A stretch of 64,000 nt of DNA, from NCBI GenBank assembly GCA_963745075.1, contig CAVUWV010000013.1, forward strand, positions 128,001 through 192,000. Direction: 5' to 3'. Source of the DNA: Candidatus Hydrogenedentota bacterium. Lineage in GTDB: Bacteria > Hydrogenedentota > Hydrogenedentia > Hydrogenedentales > SLHB01. Below, piece by piece: positions 1-64,000 of the stretch. The number at the start of each line of letters is the position of its first letter. Positions within the stretch are counted from its first letter, which is position 1. Below the pieces are notes generated by a model. That model searched no databases and was not told the origin of the DNA. It saw nothing but the letters and a program-made list of their open reading frames with translations. The position numbers and the translations under genes are program-made.

Positions 1-1079
1 TCTTTCGCCTGAATCAGCGACGGATAGGAGCCCGATCCCTGTTCCGGCTCGAAGGTTTCAATGCCACGGTGGATGGGCCAGGTGGCTCCTTCGTCTTCCG
101 ACAGGTAGGCCGTGAGCAGGTGACGGCCATTGGTCGTGTCGTTGCACACGAGCACCCAATTGCCGTTCTGTAGCGCGACGGCGTCCACACTCGACCCGGG
201 GTTGGGGATGGTCAGGTGCGTCACGGGACCCCACGTCACTCCCTTGTCCTTCGACGTTGCCGTGCGAATCTTGTTGGGGACGCCATTGTCCCGCATAAAA
301 GCTACGATGTCGCCATTCCTCTTCGGCACGAAGGCAGGCTGAATGTTGCCGAGTTCATAGGTGATGATGGGCTCACTAAAAGTCCAGGTCTTTCCCCAGT
401 CCTCGGTGAACGCCGCCAGCGAGCAGTTCCACACATCCGAATACAAGCCCAACATCATCCGGTGGTCCGAACGTCATGATGGGATGAATCCGGGTCATCC
501 ATCCCAGTCGGCGCGCGAGTTTGTTCTCCACGCGTGTCTTCGATTCTGCGATTTCAGACTGCAACCGCTCGTTTTGCGCAAGGTAATCCGCGTATTTCTT
601 CTCGGCCTCCGCAACCACTTCGAGAAATTTCGGTTCCAGATTCGTGGGCCGGCAATGGATGACATCCTGCCAGTCCCACTGCGGCGGACCGTCGGCCTCG
701 TAGTGGGTCGCCGTCCGATACTTCAATAACGACCCGCCCCACTGGTTGTCCTGAACGGTGATCCAAAACAACCACAAGGTCCCGCGTGGGTCGATGAAAA
801 GGACCGGATTACAGTCCGGAAGGTCCGGCGTGTCGGCCATCACAAAGGGCTCGCTCCACGACTCTTCGCCCTTACGCTTGCGCGCCCCCTGGACCATGAC
901 ATCGTCGGCGTTCCGCTCGCCCGACCCGTGGAACCAGCACGCCAGCAAATCGCCATCCGGTGTTTCGATGATGCTTGAGCCGTGGTTATGTTGCGGGTTC
1001 GGCGGGAAGATCGAGTTCCTCGGAGAACTGCGGTTGCGCCAGGGTGACCGAGATGAATGGTGAGTGCAAGTAGCGACAT
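1..1079 (-). CDS. BNR-repeat exo-alpha-sialidase family protein; frameshifted, runs off the window start
   Basis: HNHGSSIIETPDGDLLACWFHGSGE and DCNPVLF in ORF 376..1152. Continues in another frame below ~470 (FTEDWGKTW, SKDKGVTW, SEDEGATW Asp-boxes). Probable ATG at 1079 lies in yet another frame. Confidence 0.8.
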
Positions 1080-1158
1080 GGGGTTTGATTCCTTTCTTAG
1101 AACCAAGATCAAGTCCTCGGTTTTTCCGTAGATAGTCGTGAATACCTCGCACGCAACT

Positions 1159-4429
<3,271 letters not shown>

Positions 4430-4770
4430 AGAATGAGACTCCCTTGGTCCAAACGCTGATTGCCCGCACCGAACCCGCCAAGCCGGAGACGGCCGCGTTC
4501 ACGCCCTTTCGCCCGATCGAAGGTGCGTCGGATTCCGATTCCGCGCGGGGCAAGCATTTTGGAGCATTGGTCATTAGCCTAAAGTTATATAGGAGGCGCC
4601 GATACCCGAGCAACCGCAGGTTCAGTGTGGTGCAGTGAATGCGTGAAGTTTCTAAGTCCCGGTCCTAATTCGACTTTCCCTTTCATCATCCAGTATTATC
4701 CTTTCCCCGATTTTGGCGGGTTGGCCGATCGGAGCGTTGTCGACGGCGCGCGCCGTCAGGAGGTACCCAA

Positions 4771-5376
4771 ATGTCGTCAACACGACGTGCTCTCATCAGT
4801 TGTCATGACAAGTCCGGCGTGGTGGAACTGGCTCAGTTGCTACGCGAATTCGGCGTGGAAATCGTCAGTACGGCCGGCACCTTGAATGTGTTGCAGGAAG
4901 CCGGGATCGACGCGGTGAGCATCGGGGACTACACCGGTGTCGCGGAGATGATGGATGGTCGAGTCAAGTCGTTGCACTCGAAGGTGCACGCGGGCTTGCT
5001 CGGGATCCGCGATAAAAAGCTCCACGTGGAACAACTCACGGCTGCGGGCTATCACTGGATCGACTTCTGTATCGTCAACCTTCATCCCGTTGAATCCGTC
5101 ATTCGACAGCAGGGCGTGACGATGGAAGAGGTCGTCGATCAAATCGATATCGGCGGAACCGCGATGATCCGGTCGGCCGCGAAGAATTTCCGATACGTCA
5201 CCGTGGTCGTGAATCCGGAGCGGTACACGGCGGTCATGCACGAGTTGCGCGCCCATGACGGCGAAGTGACGTACAAAATGCGGTTTCGGCTGGCCGAGGA
5301 AGCTTTTGCGCAAACCGCGCAATACGACCAGGTGATTGCAAACTATTTGCTGAGCTGCGACATGGGGGAGGAGTAG
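4771..5376 (+). CDS. purH: IMP cyclohydrolase (N-terminal MGS-like domain of PurH only)
   Basis: ALISCHDKSG, GRVKSLH, DQIDIGGTAMIRSAAKN; AGGAGG RBS. Ends at 201 aa with no AICAR transformylase domain. Confidence 0.85.
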   Translation: MSSTRRALISCHDKSGVVELAQLLREFGVEIVSTAGTLNVLQEAGIDAVSIGDYTGVAEMMDGRVKSLHSKVHAGLLGIRDKKLHVEQLTAAGYHWIDFCIVNLHPVESVIRQQGVTMEEVVDQIDIGGTAMIRSAAKNFRYVTVVVNPERYTAVMHELRAHDGEVTYKMRFRLAEEAFAQTAQYDQVIANYLLSCDMGEE

Positions 5377-5379
5377 ACC

Positions 5380-6651
5380 GTGAAGGTTCTCGTCATCGGT
5401 GGCGGGGGAAGAGAACACGCCTTGGTCTGGAAGATCGCCCAGAGCGATCGGGTCGATAAAATCTATTGTGCGCCCGGCAACCCGGGGATCGCATCGCTGG
5501 CGGAATGCGTTTCGATTAGCGCCGATGATGTCGATGCGCTGGTCGAATTCGCCAAAACGAACGCAATCGATCTCACCGTCGTCGGCCCGGAAGATCCGTT
5601 GTCCAAAGGCATCGTCGACAAGCTCGCGGCGGCGGAATTGAAAGCGTTCGGACCCAGCGGTGCCGCGGCCGAACTCGAAGCGAGCAAGGCCTTCGCCAAA
5701 GCCCTTATGCGGAAATACAACATCCCCACCTCAGAATATGCCGAGTTCACCGATGCATCGGAAGCAACCGCCTACGTCGAGCGAACGGGCGCGCCCATTG
5801 TCATCAAGGCGGACGGACTCGCCGCGGGCAAGGGTGTTACGGTCGCGCACACCGTGGAAGAGGCAGTTGCCGCGGTACAGAGCATGATGACCGAGAAGGT
5901 TTTCGGGGAAGCCGGCAACAAGGTCGTTGTCGAAGAATGTCTGTTCGGTCAGGAAGCATCGATACTTGCGTTCAGCGATGGAAAGAACGTGCTCTCCATG
6001 GCGCCAAGCCAGGACCACAAGCCGGTCTTTGACGGGGATGCCGGACCAAACACGGGGGGGATGGGTGCGTATTCACCGGCGCCAATTGTGTCCGACGCCA
6101 TGTTGGATGACGTCCATCGCACCATACTGGTCCCCTGCGTGGAAGGAATGGCGAAGGAGGGGAGGCCTTACAGAGGCGTCCTGTACGCGGGACTAATGAT
6201 TACCGATTGCGGCCCGAAGGTGATCGAATTCAATTGCCGTTTTGGAGATCCCGAAACGCAGGTTGTGCTGCCGCGGATGAAGTCGGATATCGTCCCGGCC
6301 ATGCTTGCATGTTGCGATGGTACGCTGCGGGACGTGTCACTCGAGTGGGAGCCTGGAGCGTGCGTGACGGTCGTCATGGCGTCCGGCGGATACCCGGGCT
6401 CGTATAAGAAAGGCGTCGCGATCACCGGAATCGACACGGCGGAGCAAGAAACCGGTGTCACCGTTTTTCACGCGGGGACGAAACACGACGATGGCACGTT
6501 GGTCACCAATGGCGGGCGGGTGCTGAACGTGACGGCCGTAGACGGGGATGTTCCATCGGCGATTGCGAAGGCCTATGAAGGGGTCAAGCGGATCCACTTC
6601 GATGGCGCCCAGTATCGGACCGATATCGGCAAGAAAGCCCTGACAGCGTAG
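5380..6651 (+). CDS. purD: Phosphoribosylamine--glycine ligase
   Basis: MKVLVIGGGGREHAL, KADGLAAGKGV, GPNTGGMGAY, EFNCRFGDPE. Confidence 0.97.
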   Translation: MKVLVIGGGGREHALVWKIAQSDRVDKIYCAPGNPGIASLAECVSISADDVDALVEFAKTNAIDLTVVGPEDPLSKGIVDKLAAAELKAFGPSGAAAELEASKAFAKALMRKYNIPTSEYAEFTDASEATAYVERTGAPIVIKADGLAAGKGVTVAHTVEEAVAAVQSMMTEKVFGEAGNKVVVEECLFGQEASILAFSDGKNVLSMAPSQDHKPVFDGDAGPNTGGMGAYSPAPIVSDAMLDDVHRTILVPCVEGMAKEGRPYRGVLYAGLMITDCGPKVIEFNCRFGDPETQVVLPRMKSDIVPAMLACCDGTLRDVSLEWEPGACVTVVMASGGYPGSYKKGVAITGIDTAEQETGVTVFHAGTKHDDGTLVTNGGRVLNVTAVDGDVPSAIAKAYEGVKRIHFDGAQYRTDIGKKALTA

Positions 6652-6656
6652 CGGCG

Positions 6657-7589
6657 CTATTGGTCGGAGAGATTCAGCGCGACCAGACGTTCATCATCGG
6701 GGGGCAGGCTCTTCGCCTTGAGCAGTCCACGCATGGCTTCACCCAGAACGAAGTCCGCACCACGGGCGCTGCCATTCCGGCACGACACGATCCCGACGCT
6801 CAGTTTGACCTCCGTGGGAAAACTCGGGTCTGAGAACGTCGTTCCATCCACTTCGCCCAGGATCTTCGTCGCATACAAGATGGCCTGTTCGAGCGGCGTG
6901 TGGGGCAGAATAGCCGCGAACACCGTTCCGTCATAGCGCGCCAGCACGTCGTAGGTGCGGGAATAGTTGCGCAGCGCCATACCGAGTTCCGCCAGAAGAT
7001 CATCCAGCGAGACTGGGCCCAGTTCCGCGTCGATGCCGCGGATATCGTCCACATCAAACACGACGCACGACACCGGGTAATCGTAACGGTGCGCCTCTTC
7101 GACCTCTTCCTGCAACCGTTCCAGGAGATACCGCCGATTGCGCAACCCCGTGAGATGATCGGTGTAGGCGGAATCGACGATGATGTCGTCTTCCCCGGGC
7201 AAACGGTCGCGCGTCGATTTGGAACGCATGGCGGCGTCTACCCGCACCATAACCATGGGCAAATTGTAAGGTTTCGTGATGTAGTCGGCTGCGCCCAATT
7301 CGTACCCCTTGAGGATATCTTCTTTCGAGCCTTTGACGCTGACGAAGATGACGATAATCTCATTGGATTTCGGGGACTCTTTCAGGCGTTTGCACACTTC
7401 ATAGCCGTCGATGTCCGGGAAACACACGTCGAGAAGGACGAGATCCACGCCCCCTTTCAGACACGCTTCCAAGGCCTCGGCGCCGGTATGAACGGCAAAC
7501 GCTGAGTAGCCGTTCATTTCCAATCCTTGACTTAAGACGGACGCACCTTCTTCGTTGTCGTCCGCAACGCATACGCGGTACTGTTGCAC
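6657..7589 (-). CDS. REC + degenerate GGDEF response regulator
   Basis: REC domain (ADD, LLDVCFPDIDG, DYITKP), then DHLTGLRNRR and ARYDGTVF; probable GTG start at 7589. Confidence 0.85.
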   Translation of the reverse strand: MQQYRVCVADDNEEGASVLSQGLEMNGYSAFAVHTGAEALEACLKGGVDLVLLDVCFPDIDGYEVCKRLKESPKSNEIIVIFVSVKGSKEDILKGYELGAADYITKPYNLPMVMVRVDAAMRSKSTRDRLPGEDDIIVDSAYTDHLTGLRNRRYLLERLQEEVEEAHRYDYPVSCVVFDVDDIRGIDAELGPVSLDDLLAELGMALRNYSRTYDVLARYDGTVFAAILPHTPLEQAILYATKILGEVDGTTFSDPSFPTEVKLSVGIVSCRNGSARGADFVLGEAMRGLLKAKSLPPDDERLVALNLSDQ

Positions 7590-7818
7590 GGTATTCCCCG
7601 CTCCAAATTGGTATAATCTACCCTCTGTATCGAGCCTTCCCACGAGAGTTTACCTGATATAGGGCAGAATTGGCAAATGGCGACCCGCGATCCCGTTGCG
7701 GGTTCCCTTGCGTTTGTCCCTGCAATATCTCTAAGATAGACAATAAGTTGCAACATGGATCACCCGTCGACAAGGAGCGCTGCCGCGGGAGCGTTTGCTT
7801 TCACAGGGAAGTCTGATT

Positions 7819-8259
7819 ATGAGCCAACCATTTGGTGTCCGACGGCATCGCCGACGACCGCACATCAACCTCACGTCGTTGATTGACGTGATGTTCCTGC
7901 TGCTGATCTTTTTCATGGTTTCTTCTACCTTCCGGCACGGGTTCGGGCTGGAGGTCGATTTGCCCCAAGCCGAAACGGCGTCGGAATCGCAGATGAAACC
8001 GGAAGAGATTGCGATCGACGAGCGCGGAAACTATTACTTCGCAGGGAAGCCCGTCGATGAAGACGGACTGCGTGCAGCGATCATTGACTTGCTTCAGAAG
8101 GATCCCCAGGCGACGCTGATCCTTCGCGCCGATGAAGCGGCGGACTTCGGTCGTGCCGTTACGGCAATCGATATCGCGCGGTCGGTCGGCGGCTCCAAGC
8201 TCATCATTCCAACCAAGAAACTACCGCCGACCCATCCGGCCCAGATCGAGTCCCGTTAA
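7819..8259 (+). CDS. exbD: ExbD/TolR family biopolymer transport protein
   Basis: INLTSLIDVMFLLLIFFMVSS, LILRADE. Confidence 0.9.
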   Translation: MSQPFGVRRHRRRPHINLTSLIDVMFLLLIFFMVSSTFRHGFGLEVDLPQAETASESQMKPEEIAIDERGNYYFAGKPVDEDGLRAAIIDLLQKDPQATLILRADEAADFGRAVTAIDIARSVGGSKLIIPTKKLPPTHPAQIESR

Positions 8260-9005
8260 AGTTCGTTTGCTTCCTGCCCTACCGTGTCAGGTGGAGTTCG
8301 CAAGCGTTCCAATCGGGACCGAACCGAATCCGCATACTCGCCATCGGGGAATCGCTCGATGAACGATTCCAGAACTGCCCTCGCCTTATCCGGATCGTTC
8401 AGTTTTCGCTGGTAGATCTCGAACAGCCGATTAGAAATGCGAAGCGCCTCCGCGGAAGTGCCGGTATTGCGCAACCCTTGCACGAAGAATGGAAGCGCCG
8501 ATTCCACCTCGTCCAGTTTCATGTAATTGTCGGCGGCCCGGAGCGGCGCGTGGGTATCTCGCGGGAACATGCGCGCGATGGTGGCGTACTCCCGCGCGGC
8601 CGCCTCGAAATCGCCCCGCAATTCGCATCCCGCGGCCGCTCCGTATTGGGGGACACTGGGGTCGAAGCGGCCCGCCGGCATGATCAGATCGATCACGAAG
8701 TGGGAACCAAACGACATGAGCAGCGGGCCGTAGAGCGCAAGACCCGAAGCGACCAATCCCAGCGTGCTGAACACGAGTTTGACTGGACTGTTTCCGAGGT
8801 ACATCTTCAGCAGCGTGAATTCGAATATGAAGAAAAATACCAAGGCCGCAATTGTAAACGTCTCGATAGCCCGGTCCAGCTCCACTCGATACACCAAGCG
8901 CTGGCGAAGCAGGAAGATACCCCACGTCAGGTAGGGTATGAGCAGTAGACCTGACAAAACCCACGACAGATTGAAAGTCGTAACGCCGCTATCCGCCATC
9001 GTCAT
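8256..9005 (-). CDS. Membrane protein with about 3 TM helices and C-terminal TPR-like repeats
   Basis: Hydrophobic N-terminal segments; helical repeats ending FIERFPDGEYA. Confidence 0.65.
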   Translation of the reverse strand: MTMADSGVTTFNLSWVLSGLLLIPYLTWGIFLLRQRLVYRVELDRAIETFTIAALVFFFIFEFTLLKMYLGNSPVKLVFSTLGLVASGLALYGPLLMSFGSHFVIDLIMPAGRFDPSVPQYGAAAGCELRGDFEAAAREYATIARMFPRDTHAPLRAADNYMKLDEVESALPFFVQGLRNTGTSAEALRISNRLFEIYQRKLNDPDKARAVLESFIERFPDGEYADSVRSRLERLRTPPDTVGQEANEL

Positions 9006-9305
9006 GCGGTTTTCCCGTTCTCCGAATCAACCGATAACCACCGTATTTATCTTAAACGGTAACCGGTGGGCGAATCCAGTAAATGGCGCTGATGATGCGC
9101 GAATTCCGTGACTTGTCGCACTTTTCCAGGTCGCGTAAACACCCATCGCCAGTTGACTTTGGCCAGGCGGGGTCGTATCATGACACAGCCTTGCTTTTCC
9201 GTACGAATCGTAGTCCGCGGTGGGTCGCACGACCCGTAGATATACACTGGATTCTTGTTTCTAAGTCGCTATTTACCAATATGTTGCTGGAGGATAGAGG
9301 TTTTT

Positions 9306-10589
9306 ATGAAGATTGCGGTCATTGGCGGGGGAAGTTCGTATACCCCCGAGTTGGTGGACGGGTTATTCGAGCGCCTCGAGCGTATCCCGGTTTCTGAGGT
9401 CTGGATGATGGACCCGAACCAAGAGCGGCTGGAGGTGACGGCCGGTCTCGCCGAGCGAATGTCCGAGCGGCATGGGCATCCCTTCACCGTTCATCACACC
9501 GGCGATTTGCGCGAGGCCGTGAAAGACGCCAAGTATGTGGTTACGCAGCTTCGGGTCGGCGGAATTCAAGCGCGAATCAACGACGAGAAGCTGGGACTCC
9601 GCCACGACATCATCGGCCAGGAAACGACGGGTGTGGGCGGGTTCTGCTGCGCATTGCGGACGATTCCCCGCATTCTGGACATCGCTCAAGCCATGGAGCA
9701 GTTCGCCCCCGGCGGCTATCTCGTGAATTTCACCAACCCATCCGGCATCGTCACCGAGGCGTTGGTCAAGCACAGCAAAGTTACGAGCTTCGGTCTCTGC
9801 AACATCCCCATCGGGATCATCATGGAAGTGGTGAAACACCACGACTGCAAGATGGAGGACGTGCAGTTGGATTACGTCGGGCTCAATCACCTGGCGTGGG
9901 TGCGCGGCATTACCGTCGGCGGAAAAGACATTACGGAAGCCGCCTTGAAAGGCTTTATCGAACGCGCCCACGAGGAATGGGACGATGAAGCCATTTGCGC
10001 GTGTATGATAGAAGCCATGAACAGTCTCAAGATGTTCTGCAACGGCTATTTGCAGTACTTCTACGCGACGGACGCGGCGCTCGATCGCATCAAGCGCAAA
10101 GGCAAAACCCGAGGCGAGGAAGTCGTCGAGATTGAAGCGAGTCTATTCGAGAAATACCGGCAGAAGGATCTCAGCGAGAAGCCACCTGAACTCTCCAAAC
10201 GAGGCGGGGCCCACTATTCCACCGCGGCTTTCTATCTTATCGACGCCATCGAAAACGACGCCCGGAACCGGCAGATCGTGTGTTGCCGCAACAACGGCGC
10301 CGTGCCCACGTTCGACGACGACTGCGCGGTGGAAGTGCCCTCCATTATTGGCAAGGACGGCGCCCAGGCGATTCCCCAAGCCGCGCCGCACCCCAGCATT
10401 CGTGGTCTTATGCAGAACATCAAGGCCTACGAAACCCAGACGGTGGAGGCCGCCGTCACAGGCGACCGCGAGGCCGCGTACCAGGCCCTGCTCCAGCATC
10501 CCTTGACGCCCAACGCAGTCGGATGCCGCACGTTGCTCGACGACCTTTTGGAAGTGAATCGCGAGCACTTGCAGGGTACATTCTTCTAA
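9306..10589 (+). CDS. GH4 6-phospho-beta-glucosidase
   Basis: MKIAVIGGGSSYTPEL, GQETTGVGG, NFTNPSG, GLCNIP, GLNHL, KRGGAHYS. Confidence 0.92.
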   Translation: MKIAVIGGGSSYTPELVDGLFERLERIPVSEVWMMDPNQERLEVTAGLAERMSERHGHPFTVHHTGDLREAVKDAKYVVTQLRVGGIQARINDEKLGLRHDIIGQETTGVGGFCCALRTIPRILDIAQAMEQFAPGGYLVNFTNPSGIVTEALVKHSKVTSFGLCNIPIGIIMEVVKHHDCKMEDVQLDYVGLNHLAWVRGITVGGKDITEAALKGFIERAHEEWDDEAICACMIEAMNSLKMFCNGYLQYFYATDAALDRIKRKGKTRGEEVVEIEASLFEKYRQKDLSEKPPELSKRGGAHYSTAAFYLIDAIENDARNRQIVCCRNNGAVPTFDDDCAVEVPSIIGKDGAQAIPQAAPHPSIRGLMQNIKAYETQTVEAAVTGDREAAYQALLQHPLTPNAVGCRTLLDDLLEVNREHLQGTFF

Positions 10590-10640
10590 TCGAACCGACC
10601 GACTGAAACTTGCCAGCATGTAGACAAGCGAGGTGCCGAA

Positions 10641-11531
10641 ATGACCGATGCCGTTTGCGAAACCAATCTCCCCGGACGTGCCCCCACCGCCCGCGGTAAG
10701 GTGCGCGACATCTACGACCTGGGCGACCGCCTTATCATTGTGGCGACCGACCGGATTTCTGCCTTCGACTGGATCAATCCGGTCGGGATTCCGGACAAGG
10801 GCAAGCTGCTGACGCAGATGTCTTTGTTCTGGTTCGATTTGGTCGGCGGCGTGGTGCGCAACCACCTGATCTCCGCTGACCTCTCGGATATGCCTGAAGA
10901 CTTCCAGCAGCACGCCGATCAGTTTGAGGGCCGGTCCATGCTGGTCCACAAGTGCGAGATGTTTCCAGTCGAGTTCGTGATTCGGGGGTATCTGGCAGGG
11001 AGCGGCTGGAAGGAGTATCGCAAAAACGGCACGGTGTGCGGCATCCAGTTGCCCGAGGGATTGCGCGAATCGGATCGCCTGGAGAGACCCATCTTCACGC
11101 CCGCCACCAAGGCGACCGACGGGCATGACATCAATATCCCACCGGAACAAGCCGCGGAGATCATTGGCAAAGAGTGGGCCGATGCAGCCTCCGGCGCCGC
11201 ACTCCAGGTTTACGGCCGCGCGCGGGAATATGCCGAGGAGCGAGGCGTTATTCTCTGTGATACCAAGTTTGAATTTGGCACCCTTGATGGTACCCTTGTT
11301 TTAGCTGACGAGATCCTGACGCCGGATTCGTCCCGGTTCTGGCCAGCGGACCAGTATGAGCCGGGAAAAGGTCAGCCGAGCTTCGACAAACAGTTTGTTC
11401 GCGACTGGTTAGAGACGACGGGATGGGATAAGAATTCCCCGCCGCCGCCGCTCCCCGAGGACGTCGTCGCAAAGACGCGTGAGAAATACGTCGAAGCGTA
11501 TCGGAAACTCACGGGAAAAAGGGACTTCTGA
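10641..11531 (+). CDS. purC: SAICAR synthetase
   Basis: GKVRDIY, TDRISAFD, DTKFEFG, DEILTPDSSRFW, SFDKQFVRDW. Confidence 0.97.
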   Translation: MTDAVCETNLPGRAPTARGKVRDIYDLGDRLIIVATDRISAFDWINPVGIPDKGKLLTQMSLFWFDLVGGVVRNHLISADLSDMPEDFQQHADQFEGRSMLVHKCEMFPVEFVIRGYLAGSGWKEYRKNGTVCGIQLPEGLRESDRLERPIFTPATKATDGHDINIPPEQAAEIIGKEWADAASGAALQVYGRAREYAEERGVILCDTKFEFGTLDGTLVLADEILTPDSSRFWPADQYEPGKGQPSFDKQFVRDWLETTGWDKNSPPPPLPEDVVAKTREKYVEAYRKLTGKRDF

Positions 11532-11534
11532 CCA

Positions 11535-13067
11535 ATGTACAACCCGACCGCAGCCGATGGCCACAGTGACTTGGGAGAAGAGGGGGACCCTGCTCGAGGG
11601 CCGATGGACGGCGAGCGGCTCCACGACGAGTGTGGCGTCTTTGGCGTGTTCGGTCATCCGGATGCGGCGATCCTCACCTATCTCGGGCTGTACGCGCTTC
11701 AGCACCGCGGCCAGGAAGGCGCCGGCATCGTGGTTTCGGACGGTGGTCAGCTTCGCGGGCATCGCGGGGTGGGGTTGGTCGCGGACGTATTCAAGCCGCA
11801 CCGCTTGAAGCCGTTGCAGGGCGATCTCGCCATCGGGCATGTGCGTTATTCAACCTTCGGCACGAGCGTTCTCAAGAACGTCCAACCGCTCATGCGCGAT
11901 TACAAGAAGGGGGCTATCGCACTCGGTCACAACGGTAACCTCACCAACGCCGGCCAACTCCGTGAAGAGTTAGAAAGTGAAGGCCGTATCTTTCAGTCCA
12001 CGACCGATACCGAAGTCATCATTCACTTGATCGCCAAATCGCAGGACGAAACCTTCGTCGGAAGTGTGGTGGATGCCCTCGGCAAGGTCATCGGCGCGTA
12101 TTCAATACTTGCGACGAACGGGGAGGAGATCATCGCCGCGCGCGATCCCCATGGCTTCCGTCCGTTGTGGATGGGCCGGCTCGCGGGCGCCTATGTGTTT
12201 GCCAGCGAAAGTTGCGCGCTCGACATCATCGACGCCGAACCCATCCGCGAGATCGAGCCCGGCGAAGTGGTGGTCGTGACCCGTGACGGCATCGAGTCCA
12301 TCAAACCCTTCCCTCCGGTGAAGCCGAGTTCGTGCATATTCGAATACGTTTACGTGGCCCGTCCAGACAGCGTCATTTTCGGCCGAAGCGTGGACGAGGT
12401 GCGCAAACAACTGGGGCGGAACCTGGCCAAGCGAGAACCGGTCGACGCGGACTTGGTCATGGCGGTTCCCGACTCGTCGAACCAGGTGGCTCTGGGATAC
12501 TCGCACGAGTCCGGGATTCCGTTCGACATGGGCTTCATCCGCAATCACTACGTGGGTCGCACGTTCATCGAACCTGATCAGCAGATCCGGGACTTCGGGG
12601 TCAAGATTAAATTGAATCCCGCGCGCACGGCCGTCGAGGGCAAGCGAATCGTTCTGGTCGACGACAGTATTGTGCGCGGGACCACGTCAAAGAAGATCGT
12701 CAAGATGTTACGGAAGTGCGGCGTGAAGGAAATTCATTTTCGCATCAGTTGTCCACCCATTGTCAACTCGTGCTATTACGGAATTGATACCCCGGAACGG
12801 AGCAAGCTGATTGCCCACAATATGGCCGTGGATGAGATGCGCGAATACCTGGGTGTCGACACCCTCGCGTTCCAGACCATCGAGGGAATGGTCGATGCCA
12901 CCGGCATGGATCAAGACCAATTCTGTCTCGCGTGTTTTAATAACACGTATCCCACGCCCACGCCAGACGAATTCAAACCTAAGCGCAACAACCGTCGCCA
13001 CATCGATATGAGTTCGGACCTCGCCGAAATCGGTCTTGAGATCCAGCGCATGCCTACCCACTGGTAA
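11535..13067 (+). CDS. purF: Amidophosphoribosyltransferase
   Basis: Propeptide then ECGVFG; LQHRGQE, CIFEYVY, VDDSIVRGTT, CYYGID. Confidence 0.97.
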   Translation: MYNPTAADGHSDLGEEGDPARGPMDGERLHDECGVFGVFGHPDAAILTYLGLYALQHRGQEGAGIVVSDGGQLRGHRGVGLVADVFKPHRLKPLQGDLAIGHVRYSTFGTSVLKNVQPLMRDYKKGAIALGHNGNLTNAGQLREELESEGRIFQSTTDTEVIIHLIAKSQDETFVGSVVDALGKVIGAYSILATNGEEIIAARDPHGFRPLWMGRLAGAYVFASESCALDIIDAEPIREIEPGEVVVVTRDGIESIKPFPPVKPSSCIFEYVYVARPDSVIFGRSVDEVRKQLGRNLAKREPVDADLVMAVPDSSNQVALGYSHESGIPFDMGFIRNHYVGRTFIEPDQQIRDFGVKIKLNPARTAVEGKRIVLVDDSIVRGTTSKKIVKMLRKCGVKEIHFRISCPPIVNSCYYGIDTPERSKLIAHNMAVDEMREYLGVDTLAFQTIEGMVDATGMDQDQFCLACFNNTYPTPTPDEFKPKRNNRRHIDMSSDLAEIGLEIQRMPTHW

Positions 13068-13279
13068 CCGAATTCCCCACCGAGAAGTTCTTTGCCTTTT
13101 GGGGCTCGCAGTGCCTTCTTGTATGTAATCCGTTTTATGACAATGTTTTATGACGTGCCTGCCGCCCGTCTATTCCGGCGCGCCTCCGAATTGCACTTTC
13201 CCTCCGGCACCGGCTAACCTACTTGCGTAGGGTTTGTCCGCTGGTGATATCTGCTTCCAGAAAAGGGGAGGGGTGTACC

Positions 13280-14773
13280 ATGGCTGTACTTGCAAAGCTG
13301 CCGGTGGTTGTGGGCTCTTCGATGTCCGGGCTCCTGATCAGTGACGCGCTGTCGCGGGAAGGAATCGAACACTACCTGATCGGCGGCGACCGGCCACACA
13401 GCGTGCCGCGTCTGGGCGAGTCCATGAACGAGTGCGCCAGCCCTGAGTTGTGGCGCTATTATGCGCGCTTGTTTCCCCAGCACTTCTACCCGAAGAACCA
13501 CATCAGCCTATTGAATGGCCCGTTCGCATCCATGTTGCACTTCGGTAATCCCGCGTGTCCGTTCACCGAGGTGATCGAAGAGTTTGCCAATCTCCCCGAT
13601 GAGTTTATGCCGCTTCGCGCCAAGTATTTGACCCATATCGATCGCGTTGGATTCGATCAGTCCTTATACGACAAGATACGTGCGAACGGGTCTTGCCGTT
13701 TTGTGCAGGCGCGCGTTACGTCATTGCGTCATGATGTGGACACGGACTGCGTTGAGCGGATCGATCTTGATAATGGGGAGACCATCGAATCGCCGCCGTA
13801 CGTGTTTGACGCGTCCGGGCCGCGCGGCGCGGTCGCCGCTGCGGCTGGAGTCGGAACCCGATACGTGAGTACCGAACAGCGGGTCGTTTGGACCCACTAC
13901 CGCCGTGACTCGTCCCGGACCGACGATCCGTGGTGGATGTTCGGTACCAATCTGTTGCGGCTTGACCATGCAAATGACACCATCGATGGCATATCGTGGA
14001 TGATTCCATTGGGGAACACGGTCAGCGTGGGAATCAGTGTAGACGCGTGCGACGACGCCGTCGCGAGCCGGGACGCAAATGAAGTCATGCTGCTGCTGGG
14101 AGACGCCTATGCCCGGCGAGGCGTGGACTATCAAGTCCGGTTTCCCGCGCAACTTCCGAATCAGGAGATCACGCACCGCTACTTCATTCGCGACCGCGCC
14201 TACGGTGCGAATTGGGTCCTTGCCGGCGGTACCTTTGTGCAGATCTGGTTCCCCAGCTCTTCCGGGGTGTGGGCGGCGACGGCGGCGGCGGGAATGGTCA
14301 AGGAATTGATTGATCGTCCGCAATACGCCGGCGCGAAGTACGAATCGATCATGCGAGGTCTCTTGAAATTTCACGGTTCGCTGGACGAAATGATCCACGG
14401 CAGCGTGTTTGGCACCCGGACCGACGTTTACCGATTCTGGGCACGCTGGGTATCGCTGATTCCGAAACGGGTATCCGACTATCTACTCATCAGCAAGAAC
14501 AAACTCGAACCGGGATCCGCCATCTTTCGCGGGCTGGAGCTTTGGTGCCGGGCAATGGCGCGGTCACCGAGGTTGACACTGTTTTTCGGCGGGTTGGGAC
14601 TTATCCGCTGCCATCATTGCTCGGAGTTGCAGGAATTGGCGGCGGCCTTCCCCGATTATCGAATGTCGGCACGATTCAGACTGCGCAATTTCGTCCGAGG
14701 GGTCCATTACATGATTGCGCCTTCGTTGGGGGGACACCCGGTATCGGCGATGGAAGGCGATCCGGCGCGGTAG
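13280..14773 (+). CDS. Divergent FAD-dependent oxidoreductase, flavin-halogenase-like
   Basis: VVVGSSMSG, PRLGESM, FYPKN, IDRVGFD, FDASG, SWMIPL, SSGV; purine-rich RBS before ATG 13280. Confidence 0.7.
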   Translation: MAVLAKLPVVVGSSMSGLLISDALSREGIEHYLIGGDRPHSVPRLGESMNECASPELWRYYARLFPQHFYPKNHISLLNGPFASMLHFGNPACPFTEVIEEFANLPDEFMPLRAKYLTHIDRVGFDQSLYDKIRANGSCRFVQARVTSLRHDVDTDCVERIDLDNGETIESPPYVFDASGPRGAVAAAAGVGTRYVSTEQRVVWTHYRRDSSRTDDPWWMFGTNLLRLDHANDTIDGISWMIPLGNTVSVGISVDACDDAVASRDANEVMLLLGDAYARRGVDYQVRFPAQLPNQEITHRYFIRDRAYGANWVLAGGTFVQIWFPSSSGVWAATAAAGMVKELIDRPQYAGAKYESIMRGLLKFHGSLDEMIHGSVFGTRTDVYRFWARWVSLIPKRVSDYLLISKNKLEPGSAIFRGLELWCRAMARSPRLTLFFGGLGLIRCHHCSELQELAAAFPDYRMSARFRLRNFVRGVHYMIAPSLGGHPVSAMEGDPAR

Positions 14774-14803
14774 TGCATTTTGACGTTTTCCGTGTCCTCT
14801 CAA

Positions 14804-14931
14804 TCGTACTTCGTGCTCGCTCTCATACTCGACGAAATGCCGGGTCTTGCCACAGTGGAACAACGGCGTGTTGGGTTAACCAGACCGAATCTCTTTCCGC
14901 TCGATAATCCGAGTATAAGCACGAAGTACGA
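14804..14931. repeat. Intergenic inverted repeat with perfect 14-bp arms (MITE/REP-like)
   Basis: TCGTACTTCGTGCT at 14804-14817 and AGCACGAAGTACGA at 14918-14931, with extra CTCG/CGAG hexamer-like units. Confidence 0.75.
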
Positions 14932-14993
14932 GAACGAGTACGTGAAGACAGCGGCGGCAACGAAAAAACTCAAACTGTTGTTGCACCCGTATC

Positions 14994-15914
14994 TCATATT
15001 CCGCCAATGGCTGTAATCAACCATTGGTCACCTTCGCGTCCGCCGGCTAGCACGATACTCGCCTGGTCCTGTTGCCCGACGAAGTGGACGGGTTCTACCC
15101 GCGCAAAATCGCCTTCGATACGAATTGTCGCTTGGTCGATGATGAGCTGCGACCCGGTAAAGCCGCCCGCCACTTTGTACGTTTGGAAGAGCGCACGGAG
15201 ATCCGTCTTTCCGCGTCCGCCCTCGTCGGAGTACGCGTCCGAGTATGCGGTCATCAGCGTGTCGATATCGCCGTTCTCCAACGCAGTCTTCATGGTCGTC
15301 AATAGCAACCGGATCTTATCCTCGTCGGTCATGGCCTCCGAGTACACGATTCCCTCGCCCGCTTTGGGGGCCCAGAACCCAAAGAAGTTCCGCATCACGT
15401 AGAGGGTGGTGGGAACCGCCGCGAGGGCAACGACGACCGCGAGCCCGGCAAGAATCTGCCGCACCGGAAGTGGTTTGCGCTTCTTGATCTGAATCGCGAT
15501 GCCGCCCACGGTGACCCGTTCGCCAGCAAGTGCGCGCCGCAGCTTGTCTTCGAGGTTACCGAGGGTTTCGTTGATCGTGATGAAGGCCCGGTGCCATTCC
15601 GTGTGAAGTTTCCGCACGGCGACTTCGGACTGGCTGTAGATGGACTGCAACGTCGTGGCGCCCGCGATGATGTTGACGATGTCCCGCGAGAATTTGCAGT
15701 CCGGCCCTAAACGGTCGCGGAGAATCTGGTGTTCTCGCGCCAGACCGCTTTTGATCTGGAGAAACATGGCCTCCAGTTGCAGCTTGTTGACACCGGGGCT
15801 CGGAAAGGCGGTAATAATCTGGTTGAAACGTACCCAACTGTCCAAAAACGCGCGGCATCGCTGGATATGCCGTTCCAGAACCTCGGTGCCCTGCACACCT
15901 TGTCTGCCTTGCAT
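14994..15914 (-). CDS. Hypothetical membrane protein: helical N-domain, one TM helix, NTF2/SnoaL-like C-domain
   Basis: TM ILAGLAVVVALAAVP; ALENGDIDTLMTAYSDAY...WLIT pattern; start 15914 or 15932. Confidence 0.6.
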   Translation of the reverse strand: MQGRQGVQGTEVLERHIQRCRAFLDSWVRFNQIITAFPSPGVNKLQLEAMFLQIKSGLAREHQILRDRLGPDCKFSRDIVNIIAGATTLQSIYSQSEVAVRKLHTEWHRAFITINETLGNLEDKLRRALAGERVTVGGIAIQIKKRKPLPVRQILAGLAVVVALAAVPTTLYVMRNFFGFWAPKAGEGIVYSEAMTDEDKIRLLLTTMKTALENGDIDTLMTAYSDAYSDEGGRGKTDLRALFQTYKVAGGFTGSQLIIDQATIRIEGDFARVEPVHFVGQQDQASIVLAGGREGDQWLITAIGGI

Positions 15915-16028
15915 CAGACGAACGGCTCCCATCTAAGAACGAACTTAGACTATGCCATTCCGGGGATTTTGTCAATGCCGCAATCGCGCGCTAGTGAAAC
16001 AGATCGGTGTGGGGGATGCGCCAAGTGC

Positions 16029-17963
16029 TTACTGCACCGATTCCGGCACCCGCTGACCCAGGTATTGGCGGACGGACGCGGCGATGCCTTCCGCGTCTAA
16101 TCCGACATCGGCGAGTTGCTCGTCGCGGGTCGCATGTTCGAGATAGGCGTCGGGGAATCCGATTCGCCGGACGCGGACTTCGTCCAGGATTCCCGCTTGC
16201 TCGAAATGCTCCAGCACCCCTGAACCGAACCCACCGGGCAGCGTGTTCTCTTCGACGGTAATGATGGGGAGGCCTTTAAGCCGGTCCAGCAACTTCCCGT
16301 CGAGGGGTTTGGCAAATCGCGCGTCTGCGACGCCGATGGAAAGTCCTTCACGTTGCAGCGTTTCGGCCACTTCCAGGCAGGTTGCGATAACAGGGCCGAT
16401 GGCAAGCAGTGTGGCGTCGGTGCCTTCGCGCAGGATTTCGCCCCGCGTAATATCGCGGCCGTTGGGGGAGCCAATGGTCGGCGCTTTGCTTCGCGCGTAC
16501 CGGATGGCGACCGGGCCCGGTTGTTGGAGGGCCCATTTCAACATGAGGCTGGTGTCTGCGTCGTCACGCGCCGCGAGAACCGTCAGCCCGGGCACGGCCC
16601 GAAGGAAGGACACGTCGAACGCGCCCTGCTGGGTCGGGCTGTCTTCGCCGACGGCACCGGCCCGGTCGATGGCGAACACGACCGGCAAATTCTGCATGCA
16701 CACGTCGTGGATGACCTGGTCGTAGGCCCGTTGCAGGAACGTGGAATAGATCGCGCACACCGGCCGCATGCCCTGCGTCGCAAGACCGGCGGCAAAGGTG
16801 ACCGCGTGTTGCTCGCAGATCCCCACATCGAAGGTGCGCTCCGGGAATTCCTTTTCGAACTTGCTGAGCCCGGTGCCGGTCGGCATTGCCGCCGTGATTC
16901 CGACAATCTTGTCGTTCTCGCGGGCCGCTTCAATCATCGCGTTTGCGAACGCACTGGTGAAAGTGGGGACAGGCGGAGCGCTGGAGCCCGACCCCTGGAA
17001 TTTGCCCGTGTTGATATCGAAGGCTTGGACGCCGTGATAGGTGAGCGGATCTTCTTCCGCGTAACTGTAGCCCTTGCCCTTCTTGGTCACGCAATGGAAG
17101 AAGACAGGACCGCTGGTCTTCTTCATGTTGCCCAGACACTCGACCAGGGTGTCGAGATCGTGCCCGTCCACGGGTCCGACGTATCGGAGCCCGAGTGCTT
17201 CAAACATGGAGCCTGGAGTGAGAAAACCCTTGACGGAATGCTCGAGACGCTCGGCAGCCCGGGTGAGGTTTTGTCCGATGGTCCGCTCCATGAACGTGTG
17301 CAAATCCCCGCGCGCACGGGTATACAGTCCACCGGTGATCAAGCGGTTAAAATAGGCGGACATGGCGCCCACATTCTTCGAGATCGACATGTTGTTGTCG
17401 TTCAAAATGACGATGAGATCCGTCCCCAAGTGGCCAGCATGGCTCAGCGCCTCGAAGGCCATCCCCGCCGTCATGGCGCCGTCGCCGATAACCGCGATGG
17501 CCCGCCCGCTTTTCTGGGTCAGGGAACGGGCAACTGCCATGCCGAGCGAGGCGGAAATCAACGTCGAGCTGTGCCCAACGCCGAATACGTCGTAGGGACT
17601 TTCGTTGCGTTTGGGGTAGCCGCTGAGGCCGCCCTTCTTGCGGATGGTAGGCAAGCGATCCCGGCGGCCGGTCACGAGTTTGTGCGCATAGCACTGGTGG
17701 CCAACGTCCCACACCAGCATGTCCTCTTCGGTGTCGAAGACGTAGTGCAGCGCCAGCGTCAACTCGACCACGCCGAGGTGGGGCGCCAGATGGCCCCCGT
17801 TGACCGATGCCGTCGCGATGATCTTATGCCGAATCTCCTCCGCAAGGGTCTTCAACTGGTCCAACTTCAGGGTCTTGAGATCCCGCGGCGAGTTGACTGT
17901 GTCCAGGATGGGCGTGTTGAGATAATCTTGAGGGGAGTTGGGCTCGCCGTTACTCGAAGTCAT
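16029..17963 (-). CDS. dxs: 1-deoxy-D-xylulose-5-phosphate synthase
   Basis: GGHLAPHLGVVEL, WDVGHQ, GDGAMTAG, ILNDN, GICEQHAV, IDRAG. Confidence 0.97.
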   Translation of the reverse strand: MTSSNGEPNSPQDYLNTPILDTVNSPRDLKTLKLDQLKTLAEEIRHKIIATASVNGGHLAPHLGVVELTLALHYVFDTEEDMLVWDVGHQCYAHKLVTGRRDRLPTIRKKGGLSGYPKRNESPYDVFGVGHSSTLISASLGMAVARSLTQKSGRAIAVIGDGAMTAGMAFEALSHAGHLGTDLIVILNDNNMSISKNVGAMSAYFNRLITGGLYTRARGDLHTFMERTIGQNLTRAAERLEHSVKGFLTPGSMFEALGLRYVGPVDGHDLDTLVECLGNMKKTSGPVFFHCVTKKGKGYSYAEEDPLTYHGVQAFDINTGKFQGSGSSAPPVPTFTSAFANAMIEAARENDKIVGITAAMPTGTGLSKFEKEFPERTFDVGICEQHAVTFAAGLATQGMRPVCAIYSTFLQRAYDQVIHDVCMQNLPVVFAIDRAGAVGEDSPTQQGAFDVSFLRAVPGLTVLAARDDADTSLMLKWALQQPGPVAIRYARSKAPTIGSPNGRDITRGEILREGTDATLLAIGPVIATCLEVAETLQREGLSIGVADARFAKPLDGKLLDRLKGLPIITVEENTLPGGFGSGVLEHFEQAGILDEVRVRRIGFPDAYLEHATRDEQLADVGLDAEGIAASVRQYLGQRVPESVQ

Positions 17964-18189
17964 GTATCAAAAGCCTCTTTTGGTCTGTTGCAATCGACTT
18001 ACACTACCCGGGCCGCGGCCTCTCACCTACGCAAAGCCCGATAAAATCGCATAATCGCGGACATAATCTCAGGGGAGATCATAGTCTGCCGCCGTCCTTT
18101 GGACAACCCCACGCGAATTGCACCGAAGCAGCAAGTATATCAAAACACGGGGTTTGCCGTGCAACTAACGCCTCTCGCGGCAGTTGCGG

Positions 18190-19725
18190 CTACTTCCGCG
18201 CCATCTCCCGCAACTCCCGTTTGAGGATCTTTCCCGTGGGGCCTTTGGGCAGGGCCGGCACGATTTCGACCGCTTTGGGGCACTTATACTTGGCCAGCCG
18301 TTCCAGGCAGTACTCGCGTAACACGTGTTCGGTAACCGATTGACCGTCCCGTAGGGCGGCATACGCTTTGACTTCCTCGCCGCGCAATGCGTCGGGCACG
18401 CCCACGACGGCTACCTCGAGCACGGCAGGATGGGCGTGCAGCACTTCCTCGACTTCGCGGGGGTAAATGTTCATTCCACCCCGAATGATAATGTCTTTCA
18501 GCCGGTCCACGATGTAGAAATAACCGTCTTCGTCGCACTTTCCGAGATCGCCTGTGTGGAGCCAGCCGTTGATGATGGTTTCCTTGGTGGCGACGGGCTT
18601 CTTGTAGTAGGCCTTCATCACGTTGTGGCCGCGGATAACGATTTCGCCCACCTCTTCGGCTTCCGCGAAGGAACCGTCCTCCCGCATGATGCGCATCTCG
18701 CAACCCCAGATCGGGATGCCGATGGATCCCGGCTTGCAAGGCCGGTCGGTGACGTTGAACGATGCGACGGGGCTGGTCTCGGACAGGCCGTACCCTTCCA
18801 GAATCTGAAGGCCGAATTTTTCCTTGAACTGGTTGATGATTTCCACCGGGAGAGAAGAGGCCCCGGATACCGCCATCCGTAGTGAAGACAAATCGCAGTC
18901 GTGATCCTCCGCGCAGTTCAGCAGAAACGCGTACATCGTCGGAACCAGACCGATCACCGTCACCTTGTCGCGTTCGATGACCTTCACCACGTGCTCGGTG
19001 TCGAATTGGGGGACCATCGTAATGGTGGCGCCCGCCATGAAGCCTGCGTTCATGATGCAGGTCTGGCCGAAGGAGTGGAACAAGGGAAGCACTGCGAGCG
19101 CGACATCGTCCGGGCGCGCCTGGATAATCTTTTCCTTCGCATAGTAGGCGTTGAAGAACATGTTGAAGTGCGTCAATTCCGCGCCCTTGGGCCGGCCGGT
19201 CGTGCCGCTCGTGTACAAGATGACGGCGGTGTCGTCCGGCATGGTCTGGATCAGATCAAACTCATGCGATGCCCCCAGCACGAGAGGCATCAGCAACTCG
19301 CCCTCCGGCGGAGCATCCATATCGTCCGGCGTACTGACGACGAGCAGTTGATGACAGGTGTCGGTCGCATTGAACGCGTGGACCGCCTCGTCGTAAAACC
19401 CGCGCCACGTGACGAAAACCTTGGCGTCGGAGTCCTCCAGGTAGTACTGAATTTCGTGGGACTTGAGGAGGACGTTCACCGGCACCACGGTTGCCCCGGT
19501 GTTCAGAATACCGTAGTACACCATGGGGAAATGGGGGGTGTTGGGAATCATGACGGCGACCTTGTCACCCTTCTCGATGCCCTTGTCGACGAGAATATTC
19601 GCGATACGTTTCGCAAAGGCATTGACTTCGGCGTAGGTGAACTTGTAGTCATCCAATATGACCGCGGTCCGGTCCGCGTAGCTCTCGGCAGAGATTTCAA
19701 GGTATTGGGCGAGATTGAGGCTCAT
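18190..19725 (-). CDS. Long-chain fatty acid--CoA ligase
   Basis: YTSGTTGRPKG, EGYGLSETSP, HTGDLG, LPKGPTGKILKR. Confidence 0.92.
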   Translation of the reverse strand: MSLNLAQYLEISAESYADRTAVILDDYKFTYAEVNAFAKRIANILVDKGIEKGDKVAVMIPNTPHFPMVYYGILNTGATVVPVNVLLKSHEIQYYLEDSDAKVFVTWRGFYDEAVHAFNATDTCHQLLVVSTPDDMDAPPEGELLMPLVLGASHEFDLIQTMPDDTAVILYTSGTTGRPKGAELTHFNMFFNAYYAKEKIIQARPDDVALAVLPLFHSFGQTCIMNAGFMAGATITMVPQFDTEHVVKVIERDKVTVIGLVPTMYAFLLNCAEDHDCDLSSLRMAVSGASSLPVEIINQFKEKFGLQILEGYGLSETSPVASFNVTDRPCKPGSIGIPIWGCEMRIMREDGSFAEAEEVGEIVIRGHNVMKAYYKKPVATKETIINGWLHTGDLGKCDEDGYFYIVDRLKDIIIRGGMNIYPREVEEVLHAHPAVLEVAVVGVPDALRGEEVKAYAALRDGQSVTEHVLREYCLERLAKYKCPKAVEIVPALPKGPTGKILKRELREMARK

Positions 19726-19959
19726 GTCGGAACTCCTTGCGAGCACTAACCAAGACAAGCATTGCCAATTCAGTGACTGGATTATATTCCGGGGGCACCA
19801 TACCTTCCAAGGGCATGCGCGGCGCGACGATTCCGCTCGAAACCGCGCGGAACGTCTGGTACACTAAGCGGCGCGCGGAATCGGTCGTCTCCGTGTGCTC
19901 CCAGATGCATTCGGTGACCCGCCCTTTTGTCTTGTCACAGCCAGTACGGAGCGATACCC

Positions 19960-21328
19960 ATGACGGATCTTCCAAAGAACGAGACGTGGGAACAGATCGA
20001 GGAGTTGGTCGAACGCCACGACGGCGCGGAACTGACGGCGTACCTCGCCCAGTTGTCGCCGGCCGAGTTGGCCCGTGCCATCTCCCGGCTCGACGAGGAA
20101 GACCAGTCCGCCGTCTTGACACTGCTCGATCCCGAGGACGCGGCGGACCTCATCGAGGAACTCCATGAAATCGTTGGCGCCGACCTGATCGAGGATCTGC
20201 CCGTTCCCCAGGCCGCGGCCATCCTGGACGAGATGGACAGTGACGTGCGCGCGGACGTGCTGGGCGAACTCGACTTGCCGGATCTGGAAGCCATTCTGCT
20301 TCAGATGAGCCCGGAAGAGGCGCAGGACGCGCGGGCGCTGCTCGTATACCCCGCCGAAACCGCCGGCGGCCTGATGATCACGGAGTATCTCGCCTATAAC
20401 GAGAAGCTCCGGGTACACCGACGTCCTGAACGATCTCCGCGAGAATGCGGAGACGTACTCGGACTACGGTGTGCAATACGTCTACGTCGTTTCCGACAAG
20501 GGCAACCTGGTCGGCGTGGTGCGCCTGCGCGACCTGGTGCTATCGCCCGGCAGTACCCCGTTGGCGGCGATCCAGATTCCGAATCCCATCAGCGTGAGCG
20601 TGGACGCGCCCCTCGAAGAGCTGGAGCAGGTCTTCGACCGCCACATGTTCTTTGGTGTGCCGGTCGTGGATAACTTCGGAAAGATGGTCGGCGTCGTCGA
20701 ACGAGCGGACGTCGAAGAAGCCCACGGTGAAGTGGCGGAGCGGGCCTTCCTGCGTTTCGGTGGTATCGTCGGCGGCGATGAGTTGCGCAGCATGTCGCTG
20801 ACGTCGCGTACTCTGCGCCGGCTTTCGTTCCTCAGTCCGAACATTTTTCTCAACATGATCGCCGCGAGTGTCATCGCCGCGTATGAAGGAACGCTCGTTA
20901 AGATTATCGCGCTTGCGGTGTTTCTGCCGATCATCTCCGACATGAGCGGATGTTCCGGAAATCAGGCCGTGGCCGTCAGCATTCGCGAACTCTCGCTTGG
21001 CCTCATCAAGCCGCGCGATTTCGTTCGCGTCTGGTGGAAGGAAGCGCAGGTCGGGATCATCAACGGGTTTGCCCTCGGCATCATGCTGGCGATCGTCGCG
21101 TATGTCTGGAAAGGGGATCTCTGGCTGGCGGGGGTGGTAGGTGCTGCGCTGGCATTAAACACGCTGGTCGCGGTTTCGCTGGGGGGAACGATTCCGCTGG
21201 CACTGCGCGGTCTCAAACTGGATCCGGCTCTGGCCGCCGCACCCATCCTGACCACCGTGACCGACATGTGCGGATTCTTTCTGAGCCTGAGTCTTGCCGC
21301 GGCGGCCCTGAGCGCCGGCAAGATCTGA
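19960..21328 (+). CDS. mgtE: Magnesium transporter MgtE; frameshift near 20415
   Basis: Acidic N-domain, ETAGGLM, CBS pair, DMSGCSGNQ, DPALAAAPILTTVTD; split over ORFs 19927..20673 and 20471..21328. Confidence 0.92.
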
Positions 21329-21373
21329 GTGCCCCATTTCGTTTTCCGCAATTCCGCCGGGTAAGATGCGGCC

Positions 21374-22582
21374 ATGACGGAAAAGCGGCTCACGATCACC
21401 GAGGGCATGCGCAAGATCCTCGATTATCCGAAGTTCGTCGGGCGGACGCGTATGTTGGTACTCGAAACGCAGTACTTTTTCGACCGGAGTTGGATTCGCG
21501 CCGCCGAATCGTTGGGATGGGAGACCGCGACGGTTCCTTCAGTAATGACCGGTGGACTTACCCGCGAGCAAATCGCCGACTTGTTTCAAACCATCGGCTC
21601 GTTCAAACCCCACTTTATTCTCACTTCGAACTATGCGGGGATGGATGAAATGGGGATGTTCGCACGCTTCTTCGAGGATGCTCGGATACCCTACGTGAGC
21701 TGGTTTACGGATACTCCCCGAATGATCCTCTTCGGGCGAACGGTTCATTGTTCGCCCTACAGCGTGGCGGCAACGTGGGAACGGGCGTACATCCCGCATC
21801 TGGAGGCACATGGGTTCCCGCACGTCCTGTACATGCCGCACGCAACCGATCCGTTGCTGTTCCATGGCGAACCCCAGTTACAACACGAACGCGATCTTGC
21901 CTTTGTCGGAGTTTCCATGATCGAACAGGCCAACGAGGCGTGGGAGAAACTGGAGGCGAATATCCCGCTGAAGCAGGCGGTCCGGGACGCATTCGACCAT
22001 GGGCGGGTGACGCGCGAGGCGTTTGCGAACGGCGTGGACTCGATCCTCGATCCCAGTCTGTTGAACGCCGCCGACGAGAGCGATCGCCGCAACGCGGAAC
22101 TCTGTCTGGTATACGAAGCCACCCGTCGTATCCGCACGGATTTGGTCCGCCGACTGGCGCCGCTGGGGGTGGACGTGTTCGGCGACGACGCATGGAACAC
22201 CGTCCATTCGACGTGCTACGGCGACGTTTCATACTTTGACGGCCTCTCGCACCTCTATCGATCCACCGCCATCAATCTGAACGCCACCAGCCTCCAGATG
22301 CGAACCTCCGTAAACCAGCGCGTCTTCGATTGCCCCGCTGCCGGCGGGTTTCTCATCACCGACGCGCAATCCGACTTGGAGGAACTCTTCGACCCGGAAA
22401 CAGAGGTGGTTGTGTACGCTACCCTCGACGAACTCGAAGACAAGGTCCGATACTACGCCGTCCGACCGGAGGAGCGGACTGCCATAATCCGCGCCGCCCA
22501 GCGCCGCGTCGCTGCGCACCATACGCATGCCCACCGGCTATCGCAGGTGGAACGGTATTTGAAAGAGCGCTTTGCGAATTGA
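21374..22582 (+). CDS. CgeB-family (Glyco_trans_1_2) glycosyltransferase
   Basis: SWFTDTP, LAFVG, INLNATSLQM..VNQRVFDCPAAGGFLITD, HTHAHR. Confidence 0.85.
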   Translation: MTEKRLTITEGMRKILDYPKFVGRTRMLVLETQYFFDRSWIRAAESLGWETATVPSVMTGGLTREQIADLFQTIGSFKPHFILTSNYAGMDEMGMFARFFEDARIPYVSWFTDTPRMILFGRTVHCSPYSVAATWERAYIPHLEAHGFPHVLYMPHATDPLLFHGEPQLQHERDLAFVGVSMIEQANEAWEKLEANIPLKQAVRDAFDHGRVTREAFANGVDSILDPSLLNAADESDRRNAELCLVYEATRRIRTDLVRRLAPLGVDVFGDDAWNTVHSTCYGDVSYFDGLSHLYRSTAINLNATSLQMRTSVNQRVFDCPAAGGFLITDAQSDLEELFDPETEVVVYATLDELEDKVRYYAVRPEERTAIIRAAQRRVAAHHTHAHRLSQVERYLKERFAN

Positions 22583-22588
22583 TTCCGT

Positions 22589-23689
22589 TCATTCCTCCGG
22601 CATGAAAGGGTCCCAAATGGTCGCGGCGATGTAGCGTTCCTTGGCGGATGCGTCGTTGAAGTACACGCAGGTCACGATCTTTCCGTCGGGACGCTGCGCG
22701 CTTCGGGGGTAGCCGAGATCCCAGCGCGCGCCGTCGTGACGGAGAACGATTTCCGGGCTCCAGGTCTGGCCTTCGTCATCGGACAGCATGGCGCGCAGGC
22801 CGTACGGTGCGTGACGCCAACCGTAGGTGAGCGCGATCCGGCCGTCGGCCAGCCGAATCATGCTCGCGGGATTGCCGTCGTTGTCGATATAGGGCTTGTC
22901 CAGCAGATACCACGTCTTCCCTTCATCCGGCGAAAGGTACGCGTCTAGCCACCAGCGCTTCTGCCCGTCGAATTGCCCGCCATGCCGGATCATGGTGAGA
23001 AAAGCGCCGCTCGTCAGCCGTACGGTTGATGGCATGATGGCATAGCCATAGCTGTTCACCGGCGGCTGTTCTCCAATCCAGCCGACCAATTCCCATGTCA
23101 GGCCGCCGTCCGTCGTGCGGGCGCAATAGGGCCAGCCCTCGCTGCCGTTGTCCTTGGGCGACGTGAGAAACACGAACATGTCGCGTTCGCCATTGACGAT
23201 GTAGTCCGTTCGCGCCAGCACACCCGGTCGCCCGAAATTCGGGAATGTGTAAGGTCCGTTCCAGGTCTTGCAGCGGTCCGTGCTGTAGTAAAAGGCCGCG
23301 CCCTGCGACCGGAACTTGATCGCGAAATTCGGTTCCGCGAAATCGATCGGCTCCTGGAGCTCGGTGGGTTCGGCTTCGTTCTCGTTTTCGTCCAGGAAAG
23401 ACGGCTTCTCAACGGTCCAGGTCTCGCCGCCATCCAACGTACGCGCCTGGCGTTGCGTGGTAGGCGGCTTGATGGGATGGCCGCCCCTCTTGTCGTCGTC
23501 AAACTGCCCGACCACGAAACCGACGACCATTTCGTTGCCCCAGGACCACATGCCGTTATTCGCCGGCCAACCCGCGAACTTGTCGGTCTCTTTGAACACG
23601 ACCACATTCTTCACATCCGGCAACAATTGGGCCGTTGCGGAAAGGCTTATCAGCACTCCCAGGCATAGCGTATTCAGTTGGCGAACCAT
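22589..23689 (-). CDS. Secreted BNR/sialidase-family protein
   Basis: Signal peptide, GWPANNGMW, Asp-boxes (TLDGGETW, TTDGGLTW, SDDEGQTW), DLGYPR. Confidence 0.85.
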   Translation of the reverse strand: MVRQLNTLCLGVLISLSATAQLLPDVKNVVVFKETDKFAGWPANNGMWSWGNEMVVGFVVGQFDDDKRGGHPIKPPTTQRQARTLDGGETWTVEKPSFLDENENEAEPTELQEPIDFAEPNFAIKFRSQGAAFYYSTDRCKTWNGPYTFPNFGRPGVLARTDYIVNGERDMFVFLTSPKDNGSEGWPYCARTTDGGLTWELVGWIGEQPPVNSYGYAIMPSTVRLTSGAFLTMIRHGGQFDGQKRWWLDAYLSPDEGKTWYLLDKPYIDNDGNPASMIRLADGRIALTYGWRHAPYGLRAMLSDDEGQTWSPEIVLRHDGARWDLGYPRSAQRPDGKIVTCVYFNDASAKERYIAATIWDPFMPEE

Positions 23690-23711
23690 GGTGTGTCTCC
23701 TGTTGCTCCAG

Positions 23712-25760
23712 TTACTTATCGGATAGTAGCTCTTTCACCAGTTGCTTTGCGTTATATACCTTCGCCAGGGCTTCCACAATCGCGCGCGTATCGACGGCGA
23801 TCGCGCGACCCTTACCCTGGGTGTACGCAATGGTGTGCACCAGGCCGTAGATGTTGCTGTCGAAGATGACCCCGACTACTTCGGCATTCTCGTTCACGAC
23901 CGGACTTCCCGAGTTGCCGCCGGTGATGTCTGCCGTGCAGACGAAATCGTAGGGCGTGGCGCCGTTGAGCTCGCGGCGGGCCTTTATCCAGCGTTGCGGC
24001 AGCGCGTAGTCGGATTCACCTTCGCGCTTGGAGGCCCGCTCATACAGGCCCGTGAACGTCGTATACGGCGGCACGGATCGGCCATCTTCCTCGTAGCCCT
24101 CGATCGTTCCAAACGCGAGCCGGAGCGTAAACGTCGCGTCGGGATAGGTTGACGCTCCGTTTATGGCGACGTGTGCCGCCGCAATGTTTGCATAGGCATC
24201 GGTCAACACGCTTTCGATCTTGTCCTCGTACTTCTTTCGCCAAGCCCGGGCGTCCGGGTCGAGTGCGATTGCCAGTCGAATCATGGGGTCGGTGGACGCA
24301 GCAATCGCTCTGGCCCCGCCTTCGGCCAGTTGCTTGCGTACGGCGATGTCATCGAGTTGGGTTCCGTATACGAGCGATTCGGCCCGCGCCCGGGGCGACA
24401 TTCCTCCGAGGGCCTTTTGCGCGTACGGGTCATCGCCGCCGAAAGTCTCCATCAGATACGACAGGCCACTTTCGAGTTGCTCGATTTCCAGAGCGTCGTA
24501 GACCGGCCGTGGGGAAAATAGGTGCAGGTAGACCGAATCCAGATTCGCGTCTGTATACTCCGGCAAACGTTCCGCGTTCGGTTTTGGCTTCTCATCCGCC
24601 AACCGGACGAGACTTGCGGCGATCCCGTAGAGGTACGAATGGAGGCTAGTCTGATGGCGCACGTAGTACTCGCGGTAGTCTTCGAGCGCAGACGCCACCT
24701 CGTCCCACGCGTCGCCCCAGTCGGCTTGGTACGTTGGATTTGCAGCGACGGCGGCCCTAAGTTTGTCTTCCTCGTCCAACTTTTTGGCCATGAGCTCGGG
24801 ATCCTGAAGACCGCTCAGAATGCCGGTGCCGGCCTTGCGCCCGTTCCGAACACCGAACAGTTGTCCGCGCCCGATACGAGCGAATTCGTCGCTGCGGAGC
24901 GAAAAGGTTTCCAGCTTTACTTCCGTCCGCCAATAGCGCTGCAATCGCAAAGGCCACTCGGCGTCGCGCAAGAATTTGAGATTCGCAACCGTATCCAGAC
25001 GCTGCGTGTGGCCGGGATGGCCGGCTACGAAGACGAGATCGTCGGCTTCCGCACCATTCCGGCTCCACGTAAGGCAGTGCTCGGTCCGGTACGGCTCACC
25101 ATTCTCGTACACGCGCAAGAAACACACATCCAAGGCGTAGCGCGGATACTCGAAGTTGCCATTCTCGCCGCCGTAGAACGCGATGCGTTGTTCCGGCGCC
25201 ATCACCAGCCGCACGTCGGTGAAACGCTTGTATTGGTAGAGGTGATACTGCGCGCCCCCGTAAAGCGTGACGACCTGGCAGTCGAGTCCGGTCGCGGTTT
25301 CGGCGACCTCTTCGATGGTGGCCATCGCTTCGCGGCGAGCGGTATTTGCCTCGGCGACGGATAGGCCCGCTCCCGCGTCCTTGACCCGGTCTGTGACGTC
25401 CTCAACATTCCACAACACGTTGGCTTCCAGGCCGGGGCACTTGAGTTCCTCGTCGTGTCGCTTCGCATAAAACCCCGTTGCGAGCAGATCCTTCGCGTCT
25501 GAGCTGAGCTTCTCGATCATTCCCGAGGCAACATGGTGGTTCGTCAGCGCGAGTCCGTTCGCGGATACGAATGACCCCGAGCCTCCGCTGTTGAACCGAA
25601 TCGCTGATTTCTGCACGTGTTCCAGCCACTGCGCGTCGGGCGCGAAACCATACCGATCTCCGAGGATTTTGGTCGGCGGATTGGTGAAGAGCCACATACC
25701 CTCGTCGGCATGGGAACGTGCGACGAGGACGAGGGCGACGGCGGTTACGAACGACCCCAT
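23712..25760 (-). CDS. S46 family dipeptidyl peptidase
   Basis: ADEGMW, GSGSFVS, LTNHHV, DITGGNSGSP. Confidence 0.92.
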   Translation of the reverse strand: MGSFVTAVALVLVARSHADEGMWLFTNPPTKILGDRYGFAPDAQWLEHVQKSAIRFNSGGSGSFVSANGLALTNHHVASGMIEKLSSDAKDLLATGFYAKRHDEELKCPGLEANVLWNVEDVTDRVKDAGAGLSVAEANTARREAMATIEEVAETATGLDCQVVTLYGGAQYHLYQYKRFTDVRLVMAPEQRIAFYGGENGNFEYPRYALDVCFLRVYENGEPYRTEHCLTWSRNGAEADDLVFVAGHPGHTQRLDTVANLKFLRDAEWPLRLQRYWRTEVKLETFSLRSDEFARIGRGQLFGVRNGRKAGTGILSGLQDPELMAKKLDEEDKLRAAVAANPTYQADWGDAWDEVASALEDYREYYVRHQTSLHSYLYGIAASLVRLADEKPKPNAERLPEYTDANLDSVYLHLFSPRPVYDALEIEQLESGLSYLMETFGGDDPYAQKALGGMSPRARAESLVYGTQLDDIAVRKQLAEGGARAIAASTDPMIRLAIALDPDARAWRKKYEDKIESVLTDAYANIAAAHVAINGASTYPDATFTLRLAFGTIEGYEEDGRSVPPYTTFTGLYERASKREGESDYALPQRWIKARRELNGATPYDFVCTADITGGNSGSPVVNENAEVVGVIFDSNIYGLVHTIAYTQGKGRAIAVDTRAIVEALAKVYNAKQLVKELLSDK

Positions 25761-25869
25761 GCGTATCCACCAGGGCTTCAAGATGGATTCCCGAGTTCGC
25801 GGGAATCCATCTTCGTCTTGGATCCGGCGTACATGAGGCCTTTGTAACCGCATTTCCTGTTTGTACAGT

Positions 25870-27078
25870 TCACCCCATTATCTCCTGAATCGTGCGCGCG
25901 ATACTCTTTATGCGATGCGCATAGGTGTGTTCGCCCAGCACGCGCTTGCGCGCCTTCTCGACAATCTCCAGCCGCGCGCCGGGATGTCGCAGGTACCAGC
26001 GGAACTTCTCAATACATTCTTCCTGTGAACGATACGTTGCGATTTCGGATTCCGCGTCGAACAATGCTTCCAGATCGGGTTGCGCGTCGGTCAACAGGAA
26101 GCCTCCGGCCGCCGGACAATCAAACACACGCTGGTTCACCGTGTGCGGCATCTGGATGCTGGTCACGTTGAAATTTACGGCACAGGCGCCGTAGAAGGCG
26201 GGCAATTCCGTGAAATAATCCAGCGGCTCGCCCGCTTTCTGAACGACGGATTTCCACCCTACATCGCCGCGTACGGTCAAGCCCTCCGGCTCGAGCGCGC
26301 GGACATATCCGTGGCGTAGCCGTCGTGTACCTTCGATGAAGCACAGCATCTCGGCGTGACGCCGGGCCTCTGCATCGAGCGTTGCACAGTATGCGGGATC
26401 GAGGATTGACTCCAATCCTTCTCCAAATCGTTCCCGGGTAACCAGTCCCCCGTCAATGGCGTCGGACAGGCGTTCGTAAAGACCCGTGATTCGGCGCACA
26501 GCGGCCCAGCTTCGCGTCGCGAAGTCTTCCATCGAATTCCCCACGAACGTGGGCGGGGCGTCCCAGGTGTCCAGGGGTTCCCGATCGAACAGATTTGGGT
26601 CCGTGGCCAGGGGAAGGGCACGGACAACCGGAAAGCCGCAGAATTCAAGGTAGGGGATGTAGGCCTTGTCCCAGGTCAGCGCGATGGCATTCGACGTGCC
26701 GTACAGGGTCCGGCCCATGACGATCGTACGCGGATCGTCGACGAACCACGTCACGTACGGTATTGCGAGGTCCTCGAAAAGCCGCGCCATCAATCCACCC
26801 AGGTCCATGCCGCTGAGGTTAATGGACAGGATGAAATCCGGCTTGAGGGAAACCAGGGTTTCAAACAGCCGCGCAACTTGCTCTTTGGACAGCACGCCTT
26901 CCATGACCACCGGAACCGGCGCCACTTCCCACCCCATGGATCGCGCGGCGTTCTCGCACGCACTGTCCAGCCAGTACTCGCCACGCAGGACCAGCACGCG
27001 CGGGACTTCGCCGGCCAGTTTGTCATAGGCCATAAGTCTGCGCAGGCGGTCGGAAACGTGAAGTCGGGGTTCGGTCAT
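25870..27078 (-). CDS. CgeB-family glycosyltransferase, paralog of 21374..22582
   Basis: TWFVDDP, NVTSIQM..VNQRVFDCPAAGGFLLTD, EHTYAHR; also 402 aa. Confidence 0.85.
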   Translation of the reverse strand: MTEPRLHVSDRLRRLMAYDKLAGEVPRVLVLRGEYWLDSACENAARSMGWEVAPVPVVMEGVLSKEQVARLFETLVSLKPDFILSINLSGMDLGGLMARLFEDLAIPYVTWFVDDPRTIVMGRTLYGTSNAIALTWDKAYIPYLEFCGFPVVRALPLATDPNLFDREPLDTWDAPPTFVGNSMEDFATRSWAAVRRITGLYERLSDAIDGGLVTRERFGEGLESILDPAYCATLDAEARRHAEMLCFIEGTRRLRHGYVRALEPEGLTVRGDVGWKSVVQKAGEPLDYFTELPAFYGACAVNFNVTSIQMPHTVNQRVFDCPAAGGFLLTDAQPDLEALFDAESEIATYRSQEECIEKFRWYLRHPGARLEIVEKARKRVLGEHTYAHRIKSIARTIQEIMG

Positions 27079-27136
27079 AGGAAAGGATGGTAGCAGCCGG
27101 ATAGCGTGGTCTCAACGATTTGCACGGAATGCCGCG

Positions 27137-29380
27137 TTGACTAAGCTCTTGTCCCGTGGTATGTTCACCATTGGTGCAGTAATGGCATTTGCCACGTGGG
27201 GTTTGCTCAGAATCGTGTTCTACAGCCAAACTTTGTCTTTTTTCGCGCTTGCCGGGCTGTTGTGTCCCGTAGTCGCAACGCCGCAGAGTGTGACTCCTCC
27301 CGAAAACACCTGCTTCCAGGTGAGTCCGGGCTACCGCCCCGAACTCGATATCGGCTCCGACATGGCCATCGTGTACGGGACCGGCGGAACCTTCGCGGAC
27401 CGCGCAAACAGTTGGCGGGACCAGGGCTACACCATCAGCCTCATGACCGGCATCGCCTGGGGCGGATATGGGTCGTACTACGGGAGTGGCGATGACTTCA
27501 AGAAAGAAGAGGTGCAGACCCGCAAGGACGGCACGCTCTTCATGCACGGGAACAGCAAGACGGTCGGCTACAACGTGCCGTCGGATTCCTACATCGACTA
27601 TGTCAAATCCTACATCGACCCCGCGCTGGATTACGGGGTGCATGCCGTTTACCTCGAAGAGCCCGAGTACTGGGCGAAGACGGGATGGAGCGAAGCGTTC
27701 AAACGCGAGTGGCAGAAGTTTTACGGCGAACCCTGGCAAGCGCCGGATTCGAGTCCCGACGCGCAATACCGGGCGAGCAAGCTGAAATACGAACTTTATT
27801 TCAAAGCCCTACGCGACGTGTTCGCCTACGTGGACGCCCGTGCGAAGGAGAAGGGCATCACAATCGAATGCAACGTGCCGACCCATAGTCTCGTGAACTA
27901 TGCGCAATGGCGTATCGTGAGTCCCGAGTCTCACCTGATCGACATTCCGCAATTGGACGGATACATCGCGCAGGTGTGGACGGGGACGGCCCGTTCTCAG
28001 AACGAGTACCGAGGCGTTCGGAAGGAGCGGACCTTTGAGACCGCTTACCTCGAGTACGGCCAGATGCTCGCCATGGTGCGGCCGACGGGGCGCAAGGTCT
28101 GGTTCCTCGCGGACCCCGTCGAGGACAATCCCAACTACAGTTGGAACGACTACAAACACAATTACGAGTGCACCATCGTCGCGTCGCTGATGTGGCCGGA
28201 AGTCAGCCGCTACGAAGTGATGCCGTGGCCCGACCGGATCTTCCAGGGCACCTATCCGAAGGTCGACATGGACGCGCAGTCCGGAGACCGCGAAGGGATC
28301 CCGGCGGATTACGCCACCCAGTTACTGACCGTCATCAACGCATTGAACGACATGGACCAGGATGACGTGCGGTATGAGACGGGCACCCGCGGTATCGGCG
28401 TCGTCGTGTCCGACACCATGATGTTTCAACGCGCGGAACCGGACCCGAGCGAAGGGTCGCTGGGCTCGTTCTACGCCCTGGCGCTACCCCTGTTGAAGGT
28501 TGGTGTTCCCGTGGAAATCGCGCAACTCGAAAACACGATCCATCCGGGGAGCCTCGACCGCTACTCGGTCTTGCTGATGACCTACGAGCATCAGAAACCG
28601 CTCAAACCCGAGTACCACGCCGCGATCGACGCGTGGGTGCGCGCCGGGGGATCTCTCATCTTCGTGGATGACGGTTCGGATCCCTACAACCATGTTCGCG
28701 AGTGGTGGAACGACCAGGGCAAGACGGACGCGAAACCCTGCGACGACCTGTTCCAACGCCTTGGCGTAACCGACGCGGCGCGGACGGCCCCGGAGGCGGT
28801 TGGTCAAGGTTTCGTCCGCGTGGTACCGGAACGGCCTCGCGATCTCGAGGAAACCCCGGAAGGCGCGGAAAAGGTTCGCCACTGGGTCGAAGAATCGTTG
28901 CGCGCGACGGGAAAAAAGCTCGATTCCCAGGTATATTTGTGCGTTCAGCGCGGACCCTACCTCGTGGCCTCCGTGCTGGACGAGACCCTCGTGGACGACC
29001 CGGAACTGCGGTTTGACGGGCAGTACATCGATGTCTTTGACCCCATGCTCCCGGTGGTCCGTGAGCGCGTTCTCCACGCGAATGAGCGAACGCTCCTCTA
29101 CGACATCGATTGGGCTCGCAAGAAGAATTTGAAGGCCAAAGTGCTGGTCGCAGCGGCACGCGTTCGTGACGAATCCCTGGAAGGAGGCCGATTCCGGTTC
29201 ACAATGCGAGGACCGACGGGAACGACCGCGCGGGCGCGGGTATTGTTGCCGGGGGAACCGAAACGTGTGACGTTTTCACCGGACCCGGGGTATGAGTATA
29301 CGTGGGATCCCGGCAGTTCGACGTTGTGGTTATCCGGTCCGAACGTAGCGGCGCCCATTCTCGCAGAAATCGAACTTTGA
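27137..29380 (+). CDS. Secreted hypothetical protein, glycoside-hydrolase-like (TIM barrel plus GATase-like domain); start uncertain
   Basis: Long ORF with hydrophobic N-terminus; VYLEEPE, AQVWTGT, WVRAGGSLIFV. Confidence 0.55.
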   Translation: MTKLLSRGMFTIGAVMAFATWGLLRIVFYSQTLSFFALAGLLCPVVATPQSVTPPENTCFQVSPGYRPELDIGSDMAIVYGTGGTFADRANSWRDQGYTISLMTGIAWGGYGSYYGSGDDFKKEEVQTRKDGTLFMHGNSKTVGYNVPSDSYIDYVKSYIDPALDYGVHAVYLEEPEYWAKTGWSEAFKREWQKFYGEPWQAPDSSPDAQYRASKLKYELYFKALRDVFAYVDARAKEKGITIECNVPTHSLVNYAQWRIVSPESHLIDIPQLDGYIAQVWTGTARSQNEYRGVRKERTFETAYLEYGQMLAMVRPTGRKVWFLADPVEDNPNYSWNDYKHNYECTIVASLMWPEVSRYEVMPWPDRIFQGTYPKVDMDAQSGDREGIPADYATQLLTVINALNDMDQDDVRYETGTRGIGVVVSDTMMFQRAEPDPSEGSLGSFYALALPLLKVGVPVEIAQLENTIHPGSLDRYSVLLMTYEHQKPLKPEYHAAIDAWVRAGGSLIFVDDGSDPYNHVREWWNDQGKTDAKPCDDLFQRLGVTDAARTAPEAVGQGFVRVVPERPRDLEETPEGAEKVRHWVEESLRATGKKLDSQVYLCVQRGPYLVASVLDETLVDDPELRFDGQYIDVFDPMLPVVRERVLHANERTLLYDIDWARKKNLKAKVLVAAARVRDESLEGGRFRFTMRGPTGTTARARVLLPGEPKRVTFSPDPGYEYTWDPGSSTLWLSGPNVAAPILAEIEL

Positions 29381-29466
29381 CAGCCCGTCGGGCGGTCGTC
29401 CATTGTGAATGCACGGGGATTCTGATAGAGTCCCAGCGTCTACCATGCAGGCGGAGAGCAGTAACG

Positions 29467-31959
29467 ATGATTGAAGAGAGATTCCTCCGGCTTATCGCCG
29501 ACGAGGTTGCCGTTCAGGTGCAACAGGTGCAGAAAGCCGTCGAGTTGCTGACCGGAGGCGCCACGATTCCGTTCATCGCGCGGTATCGGAAAGACGTGAC
29601 CGGCGGGCTGAACGAGGAACAACTCGAACGGATCGAAGAACGGAACGAGTATTTCGTATCGCTCACGGCACGTAAGTCCTACGTGATGGAAACCATCGCC
29701 AAGCAGGGCAAACTCACGGAGGACCTGCGCACCGCCATCGAACTATGCGCGGACAAAACGCAGCTCGAGGACTTGTATCTGCCGTACAAGAAGGCTCGTC
29801 GCACCAAGGCGACCGTCGCGCGCGAGAAGGGCCTGGTCCCACTGGCGGACTACCTGTGGGCGCAGGAAGCCAAAGACCAATCCGTGGACGCGTTTGCGGT
29901 GACATTTGTCAAGCCGGAGAAGGCGGTGCACTCGGTCGAAGAGGCCCTCGAAGGCGCTCGGCATATCCTCGCCGAGCGCGTCTCGGTGGATTCCGCCGCA
30001 CGAAATCTGGTGCGCGGGCACATGATGACCACGGGCGCGATCGCGGCGCACCCCACCAAGAACTGCGAAGGCAAACACACCAAATACGAAGCCTACTACG
30101 AATTTCGGGAACCCGTGGACAAGATTCCGTCCCACCGCTTCCTTGCCGTTCATCGGGGCGCGAAGGAAGGGTTTCTTCGGATGGAACTGGCCGTCGATGA
30201 TGCGCACGTGCTCACGGAACTGTTGGCCACTTACTTGAAGGCGGACGACAGCCCGTTCGCGCCGCAAATCAGGCTGGCCGTCGACGATGCATACAACCGG
30301 CTCCTGCGCCCGGCGATCGAGAACGAAGTGCTCGGTGTGGTCCGCGAACGCGCCGACGAGGAGGCCATTCGCGTCTTTCGCGAAAACGCGCAGAACCTGC
30401 TGCTTTCCGCTCCGGCAGGATCGATCAAGGTTATTGGGGTCGATCCCGGAATGCGAACGGGGTGCAAGTTGGCCGTCGTGGATTCGACGGGCGCCTTTTT
30501 GGAAAACGCAACGGTGTTCCCGACGCCGCCACAGAACGACATTGAAAACGCCGAGTTGGTGTTGTTGGCCCTCATGGAAAAGCACGGCGCTAAAGCCGTG
30601 GCCATTGGAAACGGAACCGGCTCGCGCGAGGCCGCCCGCTTCGTCAAACAAACGCTGGGCAAGGTCAGCGCCGACGGCGCGTTTCTGGTCCTTGTCAACG
30701 AGGCCGGAGCGTCGGTGTACTCGGCCTCCAAAATCGCGCGAGAAGAGTTCCCGGAACTGGACGTCACCGTTCGGGGCGCCATTTCCATCGCGCGCCGGTT
30801 GCAGGATCCGCTCGCCGAGCTGGTGAAAATCGAGCCGCGGCACATCGGCGTCGGGCAGTACCAGCACGACGTGAATCAGAAAGCGCTGCGCGAAGGGTTG
30901 CAACGGACGGTCGAGTACTGCGTGAACAGCGTGGGCGTGGACCTCAACACTGCGTCGGCGCCGTTGCTGCGGTACGTCAGTGGAATTCAATCGGACACGG
31001 CGACGAACATCGTCGAGTTCCGGTCGAAGGCCGGCGGTTTCACGAGCCGCGAGCAACTGACGAAAGTCAACGGGGTCGGTCCTCGAGTGTTCGAGCAGTG
31101 CGCGGGGTTTTTGCGCGTATCGAGCGGCGACAATCCGCTTGACGCAACCGGGATTCACCCCGAAGCCTACCCGGTGGTCGAGAAGATTGCAGAATTTCTG
31201 GGCATGGCGATCCCGGACCTGATCCAAAACTCCGACGGACTGACGCGAATGGACCTTTCCGCGTTTGAAACCGACGCGATTGGAACCATTACACTGAACG
31301 ATATTCGGCAGGAGTTGCTCAAGCCGGGCCGCGATCCGCGCACCGAATTCCGCATTCCCAAGTTTTTGGAGGGTGTGGATTCCGTTCAGGATCTCGATGA
31401 AGGCATGGAAATCGAAGGTGTCGTGACGAACGTAACTGATTTCGGCGCGTTTGTCGACGTGGGCGTCCATCAGGACGGTCTGGTTCACTTGTCCGAATTG
31501 GCCAACCGTTTCGTTCGAGACCCGCGAGACATCGTAAAAGTCGGCGAAATCGTCAAAGTGAAAGTCATCAAGGTGGACAAGGATCAGCCCAGGATCTCGT
31601 TGTCGATCAAGGCACTCTTGCCGCCGCCGGAAGCAAGACCCGCACGGCCACGCCGCACTCGCGCGCCGCGACCGGAGCAGGTGGGAGACAAGCCCGCCTC
31701 GACCGAGCAGGCCCCGCGTCAGGACGGGGGCCGCAGCGCACGTCCCCAGGTTCGAGCGTCTGATGGCAAGCCGCAATCGGAGCGGTTTGACAAGAGGCGC
31801 GACCGGGATCGTTCCGATTCCCGCCACGGGGGCAAGCGACCCGGCAAAGGCGGAAAGCGCACGGGCCAGGGACCGCGCAACATGGATGATGGCGCGCTTC
31901 AGAACACTCAGCTGGCGGAACAGTTGGAAGCGCTGAAATCCAAGATGGGATCGTCCTGA
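29467..31959 (+). CDS. tex: Tex RNA-binding transcription accessory protein
   Basis: GATIPFIARYRK, LEDLYLPYK, GVDPGMRTGCK, IGVGQYQHD, C-terminal S1 domain. Confidence 0.95.
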   Translation: MIEERFLRLIADEVAVQVQQVQKAVELLTGGATIPFIARYRKDVTGGLNEEQLERIEERNEYFVSLTARKSYVMETIAKQGKLTEDLRTAIELCADKTQLEDLYLPYKKARRTKATVAREKGLVPLADYLWAQEAKDQSVDAFAVTFVKPEKAVHSVEEALEGARHILAERVSVDSAARNLVRGHMMTTGAIAAHPTKNCEGKHTKYEAYYEFREPVDKIPSHRFLAVHRGAKEGFLRMELAVDDAHVLTELLATYLKADDSPFAPQIRLAVDDAYNRLLRPAIENEVLGVVRERADEEAIRVFRENAQNLLLSAPAGSIKVIGVDPGMRTGCKLAVVDSTGAFLENATVFPTPPQNDIENAELVLLALMEKHGAKAVAIGNGTGSREAARFVKQTLGKVSADGAFLVLVNEAGASVYSASKIAREEFPELDVTVRGAISIARRLQDPLAELVKIEPRHIGVGQYQHDVNQKALREGLQRTVEYCVNSVGVDLNTASAPLLRYVSGIQSDTATNIVEFRSKAGGFTSREQLTKVNGVGPRVFEQCAGFLRVSSGDNPLDATGIHPEAYPVVEKIAEFLGMAIPDLIQNSDGLTRMDLSAFETDAIGTITLNDIRQELLKPGRDPRTEFRIPKFLEGVDSVQDLDEGMEIEGVVTNVTDFGAFVDVGVHQDGLVHLSELANRFVRDPRDIVKVGEIVKVKVIKVDKDQPRISLSIKALLPPPEARPARPRRTRAPRPEQVGDKPASTEQAPRQDGGRSARPQVRASDGKPQSERFDKRRDRDRSDSRHGGKRPGKGGKRTGQGPRNMDDGALQNTQLAEQLEALKSKMGSS

Positions 31960-31973
31960 CCCCGGGATTTATC

Positions 31974-32849
31974 GTGGACCGTCGGGACGAACTCTCGGAA
32001 CGCCCACCAGTCACGAATGCCGCGCTGTGGTGGGAAGGGTTCCGTTGCGGACTCGTCAACCTGCCTTATGCGCGTACACCATTTTCATTGCGCCAGTGTC
32101 TGCGGTTGCTGCTTTGCCCGGTTGACCTGTGGCGATATCATGAATTTCGCGCCGTCCTCCACGGCTATGGCGGCGAACGCGATGTCCTGGACATTGGCAG
32201 CCCGAAACTGCTCGCCACCTTCATCGCCCGGAACTTCGGCGCCGTGGTGACTTCCACCGACATTGTCCGTCAGGTGGAAGAGGAATGCGTTCTATACGAG
32301 CGCGCGGCGTGGCAAGGCGCGCTCGATTCGCGCCGCTGTGACGCCCGCGCGCTGCCCTTCGCGGATCGGTCCTTCGACTTCATCTACTCCGTGAGCGTCC
32401 TCGAGCATATTGCGAGCGACGGCGACACACGCGCGATTCGAGAGATTGCCCGCGTCCTCAAACCCGGGGGGCGGGCGGTGGTCACCGTACCGCTCGTACC
32501 CGCGTACCATGAACGATGGGTTGACGCGGACCCCTATGGCGAGCAGAAGCGGAACGCAGACGGTCAGGTTTTCTTTAGCCGGTACTACGACTGGCCATCG
32601 TTAGAAGAACGGATTATCGAACCGTCCGGCCTGGTACTGGGGGATGTCCAGGCATGGCAGGAATGCTGCCCCGGTTGGTACGCGCGATATTGCGTACGGA
32701 CGACTCATGCCGCATCGCCCCTGTCGATCGTCACGAAACTGCTGGATCCCGTGTGGAGCAGAACGGAATTGGCGGAGGTTCTTGAAACGCCTCCACGAGT
32801 AACGTCACACGGCCTCGTTTCCTTGACACTCCACCGTTCCCATGAATAG
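31974..32849 (+). CDS. Class I SAM-dependent methyltransferase
   Basis: VLDIGSPK, DARALPF..SFDFIYSVSVLEHI, RVLKPGG. Confidence 0.85.
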   Translation: MDRRDELSERPPVTNAALWWEGFRCGLVNLPYARTPFSLRQCLRLLLCPVDLWRYHEFRAVLHGYGGERDVLDIGSPKLLATFIARNFGAVVTSTDIVRQVEEECVLYERAAWQGALDSRRCDARALPFADRSFDFIYSVSVLEHIASDGDTRAIREIARVLKPGGRAVVTVPLVPAYHERWVDADPYGEQKRNADGQVFFSRYYDWPSLEERIIEPSGLVLGDVQAWQECCPGWYARYCVRTTHAASPLSIVTKLLDPVWSRTELAEVLETPPRVTSHGLVSLTLHRSHE

Positions 32850-32852
32850 CAG

Positions 32853-33702
32853 TTACGGGAAGGCGTCCCCGTGTGAGTGAACGCGGTCGCCGTGTTTACA
32901 AATTTCGTAGTAGCGAATTTCACCCAGTCCATGCCAGTCCGTCACCAGCTCCAGATTCTCCCGCAATTGCTCGGAAGTTTGCGGCGCCATAACGCATACT
33001 GCAACGTCAGGGTTCATGAGGGTGAACCGGTACGCTTCCACGGGATTCGGAACGCGAAACGCCGGTGGGTCGCACGGCGTCGGCTGGAGTAGAGCCCCCC
33101 AACGCAAGGCCGTGTAGGTCACGACAGGAATATCCAACCGGCGGGCTATCGGAAAGACCTCGGTTTCCGCACCGCGATGGGCCGCGTTGTAGCGGACCAT
33201 CAGCATGTCGATGGCGCCGGACTCCGCAATGCGCGCAGCGAGCCGGCGCTGATGGCTCGTCAATCCAATGCTTCGGACCACACCGTCGGCTTTTGCCGTA
33301 TTGAGAAACGCTGCGGCGCCGCCCGGAGCCACGATTTCGTCCCACTCGTCCTCGTGTTCCACGTAGTAATACGTCAAGAACGTCGACGTAGTCCGTTCCG
33401 AGAACGCGCAGGATTTCATCGAGTTCTTCCCGGGCCTCATCCGCGGTGCGCGCGAAGAACTGGGCCGCGATAAAGACATCTTTGCGACGCGTTCCCAGAC
33501 TGCGAACGGCCTCGACCATGCCGTCGTTGTGGCCGATGCCACACCAGTTCAAGTAATTAATCCCGCAATCCACCGCCAGGATCACGTCGTCCGCCGTCAT
33601 CAGGCAGTTGCCCCGGGTCGCGAGACCCAACCGGCACACGCGGCCCAGGTTGGGAAATTCCGCCCGGCGTTCCGGCGGGTTCTTTTCGGTTGGCGTGGAC
33701 AC
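32853..33702 (-). CDS. Aldo/keto reductase; frameshift near 33385
   Basis: RLGLA, GINYLNW, LGTDYVD; then IGLTSHQR, RYNAAHRGAE, LRENL in the second frame. Confidence 0.8.
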
Positions 33703-33738
33703 GAGAACATGTCCTCACATCATGAAACAGCTTGTGTC

Positions 33739-33765
33739 GTCATTCTGAGCGAAGCGAAGAATCTC
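33739..33765. repeat. Single arm of a REP-like element, GTCATTCTGAGCGAAGCGAAGAATCTC
   Basis: Resembles a widespread intergenic palindrome arm (recognised from memory); no partner arm seen nearby. Confidence 0.55.
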
Positions 33766-33803
33766 ATATTGACGGCGCACAGTGGTTTTGCAATGGCCCT
33801 TGG

Positions 33804-34850
33804 TCATGTTTGTGAGTCCGAATTGCGCGAACTGGTCTTGCCGAGCGCCTCTGCCGCATCTTTCAAGTTGGCTACGGCGTCCGCATTATCCGAATTCAGT
33901 TGGACCGCACGCCTAAAACATTCATAGCCCCGGTCACGGTCACCAATACTCCACAGCAAGACGCCGAAATCGTTGTACGCGAGATCGGAAATGGGGCACG
34001 TCGCGATGGCTTCCGTATACATTCGGATGGCACGCGCGATGTCACCGGCATTTGCGGCTTCGCGCGCTTCAGCCGCCAGACGCGCGGCGATCTGCTCCGC
34101 ATGAGAGGCGCTGGATTCGGTTAGTCCCCACTTATCGCGAAAGACCGCTGCGTTGCGATCGATTAGGTTATTGTACGTATCGCCCTGAATGCCCATCGCG
34201 CGAAAGGTGCGGCTCCCATAGTGAAATACGAAGCAGCCTTCTGCCAGGCTGGTCCGGTAACCGGCCTTGCGCACGCGAATGCAGTAATCGTCGTCCTCAA
34301 AATTTCCGATTCCAAAGGTCTCGTCCAGCAAACCCACCTCGCGAAAGGTCTCATCCCGGATCAGCAGGCAGAACCCCACGAGCCGGTCGATTTCGGCGAG
34401 CGACGTGCCGTGCGTGTCCCAGCGCCCATCCGCGTATGTGTTGATTGCGTCGATTGAATCGAGTTCGAGCCCATCAATCAACTGCGGTCCTGAGACATGA
34501 TTGGTCATCGGACCCACCATTCCAATGCGCGCGTTCGATTCGAGCGCCGACATCAACCGGGTAAGCCAACCTCGTGGCACGACGGTGTCGCTGTTGAGCA
34601 GTAGCACGTGACCTTCGGCGTGTGCGAGACCCCGATTAACGCCGCCGGGAAATCCCAGGTTCGCGCCGGTGTGCACTACAGTCGCGTCCGGGACAGCTTC
34701 GAAGTACTCGCCGACGCCGTCGGTTGAACCGTTGTCGATCAGAATGAGCGCGTACGGCCATTCCGTGTGGGCCCGGATCGACTCGACGCATTCGCGGCAA
34801 TACTCGACCTGGTTGAAGGCGGGGATGACGATGGATACGCGCGTCCGCAC
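33804..34850 (-). CDS. GT2 glycosyltransferase with C-terminal TPR
   Basis: VSIVIPAFN, DNGSTD, LLNSDT, GFCLLI, GNFEDDDY; TPR tail. Confidence 0.9.
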   Translation of the reverse strand: MRTRVSIVIPAFNQVEYCRECVESIRAHTEWPYALILIDNGSTDGVGEYFEAVPDATVVHTGANLGFPGGVNRGLAHAEGHVLLLNSDTVVPRGWLTRLMSALESNARIGMVGPMTNHVSGPQLIDGLELDSIDAINTYADGRWDTHGTSLAEIDRLVGFCLLIRDETFREVGLLDETFGIGNFEDDDYCIRVRKAGYRTSLAEGCFVFHYGSRTFRAMGIQGDTYNNLIDRNAAVFRDKWGLTESSASHAEQIAARLAAEAREAANAGDIARAIRMYTEAIATCPISDLAYNDFGVLLWSIGDRDRGYECFRRAVQLNSDNADAVANLKDAAEALGKTSSRNSDSQT

Positions 34851-34853
34851 CCG

Positions 34854-35798
34854 TCACTCGATTCGGTCGCCCACGGTGGGACGCCGCCAGACGCGAGGCC
34901 ACACCCAGGGCAAGGGGCGCATGGTGTAGCCGACGACCAGCACGAAAACGCCGTCACTCGTCGCGATCTTGAGGCGCGGGCGCGACTCGACAACCGTCCC
35001 CGGCACGTTGGGTCGGTCGCTCGGCTCGACTTTCGCGCGCGTCACGATGATGGTACGGCCGCGGTACCGCATGCGGGCAAGCGAATAGGGAAAACACCCG
35101 CGCACCTTGCGCTCCAAATCGGCCGCCGGCAGATTCCAGTCCAGGTACAGTTCATCGTCGGACAGCTTCTTGTCATACGACGCGAACGATTCGTCCTGCG
35201 GTTCGCCGTGCAGTCCATCTTCCTCGATTTGGTCCAGGAGATCGATCAACACCTCGGTGGAGAGGTCGGAACAGCGGCGCACCAGCGAGCCGGCCGTGTC
35301 GCCGTTGTGGATGCTGATGCGGTGTTGCGCGACGATATCGCCCGTGTCGATGCCTTCATTGATGATGTGAAACGTCACGCCGGTTTCCGCCTCGTTGTCG
35401 ATGATGCACGCGCGAAAGGGATTTGGGCCTCGATGGGCCGGCAACAGCGACGAATGACAGTTAAGACAGCCAATGCGGGGAATCCGTATGATCGACGGCT
35501 TGAGAATGATTGAAAACCCGCCGACCAAAATGAGGTCGGGTTTCAGAGCCGCGAGCGGGGCCAGTTCATTCTCCGTCATCTTGTCGATGAAAATGATGGG
35601 GAGACTGTGCGCCTTGGCGATGCCTGTCACCGACCGTGTGCGTGACAAGAGGCCGGACAGTGCGGGAAAGAACCAGCGTTTGAGTCCCCGGACCTGGCGT
35701 CCGTCCTGGATAACGGCACAAAGCGCATGATGGGACTCGACGATGGCACGCGCGAAACCCGTCGCCATGTAGCCGCTGCCGGCGAGCGCAATCCGCAT
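34854..35798 (-). CDS. Formyltransferase (Fmt-like, possibly a sugar N-formyltransferase)
   Basis: NCHSSLLPAHRGPNP, ETGVTFH..EGIDTGDI. Confidence 0.85.
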   Translation of the reverse strand: MRIALAGSGYMATGFARAIVESHHALCAVIQDGRQVRGLKRWFFPALSGLLSRTRSVTGIAKAHSLPIIFIDKMTENELAPLAALKPDLILVGGFSIILKPSIIRIPRIGCLNCHSSLLPAHRGPNPFRACIIDNEAETGVTFHIINEGIDTGDIVAQHRISIHNGDTAGSLVRRCSDLSTEVLIDLLDQIEEDGLHGEPQDESFASYDKKLSDDELYLDWNLPAADLERKVRGCFPYSLARMRYRGRTIIVTRAKVEPSDRPNVPGTVVESRPRLKIATSDGVFVLVVGYTMRPLPWVWPRVWRRPTVGDRIE

Positions 35799-35801
35799 CG
35801 G

Positions 35802-37519
35802 TCAGTGCTCCATGACATTCCGGTACCACGCGAAGAACATCAGCAGCGCCCAGAACTGCCGCCGGCGGTACACGTTGTGGCTGGCTGACCGCACGATCGT
35901 TTCCACGATGTGCCATTGGAACAAGCCGGTGGCGTCCACGCGTTCGGGTGTAATCGTGTGATGCGCAACACTCTCAATCACGCGGAGCACCCGGCCACTC
36001 TGTGGGATCTTGAAGCCACGCCGGGCCCGTTGCCGCACCGAGCCGGGAATGCGGTGCTTCAGCGCCAGCCGTAGCAGCGGCTTGCTTCGGACCCCGAACT
36101 TCACGTCGGCCGGCACGCGCAATACAAAATCGACAAGGTCATCGTCCAGGAAGGGATGATGCAACGTGATGCCGTGGGCCGCAGCCACACGGTCGCACTT
36201 CGTCAACAACAGGTTCGGCAGGCCCACCTGCAAATCCAGGGAGAGGACGTTCCGTGTGAGATCCGGCAGCGTGAACGTATCGCGAAGGGGGGAGCGATTT
36301 CGCCCAGTTCGAACAAGGCAGATTTCATCGCGTGCGTATACAGGTCCTCGCGTTCGCCCCGATCGAACACCGACACCAGCGACAAATACGATTCCTGGGT
36401 ATCGCGAATCGCGGCGAGGCTCTGGCTGGCGCGCCGGACAATGGCATTGGGTGGCAGCGCGGGCAACAGATCGCTCACCAATCCGGCGGGCACGAACCGC
36501 TGCGCGCCCCGGGCCTTTTCCAGGTAATGGTACCGGGCGTATCCCCCCAACAGTTCGTCAGCCCCGTGCCCCGTCAGGAAGGTCTTGCCGGCGTCCGCTG
36601 CGGCTTCCGCGATCATCCACAGCGGGAAAACCGATGCCCCGGCAACCGGTTCGTCCAGTTGCCGTACGGCTCGCTGGAACCCGTCCTCCGTAAGACGCCG
36701 CGCCGGGCAAACCGCGATCGGCAACTGCATGCGGCGGGCTGATTCCTTCGCGAGACGCGCTTCATCCTGCCACGAGCGTTCCAGGCTGACAAAGACCGGG
36801 TTGGGAGTGGGGGAAACGGCGGCGAGCGCCGCGCAATCGATGCCCGCAGACCAGAGCAAACCATCGGCCGGCGTACGCCGCACGGCCTGTTCCAGCAGTA
36901 CTCCGATCCGTTCCGCGGCAGCTTCTTTGTGAATGCCCGTGGGATGGGTGTCAAACTTCCAGACGTGGAAATCGAGCAGTTCGCGTCCGTTATACTCAAG
37001 CACGTGCCCCGGGAGGACTCGGCGCGCGCCCTGGACCATCGTCTCCGAACCCGGAACGCAACGTAACGTCAAATAGCGGTCGACCGACAGGAGATCCAGC
37101 CGCCGGGGCACCAATCCCGACGCCAACAGCGCCTTGAGTTCGGACGCGAAGAGGAGGAAATCGTCCCCCTTGAAATAGAAAAGTGGGCGCTGGCCCAGAC
37201 GGTCCCGCATCAGCCACCACCGGCCGTCTTCTTTTCGAGACACCACGGCCGAAAAGGCGCCGCGCAGATGAAGCGTTTGCGGGGTATCGCGATGGCTGCA
37301 ATCCAATCCCAACGCCGCAGCGGATATGTCTTGGTCAGACGAGTCCCGCGGGCATCCATCGAGCAGGCCTGCGGGGGATTCGATGGGATGCGACGCCGCG
37401 AGCAGAAACGCGTCGCCGGAGGCCCGATGGGACACCGTCGCCCTATCCGAAAGTGCAGCCGCCATCGCATCGACGGCCGATTTGTCCTGCTTGCCAAGAA
37501 TCCCGCAGATTGCGGCCAC
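35802..37519 (-). CDS. Asparagine synthetase B-like amidotransferase, degenerate; frameshift near 36270
   Basis: RDRLGQRPLFY, FASELKAL, LTGHGADELLGGY, HPFLD, KPLLR. N-terminus is MAAICGI. Confidence 0.85.
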
Positions 37520-37522
37520 GGC

Positions 37523-37972
37523 TCAAAACGTCCTTTTGGAATCGATAAGCAACGTTACGGGACCATCGTTGATAAGTTGTACGTCCATGTGCGCGCCGAA
37601 TTCACCGGTCTCGACCGTTAGTCCTCGATCGCGCAACGCAGATACAAACAATTCGTATAACGGCACCGCTGTTTCAGGTCTCGCAGCGCCCGTAAACGAA
37701 GGGCGTCGCCCTTTGCGGCAGTCACCGAACAGCGTGAATTGTGAAATCGCCAGAATGCTGCCGCCAATGTCTGCCACTGACCAGTTGAACTTGCGATCCT
37801 CGTCAGCGAAACATCGCAATCCTACCACCTTGTCGGCGACGAGTCTGGCGTCGTCTTCCGTATCGTCCGCGCCGACGCCAAGCAACACGAGCAACCCCTT
37901 TTTGATTTGCCCGGCGACCCTGCCGTCAATGGATACCGACGCTTCATGAACCCGCTGCACGACGGCCCTCAT
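37523..37972 (-). CDS. dtd: D-aminoacyl-tRNA deacylase
   Basis: [26 protein letters not shown]. Confidence 0.97.
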
Positions 37973-38030
37973 CCGGTGTAATGAACTCCCACGTATCGTC
38001 AGTGAATGACGCAATAATGATGACAGGTTG

Positions 38031-38059
38031 AGTCTATCAAGGGGCTTCCACCAGTTCAA
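38031..38059 (-). promoter_or_regulatory. Putative sigma70 promoter of the dtd operon
   Basis: TTGAAC-17 bp-TAGACT on the minus strand. Confidence 0.55.
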
Positions 38060-38083
38060 AGGAGGCCGGGATTCAAAGAGCGA

Positions 38084-38119
38084 TAAAGAAACCCACCGCG
38101 ACTAATGCCGACGGTGGGT
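38084..38119 (-). terminator. Intrinsic terminator downstream of the 24-aa peptide gene
   Basis: ACCCACCG/CGGTGGGT stem followed by TTCTTT on the minus strand. Confidence 0.7.
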
Positions 38120-38159
38120 CTCGACCAGCCCGAATAACAGGATGCGGTGCGGTTCAACC

Positions 38160-38234
38160 TTAGTGCTGAACCGCAGGAAGCAACAATCCAATCAAGATCT
38201 GAATCAATCGAAACAGTAGATCGAAGATGCCCAT
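38160..38234 (-). CDS. 24-aa amphipathic peptide MGIFDLLFRLIQILIGLLLPAVQH
   Basis: Hand-translated. GGAGGT RBS 6 nt before the ATG, TAA stop, upstream promoter and downstream terminator. Confidence 0.7.
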   Translation of the reverse strand: MGIFDLLFRLIQILIGLLLPAVQH

Positions 38235-38333
38235 GATAAAACCTCCCTCTCCTGGGTACCGCCGGTTCGACACCATCGTTTCGTGCGGTACCCTGCGTTG
38301 TTCCCACTGCCATTGCGACTATATCACCTGGAG

Positions 38334-38362
38334 ACTATACAATCGCACACTGAAAATGTTAA
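38334..38362 (-). promoter_or_regulatory. Putative sigma70 promoter of the 24-aa peptide gene
   Basis: TTAACA-17 bp-TATAGT. Confidence 0.6.
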
Positions 38363-38692
38363 CGCAAATCCCCCCGTCGCAGCATAGCCGCTACCAAAAA
38401 GAACGCGCCTGCAGATGGTGCGAGGCACGAAAGGAACCCTGGGGCAACAATCCCTCCCGACTCGCACACAATGAGGAGATGGCCGTCCAACGCAATGAAA
38501 CGGCGTTTCGGACGGCCCTCTCGATATCGCGAATCGTTCGGGATCGGGACTGAATGGCTGGCAGAAGCAAACCGTTCGAGACGCGAAGGATCCGCAGAAT
38601 GATTTACTGAATCGCCATGGGGCAACTTCTCTGTTCCTACACTTCCCGTACAGTGCTCATCCCAGCCGAGACTACGTCCGGCTCTGGTACTG

Positions 38693-38851
38693 TTACGGAA
38701 TCGGAATGTCCTCGATTTTTGCCGCCTTTGGGCTGTCGGCGCTCACGCACTTGACCTTCCCGGTTGGCGTGTATCTGCCGCAGACGGTATCCGACTGCGC
38801 GTAACGGGGAATCATGGTGGGACGCTTGGAAATTCGCTTTGTGTGTTTCAT
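38693..38851 (-). CDS. 52-aa peptide with basic leader and two Cys (MKHTKRISKRPTMIPRYAQSDTVCGRY...KCV...IPIP)
   Basis: AGGAGG RBS about 8 nt upstream of ATG 38851; isolated in an intergenic region. Confidence 0.65.
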   Translation of the reverse strand: MKHTKRISKRPTMIPRYAQSDTVCGRYTPTGKVKCVSADSPKAAKIEDIPIP

Positions 38852-39024
38852 TGCCTTGCCTCCTGTTCTTGAGTATTGACCAATTACCTTCACATCACTC
38901 TATACTACACCGTTGGAACCGAAACGTTAGAATGTATATTCGCACCGGTGGTAAGTCTTTTGGAACAGCGAAGTTCAGCGAAGTATACTGGACTCGTAGC
39001 GGTCGGAAACGGGGAGTTTTGACC

Positions 39025-40125
39025 ATGATCGTTGGTGTGCCGAAAGAGGTCAAGCCCGGCGAGAAGCGGGTCGCCATGCTGCCCTCCGGGGTTGCCGCAT
39101 TTGCGGCACACGGCCACGAAGTGTTGGTGGAACGCGCCGCGGGCGAGGCCAGCGGCCTGACCGACGCCCAGTACCGGCAGGCGGGGGCGCGCGTCGTCCA
39201 GAAAGTGGAGAGCGTCTGGCGTCGCGCGGAGATGATCGTCAAGGTCAAGGAACCCTTCGGCGAGGAACTCGACCGGATGCGGGAAGGACAGATCGTCTAC
39301 ACCTATTTCCATCTCGCATCGGGGGAGCAGCTCACCCGGCGTCTGATGAAATACGGCGTTACGGCGGTCGCCTACGAAACTATCCAGCGCGACGACGGCA
39401 CGCTGCCCCTCCTGGTGCCCATGAGTGAAGTGGCGGGGCGTCTTGCCGTGCAAAAGGGGGCCTTCTGCCTGGAAGCGGGAAACCAGGGCAGGGGGATTCT
39501 GTTGAGCGGTGTGTCCGGCGTAAAACCCGCCCATGTCGTTATCCTCGGCGCGGGCGTGGCCGGTCAGAACGCGTGTCATATCGCGGTCGGGATGGGCGCC
39601 CACGTTACCATTCTGGACATCGACCCGTCGCGCTTGCGCTACGTGCACGATATCATGGGCGGTCACGTGACCACGCTCATGTCCAACCGCGCGACCGTCG
39701 GCGAAGAAGTGGAAAGCGCCGACCTCGTTATCGGCACCGTATTGATTCCGGGCGCCCGGGCGCCGGTGTTGGTCACGCGAGAGATGGTCAAGCGTATGCG
39801 GCCGGGGTCCGCTATTGTGGACGTGGCAATCGACCAGGGGGGATGCTGCGCCACGTCCCGGCCGACGACCCACGCCGATCCCATTTTCCGTGAATACGGG
39901 GTGGTCCACTACTGCGTGACCAATATGCCCGGGGCCGTACCGCGCACCTCCACCTACGCGCTCACGAACGTGACCCTCGGCTACGGCCTCGCCCTCGCCG
40001 ACAAGGGGATTGAACAGGCTATCGCGGAAGATCCGGCTCTTCGACGCGGACTGAACGTCTATCACGGCAAGGTCACCCATCAGGGTGTCGCCGATGCCTT
40101 CGGGCTCACGTGCGCCGAGATCTGA
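39025..40125 (+). CDS. ald: Alanine dehydrogenase
   Basis: MIVGVPKEVK, VKVKEP, PMSEVAGR, DVAIDQGGC, NMPGAVPRTST. Confidence 0.96.
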   Translation: MIVGVPKEVKPGEKRVAMLPSGVAAFAAHGHEVLVERAAGEASGLTDAQYRQAGARVVQKVESVWRRAEMIVKVKEPFGEELDRMREGQIVYTYFHLASGEQLTRRLMKYGVTAVAYETIQRDDGTLPLLVPMSEVAGRLAVQKGAFCLEAGNQGRGILLSGVSGVKPAHVVILGAGVAGQNACHIAVGMGAHVTILDIDPSRLRYVHDIMGGHVTTLMSNRATVGEEVESADLVIGTVLIPGARAPVLVTREMVKRMRPGSAIVDVAIDQGGCCATSRPTTHADPIFREYGVVHYCVTNMPGAVPRTSTYALTNVTLGYGLALADKGIEQAIAEDPALRRGLNVYHGKVTHQGVADAFGLTCAEI

Positions 40126-40126
40126 C

Positions 40127-41281
40127 ATGAACATGGCCCAAATGCGCCGGGATATCGAGTACCTGGCGGGAAATCTCACGCACCGGGGTGCGAGCACCCA
40201 AAGCGAACGGGCCGCGGCGGATTATCTTCACGAACGTTTTGTCACCTATACGCCGGACACCGAAACCGACGAATTCTTTGCCATCGAGAGTCCGTGGCTT
40301 CTGTTCGCGTCGTACTATGGGGAGTTTCTCGTTATCGCGCTGCTCGCTTTTTTGTGGCCCTGGATCGCGTTCTTTTACGGCCTGCTGGTGTTTGTGCTCT
40401 ACATGGCGGAATTCTCCGCCTACCGGGTGCTGACCCATTTGCTTCCCCAGTACGAGACGCAAAACGTCGTCGCGCGCATCCTTGGCAACGACCCACAGCG
40501 GCTGTTTATCGTCACCGCCCACTACGATTCGCCCAAGCACAGCGCGATTACGTCGGCCAAGGCTCAGCCCTGGTTGCGGCTGTTTCACATCATCCTCGTG
40601 ATTTGTATGCTCGGGATCTTAGTGAGTTGTGCCGCCGAAGCCTTGGGCCTCTTTGCGGATTCGACCGTTCGTTTGGATCTGATGCTCCGCTGGAGCGGCG
40701 TCACCGCCTTGCTCTGCGGAGCGGCCGCGCTCCTGTCATGCGAGATGTCCGGGGAATTCGTTCGTGGTGCGGCGGACAACGCCTCCGGCGTTGCGGTCCT
40801 GCTCGGGCTCGCCGAACGGTTCACGGAAGAACCCCTGCCCAATGCCAACGTCTGGCTTGTAGCAACCGGGAGCAAAGAGACTTGGTTGAGCGGCATGCGC
40901 CGGTTCATTGCGAGTCACGACTTCGACAAGAAAACGACCTACGTGTTGAACGTCGATCACGTCGGCGCGGGCGATCTCCGGTACGTCACCGCCGAAGGCA
41001 TGCTGCACCTATTTCAAAGCCCCCAGGAGATGGTCGACGCGGCCACCGCCGAGGCCCGCGCCGTCCACGCCGAACCCATGATCTGGCGCGGCCTCCCGTC
41101 GGACGCGTTCCTGCCCCTCGCACGCGGCATGAAAGCGCTCACCATCACCGCGATAGGTGGCCGTGAACTGGAGGAAGAGGAAAGTGACGATCGCCCCGGC
41201 GACATTGACTACGGGACCGTTACGAAAGCCGGCGAGTTTGCCGAGGGGATCCTGCGCCGATTGGCCGAACCGCAAAAGTAA
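40127..41281 (+). CDS. Membrane-bound M28 family peptidase
   Basis: TAHYDS, GAADNASGVA, TM segments; the usual EE motif reads SKE. Confidence 0.8.
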   Translation: MNMAQMRRDIEYLAGNLTHRGASTQSERAAADYLHERFVTYTPDTETDEFFAIESPWLLFASYYGEFLVIALLAFLWPWIAFFYGLLVFVLYMAEFSAYRVLTHLLPQYETQNVVARILGNDPQRLFIVTAHYDSPKHSAITSAKAQPWLRLFHIILVICMLGILVSCAAEALGLFADSTVRLDLMLRWSGVTALLCGAAALLSCEMSGEFVRGAADNASGVAVLLGLAERFTEEPLPNANVWLVATGSKETWLSGMRRFIASHDFDKKTTYVLNVDHVGAGDLRYVTAEGMLHLFQSPQEMVDAATAEARAVHAEPMIWRGLPSDAFLPLARGMKALTITAIGGRELEEEESDDRPGDIDYGTVTKAGEFAEGILRRLAEPQK

Positions 41282-41282
41282 A

Positions 41283-41311
41283 AGCCGGACCGATAGACTT
41301 CGGCCCGGCTT
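41283..41311. terminator. Hairpin between convergent M28 and sodA genes
   Basis: AGCCGG...CCGGCTT stem with an A-run on the left (U-tract for the minus strand). Confidence 0.5.
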
Positions 41312-41339
41312 CCGAGAGTGTGTTTTTAAGTGGTGTGCT

Positions 41340-41948
41340 TTACTTCGTCGCGGCCGTGTAGAGTTCGCCCACCTTTTTCCAGTTGATGACGTTGAAGAAC
41401 GCCGCGATGTAGTCGGGGCGCCGGTTCTGGTAGTTCAGGTAATACGCATGTTCCCATACGTCGATGCCAAGAATCGGCGTGATCCCTTGCATCAGCGGCG
41501 AATCCTGGTTGGCCGTGCTTAGCACTTTCAGCTTCCCGCCGTCCACGCAGAGCCAGCCCCAGCCGCTGCCAAACTGTCCGGCAGCCGCTCCGGAAAACGC
41601 TTCCTTGAACTTGTCAAACCCGCCCAAGTCCGACTTGATGGCGTCCGCCACCGGGCCGGAGGGTTCACCGCCCGCGTTCGGTCCGATCACCTGCCAGAAC
41701 AACGTATGGTTGGCATGTCCGCCGCCGTGGTTGATAACCGCCTGGCGCTTACCGTCCGGCACGCTCTTGATGTTTGAAAGCACGGCCTCGATGGGTTTCC
41801 CCTCGAATTCAGTCCCTTCCAGCGCGGCGTTGACCTTGTTGATGTACGCCTGATGATGTTTACCGTGGTGGATCTCCATGGTTCGCGCATCAATGTGCGG
41901 TTCCAAGGCGCCCAGGTCGTAAGGGAGGGGGGGGAGCGTGTAAGCCAT
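41340..41948 (-). CDS. sodA: Superoxide dismutase, Mn-type signature
   Basis: [34 protein letters not shown]. Confidence 0.95.
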
Positions 41949-42098
41949 GATAGTGGCCTCCTTCCTGTGTTGCTTGATTGGATGCAGTTCATACTTGACG
42001 GCTTGCCGCCCTTGAGGGATTACTTTAGCTATAACAACAGAGGAAGGCCATTTGATTCCAGCCCATGCCCGTGCGGGGTTTGCGGACGAATCGATCTC

Positions 42099-43685
42099 TG
42101 TCAAAGCTCGATTAAAATGTCCCCGGTGTTAACTCGTTAGAAATGTCCCCTGTTTTTTGTTTTCTGCTACAGTAGGTGGACTTGGCGGGAGGATAGGGCA
42201 ACGCTGGAGAGCGACCTGAGCGCCCGTCAGGTGGATAGACGGTTCCGGGACAGCCACCCCGGGTGGGGTGGCTGTCCCGGCTTTTTGTAACCGGAATCCT
42301 GCAAAGCGAAAAACTCATTGGTTCTTTCCGATGCCACTGGCCATCATGCCACGCGCCGCTTGCGCCATGGGTGGTCGTGGCGGGGTTTTGGTTTTGATGG
42401 GGGGGTGCTGGCCTTGGGCTTTTTCGCGGCGGGCTTGGCGGGTCTGCACGGCGGTTCGTCGAGTTGTTCATAGTCGAGTTTGTGACCGTTGTACACGAGG
42501 TGAATGCTTCCATCGAGCCAAGTGCGTACGAGGACCTTGTGCTTCGGTTTGGGCAAGTGCTTCTTGGTTTTGTGTATTTGGAAAAAGCGGTTTTGGTGAC
42601 GAACGGTCCAGTCATTGCCCACGGTACGGTACTCTTCAAAGCAGAACACGTCGCGCAGGTCGACGTTCTTGGGGAGCCGACGGTGGAGGTTATGCGTCTT
42701 TTGTGCGGGACGGGCAAACTTTTCGTTGAGGTGGTCGACGAAGCCGTTTTCCAGTAAGGCATTGGTCTGCTCAATGGTGGTGATTTGGCGTAAGCGCAGT
42801 TCGTGGAACAGGCGGTCTTGATAGACGCCGTGATTGCGTTCCACCCGGCCTTTGGCTTGAGGGCTGTAGGCGGTAATGATCTGAATTCCCAGCTTTTTAC
42901 AGGCTTTTCCGAAGCTGGTCAAGGGTTCTTCGTCCGCCAACTGCTCTTCCACCGTCGGTTCGCGCTCCGTGACATATACGGTCTTGCGGTCACAATACAG
43001 CGCCTTGGGGACGCCGTAACGCTCAATCCACTTCCACAGGGTCCGCATGGCAGCCTCGGTGGTTTCTTGGACATCCATCGTAGCCAAGGTACGCCCCGTG
43101 GCGTCGTCCACCAGATTCATCAGACACGCTCGGGGATAGTCGGGACCGAACCAGGCGTGGTGACTGCCGTCGAACTGGACCAACTCTCCGAAGTGCTCCT
43201 TACGCGGCCGCCGCGTTCGATGGGGACCCCGTTTGCGGGCTCGTTGCCAAAGCCCCGCCGCAATCAGCCAGCGCCGCAGCGTCTCGTGGTCCAGCACCAA
43301 ACCCTCCTCCGCCAGCTTCTCGGCCGCCAACGTCGGACCCATGCCCTTGTAGCGCTCCTCGTAACGCGCCAGCACCTTCTCCCGCATTTCCGGGGGCTTG
43401 GCCCGCGCAGACGACTTCCCGCGCCGCCGGTGAACCAGCCCTACATCTCCTTCCCGGCGATACCGCGCATACACCCGCTTACACTGCCGGTAGCTCAACC
43501 CCAGCATCTCCGCCGCCTCACGCAGCTTCAACGCACCACTCTTCACACGATCCAACACCGACTTGCGCGTACGCTCCTTGCGACTCATCAAAATGTCCCC
43601 TTCCACGCAGCCTCCTTTCTAAGGCCGCAACCATGGGGACATTTCTAATGAGTTTTCCAGGGGACATTATCAAAGAGTTTCGACA
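42099..43685 (-). mobile_element. Complete IS1202-family (formerly ISNCY) insertion sequence, 1587 bp, with 16-bp target duplication
   Basis: Imperfect ~50-bp TIRs starting TGTC, each with two AATGTCCCC units. Flanking direct repeats CGGACGAATCGATCTC at 42083-42098 and 43686-43701. Confidence 0.9.
42344..43606 (-). CDS. DDE transposase (IS1202/ISNCY)
   Basis: N-terminal HTH, GELVQFDGSHHAW, DDAT, LYCDR, SPQAKGRVER. Confidence 0.93.
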   Translation of the reverse strand: MEGDILMSRKERTRKSVLDRVKSGALKLREAAEMLGLSYRQCKRVYARYRREGDVGLVHRRRGKSSARAKPPEMREKVLARYEERYKGMGPTLAAEKLAEEGLVLDHETLRRWLIAAGLWQRARKRGPHRTRRPRKEHFGELVQFDGSHHAWFGPDYPRACLMNLVDDATGRTLATMDVQETTEAAMRTLWKWIERYGVPKALYCDRKTVYVTEREPTVEEQLADEEPLTSFGKACKKLGIQIITAYSPQAKGRVERNHGVYQDRLFHELRLRQITTIEQTNALLENGFVDHLNEKFARPAQKTHNLHRRLPKNVDLRDVFCFEEYRTVGNDWTVRHQNRFFQIHKTKKHLPKPKHKVLVRTWLDGSIHLVYNGHKLDYEQLDEPPCRPAKPAAKKPKASTPPSKPKPRHDHPWRKRRVA

Positions 43686-43701
43686 CGGACGAATCGATCT
43701 C

Positions 43702-43730
43702 TTGACCTAGCACCGGGTCGCCGGTAGACT
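43702..43730 (+). promoter_or_regulatory. Putative sigma70 promoter of the Rieske gene
   Basis: TTGACC-17 bp-TAGACT immediately after the IS target duplication. Confidence 0.6.
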
Positions 43731-43797
43731 TTGCCGCCAAATACGCTTTTTGCCGAAGCGACGAACAGATGCCAATCCAATAGGAGCGCTTACTAGA

Positions 43798-44103
43798 ATG
43801 AGTGAAATTGTCAAGATTGCCGAAGTGAGCGAAATCCCGGACGGCGAGGGGAAAGCCGTAACCCATGGCAACCACCGCATCGCCGTGTTCAACGTGGGCG
43901 GGACCTTCCACGCTATCAGCGATTCCTGTCCCCACGCCGGTGGACCCCTTTCCGACGGCTGGCTGGACGGCACCGAGGTCACGTGCCCTTGGCACGGTTG
44001 GAGTTTCGATATCCAGCATTGTGAAGAGGATCCCAAGGACGGAGTATGCCGGTATAGAGTTCATATGGACGGCGACGACATCAAGGTGGAACTACCGGAG
44101 TGA
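43798..44103 (+). CDS. Rieske [2Fe-2S] ferredoxin
   Basis: CPHAGGPL...CPWHGWSF. Confidence 0.92.
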   Translation: MSEIVKIAEVSEIPDGEGKAVTHGNHRIAVFNVGGTFHAISDSCPHAGGPLSDGWLDGTEVTCPWHGWSFDIQHCEEDPKDGVCRYRVHMDGDDIKVELPE

Positions 44104-44220
44104 CGGACCAAGGACAGCCACGGACGGGCACAGACCTACACGGACACGGCGACCGTCATTGGAAAGTCTTATGGTCCGGGCCCGTCCGTGTGGGTTCGTG
44201 TAGGTCCGTGTAAGTCCATG
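44102..44220. repeat. Palindromic array of 10-bp-period units (CACGGAC left, GTCCGTG right)
   Basis: About 5 degenerate units on each arm around a ~25-bp spacer. Confidence 0.75.
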
Positions 44221-44278
44221 CAATTTCCCGAATGTCCGCTCCACACCGCGTGTTACAATAAGGAAGGAGCCGTTGCGA

Positions 44279-44623
44279 ATGACATTTGTCGTCACGGAAC
44301 CGTGCATTAAGTGCAAATATCTCGACTGCGTCGAGATTTGCCCGGTCATGTGTTTCCACGAAGGCGTGAACTTCGTGGTCATCGACCCCGACGAATGTAT
44401 TGACTGCGGTGCTTGCCTGGACCCCTGTCCGGTGCAGGCGATTTACCCAGATGGCGAGGTCCCGGAAAAGTGGCGCGAGTATACGCTGCTAAACAAGCAA
44501 CTGGCACGCGATTGGCCGGTCATTAGTACCAAGAAGGAGCCGCTGTCCACGGCGAAGGAATTCAAAGACACGGAGAATAAGCGCGAACTGCTCGACACCG
44601 CCCCCGGCGAGGGCGATCCGTAG
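44279..44623 (+). CDS. fdxA: 7Fe ferredoxin FdxA
   Basis: [42 protein letters not shown]. Confidence 0.92.
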
Positions 44624-44721
44624 GACGAAGCGCGTTTCACGCGCGCCCCGGCATTCAAACCTGCGAGTATCCCGTGGAGGAGGCGGAGACGTCTGGCGCG
44701 CGCGAGAGGAGGCTGCGCACC

Positions 44722-45837
44722 ATGGCAACCACAACAAGCCTCAAAGAACGCCTCTACGAAACCACCATCCCTGCGGCGCCCGAACTCGTGCTTCCCGAGA
44801 AAGACGGCGCCCTGCGCTGCGTTGCGTGCGGCCATCGCTGTTTCATTAAGGACGGTCGAGCCGGGATCTGCCGGGTGCGATTCAATCAGGGGGGCGAACT
44901 CCGCGTGCCCGGCGGGTACGTCGGCGGGCTCCAGGTCGATCCCATCGAGAAGAAGCCCTTCTTCCATGCCTTTCCTGGACGCGACGCGCTGTCCTTCGGG
45001 ATGTTGGGGTGCGATTTTCACTGCGGCTACTGTCAGAATTGGGTGACCAGCCAGGCCCTCCGCGACGACGACGCGGTCGCGTCGACCCAGATGTGCACGG
45101 CGGATGAACTGGTGAACCACGCCAAACGGCAAGGCGCGCCGGTGGTCGTCAGCACCTACAACGAGCCGCTCATCACCTCCGAGTGGGCGGTTGACGTGTT
45201 CAAAGTCGCCCGGGAGAACGGCCTCACTTGCGGGTACGTCAGCAACGGAAACGGCACCCCCGAAGTGCTCGAATACATCCGGCCCTACGTCGACCTCTAT
45301 AAGGTCGATCTCAAGAGTTTCAACGACAAGGCCTACCGGAAGCTCGGCGGCGTGTTGAAGAACGTCCTCGAAACCATTGAACGATTGAAAGCCATGGGAT
45401 TCTGGGTCGAAATCGTCACGCTTATCGTGCCCGGCTTCAACGACGACGAAAACGAACTGCGTGAGATGGCCAAGTTCATTGCCGGTGTGTCTCCCGACAT
45501 CCCGTGGCACGTGACCGCCTTTCATCCCGATTACAAAATGGTCGAACCGCCCCGTACGACGAGTAAGAATCTTGACGTTGCGTACCAATTAGGCAAGGAA
45601 CAAGGACTCCATTTCATTTACCCCGGCAACTTGCATGGCGGCGTCGGTGATCGGGAAAACACCTTCTGTCCGAACTGCGACGCGACCCTCATCCGCCGTC
45701 ACGGGTTCTACGTCATCGAAAACCGCATGGTCGCCGGAAACTGTCCCGACTGCGGCTCCGCCATCCCCGGCGTCTGGGAGGAAAAGGCCCCTCGAACCAG
45801 CGACGGCGACGGTTTCCCTCGGGCGCTAAGGGTTTGA
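44722..45837 (+). CDS. amrS: AmmeMemoRadiSam system radical SAM enzyme
   Basis: N-terminal CxxCxxxC, DPIEKKPFFH, CDFHCGYCQNW, TYNEP, HVTAFHPDY, NTFCPNC. Confidence 0.9.
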   Translation: MATTTSLKERLYETTIPAAPELVLPEKDGALRCVACGHRCFIKDGRAGICRVRFNQGGELRVPGGYVGGLQVDPIEKKPFFHAFPGRDALSFGMLGCDFHCGYCQNWVTSQALRDDDAVASTQMCTADELVNHAKRQGAPVVVSTYNEPLITSEWAVDVFKVARENGLTCGYVSNGNGTPEVLEYIRPYVDLYKVDLKSFNDKAYRKLGGVLKNVLETIERLKAMGFWVEIVTLIVPGFNDDENELREMAKFIAGVSPDIPWHVTAFHPDYKMVEPPRTTSKNLDVAYQLGKEQGLHFIYPGNLHGGVGDRENTFCPNCDATLIRRHGFYVIENRMVAGNCPDCGSAIPGVWEEKAPRTSDGDGFPRALRV

Positions 45838-45879
45838 AAAGCGAGGCGCAGACGCCGCGGCGAAGTCCAAGCACGTAAA

Positions 45880-45912
45880 ACTCGGGCGGAGCGTTTTTCG
45901 CTTCGCCCGAGT
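45880..45912 (-). terminator. Intrinsic terminator between convergent genes
   Basis: ACTCGGGCGGAGCG / CGCTTCGCCCGAGT stem with a preceding A-run. Confidence 0.65.
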
Positions 45913-45946
45913 GCTAGTCGTTTCGAATCAGTCTACGGGTCGGCGT

Positions 45947-46264
45947 CTACAGGCCGACATACTTCACGTTGATTCGATGCGCCCAAAGTACGCCGTCTTC
46001 GTCCACGATGCCACATGCGACGACGGTCATGCCGACTTCGAGTGCGTCTAACGCGACAACCTCTTCACCAAGCCAGATGACCGTGGAGGGTGTGACCTGT
46101 ACCGTCACTTCACCCACCACGAGCTGTTGAGCATCGATATCGATGCCCGCCACAAGACCTTCCACGCGCGAGGCTTTTGCATTCGAGCTGGGGCCTGTCG
46201 CAACCGCAACCGTAGCGAAGACCAGTATCACAGCCAAGAATACCAACGACAGTCTACTTTTCAT
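45947..46264 (-). CDS. Small secreted DUF5666-like protein
   Basis: Signal peptide; VEGLVAGID..LVVGEVTVQVTPST..LEVGMTV..G; GGAGGT RBS. Confidence 0.7.
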   Translation of the reverse strand: MKSRLSLVFLAVILVFATVAVATGPSSNAKASRVEGLVAGIDIDAQQLVVGEVTVQVTPSTVIWLGEEVVALDALEVGMTVVACGIVDEDGVLWAHRINVKYVGL

Positions 46265-46539
46265 GGACGGACCTCCTCTTGTTGATTGGCTCCCTGCAAC
46301 AAGGCCCGATGGCTCACACACCGCCATGCCCCCGCGCATGCCCAACCGGACTTACCGCGAACGCTCGCGGACGTTACATACTTATTACATGCCGGTTTCT
46401 GACTTGCGAAATCTGATAGATTGGCGCAAACCGACATTCACTTTCGCGCGTTATATTGCCGATACTCGTGCCGTTCGATTAGGCTCTATCTTTGTAAGTT
46501 TCACCAACCGGTACGCGAAATGAAAGGTCAACACTCCAC

Positions 46540-48022
46540 GTGGCCAAGAAAAGAAACGTCCTTCTTATCATCGCCGATCAGTTCCGTTGGGACTGCCTCG
46601 GCGCGGCGGGGAACGCGGTCATCCGAACACCGAACCTCGACGCCCTCGCGGCGGATGGTGCCCTGTTTACCAAATGCTTCTGCCAGACTGCTCCGTGTGG
46701 ACCGAGCCGGATGTCCATTTTCACGAGCCGGTACCTGTGCTCGACGCGAACCGTGAACAACATGACGCCGCTCGTCGACGCGGAAGACAACGTGGCATGG
46801 TTCGTGAAGCGTGCGGGGTACGCGACGGGGATGTTCGGGTACAACGATTACGCTATTGACCCGCACACGTTGCCCGACGGCGATCCACGCAAAACGTCAC
46901 TCCGGTACGACAACGCCTTTCCCGGTTTCGACTACGTTTACCAGCATGAGTATCACTCACCCGCCTACTTCGAACACCTACGGGCAAAAGGCTATCCCGA
47001 GGAACTGTGCGGCCCGGCGATTTGCACGACCTACAACGTTCCCCGGGAGGGTCCGGGCGATCACTTGCCGTTGCGGTACCCGGCCCACTATCGCGCCGAG
47101 GATAGCGAATGCCAATTCCTGACGAATCAAGTCTGCGACTGGATTCGGGCTAATGGCAGCGGCTGGTTTGCGAACGTGAATTTCATCAAACCGCATCCGC
47201 CGCGAATCTGTCCCGCCCCGTATCACGAGATGTATGATCCCGCGGACATGCCCGCGCCCAATCGCAGCGAAGATGAACTGATGGACCCGCATCCTTACCT
47301 TCGTGCCGTGCGACCACGAGCCAGCGCTACGAAGCGAGCGGGATTTGCGCGAGACCCGCGCCTGCTACTACGGCATGATCTCCGAGATCGACGCCTGCAT
47401 CGGCCGGCTCATTGCAACCCTGAAGGAAACCAGCCAGTGGGACGACACGCTGATTATTTTCACTTCCGATCACGGCGAGTACCTGGGCGATCACTTTTTC
47501 ATGGATAAGGCCCACTTCTACGACGAGACCATGCGCGTGCCGCTCATCATTCGCGATCCCTCGTCCGAGGCGGATGCCACGCGCGGCCAACGGCTCGAAC
47601 GCTTTGTCGAATCGATCGACATCGCCCCGACCGTGTTGGAGTACCTGGGCCAAACCCTACCGGATCGTTTGCAGGGAAGAAGCGTGCTACCGCAGCTGCG
47701 CAACGAGGGCGAGGGGACCTCACGAGAAGCGGTGCACTTTGAATACGACTTCCGCGGGCATTTCGGGGGTGAACCCAACGTGGACCCCGATGAATGCATC
47801 CTGTGGGTACTGCGCGATGACCGGTACAAATACGTGCAATTCGGTTCCGAAGCGTTGCCTCCGCTCCTGTTCGACCTGGAAGGAGACCCCGGCGAGCACC
47901 ACAACCTCGCGCTGGATCCTGCGCATGCCGCAACCGTCGCAACCTACGCGCAAAGAATGCTCCGTTGGCGTATGAAACACGAAGACCAACGCATGGAACA
48001 CTGGGCTTCGCAATTCAGATGA
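46540..48022 (+). CDS. Sulfatase/phosphonate monoester hydrolase family; frameshift near 47310
   Basis: IIADQFR, TPNLDALA, CGPSR (formylglycine motif), PHPP, FTSDHGEYLGDH. Confidence 0.88.
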
Positions 48023-48061
48023 TCCGATCACGCGCAGCGGTAACCGATCACCCCAATCGAG

Positions 48062-48866
48062 TCAGTCTTTGCGCTGCGGCAGGGATTCGACAATCTCGCG
48101 CAAGGTTGCGGCGTCGCGCTCGAACTTCGCCGGGAGATCGTCCTGGACGAACTCGATAAGCGCCGTATGATCGCGCTTGGTCCGAGCCAGTCTGCCCAGG
48201 TAATGCCTCCAATCGTTTTGCCCGTCCGCAAGAGGCAGGCGTCGACCCTTGACCCAATGGAACACGTGCACGTTGCTCACGTAGTCTATGATTTCATCAA
48301 GGCCTTCCAACTGTTCGTCGTGGAGCAAGCGGGGGTCCGGTTGCCAGTAGGTGTACACGTTATCCCGTTCGATCGATTCCATGAGGCGCCTGCTGCTCTT
48401 GCCGGAATCATTCAGGGTGTTTGCCTGGAATTCGAAGGAAAGGGAAAGCCCCGCCGACCGTGCCAAGTCCGCGATTCGCTGGGTCTCGTCGATGACCTTT
48501 CGCACAACATAATCGCGGGCGGACTTGGAACCCGTTTCCCCGGCGAACACCCGTATGACTTTCGCACCGAGCGCGACGGCCGTGTCCATGACCTTCTGGA
48601 ACGGCATGGAGGACGCCTCGTAACCGACGCGGTAGTAGGAACCGTATGCGGCGACGATCAGACCCTCGGTCGCGTGTGGTTTTTCCGACATTATCGGCGG
48701 TTTTAATTCTGCCCGCCGGAACGTGAGTATCGCCCGACCATTCAATACCGTCAACGCCTGCTGTTGCCGCAATACGCACAATATCGGAGGGAGACATAGT
48801 TCGGAATGTAACGGATGTTAGACCGGTTTGAATCAAATCACGGCACCACACTTTTTGGGCGGCCAC
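48062..48866 (-). CDS. Sugar phosphate isomerase/epimerase (TIM barrel); frameshift near 48690
   Basis: GLTSVTFR, GIEWSGDTHVP, YGSYYR, YTYWQP, NVHVFHW. Confidence 0.8.
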
Positions 48867-49037
48867 GGTCTGAAATCCCTAGCCGCGATCCCCTTAGAAA
48901 CGTCTCGAAAGCACGGGTCCACGTCGGGAGGGAACGCATCGTACACCCCTCCGACACTATACGCTGTCCAATAATCCCATAAATTCCTGCCAAATGCAAG
49001 AAATACTGATAAAAAGATTAAACCCAGCCTCGGTTGC

Positions 49038-50264
49038 CTATTGTGCGGAGGGGGTGTCCTGGGTCGGGTCAAACTCGGTGATGGCGCCTTGGATCTTTAC
49101 GGAAAGGTCCAGCAAGTCGGGCTGCGACGGGTTCGGTCCCAACAGGTCGTCCAACCCTTCGGTGCTTCCTCCGCCGAGCAGTCCTTGGCCCAACTGGCCG
49201 AGCATCTTCGTTGCGTCACCCAAGACGGAACCGATGTTCATGAGCAGATCTAAATCGATTACGGTATGCACCAGTTCGCCGTTCGCAACGTCGAAATAGA
49301 CGGTATTGGTGCCGGTAAGGTCAAACAACGGGAGAGAAAACTGTGTCGCGGGACCCATCGCACCTTCCGGCGAGTCCAGGGTGCCGTCCGATTGGTTGGC
49401 GCCGAAATCCTGCTGAATCACCGCGCAATACCGGTCTCCGACGTACTCGTAGCCGACGAGCGTATTGACGATACGCGTATCGACCGCTTGTCCAAACCCC
49501 GGCACCGGCATTTGGATGCGCGACTCCCATTTCCCGGAATCGGGGATGCCTTCTTCCGGGAATTCGACGCGCGACAGTGCAGGAATCGCTTTCAACATGC
49601 CCGCCATACCGGTTTGGCCCCCCACATCAAGGACTTGGCCGTTCGGGGCGACCCGCATGGTGATCGGCTGGTCGAAGAACTTGATTTGGGGCACTTCATT
49701 GAGCTTGGCGCCCTGGTCCGTATCCAGGGTCTGTTTGCCGTCGTACATGAAGGTTCGCTCGGGCGTATAGCCCATCTCGAAGGGGCTTCCCAGGAAATTG
49801 CCGTTCAATTGGGCATCGTCAAAGACCAGGCGCAAGTCCGCCACCCCGCGGTCGTCCACGTCCTTGGTGTACAAGCTGAAATCCGAGTCGAAGTCCAGGT
49901 ACACATCGGAAATTTCCCCGGTGTCCGCCCCCTTACCCGATATCGTGGTATCCAACCGGTAGTGTTTCACCTCCTCCGGCGTGAACTGGAAGTGAAACGG
50001 TCCCTCCGGGAATTCCGTGGGTTCGGTCGCAGCCTGTTGCCCTGCCAATGGAGCGGAGTTTTCGTCCGTCGGAGCGGCCGTGGCGGCGGAAGTCGGCAGC
50101 GCGCGATCGGGCCGTGCGACCTGTTGCGGTGCGTCGACCGGCACGATCCGGTACCGGCTGGAGAACCAGACCCCAACGCAGAACCCCACGACCAGGAGAA
50201 TCAGAAACAGGACAAACCAAGCGGCGTACCGCCACGGAGATGGATTCTTGGTGGGCGCTGGCAT
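49038..50264 (-). CDS. Membrane-anchored hypothetical protein with beta-rich acidic domain
   Basis: N-terminal TM helix, Pro/Ala linker; GGAG RBS. Confidence 0.6.
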   Translation of the reverse strand: MPAPTKNPSPWRYAAWFVLFLILLVVGFCVGVWFSSRYRIVPVDAPQQVARPDRALPTSAATAAPTDENSAPLAGQQAATEPTEFPEGPFHFQFTPEEVKHYRLDTTISGKGADTGEISDVYLDFDSDFSLYTKDVDDRGVADLRLVFDDAQLNGNFLGSPFEMGYTPERTFMYDGKQTLDTDQGAKLNEVPQIKFFDQPITMRVAPNGQVLDVGGQTGMAGMLKAIPALSRVEFPEEGIPDSGKWESRIQMPVPGFGQAVDTRIVNTLVGYEYVGDRYCAVIQQDFGANQSDGTLDSPEGAMGPATQFSLPLFDLTGTNTVYFDVANGELVHTVIDLDLLMNIGSVLGDATKMLGQLGQGLLGGGSTEGLDDLLGPNPSQPDLLDLSVKIQGAITEFDPTQDTPSAQ

Positions 50265-50537
50265 ACGTACTCCTTGCTACTTCCTTAACTGTACCACGTT
50301 GAACGCCTTTTCGGCAGCATTCAAGGTATCGAACCGCGTCGCATGAATCTCTTGACAGAACTCTCCGGGGCTGTTCGAACCTTCCTGCAACACGATGGTG
50401 CTCTCATGCGGCTCTTCGGCGCGATGGCCCTGGCGATTCGTGGCGGATTGGGCAAATGCCGCGCGTATGTGTGTATAATACGTGGAAGAATGCAAGGTTC
50501 CCAGACGCGGCGATTCGCCGGAACCAAGAGTGAACGC

Positions 50538-51935
50538 ATGACTACGAATCAAACCGCTGAATCCATCCGTGTAACGCCTGAGTTGTTGCGTCGTTACGAC
50601 CGGCCCGGTCCGCGGTATACGAGCTATCCCACGGCCCCGGTTTGGCAGCACGAATTCGGCGATGCCGAGTACCGGAAGGCATTGGCCGAAGCGGCGTCCC
50701 GGCCGGACGACCCGCTATCGATCTACATTCACGTGCCATTCTGCCAGGAACGCTGCGCCTTCTGTGGATGCAACGTTATCATCTCGAAGAAGGAGGGCGT
50801 GGCGGACATCTACCTCGACCACGTGGAAATGGAATTGACCATGGCGGCCGAAGCGCTGGGGGACCGGCGTCACGTTCGTCAGATGCATTGGGGCGGCGGC
50901 ACACCGACCTTCCTTCATCTCGACCAAATCGAGCGGTTATTCAAGGCCGTGAACGATCGGTTCACGATCGCTCCCGACGCGGAAATCGCCCTCGAGATGG
51001 ACCCGCGGGTCACGACGAAAGAGCAGGTCGAATTGCTGCGGCGTCTCGGGTTCAACCGCGCGAGTATGGGCGTGCAGGATCTGGACCCCGAAGTTCAATG
51101 CGAGATTCATCGCTTCCAGACCGAGGAACAAACGCGCACCCTGTTCCGCGTGTGCCGCGAAGCGGGTTTTGACGGCGTCAACATGGACCTGATCTACGGG
51201 CTGCCGGGACAGTCGGTCGAAGGGTGGTCCGAGACTGTGGACAAGGTCATCGACATCGGGCCGGATCGACTCGCCGTATACAGCTACGCCTATCTCCCGG
51301 ACAAACTGCACAATCAGCGCCACATCGAACGGGAGAAACTTCCCGATGCTGACCGCAAGCTCGAACTCTTTACCATCGCCCGCGAGAAGTTCACGAAGGC
51401 CGGGTACCGGGCCATCGGGATGGACCACTTCGCCAAACCCGGCGACGAACTCTCCATCGCCATGGACGAACGCCGGTTGCGCCGCAATTTCATGGGCTAT
51501 ACGGTCGTGCCTGCAACCGACATGCTCGGCATCGGCACCTCGGCCATCGGTGAGATCGGCGGATGCTACGCGCAGAACGAGAAGAAGCTGTCCCGGTACT
51601 ACCAGGCCCTGGACGCGGGCAAATTCGCGACATCGTGCGGTTTCGCACTAACGAAGGACGATGCGATTCGCAGTTACGCCATTCGAGAGCTGATGTGCAA
51701 TTTCTATCTAGACTTTTCGGAACTGGAATCGCGATTTGGAATCTCGTTTGACGAGTATTTCGCGCAGGAGCAACCCGCGCTCGAATCCTTGTATGCTGAC
51801 GAATTCGTCGTCCGCGAAGACGGCGCGCTCTGCGTGCTTCCGCTTGGTCAGATCTTTATCCGCAATGTTGCCATGGTTTTCGACGCCCACCTCAAGAAAG
51901 CCGAAGCCAAAACCCAATTCTCTCGAACGGTGTGA
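50538..51935 (+). CDS. hemN: Oxygen-independent coproporphyrinogen III oxidase
   Basis: GPRYTSYPTA, YIHVPFCQERCAFCGC, HWGGGTPT, IGMDHF, RNFMGY, FSRTV. Confidence 0.96.
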   Translation: MTTNQTAESIRVTPELLRRYDRPGPRYTSYPTAPVWQHEFGDAEYRKALAEAASRPDDPLSIYIHVPFCQERCAFCGCNVIISKKEGVADIYLDHVEMELTMAAEALGDRRHVRQMHWGGGTPTFLHLDQIERLFKAVNDRFTIAPDAEIALEMDPRVTTKEQVELLRRLGFNRASMGVQDLDPEVQCEIHRFQTEEQTRTLFRVCREAGFDGVNMDLIYGLPGQSVEGWSETVDKVIDIGPDRLAVYSYAYLPDKLHNQRHIEREKLPDADRKLELFTIAREKFTKAGYRAIGMDHFAKPGDELSIAMDERRLRRNFMGYTVVPATDMLGIGTSAIGEIGGCYAQNEKKLSRYYQALDAGKFATSCGFALTKDDAIRSYAIRELMCNFYLDFSELESRFGISFDEYFAQEQPALESLYADEFVVREDGALCVLPLGQIFIRNVAMVFDAHLKKAEAKTQFSRTV

Positions 51936-53305
51936 TGCATCACGAAACAAAGATTGCCGTGCTTGGCGGCGGAGTGACCGGACTGTGCACGGCCCACTAC
52001 CTGGCGAAGGCCTATGGCCGTGATGCGGTATTGCTGCTGGAAGCGTCAGACTACGTCGGCGGTACCACGCGGACCGACGCGGTCGACGGGTTTCTCCTCG
52101 ACTGGGGTCCGAACGGGTTCTTGGATCGCGAGCCCCTCACGTTAGAGTGGGTGGAAGAACTGGGGCTGACCGGTCAACTGGTCCGCGCCGATGAATCGGC
52201 CGCGCGCCGCTTCATCATGAAGAACGACAAACTCGTCGAGATCCTGCCCCCGCCGAAATTCTTATTGACGTCGCTGTTGTCGCTTCCCGGCCGGGCACGA
52301 CTCATGTGCGAACCGCTGATTCGGGGAAAGAAGGACGATACGCCGGAAACGATCTGGGACTTCGCCGCACGTCGCATCGGCAAGGAGGCCGCCGATACCC
52401 TCGTCGGTCCCATGGTCAGCGGCGTATTCGGCGGTGACGCCAAACAGCTTTCACTGGCGCATTGCTTTCCCCGCATGGCCGCCATGGAGCGGGATTACGG
52501 CAGTCTACTCAAAGCGCTGATCGCGAAGAAGAAAGAAAACAGCGCCGCCAGTCCCGTCGGGCCCAGCGGCGTGTTGACGTCGTTTCAAGACGGCATCGGG
52601 TACTTGCCGGAACAGGCCGCGGCGCAACTCGGCGATCGTGCCCTGGCGAATATGCGCGCAACGTCGCTCGCGAAGGCGAACGGCTCGTATCAAATCCGGT
52701 GCGAAGACGGCACGACCGTGGATGCGCAGGCCGTGGTCGTGGCGACACCGGCCTTTACAGCATCCGGGATCGTTGCCGACCTCGATCCGGCGCTCGCGAA
52801 GACGCTCGATGCGGTGGCCTACGCGAACATCGCCGTCGTGTGCACGGCCTTTCCCCGCGACGCGGTGGGGCACGATCTGGACGGGTTCGGGTTCCTCGTC
52901 CCGCGGACGCAGCAAAAGCGTATCCTCGGGTGTCTGTGGACGTCCTCGATCTTCCCCCATCAGGCACCGGAAGGCCACGTGCTGTTGCGCACCATGATTG
53001 GCGGATACACCGATCCCGACGCCATCGATTTGACCGATGGACAATTCATGGATTTGCTGCGGCGCGAGTTATACCCCCTGCTGCAAATCGAAGGCGAGCC
53101 GGAACTCCTGAGCGTCTTCCGGCATCGGCGCGGAATCCCCCAATACCTGCTGCACCACGGCGATTGCCTCGCCAACGTGGAAGCAGCAGAAGCGGCACAC
53201 CAAGGGCTTGTTTTCGCGGGCAATGCCTATCGCGGGGTGGGACTCAACGATTGCGTCGTCTCGGCCCAACGGGCCGTCCGTCAGGTATCCGCCGCCTTGG
53301 CTTGA
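51932..53305 (+). CDS. hemY: HemY-type proto/coproporphyrinogen oxidase
   Basis: GGGVTGL, GPNGF, GFGFLVP, GNAYRGVGLNDC. Confidence 0.93.
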   Translation: MMHHETKIAVLGGGVTGLCTAHYLAKAYGRDAVLLLEASDYVGGTTRTDAVDGFLLDWGPNGFLDREPLTLEWVEELGLTGQLVRADESAARRFIMKNDKLVEILPPPKFLLTSLLSLPGRARLMCEPLIRGKKDDTPETIWDFAARRIGKEAADTLVGPMVSGVFGGDAKQLSLAHCFPRMAAMERDYGSLLKALIAKKKENSAASPVGPSGVLTSFQDGIGYLPEQAAAQLGDRALANMRATSLAKANGSYQIRCEDGTTVDAQAVVVATPAFTASGIVADLDPALAKTLDAVAYANIAVVCTAFPRDAVGHDLDGFGFLVPRTQQKRILGCLWTSSIFPHQAPEGHVLLRTMIGGYTDPDAIDLTDGQFMDLLRRELYPLLQIEGEPELLSVFRHRRGIPQYLLHHGDCLANVEAAEAAHQGLVFAGNAYRGVGLNDCVVSAQRAVRQVSAALA

Positions 53306-53769
53306 ACCGGCTCGCCGGGTATTTGGTCTTCCCGAAGACGGCCGTCTCCCAGCAATTGCAGCATGACATCGCCGTCTTCCAGCAAATCCACCAGCGTGTA
53401 TCGGTCCAGAACTTCGAAGAAGGCCTTGTTCGCTTCAATCAGAATATCTTTCAGCGAACAGGCCGGCGTAATGGGGCAGGTGTCGTGTTCGGGATCAAGA
53501 CATTCCACCAGGTGAAAATTCGGTTCCACCTTGCGCACGACTTCTCCCAAGCCGATTAGTTCCGGAGATTGGGCCAGTTCCAAACCGCCGCCTTTTCCCT
53601 GCATCGATCTGACGTATCCGAGATGCACGAGATTATTGGCGACCTTGCTGAGATGGTTACGGGATATGCCGAACCGTTCCGCGATTTCCGCGATGGTTGC
53701 GGCCCGTTGCGAAGCCCCCAGAAAGACCAGGGTTCGCAACGAATAGTCCGTATAAAGTGTCAACTGCAT
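53281..53769 (-). CDS. nsrR: Rrf2 family regulator, NsrR-like
   Basis: MQLTLYTDYSLRTL, ISRNHLSKV, GKGGGL, three Cys (EC..TC..AC). Confidence 0.85.
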   Translation of the reverse strand: MQLTLYTDYSLRTLVFLGASQRAATIAEIAERFGISRNHLSKVANNLVHLGYVRSMQGKGGGLELAQSPELIGLGEVVRKVEPNFHLVECLDPEHDTCPITPACSLKDILIEANKAFFEVLDRYTLVDLLEDGDVMLQLLGDGRLREDQIPGEPVQAKAADT

Positions 53770-53828
53770 GGTACTGCCCCCCAATGCCCGGCTTCGACCG
53801 GCATCCCCCAATGGCATTGTATTACGAC

Positions 53829-53874
53829 TTGACAATTCTTCACAACAAATCATAACAGGTATTTTTAATGCATG
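53829..53874 (+). promoter_or_regulatory. NsrR-like box with an adjacent -35 TTGACA
   Basis: cAGGTAT-TTTTA-ATGCATg (53856-53874) against the consensus gATGyAT-N5-ATrCATc; TTGACA at 53829. Confidence 0.6.
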
Positions 53875-54053
53875 GTATCCTTCGACTGATGGCCGGTCCG
53901 GGTCGTATGTAGCACGGACTTCACGAAGTTAGTAGGTCAAGGCAAACGACACACGTGCCACGCGAGAAGCCGGCATCTCTGTCTCCGCCTTGTCGGCGTC
54001 AGAGGTTGCGGGAACCGCGATTAGTCTCCTGTGCCGAATGGCCCACTGTTACG

Positions 54054-54452
54054 TCATAGCTCGCCACCCGCCTTCACCGGGATCGGCCGGGGGATGACGG
54101 TGAGCGCGGCGTCGTCGTTGGTGACGGTGAACACGAAGGTGCGCCCGCCGGAGAAGAGGACATTGTCGAATTCATACTGGTCGTCCGGAGCGGGCCGGTC
54201 GACGACGATCAGCACATCGAGCCGCGCAGTTTCGATATCGCCGAAAGCGCGGGACGCCCCAGGCGTGAGATCTTCCGGAAGCCAGTTCCCGCTCCACACC
54301 GGGTCCCCCGTGTACACGACCCGGAGTTCCGTGACGAGGTCGTCGGACTCGTTCACGATCCGCAGCGTATTGTCACGCAACGGACACCCCGTACCTCCCA
54401 GTAACACAACGACACACATAAACACCATCGCAGCGGCACACAAACCTCGCAT
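54054..54452 (-). CDS. Putative lipoprotein
   Basis: GGAGGT RBS; hydrophobic signal ending GTGCP. Confidence 0.65.
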   Translation of the reverse strand: MRGLCAAAMVFMCVVVLLGGTGCPLRDNTLRIVNESDDLVTELRVVYTGDPVWSGNWLPEDLTPGASRAFGDIETARLDVLIVVDRPAPDDQYEFDNVLFSGGRTFVFTVTNDDAALTVIPRPIPVKAGGEL

Positions 54453-54757
54453 GACATACCTCCCGGAACGGACGGACCGCTCCCGCCAATGGCTACTGGA
54501 CACACTACGGTTGAATCGAACGAATGGACGGCATCATGGATGGTTCCCCCGAAACCGCGGCTTGAGTCCCCACTTCAAGCACCTCCGGTAACGCAATAAA
54601 CCTCACGCAGTACTATTGCGCCGATACCTACCACGGTACCACGATTCGGACGGGCGCGCAATACTGGGTAAAAAGGCGCTCTTCTCCGTCCCTCTCTTTC
54701 CTGTGCCGTGCCAAAACGCATACAATCGTCCCAAACGTCACAACAGGGGAGCGACTC

Positions 54758-57031
54758 ATGAGAACTCTTGGGGGAATCGTAGTCACGGCATTCACGTTCG
54801 CCAACGCCGGCGTCGCGTATGGAATCACCTTGGCCAGCGACAGCGCATCCGAGTACACCATCGTGGTCGCGGACGGCGCCATCGTGCCGGAGCGCACGGC
54901 GGCGAAAGAACTGCAAGACCATCTCGCCGCGGTCACCGGGGTCACGATACCGGTCGTGGATGAGCGGGACGCGCCGTCCGGGGCTAAACTGATCATCCTC
55001 GGTCCATCGCAACGGTTGAAGACCGCGTTCCCCGACCTGGACCTGGATGCCCTCGGCCACGACGGCATCGTCATGAAGACGGTAGACGACACACTTTTCC
55101 TGGCCGGAGGCCGGCCGCGGGGGACCCTGTACGCGGTCTACACCTTTCTCGAAGACGTCGTCGGTTGCCGGTGGTGGACGTCCGCCGAGCAGTTCATCCC
55201 CTCGAAAGCGGTCCTGGAAATCCCCGTGCTGAACACGGTCTATACGCCCGCATTGCGCTATCGCGAGGCCTTCTACCGGGACGCGTTGAACGGCATCTTC
55301 GCTGCGCGCAGCAAGTGCAACGGCAACCACGACGGCGTACCCGACGAATACGGCGGTCACTACACGATCCTCGGCTGGTGCCACACCTTCTACCAGCTCC
55401 TCCCGCCGGACAAGTATTTTAAGGACCACCCCGAGTGGTATAGCGAAATCAACGGGCAACGCGTCGGCGAAGGCGCGCAGCTCTGCCTGACCAACGACGC
55501 CATGCGCGCGGAACTCACGAAGAACGCGTTGGAATGGATTCGCAAGAACCCGACGGCGGGCCTGATCTCCATCACACAGAACGACTGCGGCGGAAACTGC
55601 CAATGCGCGAACTGTGCGGCCATCGAGCAAGAAGAAGGCGCGCCGTCCGGCCTGCTGGTGCAGTTTGTGAACCAAGTGGCCGAGGACATCGAAAAGGAAT
55701 TCCCCGACATGCTGGTGGAGACGCTGGCCTACCAGTACACGCGCAAGGCCCCGTTGCATGTGCGACCCCGCGAGAACGTCGTGATTCGGTTGTGCACCAT
55801 CGAGTGCAGTTTTTCCGAACCGCTCGCCACGGCTCCCCGCAACGCGGACTTCCGCAACGACATCGAAGCCTGGAGCGCAATTGCCGGCAAGCTGTACGTA
55901 TGGGACTACGTCACGAATTTCCGCCAATACCTGCTGCCGCACCCGAACATTCAATCGCTCGCGCCGAACATCCGCTTCTTCGTCGCGAACAACTGCATTG
56001 GATTGTTTGAACAGGGCGACACCGGTTCGTCTTGCGGCGAGTTCGTCGAACTGCGGGCCTGGGTGCTGGCGCATCTCATGTGGGACCCGTCGCGCGATCC
56101 GAACGCGCTCATCGACGAATTCCTCGCCGGATACTACGGACCCGCCGCCTGGCCTTTGCGCCGGTACATCGATCGCATGAGCGACGCCGTGTCGCGCGCA
56201 GACGTGCATTTCGGCTGCTTTCAGGACACGACGGCCGCGTGGCTCGGCATCGACGATTTGAACGCGGCCGAAGTAGACTTCGAAGCAGCCGAAGCCGCGG
56301 TGAGAGGCGAACGTGTATTGGAAGCACGCGTCCGCCGTGCCCGGTTGCCGCTGACCTACGCGTGGCTGAACCGGTACCAGGCGCTGAAGCGGTCCGCGCG
56401 CCTGCTGAATCGCCCCTTCGACGGCCCCGCCGATCCGGTGGCCGCTACCGAAGAGTTCATTCAAACCTGCGAAACGTTCAACGTCGGCAGCTACGCGGAA
56501 GGCCGACCCTTTTCCCAACTTGCCTCGGTGCTGCGGTCGCGGTTCAGCGCGGTGCAAGCGCCCGTGCCGGAGGTGTGCAAAGGCCTGCCCGAGAATCGAT
56601 GGCTCGACATCCAAGACAACGAATTCCGCCTGACCGGCGTCGGCAATTGGGTCACAATTGTCGACGATCCCGCCGCGTCCGACGGCAAAGCCGCGCGCAT
56701 GCCCGCGACCCACACGCAGTGGGCCGTCCAGTATCCCATCAGCGCCGACGTAGCGACCCCCGCGCCGCAGCATTGTTACCTTGCGGTCCGCTGCGACGCG
56801 AAAGCCGAGACCGGCGGCGCAATGCAGATCGGCATCTACGACACCTCGAAACCGGGTCCCGTCGCGCAGCAAACCGTGTCCATCGAGGCCACGGGGGACG
56901 GCTATACGCTCGCTGACCTCGGCGTTCACAAATTGACTCCGGACATGTACGTTTGGATCGCGCCGTTGAACGATCCCGATTCCGTGGACGCTGTATACGT
57001 GGATCGCCTCGTTCTTGTCCGCGAAGCATGA
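54758..57031 (+). CDS. DUF4838 family secreted protein with GH67-like N-terminal domain
   Basis: TAAKELQDHL, RGTLYAVYTFLED..GCRWW, CHTF, HPEWY, QLCLTN, TLAYQYT, YVWDY. Confidence 0.85.
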   Translation: MRTLGGIVVTAFTFANAGVAYGITLASDSASEYTIVVADGAIVPERTAAKELQDHLAAVTGVTIPVVDERDAPSGAKLIILGPSQRLKTAFPDLDLDALGHDGIVMKTVDDTLFLAGGRPRGTLYAVYTFLEDVVGCRWWTSAEQFIPSKAVLEIPVLNTVYTPALRYREAFYRDALNGIFAARSKCNGNHDGVPDEYGGHYTILGWCHTFYQLLPPDKYFKDHPEWYSEINGQRVGEGAQLCLTNDAMRAELTKNALEWIRKNPTAGLISITQNDCGGNCQCANCAAIEQEEGAPSGLLVQFVNQVAEDIEKEFPDMLVETLAYQYTRKAPLHVRPRENVVIRLCTIECSFSEPLATAPRNADFRNDIEAWSAIAGKLYVWDYVTNFRQYLLPHPNIQSLAPNIRFFVANNCIGLFEQGDTGSSCGEFVELRAWVLAHLMWDPSRDPNALIDEFLAGYYGPAAWPLRRYIDRMSDAVSRADVHFGCFQDTTAAWLGIDDLNAAEVDFEAAEAAVRGERVLEARVRRARLPLTYAWLNRYQALKRSARLLNRPFDGPADPVAATEEFIQTCETFNVGSYAEGRPFSQLASVLRSRFSAVQAPVPEVCKGLPENRWLDIQDNEFRLTGVGNWVTIVDDPAASDGKAARMPATHTQWAVQYPISADVATPAPQHCYLAVRCDAKAETGGAMQIGIYDTSKPGPVAQQTVSIEATGDGYTLADLGVHKLTPDMYVWIAPLNDPDSVDAVYVDRLVLVREA

Positions 57032-57085
57032 GCGGGAGCGTCGCGCGTCGGCTCGGATTTCGTAGTCTTGCTCGGTGTATCCTTT

Positions 57086-57171
57086 GCCCCGAAGGGGCGA
57101 AACATGACAGCCCAGGGCAACGCCCTGGGAAATGTGTTGCCCATGTATGTAAGCCCTGAAGGGGCGAAACA
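57086..57171. repeat. REP/MITE-like element made of three hairpins
   Basis: GCCCCGAAGGGGCGAAACA, then CCCAGGGCAACGCCCTGGG, then GCCCTGAAGGGGCGAAACA. Confidence 0.75.
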
Positions 57172-57267
57172 ACGGACCGCGAACCACAGGTATTCAGGCG
57201 ATTTCTTCCGCATGATTCATGGCGTGTGGCATCGGTCGCTAAACCGGAACACATAAAGAGAGCGAAC

Positions 57268-59502
57268 ATGAGACGTAAATGGAGTCAAGAGGTCAAGCGT
57301 ATGGTGGTGACGTTAACGTTGCTAAGTCTCGTTGTGCTCGCGGGAATTGAATTCGCATCGGCGGAAACCGCTGACACCGCAGTCTTGCCCTTCGAAACCT
57401 ACCTCGCGCGTTGGTGGGGCGCGGAAGGCTCGGAATTGACCCGTCCAACGTACCGCATCGCCAAGATCGACAACGGCATCTTCCGCTTGCACTACGGCAT
57501 CGTCCCTGGACGCGACCTGTCCGATTACACGATGCCTTATTGGCCGATTCGCAGCTTTCTCTCGATTGTGAGTGGGGACGCAGAACTCGCGGAGCAATTC
57601 GACGTCCAGTTCACCGTGAATGGCGAAACCGAGGAGATCGGATTCACACCCCGGAGCGGGGTGGAACTTGCTGCGTTGAACAACGTGCAGTTCCTGCGGG
57701 TGCGGAATCGCAGCACACAGTTCCCAGAGGACGCGACCATCCCCGAGAGCGTCGACTACGTCGAGACCAACGTCTGTTCCATCGAACAAACCTTTGCGTT
57801 GAAGCGAGACGATCCCACAATCCAGGTGCATTGTGCATTTGCAAACCTCGGGAAAGCGCCGTTTGCGCAGATGAACGCCCGCGTCAGCTATCAGCAGTCT
57901 TTTAACTGGGCGCGGTTCGGTGCCGTCCACAACGGGGCGTACGAAGACATCCAAGCGCCTTCGGAAGGTTCCGCGCCGGGTTTCTACGCGTGGTCGCCCG
58001 GGGTGCAACGCGGATACGAGTTCGTCGCCGGTACCGGGTGCGAGTTGAACTATCGTTTGGACAACGAATTGAATGCGTGGCACGTTACGCTGCACGCCGC
58101 GTCTACCGAGGATTCCCCGACCATGGAGTATTCGGTTCGGGTGATCTCCGAACCGCCGAGTCACTTGGACGTCCCTGTCACTGCATTCACCGGCCCGCTG
58201 GATTTGCTCCACTTCACGCGCGTTCAACCCACCGAATACCGTTCCGCGCCGGTGAAATCGGACGGTCGCAGGACGATTTCGGATATGTTGCAGAATCTGA
58301 ACGCGCCCAAAGTGCGCGGACTTAACCCGCGGGGAGGTTTCGCGCAAACGCCGGAAGATCTGAAAACGTTGAAGGAATGGGGATGTAACCTCGTAATCCT
58401 CGGTCTCGGCGACCCGAACCAAGTGGCCAGACTGACCAAGGCCGCGCACGATTTGGGCATGGAAGTGCTGCTCGCGGGACATGGGAGTTTCAAAGAAGGC
58501 GAGCCGAAATTCGACACGCTTTTCGCGGAACTGCGGCCCCGCGCGCAGTTGCCGGATGCCTATGGACAGGACGAAGACCACTACTACTGGTACGCCATTC
58601 AGCCTGCGCGCGATTTCGCCGGGCAATTCGGGAAACCCATGGGCGACGCGACACACGCGGAGGTAGTCGCATATTGGGCGGACTGTTTTGTCGACAAATG
58701 GCGTGGCTTGCGCGACGCAGTTACGGCGCATGTCCCTGATGCGGGCATCTGGTTTTACTCACCGTTCCCGAGCGTGGCTCATGTGGACCCGGTGGACAGC
58801 TATACGCCGTTTCTACAAACATTGTCCAAGATCGACGAGCGGCTGACAGTCTTTCCCTTCTACTACGGCATCGACTACAACCAGGCGGAGTATATGGTGC
58901 GGCGTTGGAAGGATGCCGGCGCGCCCCGCGTGGTATTCTTGCCCATGCGCGACTTCTTGACCAAGCCCAGCCAGTTCATTCGCGTGATTACCGCTGCGCG
59001 CCGCGGGCAGGCCGACGGCACCACGGGCTTCAGCTTCTCCGTCGGCGATGCGCCCGACAATGCGTGGCAATGGAAGTCGGTTATGCTGGCGGCATGGGCG
59101 AATTTCCCCACACCGGACCTGGCTGCGTTTTGTTGTCTGGAAGAACCGGCCGAGTTGGTCGAACAGATCGCAATTTCGATTCTTAACGTCGAGGCCACCG
59201 AAGGCGAAGCTCGGGCACTCGTCGATTCGCTCAAGTCGGCCCGTGGCGATAAGGTGTTCGCCCCGAAGACCGATAATCGTGGCGGAAATACGTTGAAAGT
59301 TGCTCTGGAAGTCGTTCCGTTGGAAGGCATCGGCGGGATTCAAATCGACCGTGATGCGGTACCAGGGCAGAGCCAGGGATTCATCCTGCAAGAAGGCGAC
59401 ACGGTTCGACTTATCGGCACAGACGCCACCGGTTTGCGCCGCGCCGCCGACTGGTTTGGCCGGTTCGTGGAACTCGCGGACGTTGAGCGTGGAACGGAGT
59501 GA
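57268..59502 (+). CDS. Large secreted hypothetical protein with possible GH-like TIM barrel
   Basis: Signal peptide (start 57268 or 57301); LKEWGCNLV, KAAHDLGMEV. Confidence 0.55.
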   Translation: MRRKWSQEVKRMVVTLTLLSLVVLAGIEFASAETADTAVLPFETYLARWWGAEGSELTRPTYRIAKIDNGIFRLHYGIVPGRDLSDYTMPYWPIRSFLSIVSGDAELAEQFDVQFTVNGETEEIGFTPRSGVELAALNNVQFLRVRNRSTQFPEDATIPESVDYVETNVCSIEQTFALKRDDPTIQVHCAFANLGKAPFAQMNARVSYQQSFNWARFGAVHNGAYEDIQAPSEGSAPGFYAWSPGVQRGYEFVAGTGCELNYRLDNELNAWHVTLHAASTEDSPTMEYSVRVISEPPSHLDVPVTAFTGPLDLLHFTRVQPTEYRSAPVKSDGRRTISDMLQNLNAPKVRGLNPRGGFAQTPEDLKTLKEWGCNLVILGLGDPNQVARLTKAAHDLGMEVLLAGHGSFKEGEPKFDTLFAELRPRAQLPDAYGQDEDHYYWYAIQPARDFAGQFGKPMGDATHAEVVAYWADCFVDKWRGLRDAVTAHVPDAGIWFYSPFPSVAHVDPVDSYTPFLQTLSKIDERLTVFPFYYGIDYNQAEYMVRRWKDAGAPRVVFLPMRDFLTKPSQFIRVITAARRGQADGTTGFSFSVGDAPDNAWQWKSVMLAAWANFPTPDLAAFCCLEEPAELVEQIAISILNVEATEGEARALVDSLKSARGDKVFAPKTDNRGGNTLKVALEVVPLEGIGGIQIDRDAVPGQSQGFILQEGDTVRLIGTDATGLRRAADWFGRFVELADVERGTE

Positions 59503-59601
59503 ATGCTTACGGACAATTGTTCATAAGGAGACGGCCGGTGCTATCATGATGGTAGGCCGTAAATTGGGGGAACACGGTAGAACCGAGCGGGGGCGCCAGC
59601 C

Positions 59602-60474
59602 ATGCGAATCGGTTTCCACACAGACGCGTTTAATTCCTCGTACTGGAATTTTGAAAAGTGCCTGGAATGGGCGGAAAAAAACGACGTTCATCTCATCGAA
59701 TGCGGGCTCATTGACGGCGTAAGTTGGATTCACGGTTTGGGCTATCAACCTCACGTCGCGCTCTACGAAGACCCCTTGCTCCTTCGCGCGAAAATGGCGG
59801 GGTATGGGGTTCGCTTCTCGCAGGTCGATGCGGCGTATCCGTTGTCCGGCGCGGACGGTCCGATGCGCGGTCTGCCGTACGTGCTCAAGTCGATCCCCTG
59901 GGCGAAACATGCGGGTTGCGCGAACGTGGCCACCACGGACGGCCTCCACAAGCCCGAAGGGCTCTCCGATGACGAGGCCATGGACCACATGAAGCGCAGC
60001 TACGAGCAAATCGTGCATTGCGCCGAGGCCTACGCGATGACCGTCAACATCGAGGTCCACGGCTACTTCACGACCAATCCGGACCGCATGGCCGAGATGC
60101 TCGCTTTCTGTGACAGTCCCTACCTTCGCATGAACCTCGACACGGGCAACACGTTTATTGCGGGGCAGGATCCCGTGGCGTTCGCGAAGCGCTTTTTGAA
60201 GAAGGTAGCGCACGTGCATGTCAAAGATGTCAGTGAATCGTTGGCCGCCGCGGCGCGTGGCGAGCAGACCGGCATCGCCGTCAGTCATTGCGCCATCGGC
60301 GATGGCGTGAACGCGGATAACATCAAGCAGTGCCTCATGCTGCTGCGCGACCGCGGCTACGACGGTGTCCTCAGCATGGAATGCGAAGGCCAGGGCGGAC
60401 CGCTCATCGAGCGTTCGCTGGCGTGGTTACGTAAGACGTTGGACGAATTGGGGATTGAAGAAGAGAAAGCCTGA
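59602..60474 (+). CDS. Sugar phosphate isomerase/epimerase family
   Basis: NIEVHG, MNLDTGN, HVHVKD, LSMECE. Confidence 0.88.
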   Translation: MRIGFHTDAFNSSYWNFEKCLEWAEKNDVHLIECGLIDGVSWIHGLGYQPHVALYEDPLLLRAKMAGYGVRFSQVDAAYPLSGADGPMRGLPYVLKSIPWAKHAGCANVATTDGLHKPEGLSDDEAMDHMKRSYEQIVHCAEAYAMTVNIEVHGYFTTNPDRMAEMLAFCDSPYLRMNLDTGNTFIAGQDPVAFAKRFLKKVAHVHVKDVSESLAAAARGEQTGIAVSHCAIGDGVNADNIKQCLMLLRDRGYDGVLSMECEGQGGPLIERSLAWLRKTLDELGIEEEKA

Positions 60475-60502
60475 GCGACGCGGGATTTCAGGGGGATGCA
60501 GA

Positions 60503-61834
60503 ATGAACCATCGAAAAGGCCAATCACACGAAAATACGCGCAGAGATTTTCTGAAGGCCGCAGCCGGAGTCGTCATCGCGCCGAACATCATTCCTTCGAC
60601 AGCGTGGGGAGCGGCTGCGCCCAGCAATCGTTTGAACGTCGCCATCATTGGCTGCGGCGGTCGCGGTCGATCGCATGTCAATGGGCTGAAGGCCTTCGAC
60701 AATGCGCGAATCGCCGTCACCTGCAACGTCAATGCCGTCAACCGCAACGTCGCCAAGAACATGGTCGATGAAATCAGCGGGACCACGGACTGCGTTGCCA
60801 TGCGCTACTTCGAGGCCGTTGCCACGCGTGACGATATTGACGCGGTCGTAATCGCGGTCCCGGACCACTGGCACGCCCTCATCGCCAACACGGTCGCCTA
60901 TGGCGGCAAACACATCTATCTCGAGAAGCCTTTTTCCTACTCGATTGCAGAAGGACAATCTATTGTCGACGCCGTACGCCGCAACGGCGTCGTTTTCCAG
61001 CACGGGACTCAGCAGCGGTCCGACCCCAACTATTGGCGCGCCTGCATGCTGGCCCGTAACGGACACCTGGGCAAGATTGAAACGGTCCGCGTGGGTTCGC
61101 CGTTCGGTTTGAAAGGCGGCAGCACGGATATGGTGCCGACGCCGGAGGGCCTCGACTACGACCGCTGGCTGGGTCCGGCGCCGTTCCAGGTCTACACGCC
61201 GCACCGCTGCGACGGCTCGGGCGGCGAGGGGTGGTACCACATTCGCGACTACTCCGGCGGGTGGATTACCGCCTGGGGTTCGCACGACGTCGATATCGCG
61301 CACTGGGGCATCGGCGCGGATGATAGCGGACCCGTCGAGGTGGCCGGTGAAGCCGAGTTCGCCACGAGTGGCGTCTACGACACCGCCTGGCGGTGGCATT
61401 TCGATATGACCTACGCAGACGGCGCGAAAGTCGTCTACGCCAGCGAAGACGAAAACCCTCACGGCGTGAAGTTCGAGGGTTCGGAAGGGTCGATCTTCGT
61501 CAATCGCCAGAAGCTCGAAGCGGATCCCAAGTCGTTGCTTGAGATTCCGCTCGACGGCGATTCCGTTCAGTTGACCAAGGCCGATAATCACATCGCCAGT
61601 TTCCTCGAAGCGATTCGGAACGGGACACCGGTCACGGCGCCCCTCGAAACCGCCCATCGCTCGACCACTGCGTGCCATCTCTGCAACATCGCGGCCGTCC
61701 TGAAACGCCCCGTTCGCTGGGACCCGGCGAACGAACAGTTTATCGACGATGCCGAGGCGACCGCGTTGATGTCTCGAACCATGCGCGAACCGTGGTCGCT
61801 GGACGAGCCCTGCCCGAATCCTGCTGCGGTGTAG
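60503..61834 (+). CDS. Tat-exported Gfo/Idh/MocA oxidoreductase
   Basis: TRRDFLK, IGCGGRG, PDHWH, YLEKP, GTQQRS, WLGPAP. Confidence 0.92.
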   Translation: MNHRKGQSHENTRRDFLKAAAGVVIAPNIIPSTAWGAAAPSNRLNVAIIGCGGRGRSHVNGLKAFDNARIAVTCNVNAVNRNVAKNMVDEISGTTDCVAMRYFEAVATRDDIDAVVIAVPDHWHALIANTVAYGGKHIYLEKPFSYSIAEGQSIVDAVRRNGVVFQHGTQQRSDPNYWRACMLARNGHLGKIETVRVGSPFGLKGGSTDMVPTPEGLDYDRWLGPAPFQVYTPHRCDGSGGEGWYHIRDYSGGWITAWGSHDVDIAHWGIGADDSGPVEVAGEAEFATSGVYDTAWRWHFDMTYADGAKVVYASEDENPHGVKFEGSEGSIFVNRQKLEADPKSLLEIPLDGDSVQLTKADNHIASFLEAIRNGTPVTAPLETAHRSTTACHLCNIAAVLKRPVRWDPANEQFIDDAEATALMSRTMREPWSLDEPCPNPAAV

Positions 61835-61894
61835 GGCCGTATGGCTTGTCCGCCGGGGTCGAGATCTACGGGTAGAAGTGGGGGAGTAGTTGCG

Positions 61895-63187
61895 ATGTCA
61901 GATGGAATGAAGCGTTTTGAATTCGGAGGCCTCCGTTCGTGGGGTTTCGCTCTGGTGCTGTTGTGCGTCGTGTCCTTCCACGGTTTGGCGCAGCAGACCG
62001 GTTCGGACGGCGCTTCTGAGTTTCCCGGAGCGGCGCGGCTTTCCGCAACGCACCCAAACCTGCCCAATGGGTACACGCTCCTCGCGAGTCTGGACTGCGG
62101 AGCGTCAGAATCGGCGGTGGGCGACAACGATGCCCGTTTAGTTTGTACGCGCGGCGAGGCGCATGCGATTCCCGAGTCGTCGGCTCCGTTTTCCGGTGAA
62201 GCCCGCGACGCGGAGCGCGTCGAATTTAACGTGAATGGTCTCCAATCGGGTATGGACTACGTGCTCGGGTTCACGTGGTTTGACGCCGGCGCAGAAGGAC
62301 GCGTGCAATCCGTGCAGTTCGTGACAGACGAAGGCTCGACCACGGTTATACCGTCGGCGATTCCATTGGCGTTTCACCACGATCAGCCGACGTGGGCGAG
62401 GGTGCTTCTGCCGGTTCCAGACGGGTTTGTCGCGAAAGGCTCGTTTTCCGTGGCCTTTGCACGCGAGGCTGGCGACACTGTTGGGGTAAACGAGCTCTGG
62501 CTGCTGGGTCGCGACCGCAATGACGCGCAGAAAAGCGTCTTGATTGTCACCGGTGACGATTGGACCGGCCATCACTGGCGCGCGACGGGTCCGGAGGTGG
62601 CAGGGATCCTGCGCGAAGACCCTCGGCTGGAAGTGTCGATTACCGAATCGCCGTACGTGCTGGCCTCGCCATTGCTCGATCAGTACGATGCCGTGGTTCT
62701 CCACTTTAAGAACTACAACGATCGGCTGCCGCTCGGCGACGCGGTCTGGTCGGGGCTGGAGCGCTATGTGCAATCTGGAAAAGGACTTGTGCTGGTTCAT
62801 TTCGGGTGCGGGGCGTTCCAGGAGTGGGAGGGCTACGTCCACCTCTGCGGCCGGGTCTGGGACCCCGCAAAGCGCGGCCACGACCCCTATGGGCCGTTCG
62901 AGGTCCGGGTCGTGAATGATACCCACCCCATCACGTGTGCCATGAAGACCTTCGAGACGGCGGACGAGTTGTACACCTGCCTCGTCGGGACTCCGCCGAT
63001 TGACGTGTTGTGCGAGGCCACCTCCAAAGTCGACGGCACGAACCACCCCATGGGGTTCGTCGTGCCCGAATCCGGCGGACGCGTCTTCCACTGCACCCTG
63101 GGCCACGACGTGCCGTCGCTCCAGCACCCCGGCACGCGCGAACTCTACCGCCGCGCCGTCGCCTGGGCCGCGGGCCTCGAACCGTAA
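61895..63187 (+). CDS. Secreted ThuA-domain protein
   Basis: Signal peptide; VLIVTGDD..GHHW, GKGLVLVH, HPIT, DELY, GRVFHCTLGH. Confidence 0.85.
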   Translation: MSDGMKRFEFGGLRSWGFALVLLCVVSFHGLAQQTGSDGASEFPGAARLSATHPNLPNGYTLLASLDCGASESAVGDNDARLVCTRGEAHAIPESSAPFSGEARDAERVEFNVNGLQSGMDYVLGFTWFDAGAEGRVQSVQFVTDEGSTTVIPSAIPLAFHHDQPTWARVLLPVPDGFVAKGSFSVAFAREAGDTVGVNELWLLGRDRNDAQKSVLIVTGDDWTGHHWRATGPEVAGILREDPRLEVSITESPYVLASPLLDQYDAVVLHFKNYNDRLPLGDAVWSGLERYVQSGKGLVLVHFGCGAFQEWEGYVHLCGRVWDPAKRGHDPYGPFEVRVVNDTHPITCAMKTFETADELYTCLVGTPPIDVLCEATSKVDGTNHPMGFVVPESGGRVFHCTLGHDVPSLQHPGTRELYRRAVAWAAGLEP

Positions 63188-63212
63188 CGGCAATCGGCCG
63201 GTCTGAGAGGAA

Positions 63213-64000
63213 CATCCCCCTTGATCCCCCTTCGAAGGGGGAGCGGCTGGACCGGAGCTATTGGTAGTTTTGCAGGGTTTCGGGCAAATCTATATTCCTC
63301 TCCCGGCGCGCCAATCGAAGCGTCGACTCTTGTCGGTTCCGTCTTCAAAGGGGGAAGGTCGCGGGGAGGCTGGAGTCCGGAGTGGCGCGGGGTGCACCCC
63401 CCTGACTTTTGACGAAACAAGGGGGAGTGGCGATTGCGGTCCCCGTTCGCGAGGATGACATGCGGATTTCGGATCTTGTCGATATCTTCTTGACAGCCGC
63501 GGACTTGGGACAATCGAGGCAGGGGCGGCTCTGGAGTCCAGAGGTCCGCAGGGGGTGGGGGGTGCACCCATTTCTTTGTGACGATTCAAGGGGGGTGATC
63601 CGATTGCGGATTGCGGATTCTCGGGTGTTCGGGGCGGGTGCGGTGTCGTGTTTCATGGGCAGAGTTCTCCCTTATAGTTATTGCGCGGCGGGTTGCAGTG
63701 GAAGGCCGGCAGGTAGCGCGGCGCGAATAGTGAAGGACAGAACAATGGAACGCGGATTTGGCGGATGGTGCGAATTGGCGCGGATCGTTGGTTGGGGAGT
63801 TGGGAAGCCAACGGGCGGGACGCCCGTTCCCCATTGGACCTGCGCTGGAGTGGGAGCCCGCAGCGTGCGGCAACCAAATGCGAAATTCGAAGCACGAAAT
63901 CCGAAACAAATCCCAATGACCGAATATCTAATGATCGAAACACGCTGTCGGACTGGTGGGAAGGAAGGCGAAGAGGATCTCACCACGAACTGCACGAAAC
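63213..64000. repeat. Patchwork of several short palindromic and periodic repeats
   Basis: CCCCCTTCGAAGGGGG; two GGGGTGCACCC...GACGA..CAAGGGGG units; GATTGCG repeats; AACGGGCGGGACGCCCGTT; CGAAAT heptads. Confidence 0.65.

Follow-up and report, generated by a model that had tools for sequence, protein, structure and literature searches.

Sequence comparison indicates that a 24-codon gene in the window, by which we mean the whole analysed stretch of 64,000 nucleotides, is real and conserved across a genus of Candidatus Hydrogenedentota, and that its peptide is built in two parts, an N-terminal half that drifts and ten C-terminal residues that are invariant. The invariant residues are those of the N-terminal helix of DUF1559 prepilin-like proteins from Planctomycetota. 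This likeness, a mere aside in an earlier reading of the DNA (referred to below as the sequence-only reading), is the defining feature of a small-gene family that annotation has overlooked. Identity and selection are read from the sequence, and we infer that the peptide is translated and located in the membrane.

A conserved small gene between ald and dtd

The window's own genome is called G000 and five congeners of the same genus are called G001 to G005. With the single peptide as query, we found it in 6 of 61 genomes, namely its own and all five congeners, and in none of the 55 genomes outside the genus. The gene is flanked by a divergent alanine dehydrogenase gene (ald) on one side and a D-aminoacyl-tRNA deacylase gene (dtd) on the other, and the ald-dtd interval houses it in all six genomes of the genus. 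The sequence-only reading had proposed looking for the open reading frame (ORF) and its ribosome-binding site (RBS) in relatives: both the ORF and a Shine-Dalgarno (SD)-like word before the same start are conserved in 5/5 congeners. Longer in-frame starts (38 aa) were rejected, as they lack an RBS and are not common to the orthologues. A profile search gave matches in 100 of 135 genomes of the phylum. Outside the genus these were, among the matches listed, mostly long prepilin-type frames, and the leaderless form was not found there among the genomes searched. The exact peptide of the window is absent from about 15 billion predicted proteins.

Between G000 and the five orthologues, pS was 0.74-0.85 and pN 0.06-0.18, the latter within the range of dtd and ald. 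Among orthologues, none of the 11 second positions of codons 13-23 varied, against 9 of the 11 third positions, and codons 2-12 tolerate many replacements while retaining the helical pattern. The window ORF stops at codon 24 and the orthologues, at the conserved locus, at codons 24-29. Four of the five orthologues have 29 aa and extend to ...RIREAA; the alleles of the window and of G005 have 24 aa. Since most orthologues continue, the window allele has been shortened. Orthologues at the same locus and purifying selection at the protein level thus uphold the earlier proposal of a self-contained, unannotated gene for a 24-aa peptide.

The peptide has a GRAVY of 1.56, a best 19-mer KD of 2.09, a net charge of 0 and no leader. 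As the sequence-only reading had predicted, its less hydrophobic residues form one helical stripe: on the wheel, G2, D5, R9, Q12, G16, P20 and Q23 occupy an 80-degree sector, from 20 to 100 degrees, and shuffled sequences seldom attain the hydrophobic moment of 0.45 (p 0.004). G000 contains 36 SD-led hydrophobic ORFs of at most 50 aa, several of them amphipathic, and the window peptide ranks second by moment. Other small hydrophobic, RBS-led ORFs in this genome that look unannotated (Table 1) include a Gln/Leu-rich amphipathic pair and a row of four Trp/Phe-rich peptides; one of the ORFs has a relative in G002.

Table 1. Locations of the features discussed, in window coordinates unless a genome, contig or locus is named
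Feature	Location	Strand	Remarks
Promoter-like site, sigma70-type TTAACA-17-TATAGT	38334..38362	-	10/12 consensus matches
5' UTR hairpin	38252..38293	-	ends just 5' of RBS; arms 38254-38262 / 38285-38293, complementarity 100%; z -3.44
Shine-Dalgarno GGAGGT	38241..38246	-	6 nt 5' of ATG
24-aa peptide gene, amphipathic N-terminal half and pilin-helix motif	38160..38234	-	translation agrees with the sequence-only reading
LIGLLLPAVQ motif, codons 14-23	38166..38195	-	equals residues 16-25 of mature planctomycete DUF1559 pilin-like proteins
Hairpin over stop codon	38147..38175	-	arms 38148-38156 / 38167-38175; z -4.67
Intrinsic-terminator-like stem and U-rich tail	38084..38122	-	stem 38088-38122; z -6.29
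dtd promoter-like site	~38059-38031	-	3' of terminator; dtd thus has its own site
Degenerate copy of peptide gene	38547..38618	-	~300 bases upstream; exact register, E 2.1e-4
Hairpin 3' of degenerate copy	38476..38522	-	z -3.61 for 38470-38530
52-aa two-Cys peptide gene	38693..38851	-	own promoter-like site ~38930-38902
Asparagine-synthase-like gene, split	35802-37519	-	438-aa and 143-aa frames
420-aa ORF	42344-43606	-	presumably transposase-like
Acido-Lenti-1 RNA motif	57085-57129	-	RF01687, 40.4 bits
Second intact family gene, 40 aa	G000:C18:100121-100243	+	
Frameshifted family copy	G000:C24:~381390-381507	+	
Further small hydrophobic ORFs, G000	C14:62224 and 70756 (-); C31:288380 (+); C34:25321-26656 (+); C10:212672 (-)		RBS-led
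Relative of one of these ORFs, G002	L072:7564-7668		
Short prepilin, G001	L063:1431-2078	-	~170 aa; planctomycete-type motif
Three family-like peptides, G005	L054:246-377, 463-603, 2726-2842		flank two repeat-rich genes
Double-glycine peptide rows	L222:1043-7318, L223:2373-8643, L224:6764-7661		L222 and L223 face a cNMP-binding C39-ABC transporter and HlyD

Transcription signals and RNA structure

The promoter, the 5' stem, the RBS, the hairpin over the stop codon and the intrinsic terminator of the sequence-only reading were all recovered (Table 1). TTAACA-17-TATAGT is the top-scoring of four promoter-like sites between 37000 and 39500 (shuffles contained 1.2 sites on average), and a site related to it lies upstream of the peptide gene in all six genomes of the genus, at -182/-184 in G001/G002 and at -321, before a 50-aa neighbour, in G003-G005. 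The terminator-like stem with its U-rich tail is present, though a simple terminator scan did not call the stem. For the predicted whole transcript of the peptide gene, the fold z was -4.57.

Both transcript hairpins come with a caveat, however. The 5' stem is confined to the window genome, and so is the stop-codon hairpin, which sits at a 3' end that was replaced relative to the orthologues. The comparison of flanking sequences in relatives, which had been suggested together with these folds, therefore turned out against them.

These results bear on the possibility of a type I toxin under antisense RNA control. The peptide matches published search criteria for such toxins (size, hydrophobicity, intergenic position and tandem copy, as given in a passage of PMC2887945), being shorter than 70 aa, containing the hydrophobic 19-mer mentioned above and lying in an intergenic stand-alone unit with a tandem (degenerate) copy, and the transcript is structured in the window genome. 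Against this, an antisense promoter is not shared: the weak 8/12 sites of G000, G004 and G005 are unrelated in position or far away, and G001-G003 have none. The sequence and fold of the 5' UTR differ among orthologues, the mean unpaired probability over -16..+3 ranges from 0.26 to 0.53 with no common fold, and the 5' stem of the window ends before the RBS; the orthologues reveal no conserved structure that would hide the RBS. In 5/5 pairs the pS of the ORF equals or exceeds the values of dtd and ald (for only 16-18 synonymous sites), and hence no constraint at the RNA level is visible. In G003-G005, moreover, the peptide gene is second in a two-gene unit. There was no Rfam antitoxin in the window (one Rfam match, far from the locus), no PADLOC match for 13/13 family members, and nothing in Pfam, NCBIfam, PADLOC or the PDB sequences that tied the peptide to a known toxin family, at the limited sensitivity of such short queries. 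We consider an antisense-controlled toxin very unlikely. The earlier suggestion of an undescribed toxin, surfactant or membrane-regulatory peptide is supported as regards an amphipathic, membrane-type peptide, and not supported where it invoked a type I toxin with a structured mRNA.

Other features of the neighbourhood

A gene for a 52-aa peptide with two cysteines lies upstream in the window, and in G003-G005 it immediately precedes the family gene. It belongs to a separate family, which was not found in G001/G002 with the window query and had matches in 9 of 135 phylum genomes, seven of them convincing by eye. As the homologues in G015, G134 and G022 have no motif peptide in about 400 bases downstream, an obligate link between the two genes was rejected.

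Elsewhere in the window, an asparagine-synthase-like gene is split into two frames, and four congeners have a single frame of 572 aa; the split is a frameshift or an assembly error. The window also contains a 420-aa ORF that we take to be transposase-like, and the Acido-Lenti-1 RNA motif, here in a Hydrogenedentota genome.

The invariant half is the DUF1559 pilin helix

An hhalign comparison of the family profile with the N-terminal helix of DUF1559 gave a probability of 98.8 and an E-value of 5.8e-17, and the resemblance of ILIGLLLPAVQ to the DUF1559 prepilin helix, as remarked on earlier, is genuine. LIGLLLPA-Q is invariant in 13/13 aligned family rows, that is, at 9 of the 10 motif positions, with V or I at position 22. 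Pro20 of the peptide corresponds to Pro22 of the pilins (the motif proline was residue 22 in 68/68 complete prepilins taken from loci), and the peptide thus contains the prepilin alpha-1 segment with Pro22. Its start (MGIFD) has no basic leader and no N_methyl match, and we found no class III signal in it. In an AF2 model of a DUF1559 protein, the motif is predicted to lie inside a continuous helix 3-54 (pLDDT 94-98), for which the top Foldseek rows were type IV pilins, with weak scores (E 0.35 or worse). DUF1559 is described, in passages of the papers cited here (PMC2754498, PMC10632474 and PMC4807772), as a large planctomycete family of unknown function, with 74 genes in R. baltica (PMC2754498) and 68 paralogues in P. 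limnophila (PMC10632474).

The form of the motif is planctomycete rather than local. Among the best 80 matches listed, 76 of the 79 motif-bearing genome loci were prepilins by regex, and record titles named Planctomycetota for 74 of the 79. The peptide's motif form occurred in none of 46 host prepilin-like N-termini, in which LAAILLPALARAREAAR was the commonest form, and a detached fragment of a host pilin was rejected on this ground. G000 itself has 29 DUF1559 matches and 7 secretin matches. The genus is not entirely without the planctomycete form, since a short prepilin of G001 carries it. A small secreted-looking protein of G002 (L218) has the motif internally.

Many viral contigs (L153-L187) have full DUF1559 prepilin genes. 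A pattern search of viral sequences gave 35 matches, of which 32 were readable (30 prepilins by regex and two by eye), and the small leaderless form was not among these 32. The metagenome pattern for the leaderless form had one match, within a 605-aa frame.

Paralogues and turnover

The six genomes of the genus contain 16 intact small motif genes (2, 1, 3, 3, 2 and 5), with an SD-like word wherever this was examined. In G000 there are two broken copies as well, the first upstream in the window and the second frameshifted on another contig (C24). The upstream copy is identical to the intact gene at 39/72 nt, has a stop at codon 5 and keeps G16, L17-19, P20, A21 and Q23. At a second locus, defined by the same convergent neighbour in G000, G003 and G005, the site is held by different family peptides and resembles a variable cassette. 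The family shows birth-and-death turnover.

Broken copies would also be expected if abundant planctomycete DNA fragments had been repeatedly recombined into small ORFs, leaving a motif devoid of specific function. Donors with varied codons would be plentiful, as DUF1559 is highly multi-copy in the passages of PMC2754498 and PMC10632474 mentioned above. Such neutral capture does not account for a motif that is unchanged in vertical orthologues, at one locus in 6/6 genomes, despite near-saturated synonymous change; we find it most improbable, and for the window gene the selection signal has already largely refuted it.

Paralogues place further short stretches ahead of the amphipathic helix. For one paralogue N-terminus the best match in the genome was the host GroEL (12/16 identical, E 1e-6), and further paralogues are similar to a strand of secretin, at Pfam E-values of 0.13-0.23 that miss the cut-off. 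Some of the stretches we take to be dockerin-like loops, and an FG-GAP-like resemblance is likewise presumed. The ESM Atlas had no usable match to the 40-aa paralogue. Three family-like peptides of G005 flank two repeat-rich genes (Table 1); in the first of them, the pilin motif is presumably swapped for a stretch like the C-terminal strand of secretins.

The motif outside prepilins

Among 120 listed short relatives, 60 had no prepilin start by regex. Inspected by eye, 15 of the 120 lacked a leader, as the window peptide does, and in about 26 the motif came after a double-glycine leader; two of the latter were from named Bradyrhizobium (including WP_334395626.1). Three double-glycine leaders scored on TIGR03949, one of them over the cut-off, and a Nif11-type precursor also carries the motif. 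For the Bradyrhizobium peptide, the ESM Atlas gave unnamed clusters at 0.91 and 0.89, and a plasmid collection gave no match. In another Hydrogenedentota genus, double-glycine motif peptides occur in tandem rows, with cores that add other DUF1559-like bits, and one core starts with what we take to be a stretch like the N-terminus of Hcp. Such peptides face a C39-ABC transporter and HlyD in G107 and G039 of that genus. The motif is export cargo there and not a pilin remnant. No leader ending in GG or GA was found in the window peptide or its orthologues, and a C39 search of G000 (90% complete) yielded one weak match only, in a 257-aa frame.

The double-glycine cores also inform the question whether the window peptide is a membrane-active peptide in the manner of phenol-soluble modulins (PSMs) or leaderless bacteriocins, with the pilin segment as nothing but a captured hydrophobic module. 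PSMs and leaderless bacteriocins are leaderless peptides of 20-45 aa that form an amphipathic helix and are multi-copy. The hydropathy, moment and neutral charge of the peptide, its missing leader, its multi-copy family and the many small SD-led hydrophobic ORFs of the genome all agree with such a role. Generic membrane activity does not require ten invariant residues at saturated synonymous divergence, however, and the motif is retained in the double-glycine cores, where there is no amphipathic half (moment 0.11-0.14). Among the family members scanned, none matched PSM or bacteriocin models of Pfam or NCBIfam. A plain surfactant or PSM role is insufficient, as it leaves the ten invariant C-terminal residues beside a drifting N-terminal half unexplained, and we regard it as unlikely.

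The motif extends well beyond small peptides. An unindexed protein search returned 10,539 proteins at E <= 0.001. The best 150 of these comprised 135 new ids, 86 of which were not classed as prepilins; among the 86, at least two motif matches (up to 9) were present in 73 and signal-like N-termini (crude regex) in 41, although this ranking favours proteins with multiple copies and the 86 include a few truncated prepilins. Of 30 motif-bearing proteins scanned, three were over the cut-off of the H-X9-DG model, and scores on the Hcp model stayed below cut-off. One family (P0137, alignment A5) consists of Tat-like secreted proteins with four motif copies and a predicted tandem beta-sandwich. In its AF2 model, ILIGLL of the first copy is placed in a beta-strand of the sandwich; a fold search gave generic beta-sandwich rows only (Z up to 8.2), and neither P0137 nor P0134 matched a Pfam family. 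As this first copy is modelled as a strand, the motif may act in a form other than a helix, and its sequence appears to be kept regardless of conformation. By its occurrence in so many other peptides and secreted proteins, the motif is evidently portable and reused.

A motif that is a helix in DUF1559 and, according to the models, a strand in another family might be read as a linear sequence, in any fold, by a reader outside pilus assembly (a protease, chaperone, stress sensor, or predator or phage receptor are candidates). The peptide would then belong to a library of decoys that copy the most conserved segments of abundant proteins. The repeated motif matches and signal-like N-termini of the non-prepilin proteins among the best 150, the H-X9-DG and Hcp scores, and the GroEL-like and secretin-like stretches of the paralogues are in line with this proposal, which explains the use as beta-strand and the latter stretches better than pilin mimicry does. 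However, a motif used as a core beta-strand would be buried in the folded protein, and the likenesses to secretin and Hcp are short and under curated cut-offs. We judge a decoy of this kind rather unlikely.

A proposed membrane-bound mimic of the pilin helix

The explanation that we prefer, tentatively and short of calling it probable, is an amphipathic membrane anchor with a mimic of the pilin helix that competes for pilin-binding machinery. The peptide would be made from its stand-alone gene and held in the membrane by its amphipathic N-terminal half, and the invariant half would compete with the pilin helix for a site that ordinarily receives its Pro22 region. This site may be on a type IV pilus or type II secretion-type assembly, or on a pilin-sensing protein. 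Direct binding of pilins to a membrane sensor is described for PilS-PilA in a passage of PMC6058289.

The target could be in the producer or in planctomycete neighbours. Neighbours are slightly favoured because the motif is in the planctomycete and not the host form, and its service as export cargo elsewhere points slightly in the same direction. The lack of a detectable C39-ABC peptide exporter in G000, at 90% completeness, leaves room for an endogenous target. Counted against a pilin mimic are the missing class III signal, the amphipathic N-terminal half, which is unlike the pilin segment, and the GroEL-like and secretin-like stretches of paralogues, which pilin machinery would not explain. 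The modelled beta-strand in the P0137 family also speaks against it, as do the single weak C39 match of G000, where a target in neighbours is concerned, and the planctomycete-type prepilin of G001.

These stretches would find a place in a broader scheme of mimicry across phyla. The best conserved segments of abundant assembly proteins (the pilin helix and strands of secretin, Hcp and GroEL) would be copied into small peptides and secreted scaffolds, and would jam or decoy the binders of these segments in neighbouring cells, planctomycetes above all. Delivery would take several routes, namely leaderless amphipathic anchors, double-glycine export, and Sec/Tat proteins with tandem repeats. We think such a system conceivable but doubtful; a mimicry library of this kind would be categorically new, if true.

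If the membrane-bound mimic is the correct explanation, a synthesisable peptide of 24 residues and its counterpart in cultivable Bradyrhizobium would offer a probe for DUF1559, and natural peptides would act by copying a conserved protein segment of another phylum, with relevance to microbial competition and to the design of pilus or secretion inhibitors. Whatever the mechanism, a real small-gene family that annotation missed is added, and the portable motif is able to draw profile searches toward a false prepilin label.

Comparison with known systems

The peptide belongs to neither the prepilin nor the double-glycine family, nor to the type I toxins on the features tested, and has no PSM homology. 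Searches of Pfam, NCBIfam, PADLOC and PDB sequences gave nothing above cut-off for family members, and we found no solved structure or family model for them. Openly accessible article text contained no paper on the motif strings, on DUF1559 double-glycine peptides, on truncated phage pilins or on secreted pilin mimics.

Type I toxins (Ibs, Ldr/Fst, TisB and kin) are similar in size, hydrophobicity, intergenic stand-alone gene and tandem copy, whereas the peptide gene lacks a conserved antisense promoter, leader structure and RNA-level constraint. PSMs and leaderless bacteriocins share the size, the leaderless amphipathic helix and the multi-copy state; an invariant pilin-derived tail is not known from those families, and the host here is Gram-negative. 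Among double-glycine peptides (class II bacteriocin type, with TIGR03949-like leaders and C39-ABC export), one set has the window motif as core, but the window peptide has an amphipathic helix in place of the leader.

Phage-encoded truncated pilins and micro-prepilins consist of the pilin helix alone, have been proposed to jam the pilus machinery, and keep the prepilin signal. The peptide is like them in expressing a pilin helix on its own and differs in being chromosomal and in having no prepilin signal; by analogy, it may work like a truncated pilin. Closest in sequence are the DUF1559 / SBP_bac_10 prepilin-like proteins of Planctomycetota (PF07596 with PF07963), whose mature residues 16-25, including Pro22, equal residues 14-23 of the peptide, a likeness that reaches ...RIREAA in its orthologues. 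In contrast to these prepilins, the peptide lacks the class III signal, the FTLxE start, the globular head and the H-X9-DG end, and its N-terminal half is amphipathic where the pilin has an uninterrupted hydrophobic segment.

Follow-up and report, generated by a model that had tools for sequence, protein, structure and literature searches.

The 52-aa leader-plus-core peptide encoded in the window (the whole 64,000-nucleotide stretch of Candidatus Hydrogenedentota DNA analysed here) is best read, from its sequence, as a conserved orphan precursor of a Hydrogenedentota peptide system that we refer to as the MKH-leader system. We lean towards the peptide being a substrate in trans, whose leader would be bound by an RRE and cut after PRYA by a CPBP protease, and whose cysteine-paired 34-aa core an ABC transporter would export, the link between peptide and processing genes resting on the likeness of their leaders. 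The system is apparently undescribed: full-text searches of the main text of openly available articles found no paper describing it, and papers that name Hydrogenedentota together with gene clusters mention the phylum one to three times each in their available text. Throughout, G000 denotes the source genome, G001-G005 its congeners, C a contig and L a fetched stretch.

The peptide gene and its locus

The gene lies on contig C13 between dtd and the divergent alanine dehydrogenase gene (ald), and reads on the minus strand from an ATG at 38851 to a TAA stop ending at 38693 (Table 1). The 52-residue translation, the AGGAGG ribosome-binding site (RBS), the PRYA motif and the two cysteines eleven residues apart were all as described in an earlier note on this DNA; an in-frame GTG 14 codons upstream of the ATG is without a comparable RBS. 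Cleavage of the leader would fall after Ala18, releasing a core with four lysines, the invariant K34 among them. The best 11-residue Kyte-Doolittle window reached only -0.26 within the first 25 residues and 0.06 over the whole peptide, bearing out the note's view of a basic N-terminus without a hydrophobic Sec helix. Its further claim, that the leader is of neither Sec nor double-glycine type, agrees with the lack of an h-region, the Arg at -3 and the PxxA end.

Table 1. Coordinates of the peptide locus (window positions) and of the candidate remote cassette
Feature	Position	Strand	Basis or remark
52-aa leader-plus-core peptide gene	38693..38851, stop included	minus	orthologues and purifying selection
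Shine-Dalgarno AGGAGG	38859..38864	minus	7 nt before ATG; retained in G003, G004, G005
Leader, residues 1-18	38798..38851	minus	basic block MKHTKRISK, spacer, PRYA at 15-18
Core, residues 19-52 (34 aa)	38696..38797	minus	C-x10-C conservation
Core cysteines	Cys24 38780-38782; Cys35 38747-38749	minus	eleven positions apart
Conserved upstream box, -10-like hexamer then GTGAAGG	38887..38909	minus	divergent from ald
24-aa hydrophobic ORF with GGGAGG	38160..38234	minus	3' of peptide gene
Terminator-like hairpin then U-rich tail	38086..38122	minus	z = -4.13 for folded 96-nt stretch
Candidate processing cassette	G000:C20:133,688-140,571		contig other than peptide gene's C13

The upstream box aligned in G000, G003, G004 and G005, with a similar box in G001 and G002, and probably marks the promoter and 5' end of the peptide gene; a sigma-70 scan did not call it. 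On the 3' side, the hydrophobic ORF was found downstream in 4/4 congeneric genomes carrying the peptide gene, with which it is likely co-transcribed, and also in G001 and G002, where the peptide gene is missing; it is not an obligate partner. The hairpin, not called by a simple terminator scan, would close this two-gene unit, and Rfam gave no match in 37900-39100.

In G000, about 455 nt separate the two genes (38236-38690, minus strand); in three congeners the distance is about 95 nt. At its start, the longer spacer aligns to the congeners' hydrophobic ORF but breaks off within a few codons, as a decayed duplicate might. Members of the hydrophobic ORF family are 24-46 aa long and end in LIGLLLPA[VI]Q (for example 38160-38234, minus strand, and G000:C18:100121-100243; L117-L131), a motif present in 6/54 family genomes, all of the source genus, with two to four matches each. 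One of the 15 matches (L117) is a prepilin-type protein of 154 aa that contains this helix, so that the small ORFs resemble a prepilin membrane helix encoded on its own; the ORF at 38160-38234 had no Pfam match. Elsewhere in the window, a 420-aa transposase-like ORF at 42344-43606 (plus strand) shares identical first 100 residues with another at G000:C26:74053-75315, as expected of a multi-copy insertion sequence, and an asparagine-synthase-like gene at 35802-37519 (minus strand) appears to be divided into a 438-aa and a 143-aa ORF in different frames, which overlap near 36200; a frameshift or sequencing error may be the cause.

Conservation and distribution of the two-cysteine subfamily

The peptide gene occupies the same place in three congeneric genomes, where the orthologues are 80% identical to the source peptide and DNA similarity (BLAST) begins exactly at its stop codon. 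Comparison of the source peptide with these congeners gave pS of 0.79-0.82, with synonymous sites saturated, against pN of 0.15-0.17; among the three congeners themselves the values were 0.22-0.28 and 0.02-0.04. Because saturated synonymous divergence accompanies low non-synonymous divergence, the ORF is confirmed as a real coding gene under strong purifying selection. That the peptide had no Pfam, NCBIfam, PDB or ESM Atlas match might speak for a spurious ORF, a reading with next to no chance, as it is already refuted by pS/pN and the RBS and stop codon are conserved and 21 homologues exist.

A profile search retrieved 21 homologous proteins, the query included, in all of which M1, H3, C24, G25, K34, C35, V36 and A43 were invariant. 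P15 and A18 were each conserved in at least 90%, with the same leader pattern in 18 paralogues, and Gln directly followed PxxA in 15/21 homologues. Across all homologue records, C-x10-C was present in 32/32 and CG-x8-KCV in 31/32. An exhaustive search of 1.84 billion representatives yielded 16 matches, of which 14 were family members and two artefacts; the latter (P0032 and P0033, long representatives) were tandem-repeat proteins whose score was summed over repeats, and were left out. An AlphaFold2 model of the peptide (mean pLDDT 58.7, low confidence) placed strands at residues 22-27 and 32-37, and tentatively predicts a beta-hairpin core in a register that would set Cys24 opposite Cys35; Foldseek found no significant fold match for it.

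Full-length matches to the peptide occurred in 7/135 genomes of the phylum, in one copy each, within one family and four genera. Candidatus Hydrogenedentota or Hydrogenedentes was named in 2/3 titles of contigs with full-length matches, the third being Nitrospiraceae, and in both of the two homologues that carried an organism name. Weak or partial matches were not counted, namely those in G130, G008 and G082 (partial, two with an internal stop), those in G120 and G084 (in or over other long ORFs) and three non-Hydrogenedentota loci (partial, 16-30 residues). The gene was not found in two of the five congeners, G001 and G002 (81% and 93% complete), and since both retain ald, the upstream box and the downstream small ORF without the peptide, it is an accessory gene.

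The leader as a family tag

The leader consensus MKH-x-xx-[ILVM][ST]K..PxxA was found on about 25 other small ORFs of the source genome, with the leader conserved and the paralogue cores unrelated to each other. Among 25 curated tagged ORFs, two lie at the cassette and seven follow M4 protease genes; the other 16 are dispersed, either alone or a few together. Three checks were independent of the source gene. A strict leader DNA pattern gave 109 matches in 27/31 related genomes, compared with two for a reversed-pattern control. A profile of 34 cassette-linked peptides (11 cassettes, other genera; peptides selected with a regex covering these very positions) ranked the source leader eighth of 244,884 small ORFs, the top 15 all being curated members. 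In ORFs longer than 120 aa, 0/147,429 starts scored at least 12, confining the tag to small ORFs. A self-trained leader profile (score at least 10, Shine-Dalgarno match of at least 5 nt) retrieved 19 ORFs compared with one in the reversed genome, a count that is circular in that its seeds belonged to the training set. The commonest leader end was PAKA, and an apparent minus-strand bias of tagged ORFs (11/11 in the first regex matches) vanished with a wider search.

These results confirm what the earlier note had put forward, that MKHxxxIS/T...P..A leaders recur in the phylum, and the search for paralogous leaders that it proposed has succeeded. Its picture of a dispersed system with remote machinery is matched by the scatter of tagged ORFs and the candidate cassette on C20. 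The idea of a conserved leader with a variable core holds for the leader and for the family of unrelated cores, and needs amending for the source peptide, where purifying selection has kept the core conserved throughout its subfamily.

Two M4 thermolysin-type protease genes (L010:4851-8201 on G000:C9 and L011:4212-6911 on G000:C18) are followed by five and two leader-like two-cysteine peptides, respectively, with a diverged MRRI-type start.

A candidate cassette on another contig

The C20 cassette opens with two leader peptides and three GNAT-fold genes. An Rce1/CPBP protease comes next, then an ABC ATPase with an ABC-2-like permease and, last, a CteB-like protein of 641 aa. Cassette order was examined in 14 stretches fetched from other genomes, five of them chosen for a nearby leader match: leader peptides head a complete cassette in 12/14, and among the nine stretches not chosen by leader match seven held a complete cassette and two only the permease and CteB-like gene. 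Most relatives have two GNAT genes rather than three. The peptidases and exporters that the earlier note had advised looking for are thus co-located with tagged peptides at this cassette, though the source gene has no processing gene beside it.

The CteB-like protein combines an RRE, a barrel without CxxxCxxC, four SPASM cysteines and a C-terminal GNAT fold. It was detected in 123/135 phylum genomes and 83/86 high-quality ones, with a single match in G000; the 12 genomes without a match were nine of family f3 (G062-G064, G066 and G068-G072) plus G093, G094 and G032. Similarity to CteB (5WGG) was evident by sequence (E 1.4e-20), by profile (7.6e-49) and in fold, where it was the best match (2.4e-17), and the score of 77.7 against TIGR03974 lay below the cut-off of 425. 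The radical-SAM CxxxCxxC motif was carried by 0/35 sequences, and by 0/30 at the aligned site, and in the SPASM region only C394, C397, C403 and C426 were conserved, the first SPASM cysteines of CteB being replaced. The RRE, modelled as three strands and three helices, retains the acidic residues E60, E63 and E67 of CteB. Cysteines C24, C26 and C29 of the RRE (L023:13335-13610, minus strand) were conserved in 33-34/35 sequences and absent from CteB, and are a possible metal site near the leader-binding strand.

Among the remaining components, the CPBP protease appears catalytically intact in its motifs, with EExxxR, FxxxH and HxxxN/D in 13/13 cassettes. The GNATs resemble RimL/SpeG/PseH types, and the acyl-CoA-binding glycine motif is mostly missing in GNAT1 and GNAT3; acylation of the core by these proteins seems doubtful. 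The ATPase had ABC_tran-type matches only, with no C39 domain reported, and scored best against DrrA-type resistance ABC models, under their cut-offs. No lanthionine synthetase was seen in the cassette. A hydrophobic stretch of at least 1.3 was present in 26/34 cassette-linked peptides, and 28/34 had no core cysteine. In L075-L087, the last peptide before the first GNAT gene differs from the other, variable cores in having a Trp-rich one (NA.WRAW.D..Y.KK) that is highly conserved across distant families, making it a candidate founding substrate or regulator.

Proposed route and rival explanations

Along the favoured trans route, the basic MKHxxxIS block would add a beta-strand to the RRE, in the way CteA binds CteB, the CPBP protease would cleave after PxxA, and the ABC transporter would carry the 34-aa core (QSD...IPIP) over the inner membrane. 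The core would then fold to a hairpin with Cys24 opposite Cys35, the pair either joined in a disulfide or holding a metal; acylation by a GNAT may or may not happen. The mature peptide would most likely act outside the cytoplasm, where it would have one fixed partner and be a signal or antagonist specific to the lineage; such a partner would account for purifying selection on an accessory gene. The available text of PMC6231123 describes the CteA leader as bound to the CteB RRE as an added beta-strand. SCIFF precursors from 18 IMG/VR loci start MERIKTIAT or MKRIKTLET, and under the G000 leader profile these N-termini rank among the best 0.13% and 0.02%, respectively, of the small ORFs in that genome. 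Given these scores, the CteB homology and the strand binding of CteA to its RRE, leader and receptor plausibly descend jointly from a SCIFF pair. A prediction of the RRE-peptide complex scored 0.16 against a mark of 0.32, with controls not folded, and carries no weight either way.

Going further, it is possible, though on balance doubtful, that a SCIFF maturase became in Hydrogenedentota a pure leader receptor feeding the CPBP protease and ABC pump, giving a nearly phylum-wide secretion route addressed by a 15-18-residue tag. The tag would then sit on unrelated mini-folds, amphipathic helices at the cassette and cysteine-stapled hairpins elsewhere, and its recognition may involve a metal bridge between leader His3 and the RRE cysteines C24, C26 and C29. 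Against processing in trans, the neighbours of the peptide gene include no processing gene, and its core is polar (best window 0.06) compared with the hydrophobic cassette-linked cores, which the membrane protease may prefer. As local machinery, ald, dtd, an M28 peptidase and the asparagine-synthase-like gene were rejected because orthologues in three other genera have different neighbour genes, and ald and the downstream ORF also because G001 and G002 keep both without the peptide. DsbA, DsbB, VKOR and Thioredoxin_4 had no match in G000 (89.7% complete), and among the other carriers of the peptide gene DsbB was found in 0/5 and VKOR in 1/5; enzymatic disulfide formation is therefore unsupported. 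In the available text of a review of RiPP leader proteases, CPBP or CAAX do not occur (PMC10885120).

There is a small but real chance that the peptide acts inside the cell, where its leader, as a tag for sorting or regulation, would dock it on the RRE protein, and Cys24/Cys35 would bind metal or work as a redox switch. This would suit the missing Dsb or VKOR system of G000, a polar core unlike those of the cassette, the degenerate GNAT motifs, the gain of C24, C26 and C29 in the RRE and the invariant His3 of the leader; however, PxxA is kept at the leader/core boundary over unrelated cores, with Gln next in 15/21 homologues in the manner of a cleavage site, and the cassette retains an intact protease and exporter. 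Abi/CPBP proteins, ABC-2 pumps and RimL-type GNATs act in bacteriocin and microcin immunity, so that the peptides could instead be bacteriocin-like and the cassette mainly a means of self-protection, capturing leader-bearing peptides rather than maturing them. The sub-cut-off preference of the ATPase for DrrA-type resistance models agrees, but we hold this quite unlikely, as immunity would call for recognition of the toxic part in its mature form rather than of a common leader, the RRE, with its homology to a leader-binding maturase, is one of the best-conserved parts, and the surroundings of the paralogues showed no other export route.

Less probable again is that the peptide serves another system (the M4-linked arrays, a lasso cluster or another radical-SAM enzyme), its leader resembling those of the cassette by ancestry only. 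Seven leader-like peptides do lie behind M4 protease genes on C9 and C18, but their MRRI-type leaders have diverged and score below the source leader. Also present in G000 are two radical-SAM/SPASM genes, both intact, and a PqqD gene that stands alone. The PqqD/RRE gene (G000:C26:71502-72607, minus strand) adjoins two short precursors of a different leader type, which we take to be the lasso type (YxxPxLxxxG), the cluster apparently being a lasso-peptide one, and one of the radical-SAM genes presumably encodes an anaerobic sulfatase maturase, which it resembles. It is very improbable that the leader is a Sec signal of atypical form, removed by signal peptidase I at a site resembling A-x-A: the basic N-terminus, the Pro four residues before the presumed cut, the Ala at -1 and the prevalence of PAKA would fit, yet the leader has no hydrophobic region (-0.26 at best) and the tag heads no long protein. 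Moreover, 9/20 motif-bearing homologues have R, K, E, Q or M at -3, Arg in the source peptide among them, and none of these is accepted there by signal peptidase I.

Implications

If the favoured trans route is correct, almost all members of an uncultured and little-studied phylum process and export peptides by a pathway that escapes current family libraries. Its central component would be a radical-SAM maturase that has lost its catalytic function, and a CPBP protease would serve as leader peptidase. As a short portable tag on unrelated cores, the leader opens the pathway to direct tests in E. coli and may be of use for secreting peptides. The source peptide adds a conserved, soluble two-cysteine core class, and is the best test of the cassette acting in trans on cores unlike its own.

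Comparison with known systems

Class II and PCAT bacteriocins and pheromones combine a short leader, a small core with a cysteine pair and export. The peptide described here likewise has a short leader, a small two-cysteine core and likely export, but no double-glycine site, its leader ending in PxxA. The leader reader is here an RRE protein, the transporter consists of an ABC-2-type ATPase and a permease, and the CPBP protease is a protein apart. Signal peptidase I substrates differ again, as the hydropathy and -3 residue given above indicate.

Selidamide GNATs acylate Lys or Orn side chains, according to the available text of PMC8784127. GNAT-superfamily proteins are encoded with precursors in both cases and the core here has Lys, but the GNATs are RimL/SpeG/PseH-like with degenerate acyl-CoA motifs, and the 18-aa leader, without a Pfam match, is no NHLP/proteusin or Nif11 leader. 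Of the earlier note's "RiPP-like or secreted-peptide", the secreted-peptide system is the better supported; a heavily modified RiPP is less so, with the radical-SAM motif gone and the GNAT motifs degenerate.

The closest relative is the SCIFF/ranthipeptide system (CteA, TIGR03973; CteB, TIGR03974, PDB 5WGG and 5WHY), CteB being the top sequence and fold match of the cassette protein, with a homologous N-terminal RRE in which the acidic residues are kept, and SCIFF precursor N-termini score well under the leader profile. The cassette protein differs in lacking CxxxCxxC (0/35) and having only four SPASM cysteines, and the cassette adds a fused GNAT fold, a CPBP protease and an ABC-2 exporter. 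SCIFF precursors (TIGR03973/PF13165) have six cysteines in about 45 residues and adjoin their maturase gene; the source peptide has two cysteines only and no Pfam or NCBIfam match, and lies on C13 with the CteB-like gene on C20. Cores here are unrelated to the six-cysteine core, and precursors are dispersed by the dozen. A TIGR03973 search of the genome was blank, as were its controls. The peptide is not a SCIFF or ranthipeptide member, because it departs from them in precursor core, radical-SAM motif, SPASM domain and linkage.

Prochlorosins and synechococsins, in the available text of PMC10783134 and PMC9872173, pair one promiscuous machinery (ProcM, SyncM) with many precursors that share a leader and have unrelated cores, and to that extent the arrangement here is alike, with one machinery and many precursors. 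The leader here is however 15-18 aa long, not of Nif11 type and without a double-glycine end, no lanthionine synthetase is visible in the cassette, and the cores are conserved across genera under purifying selection. Overall, the source peptide shows the conserved leader and variable core of RiPPs in general, and carries the M[KR][HR]x-xx-[ILVM][ST]..PxxA leader in a genome that holds the cassette, the two features that mark the MKH-leader system.
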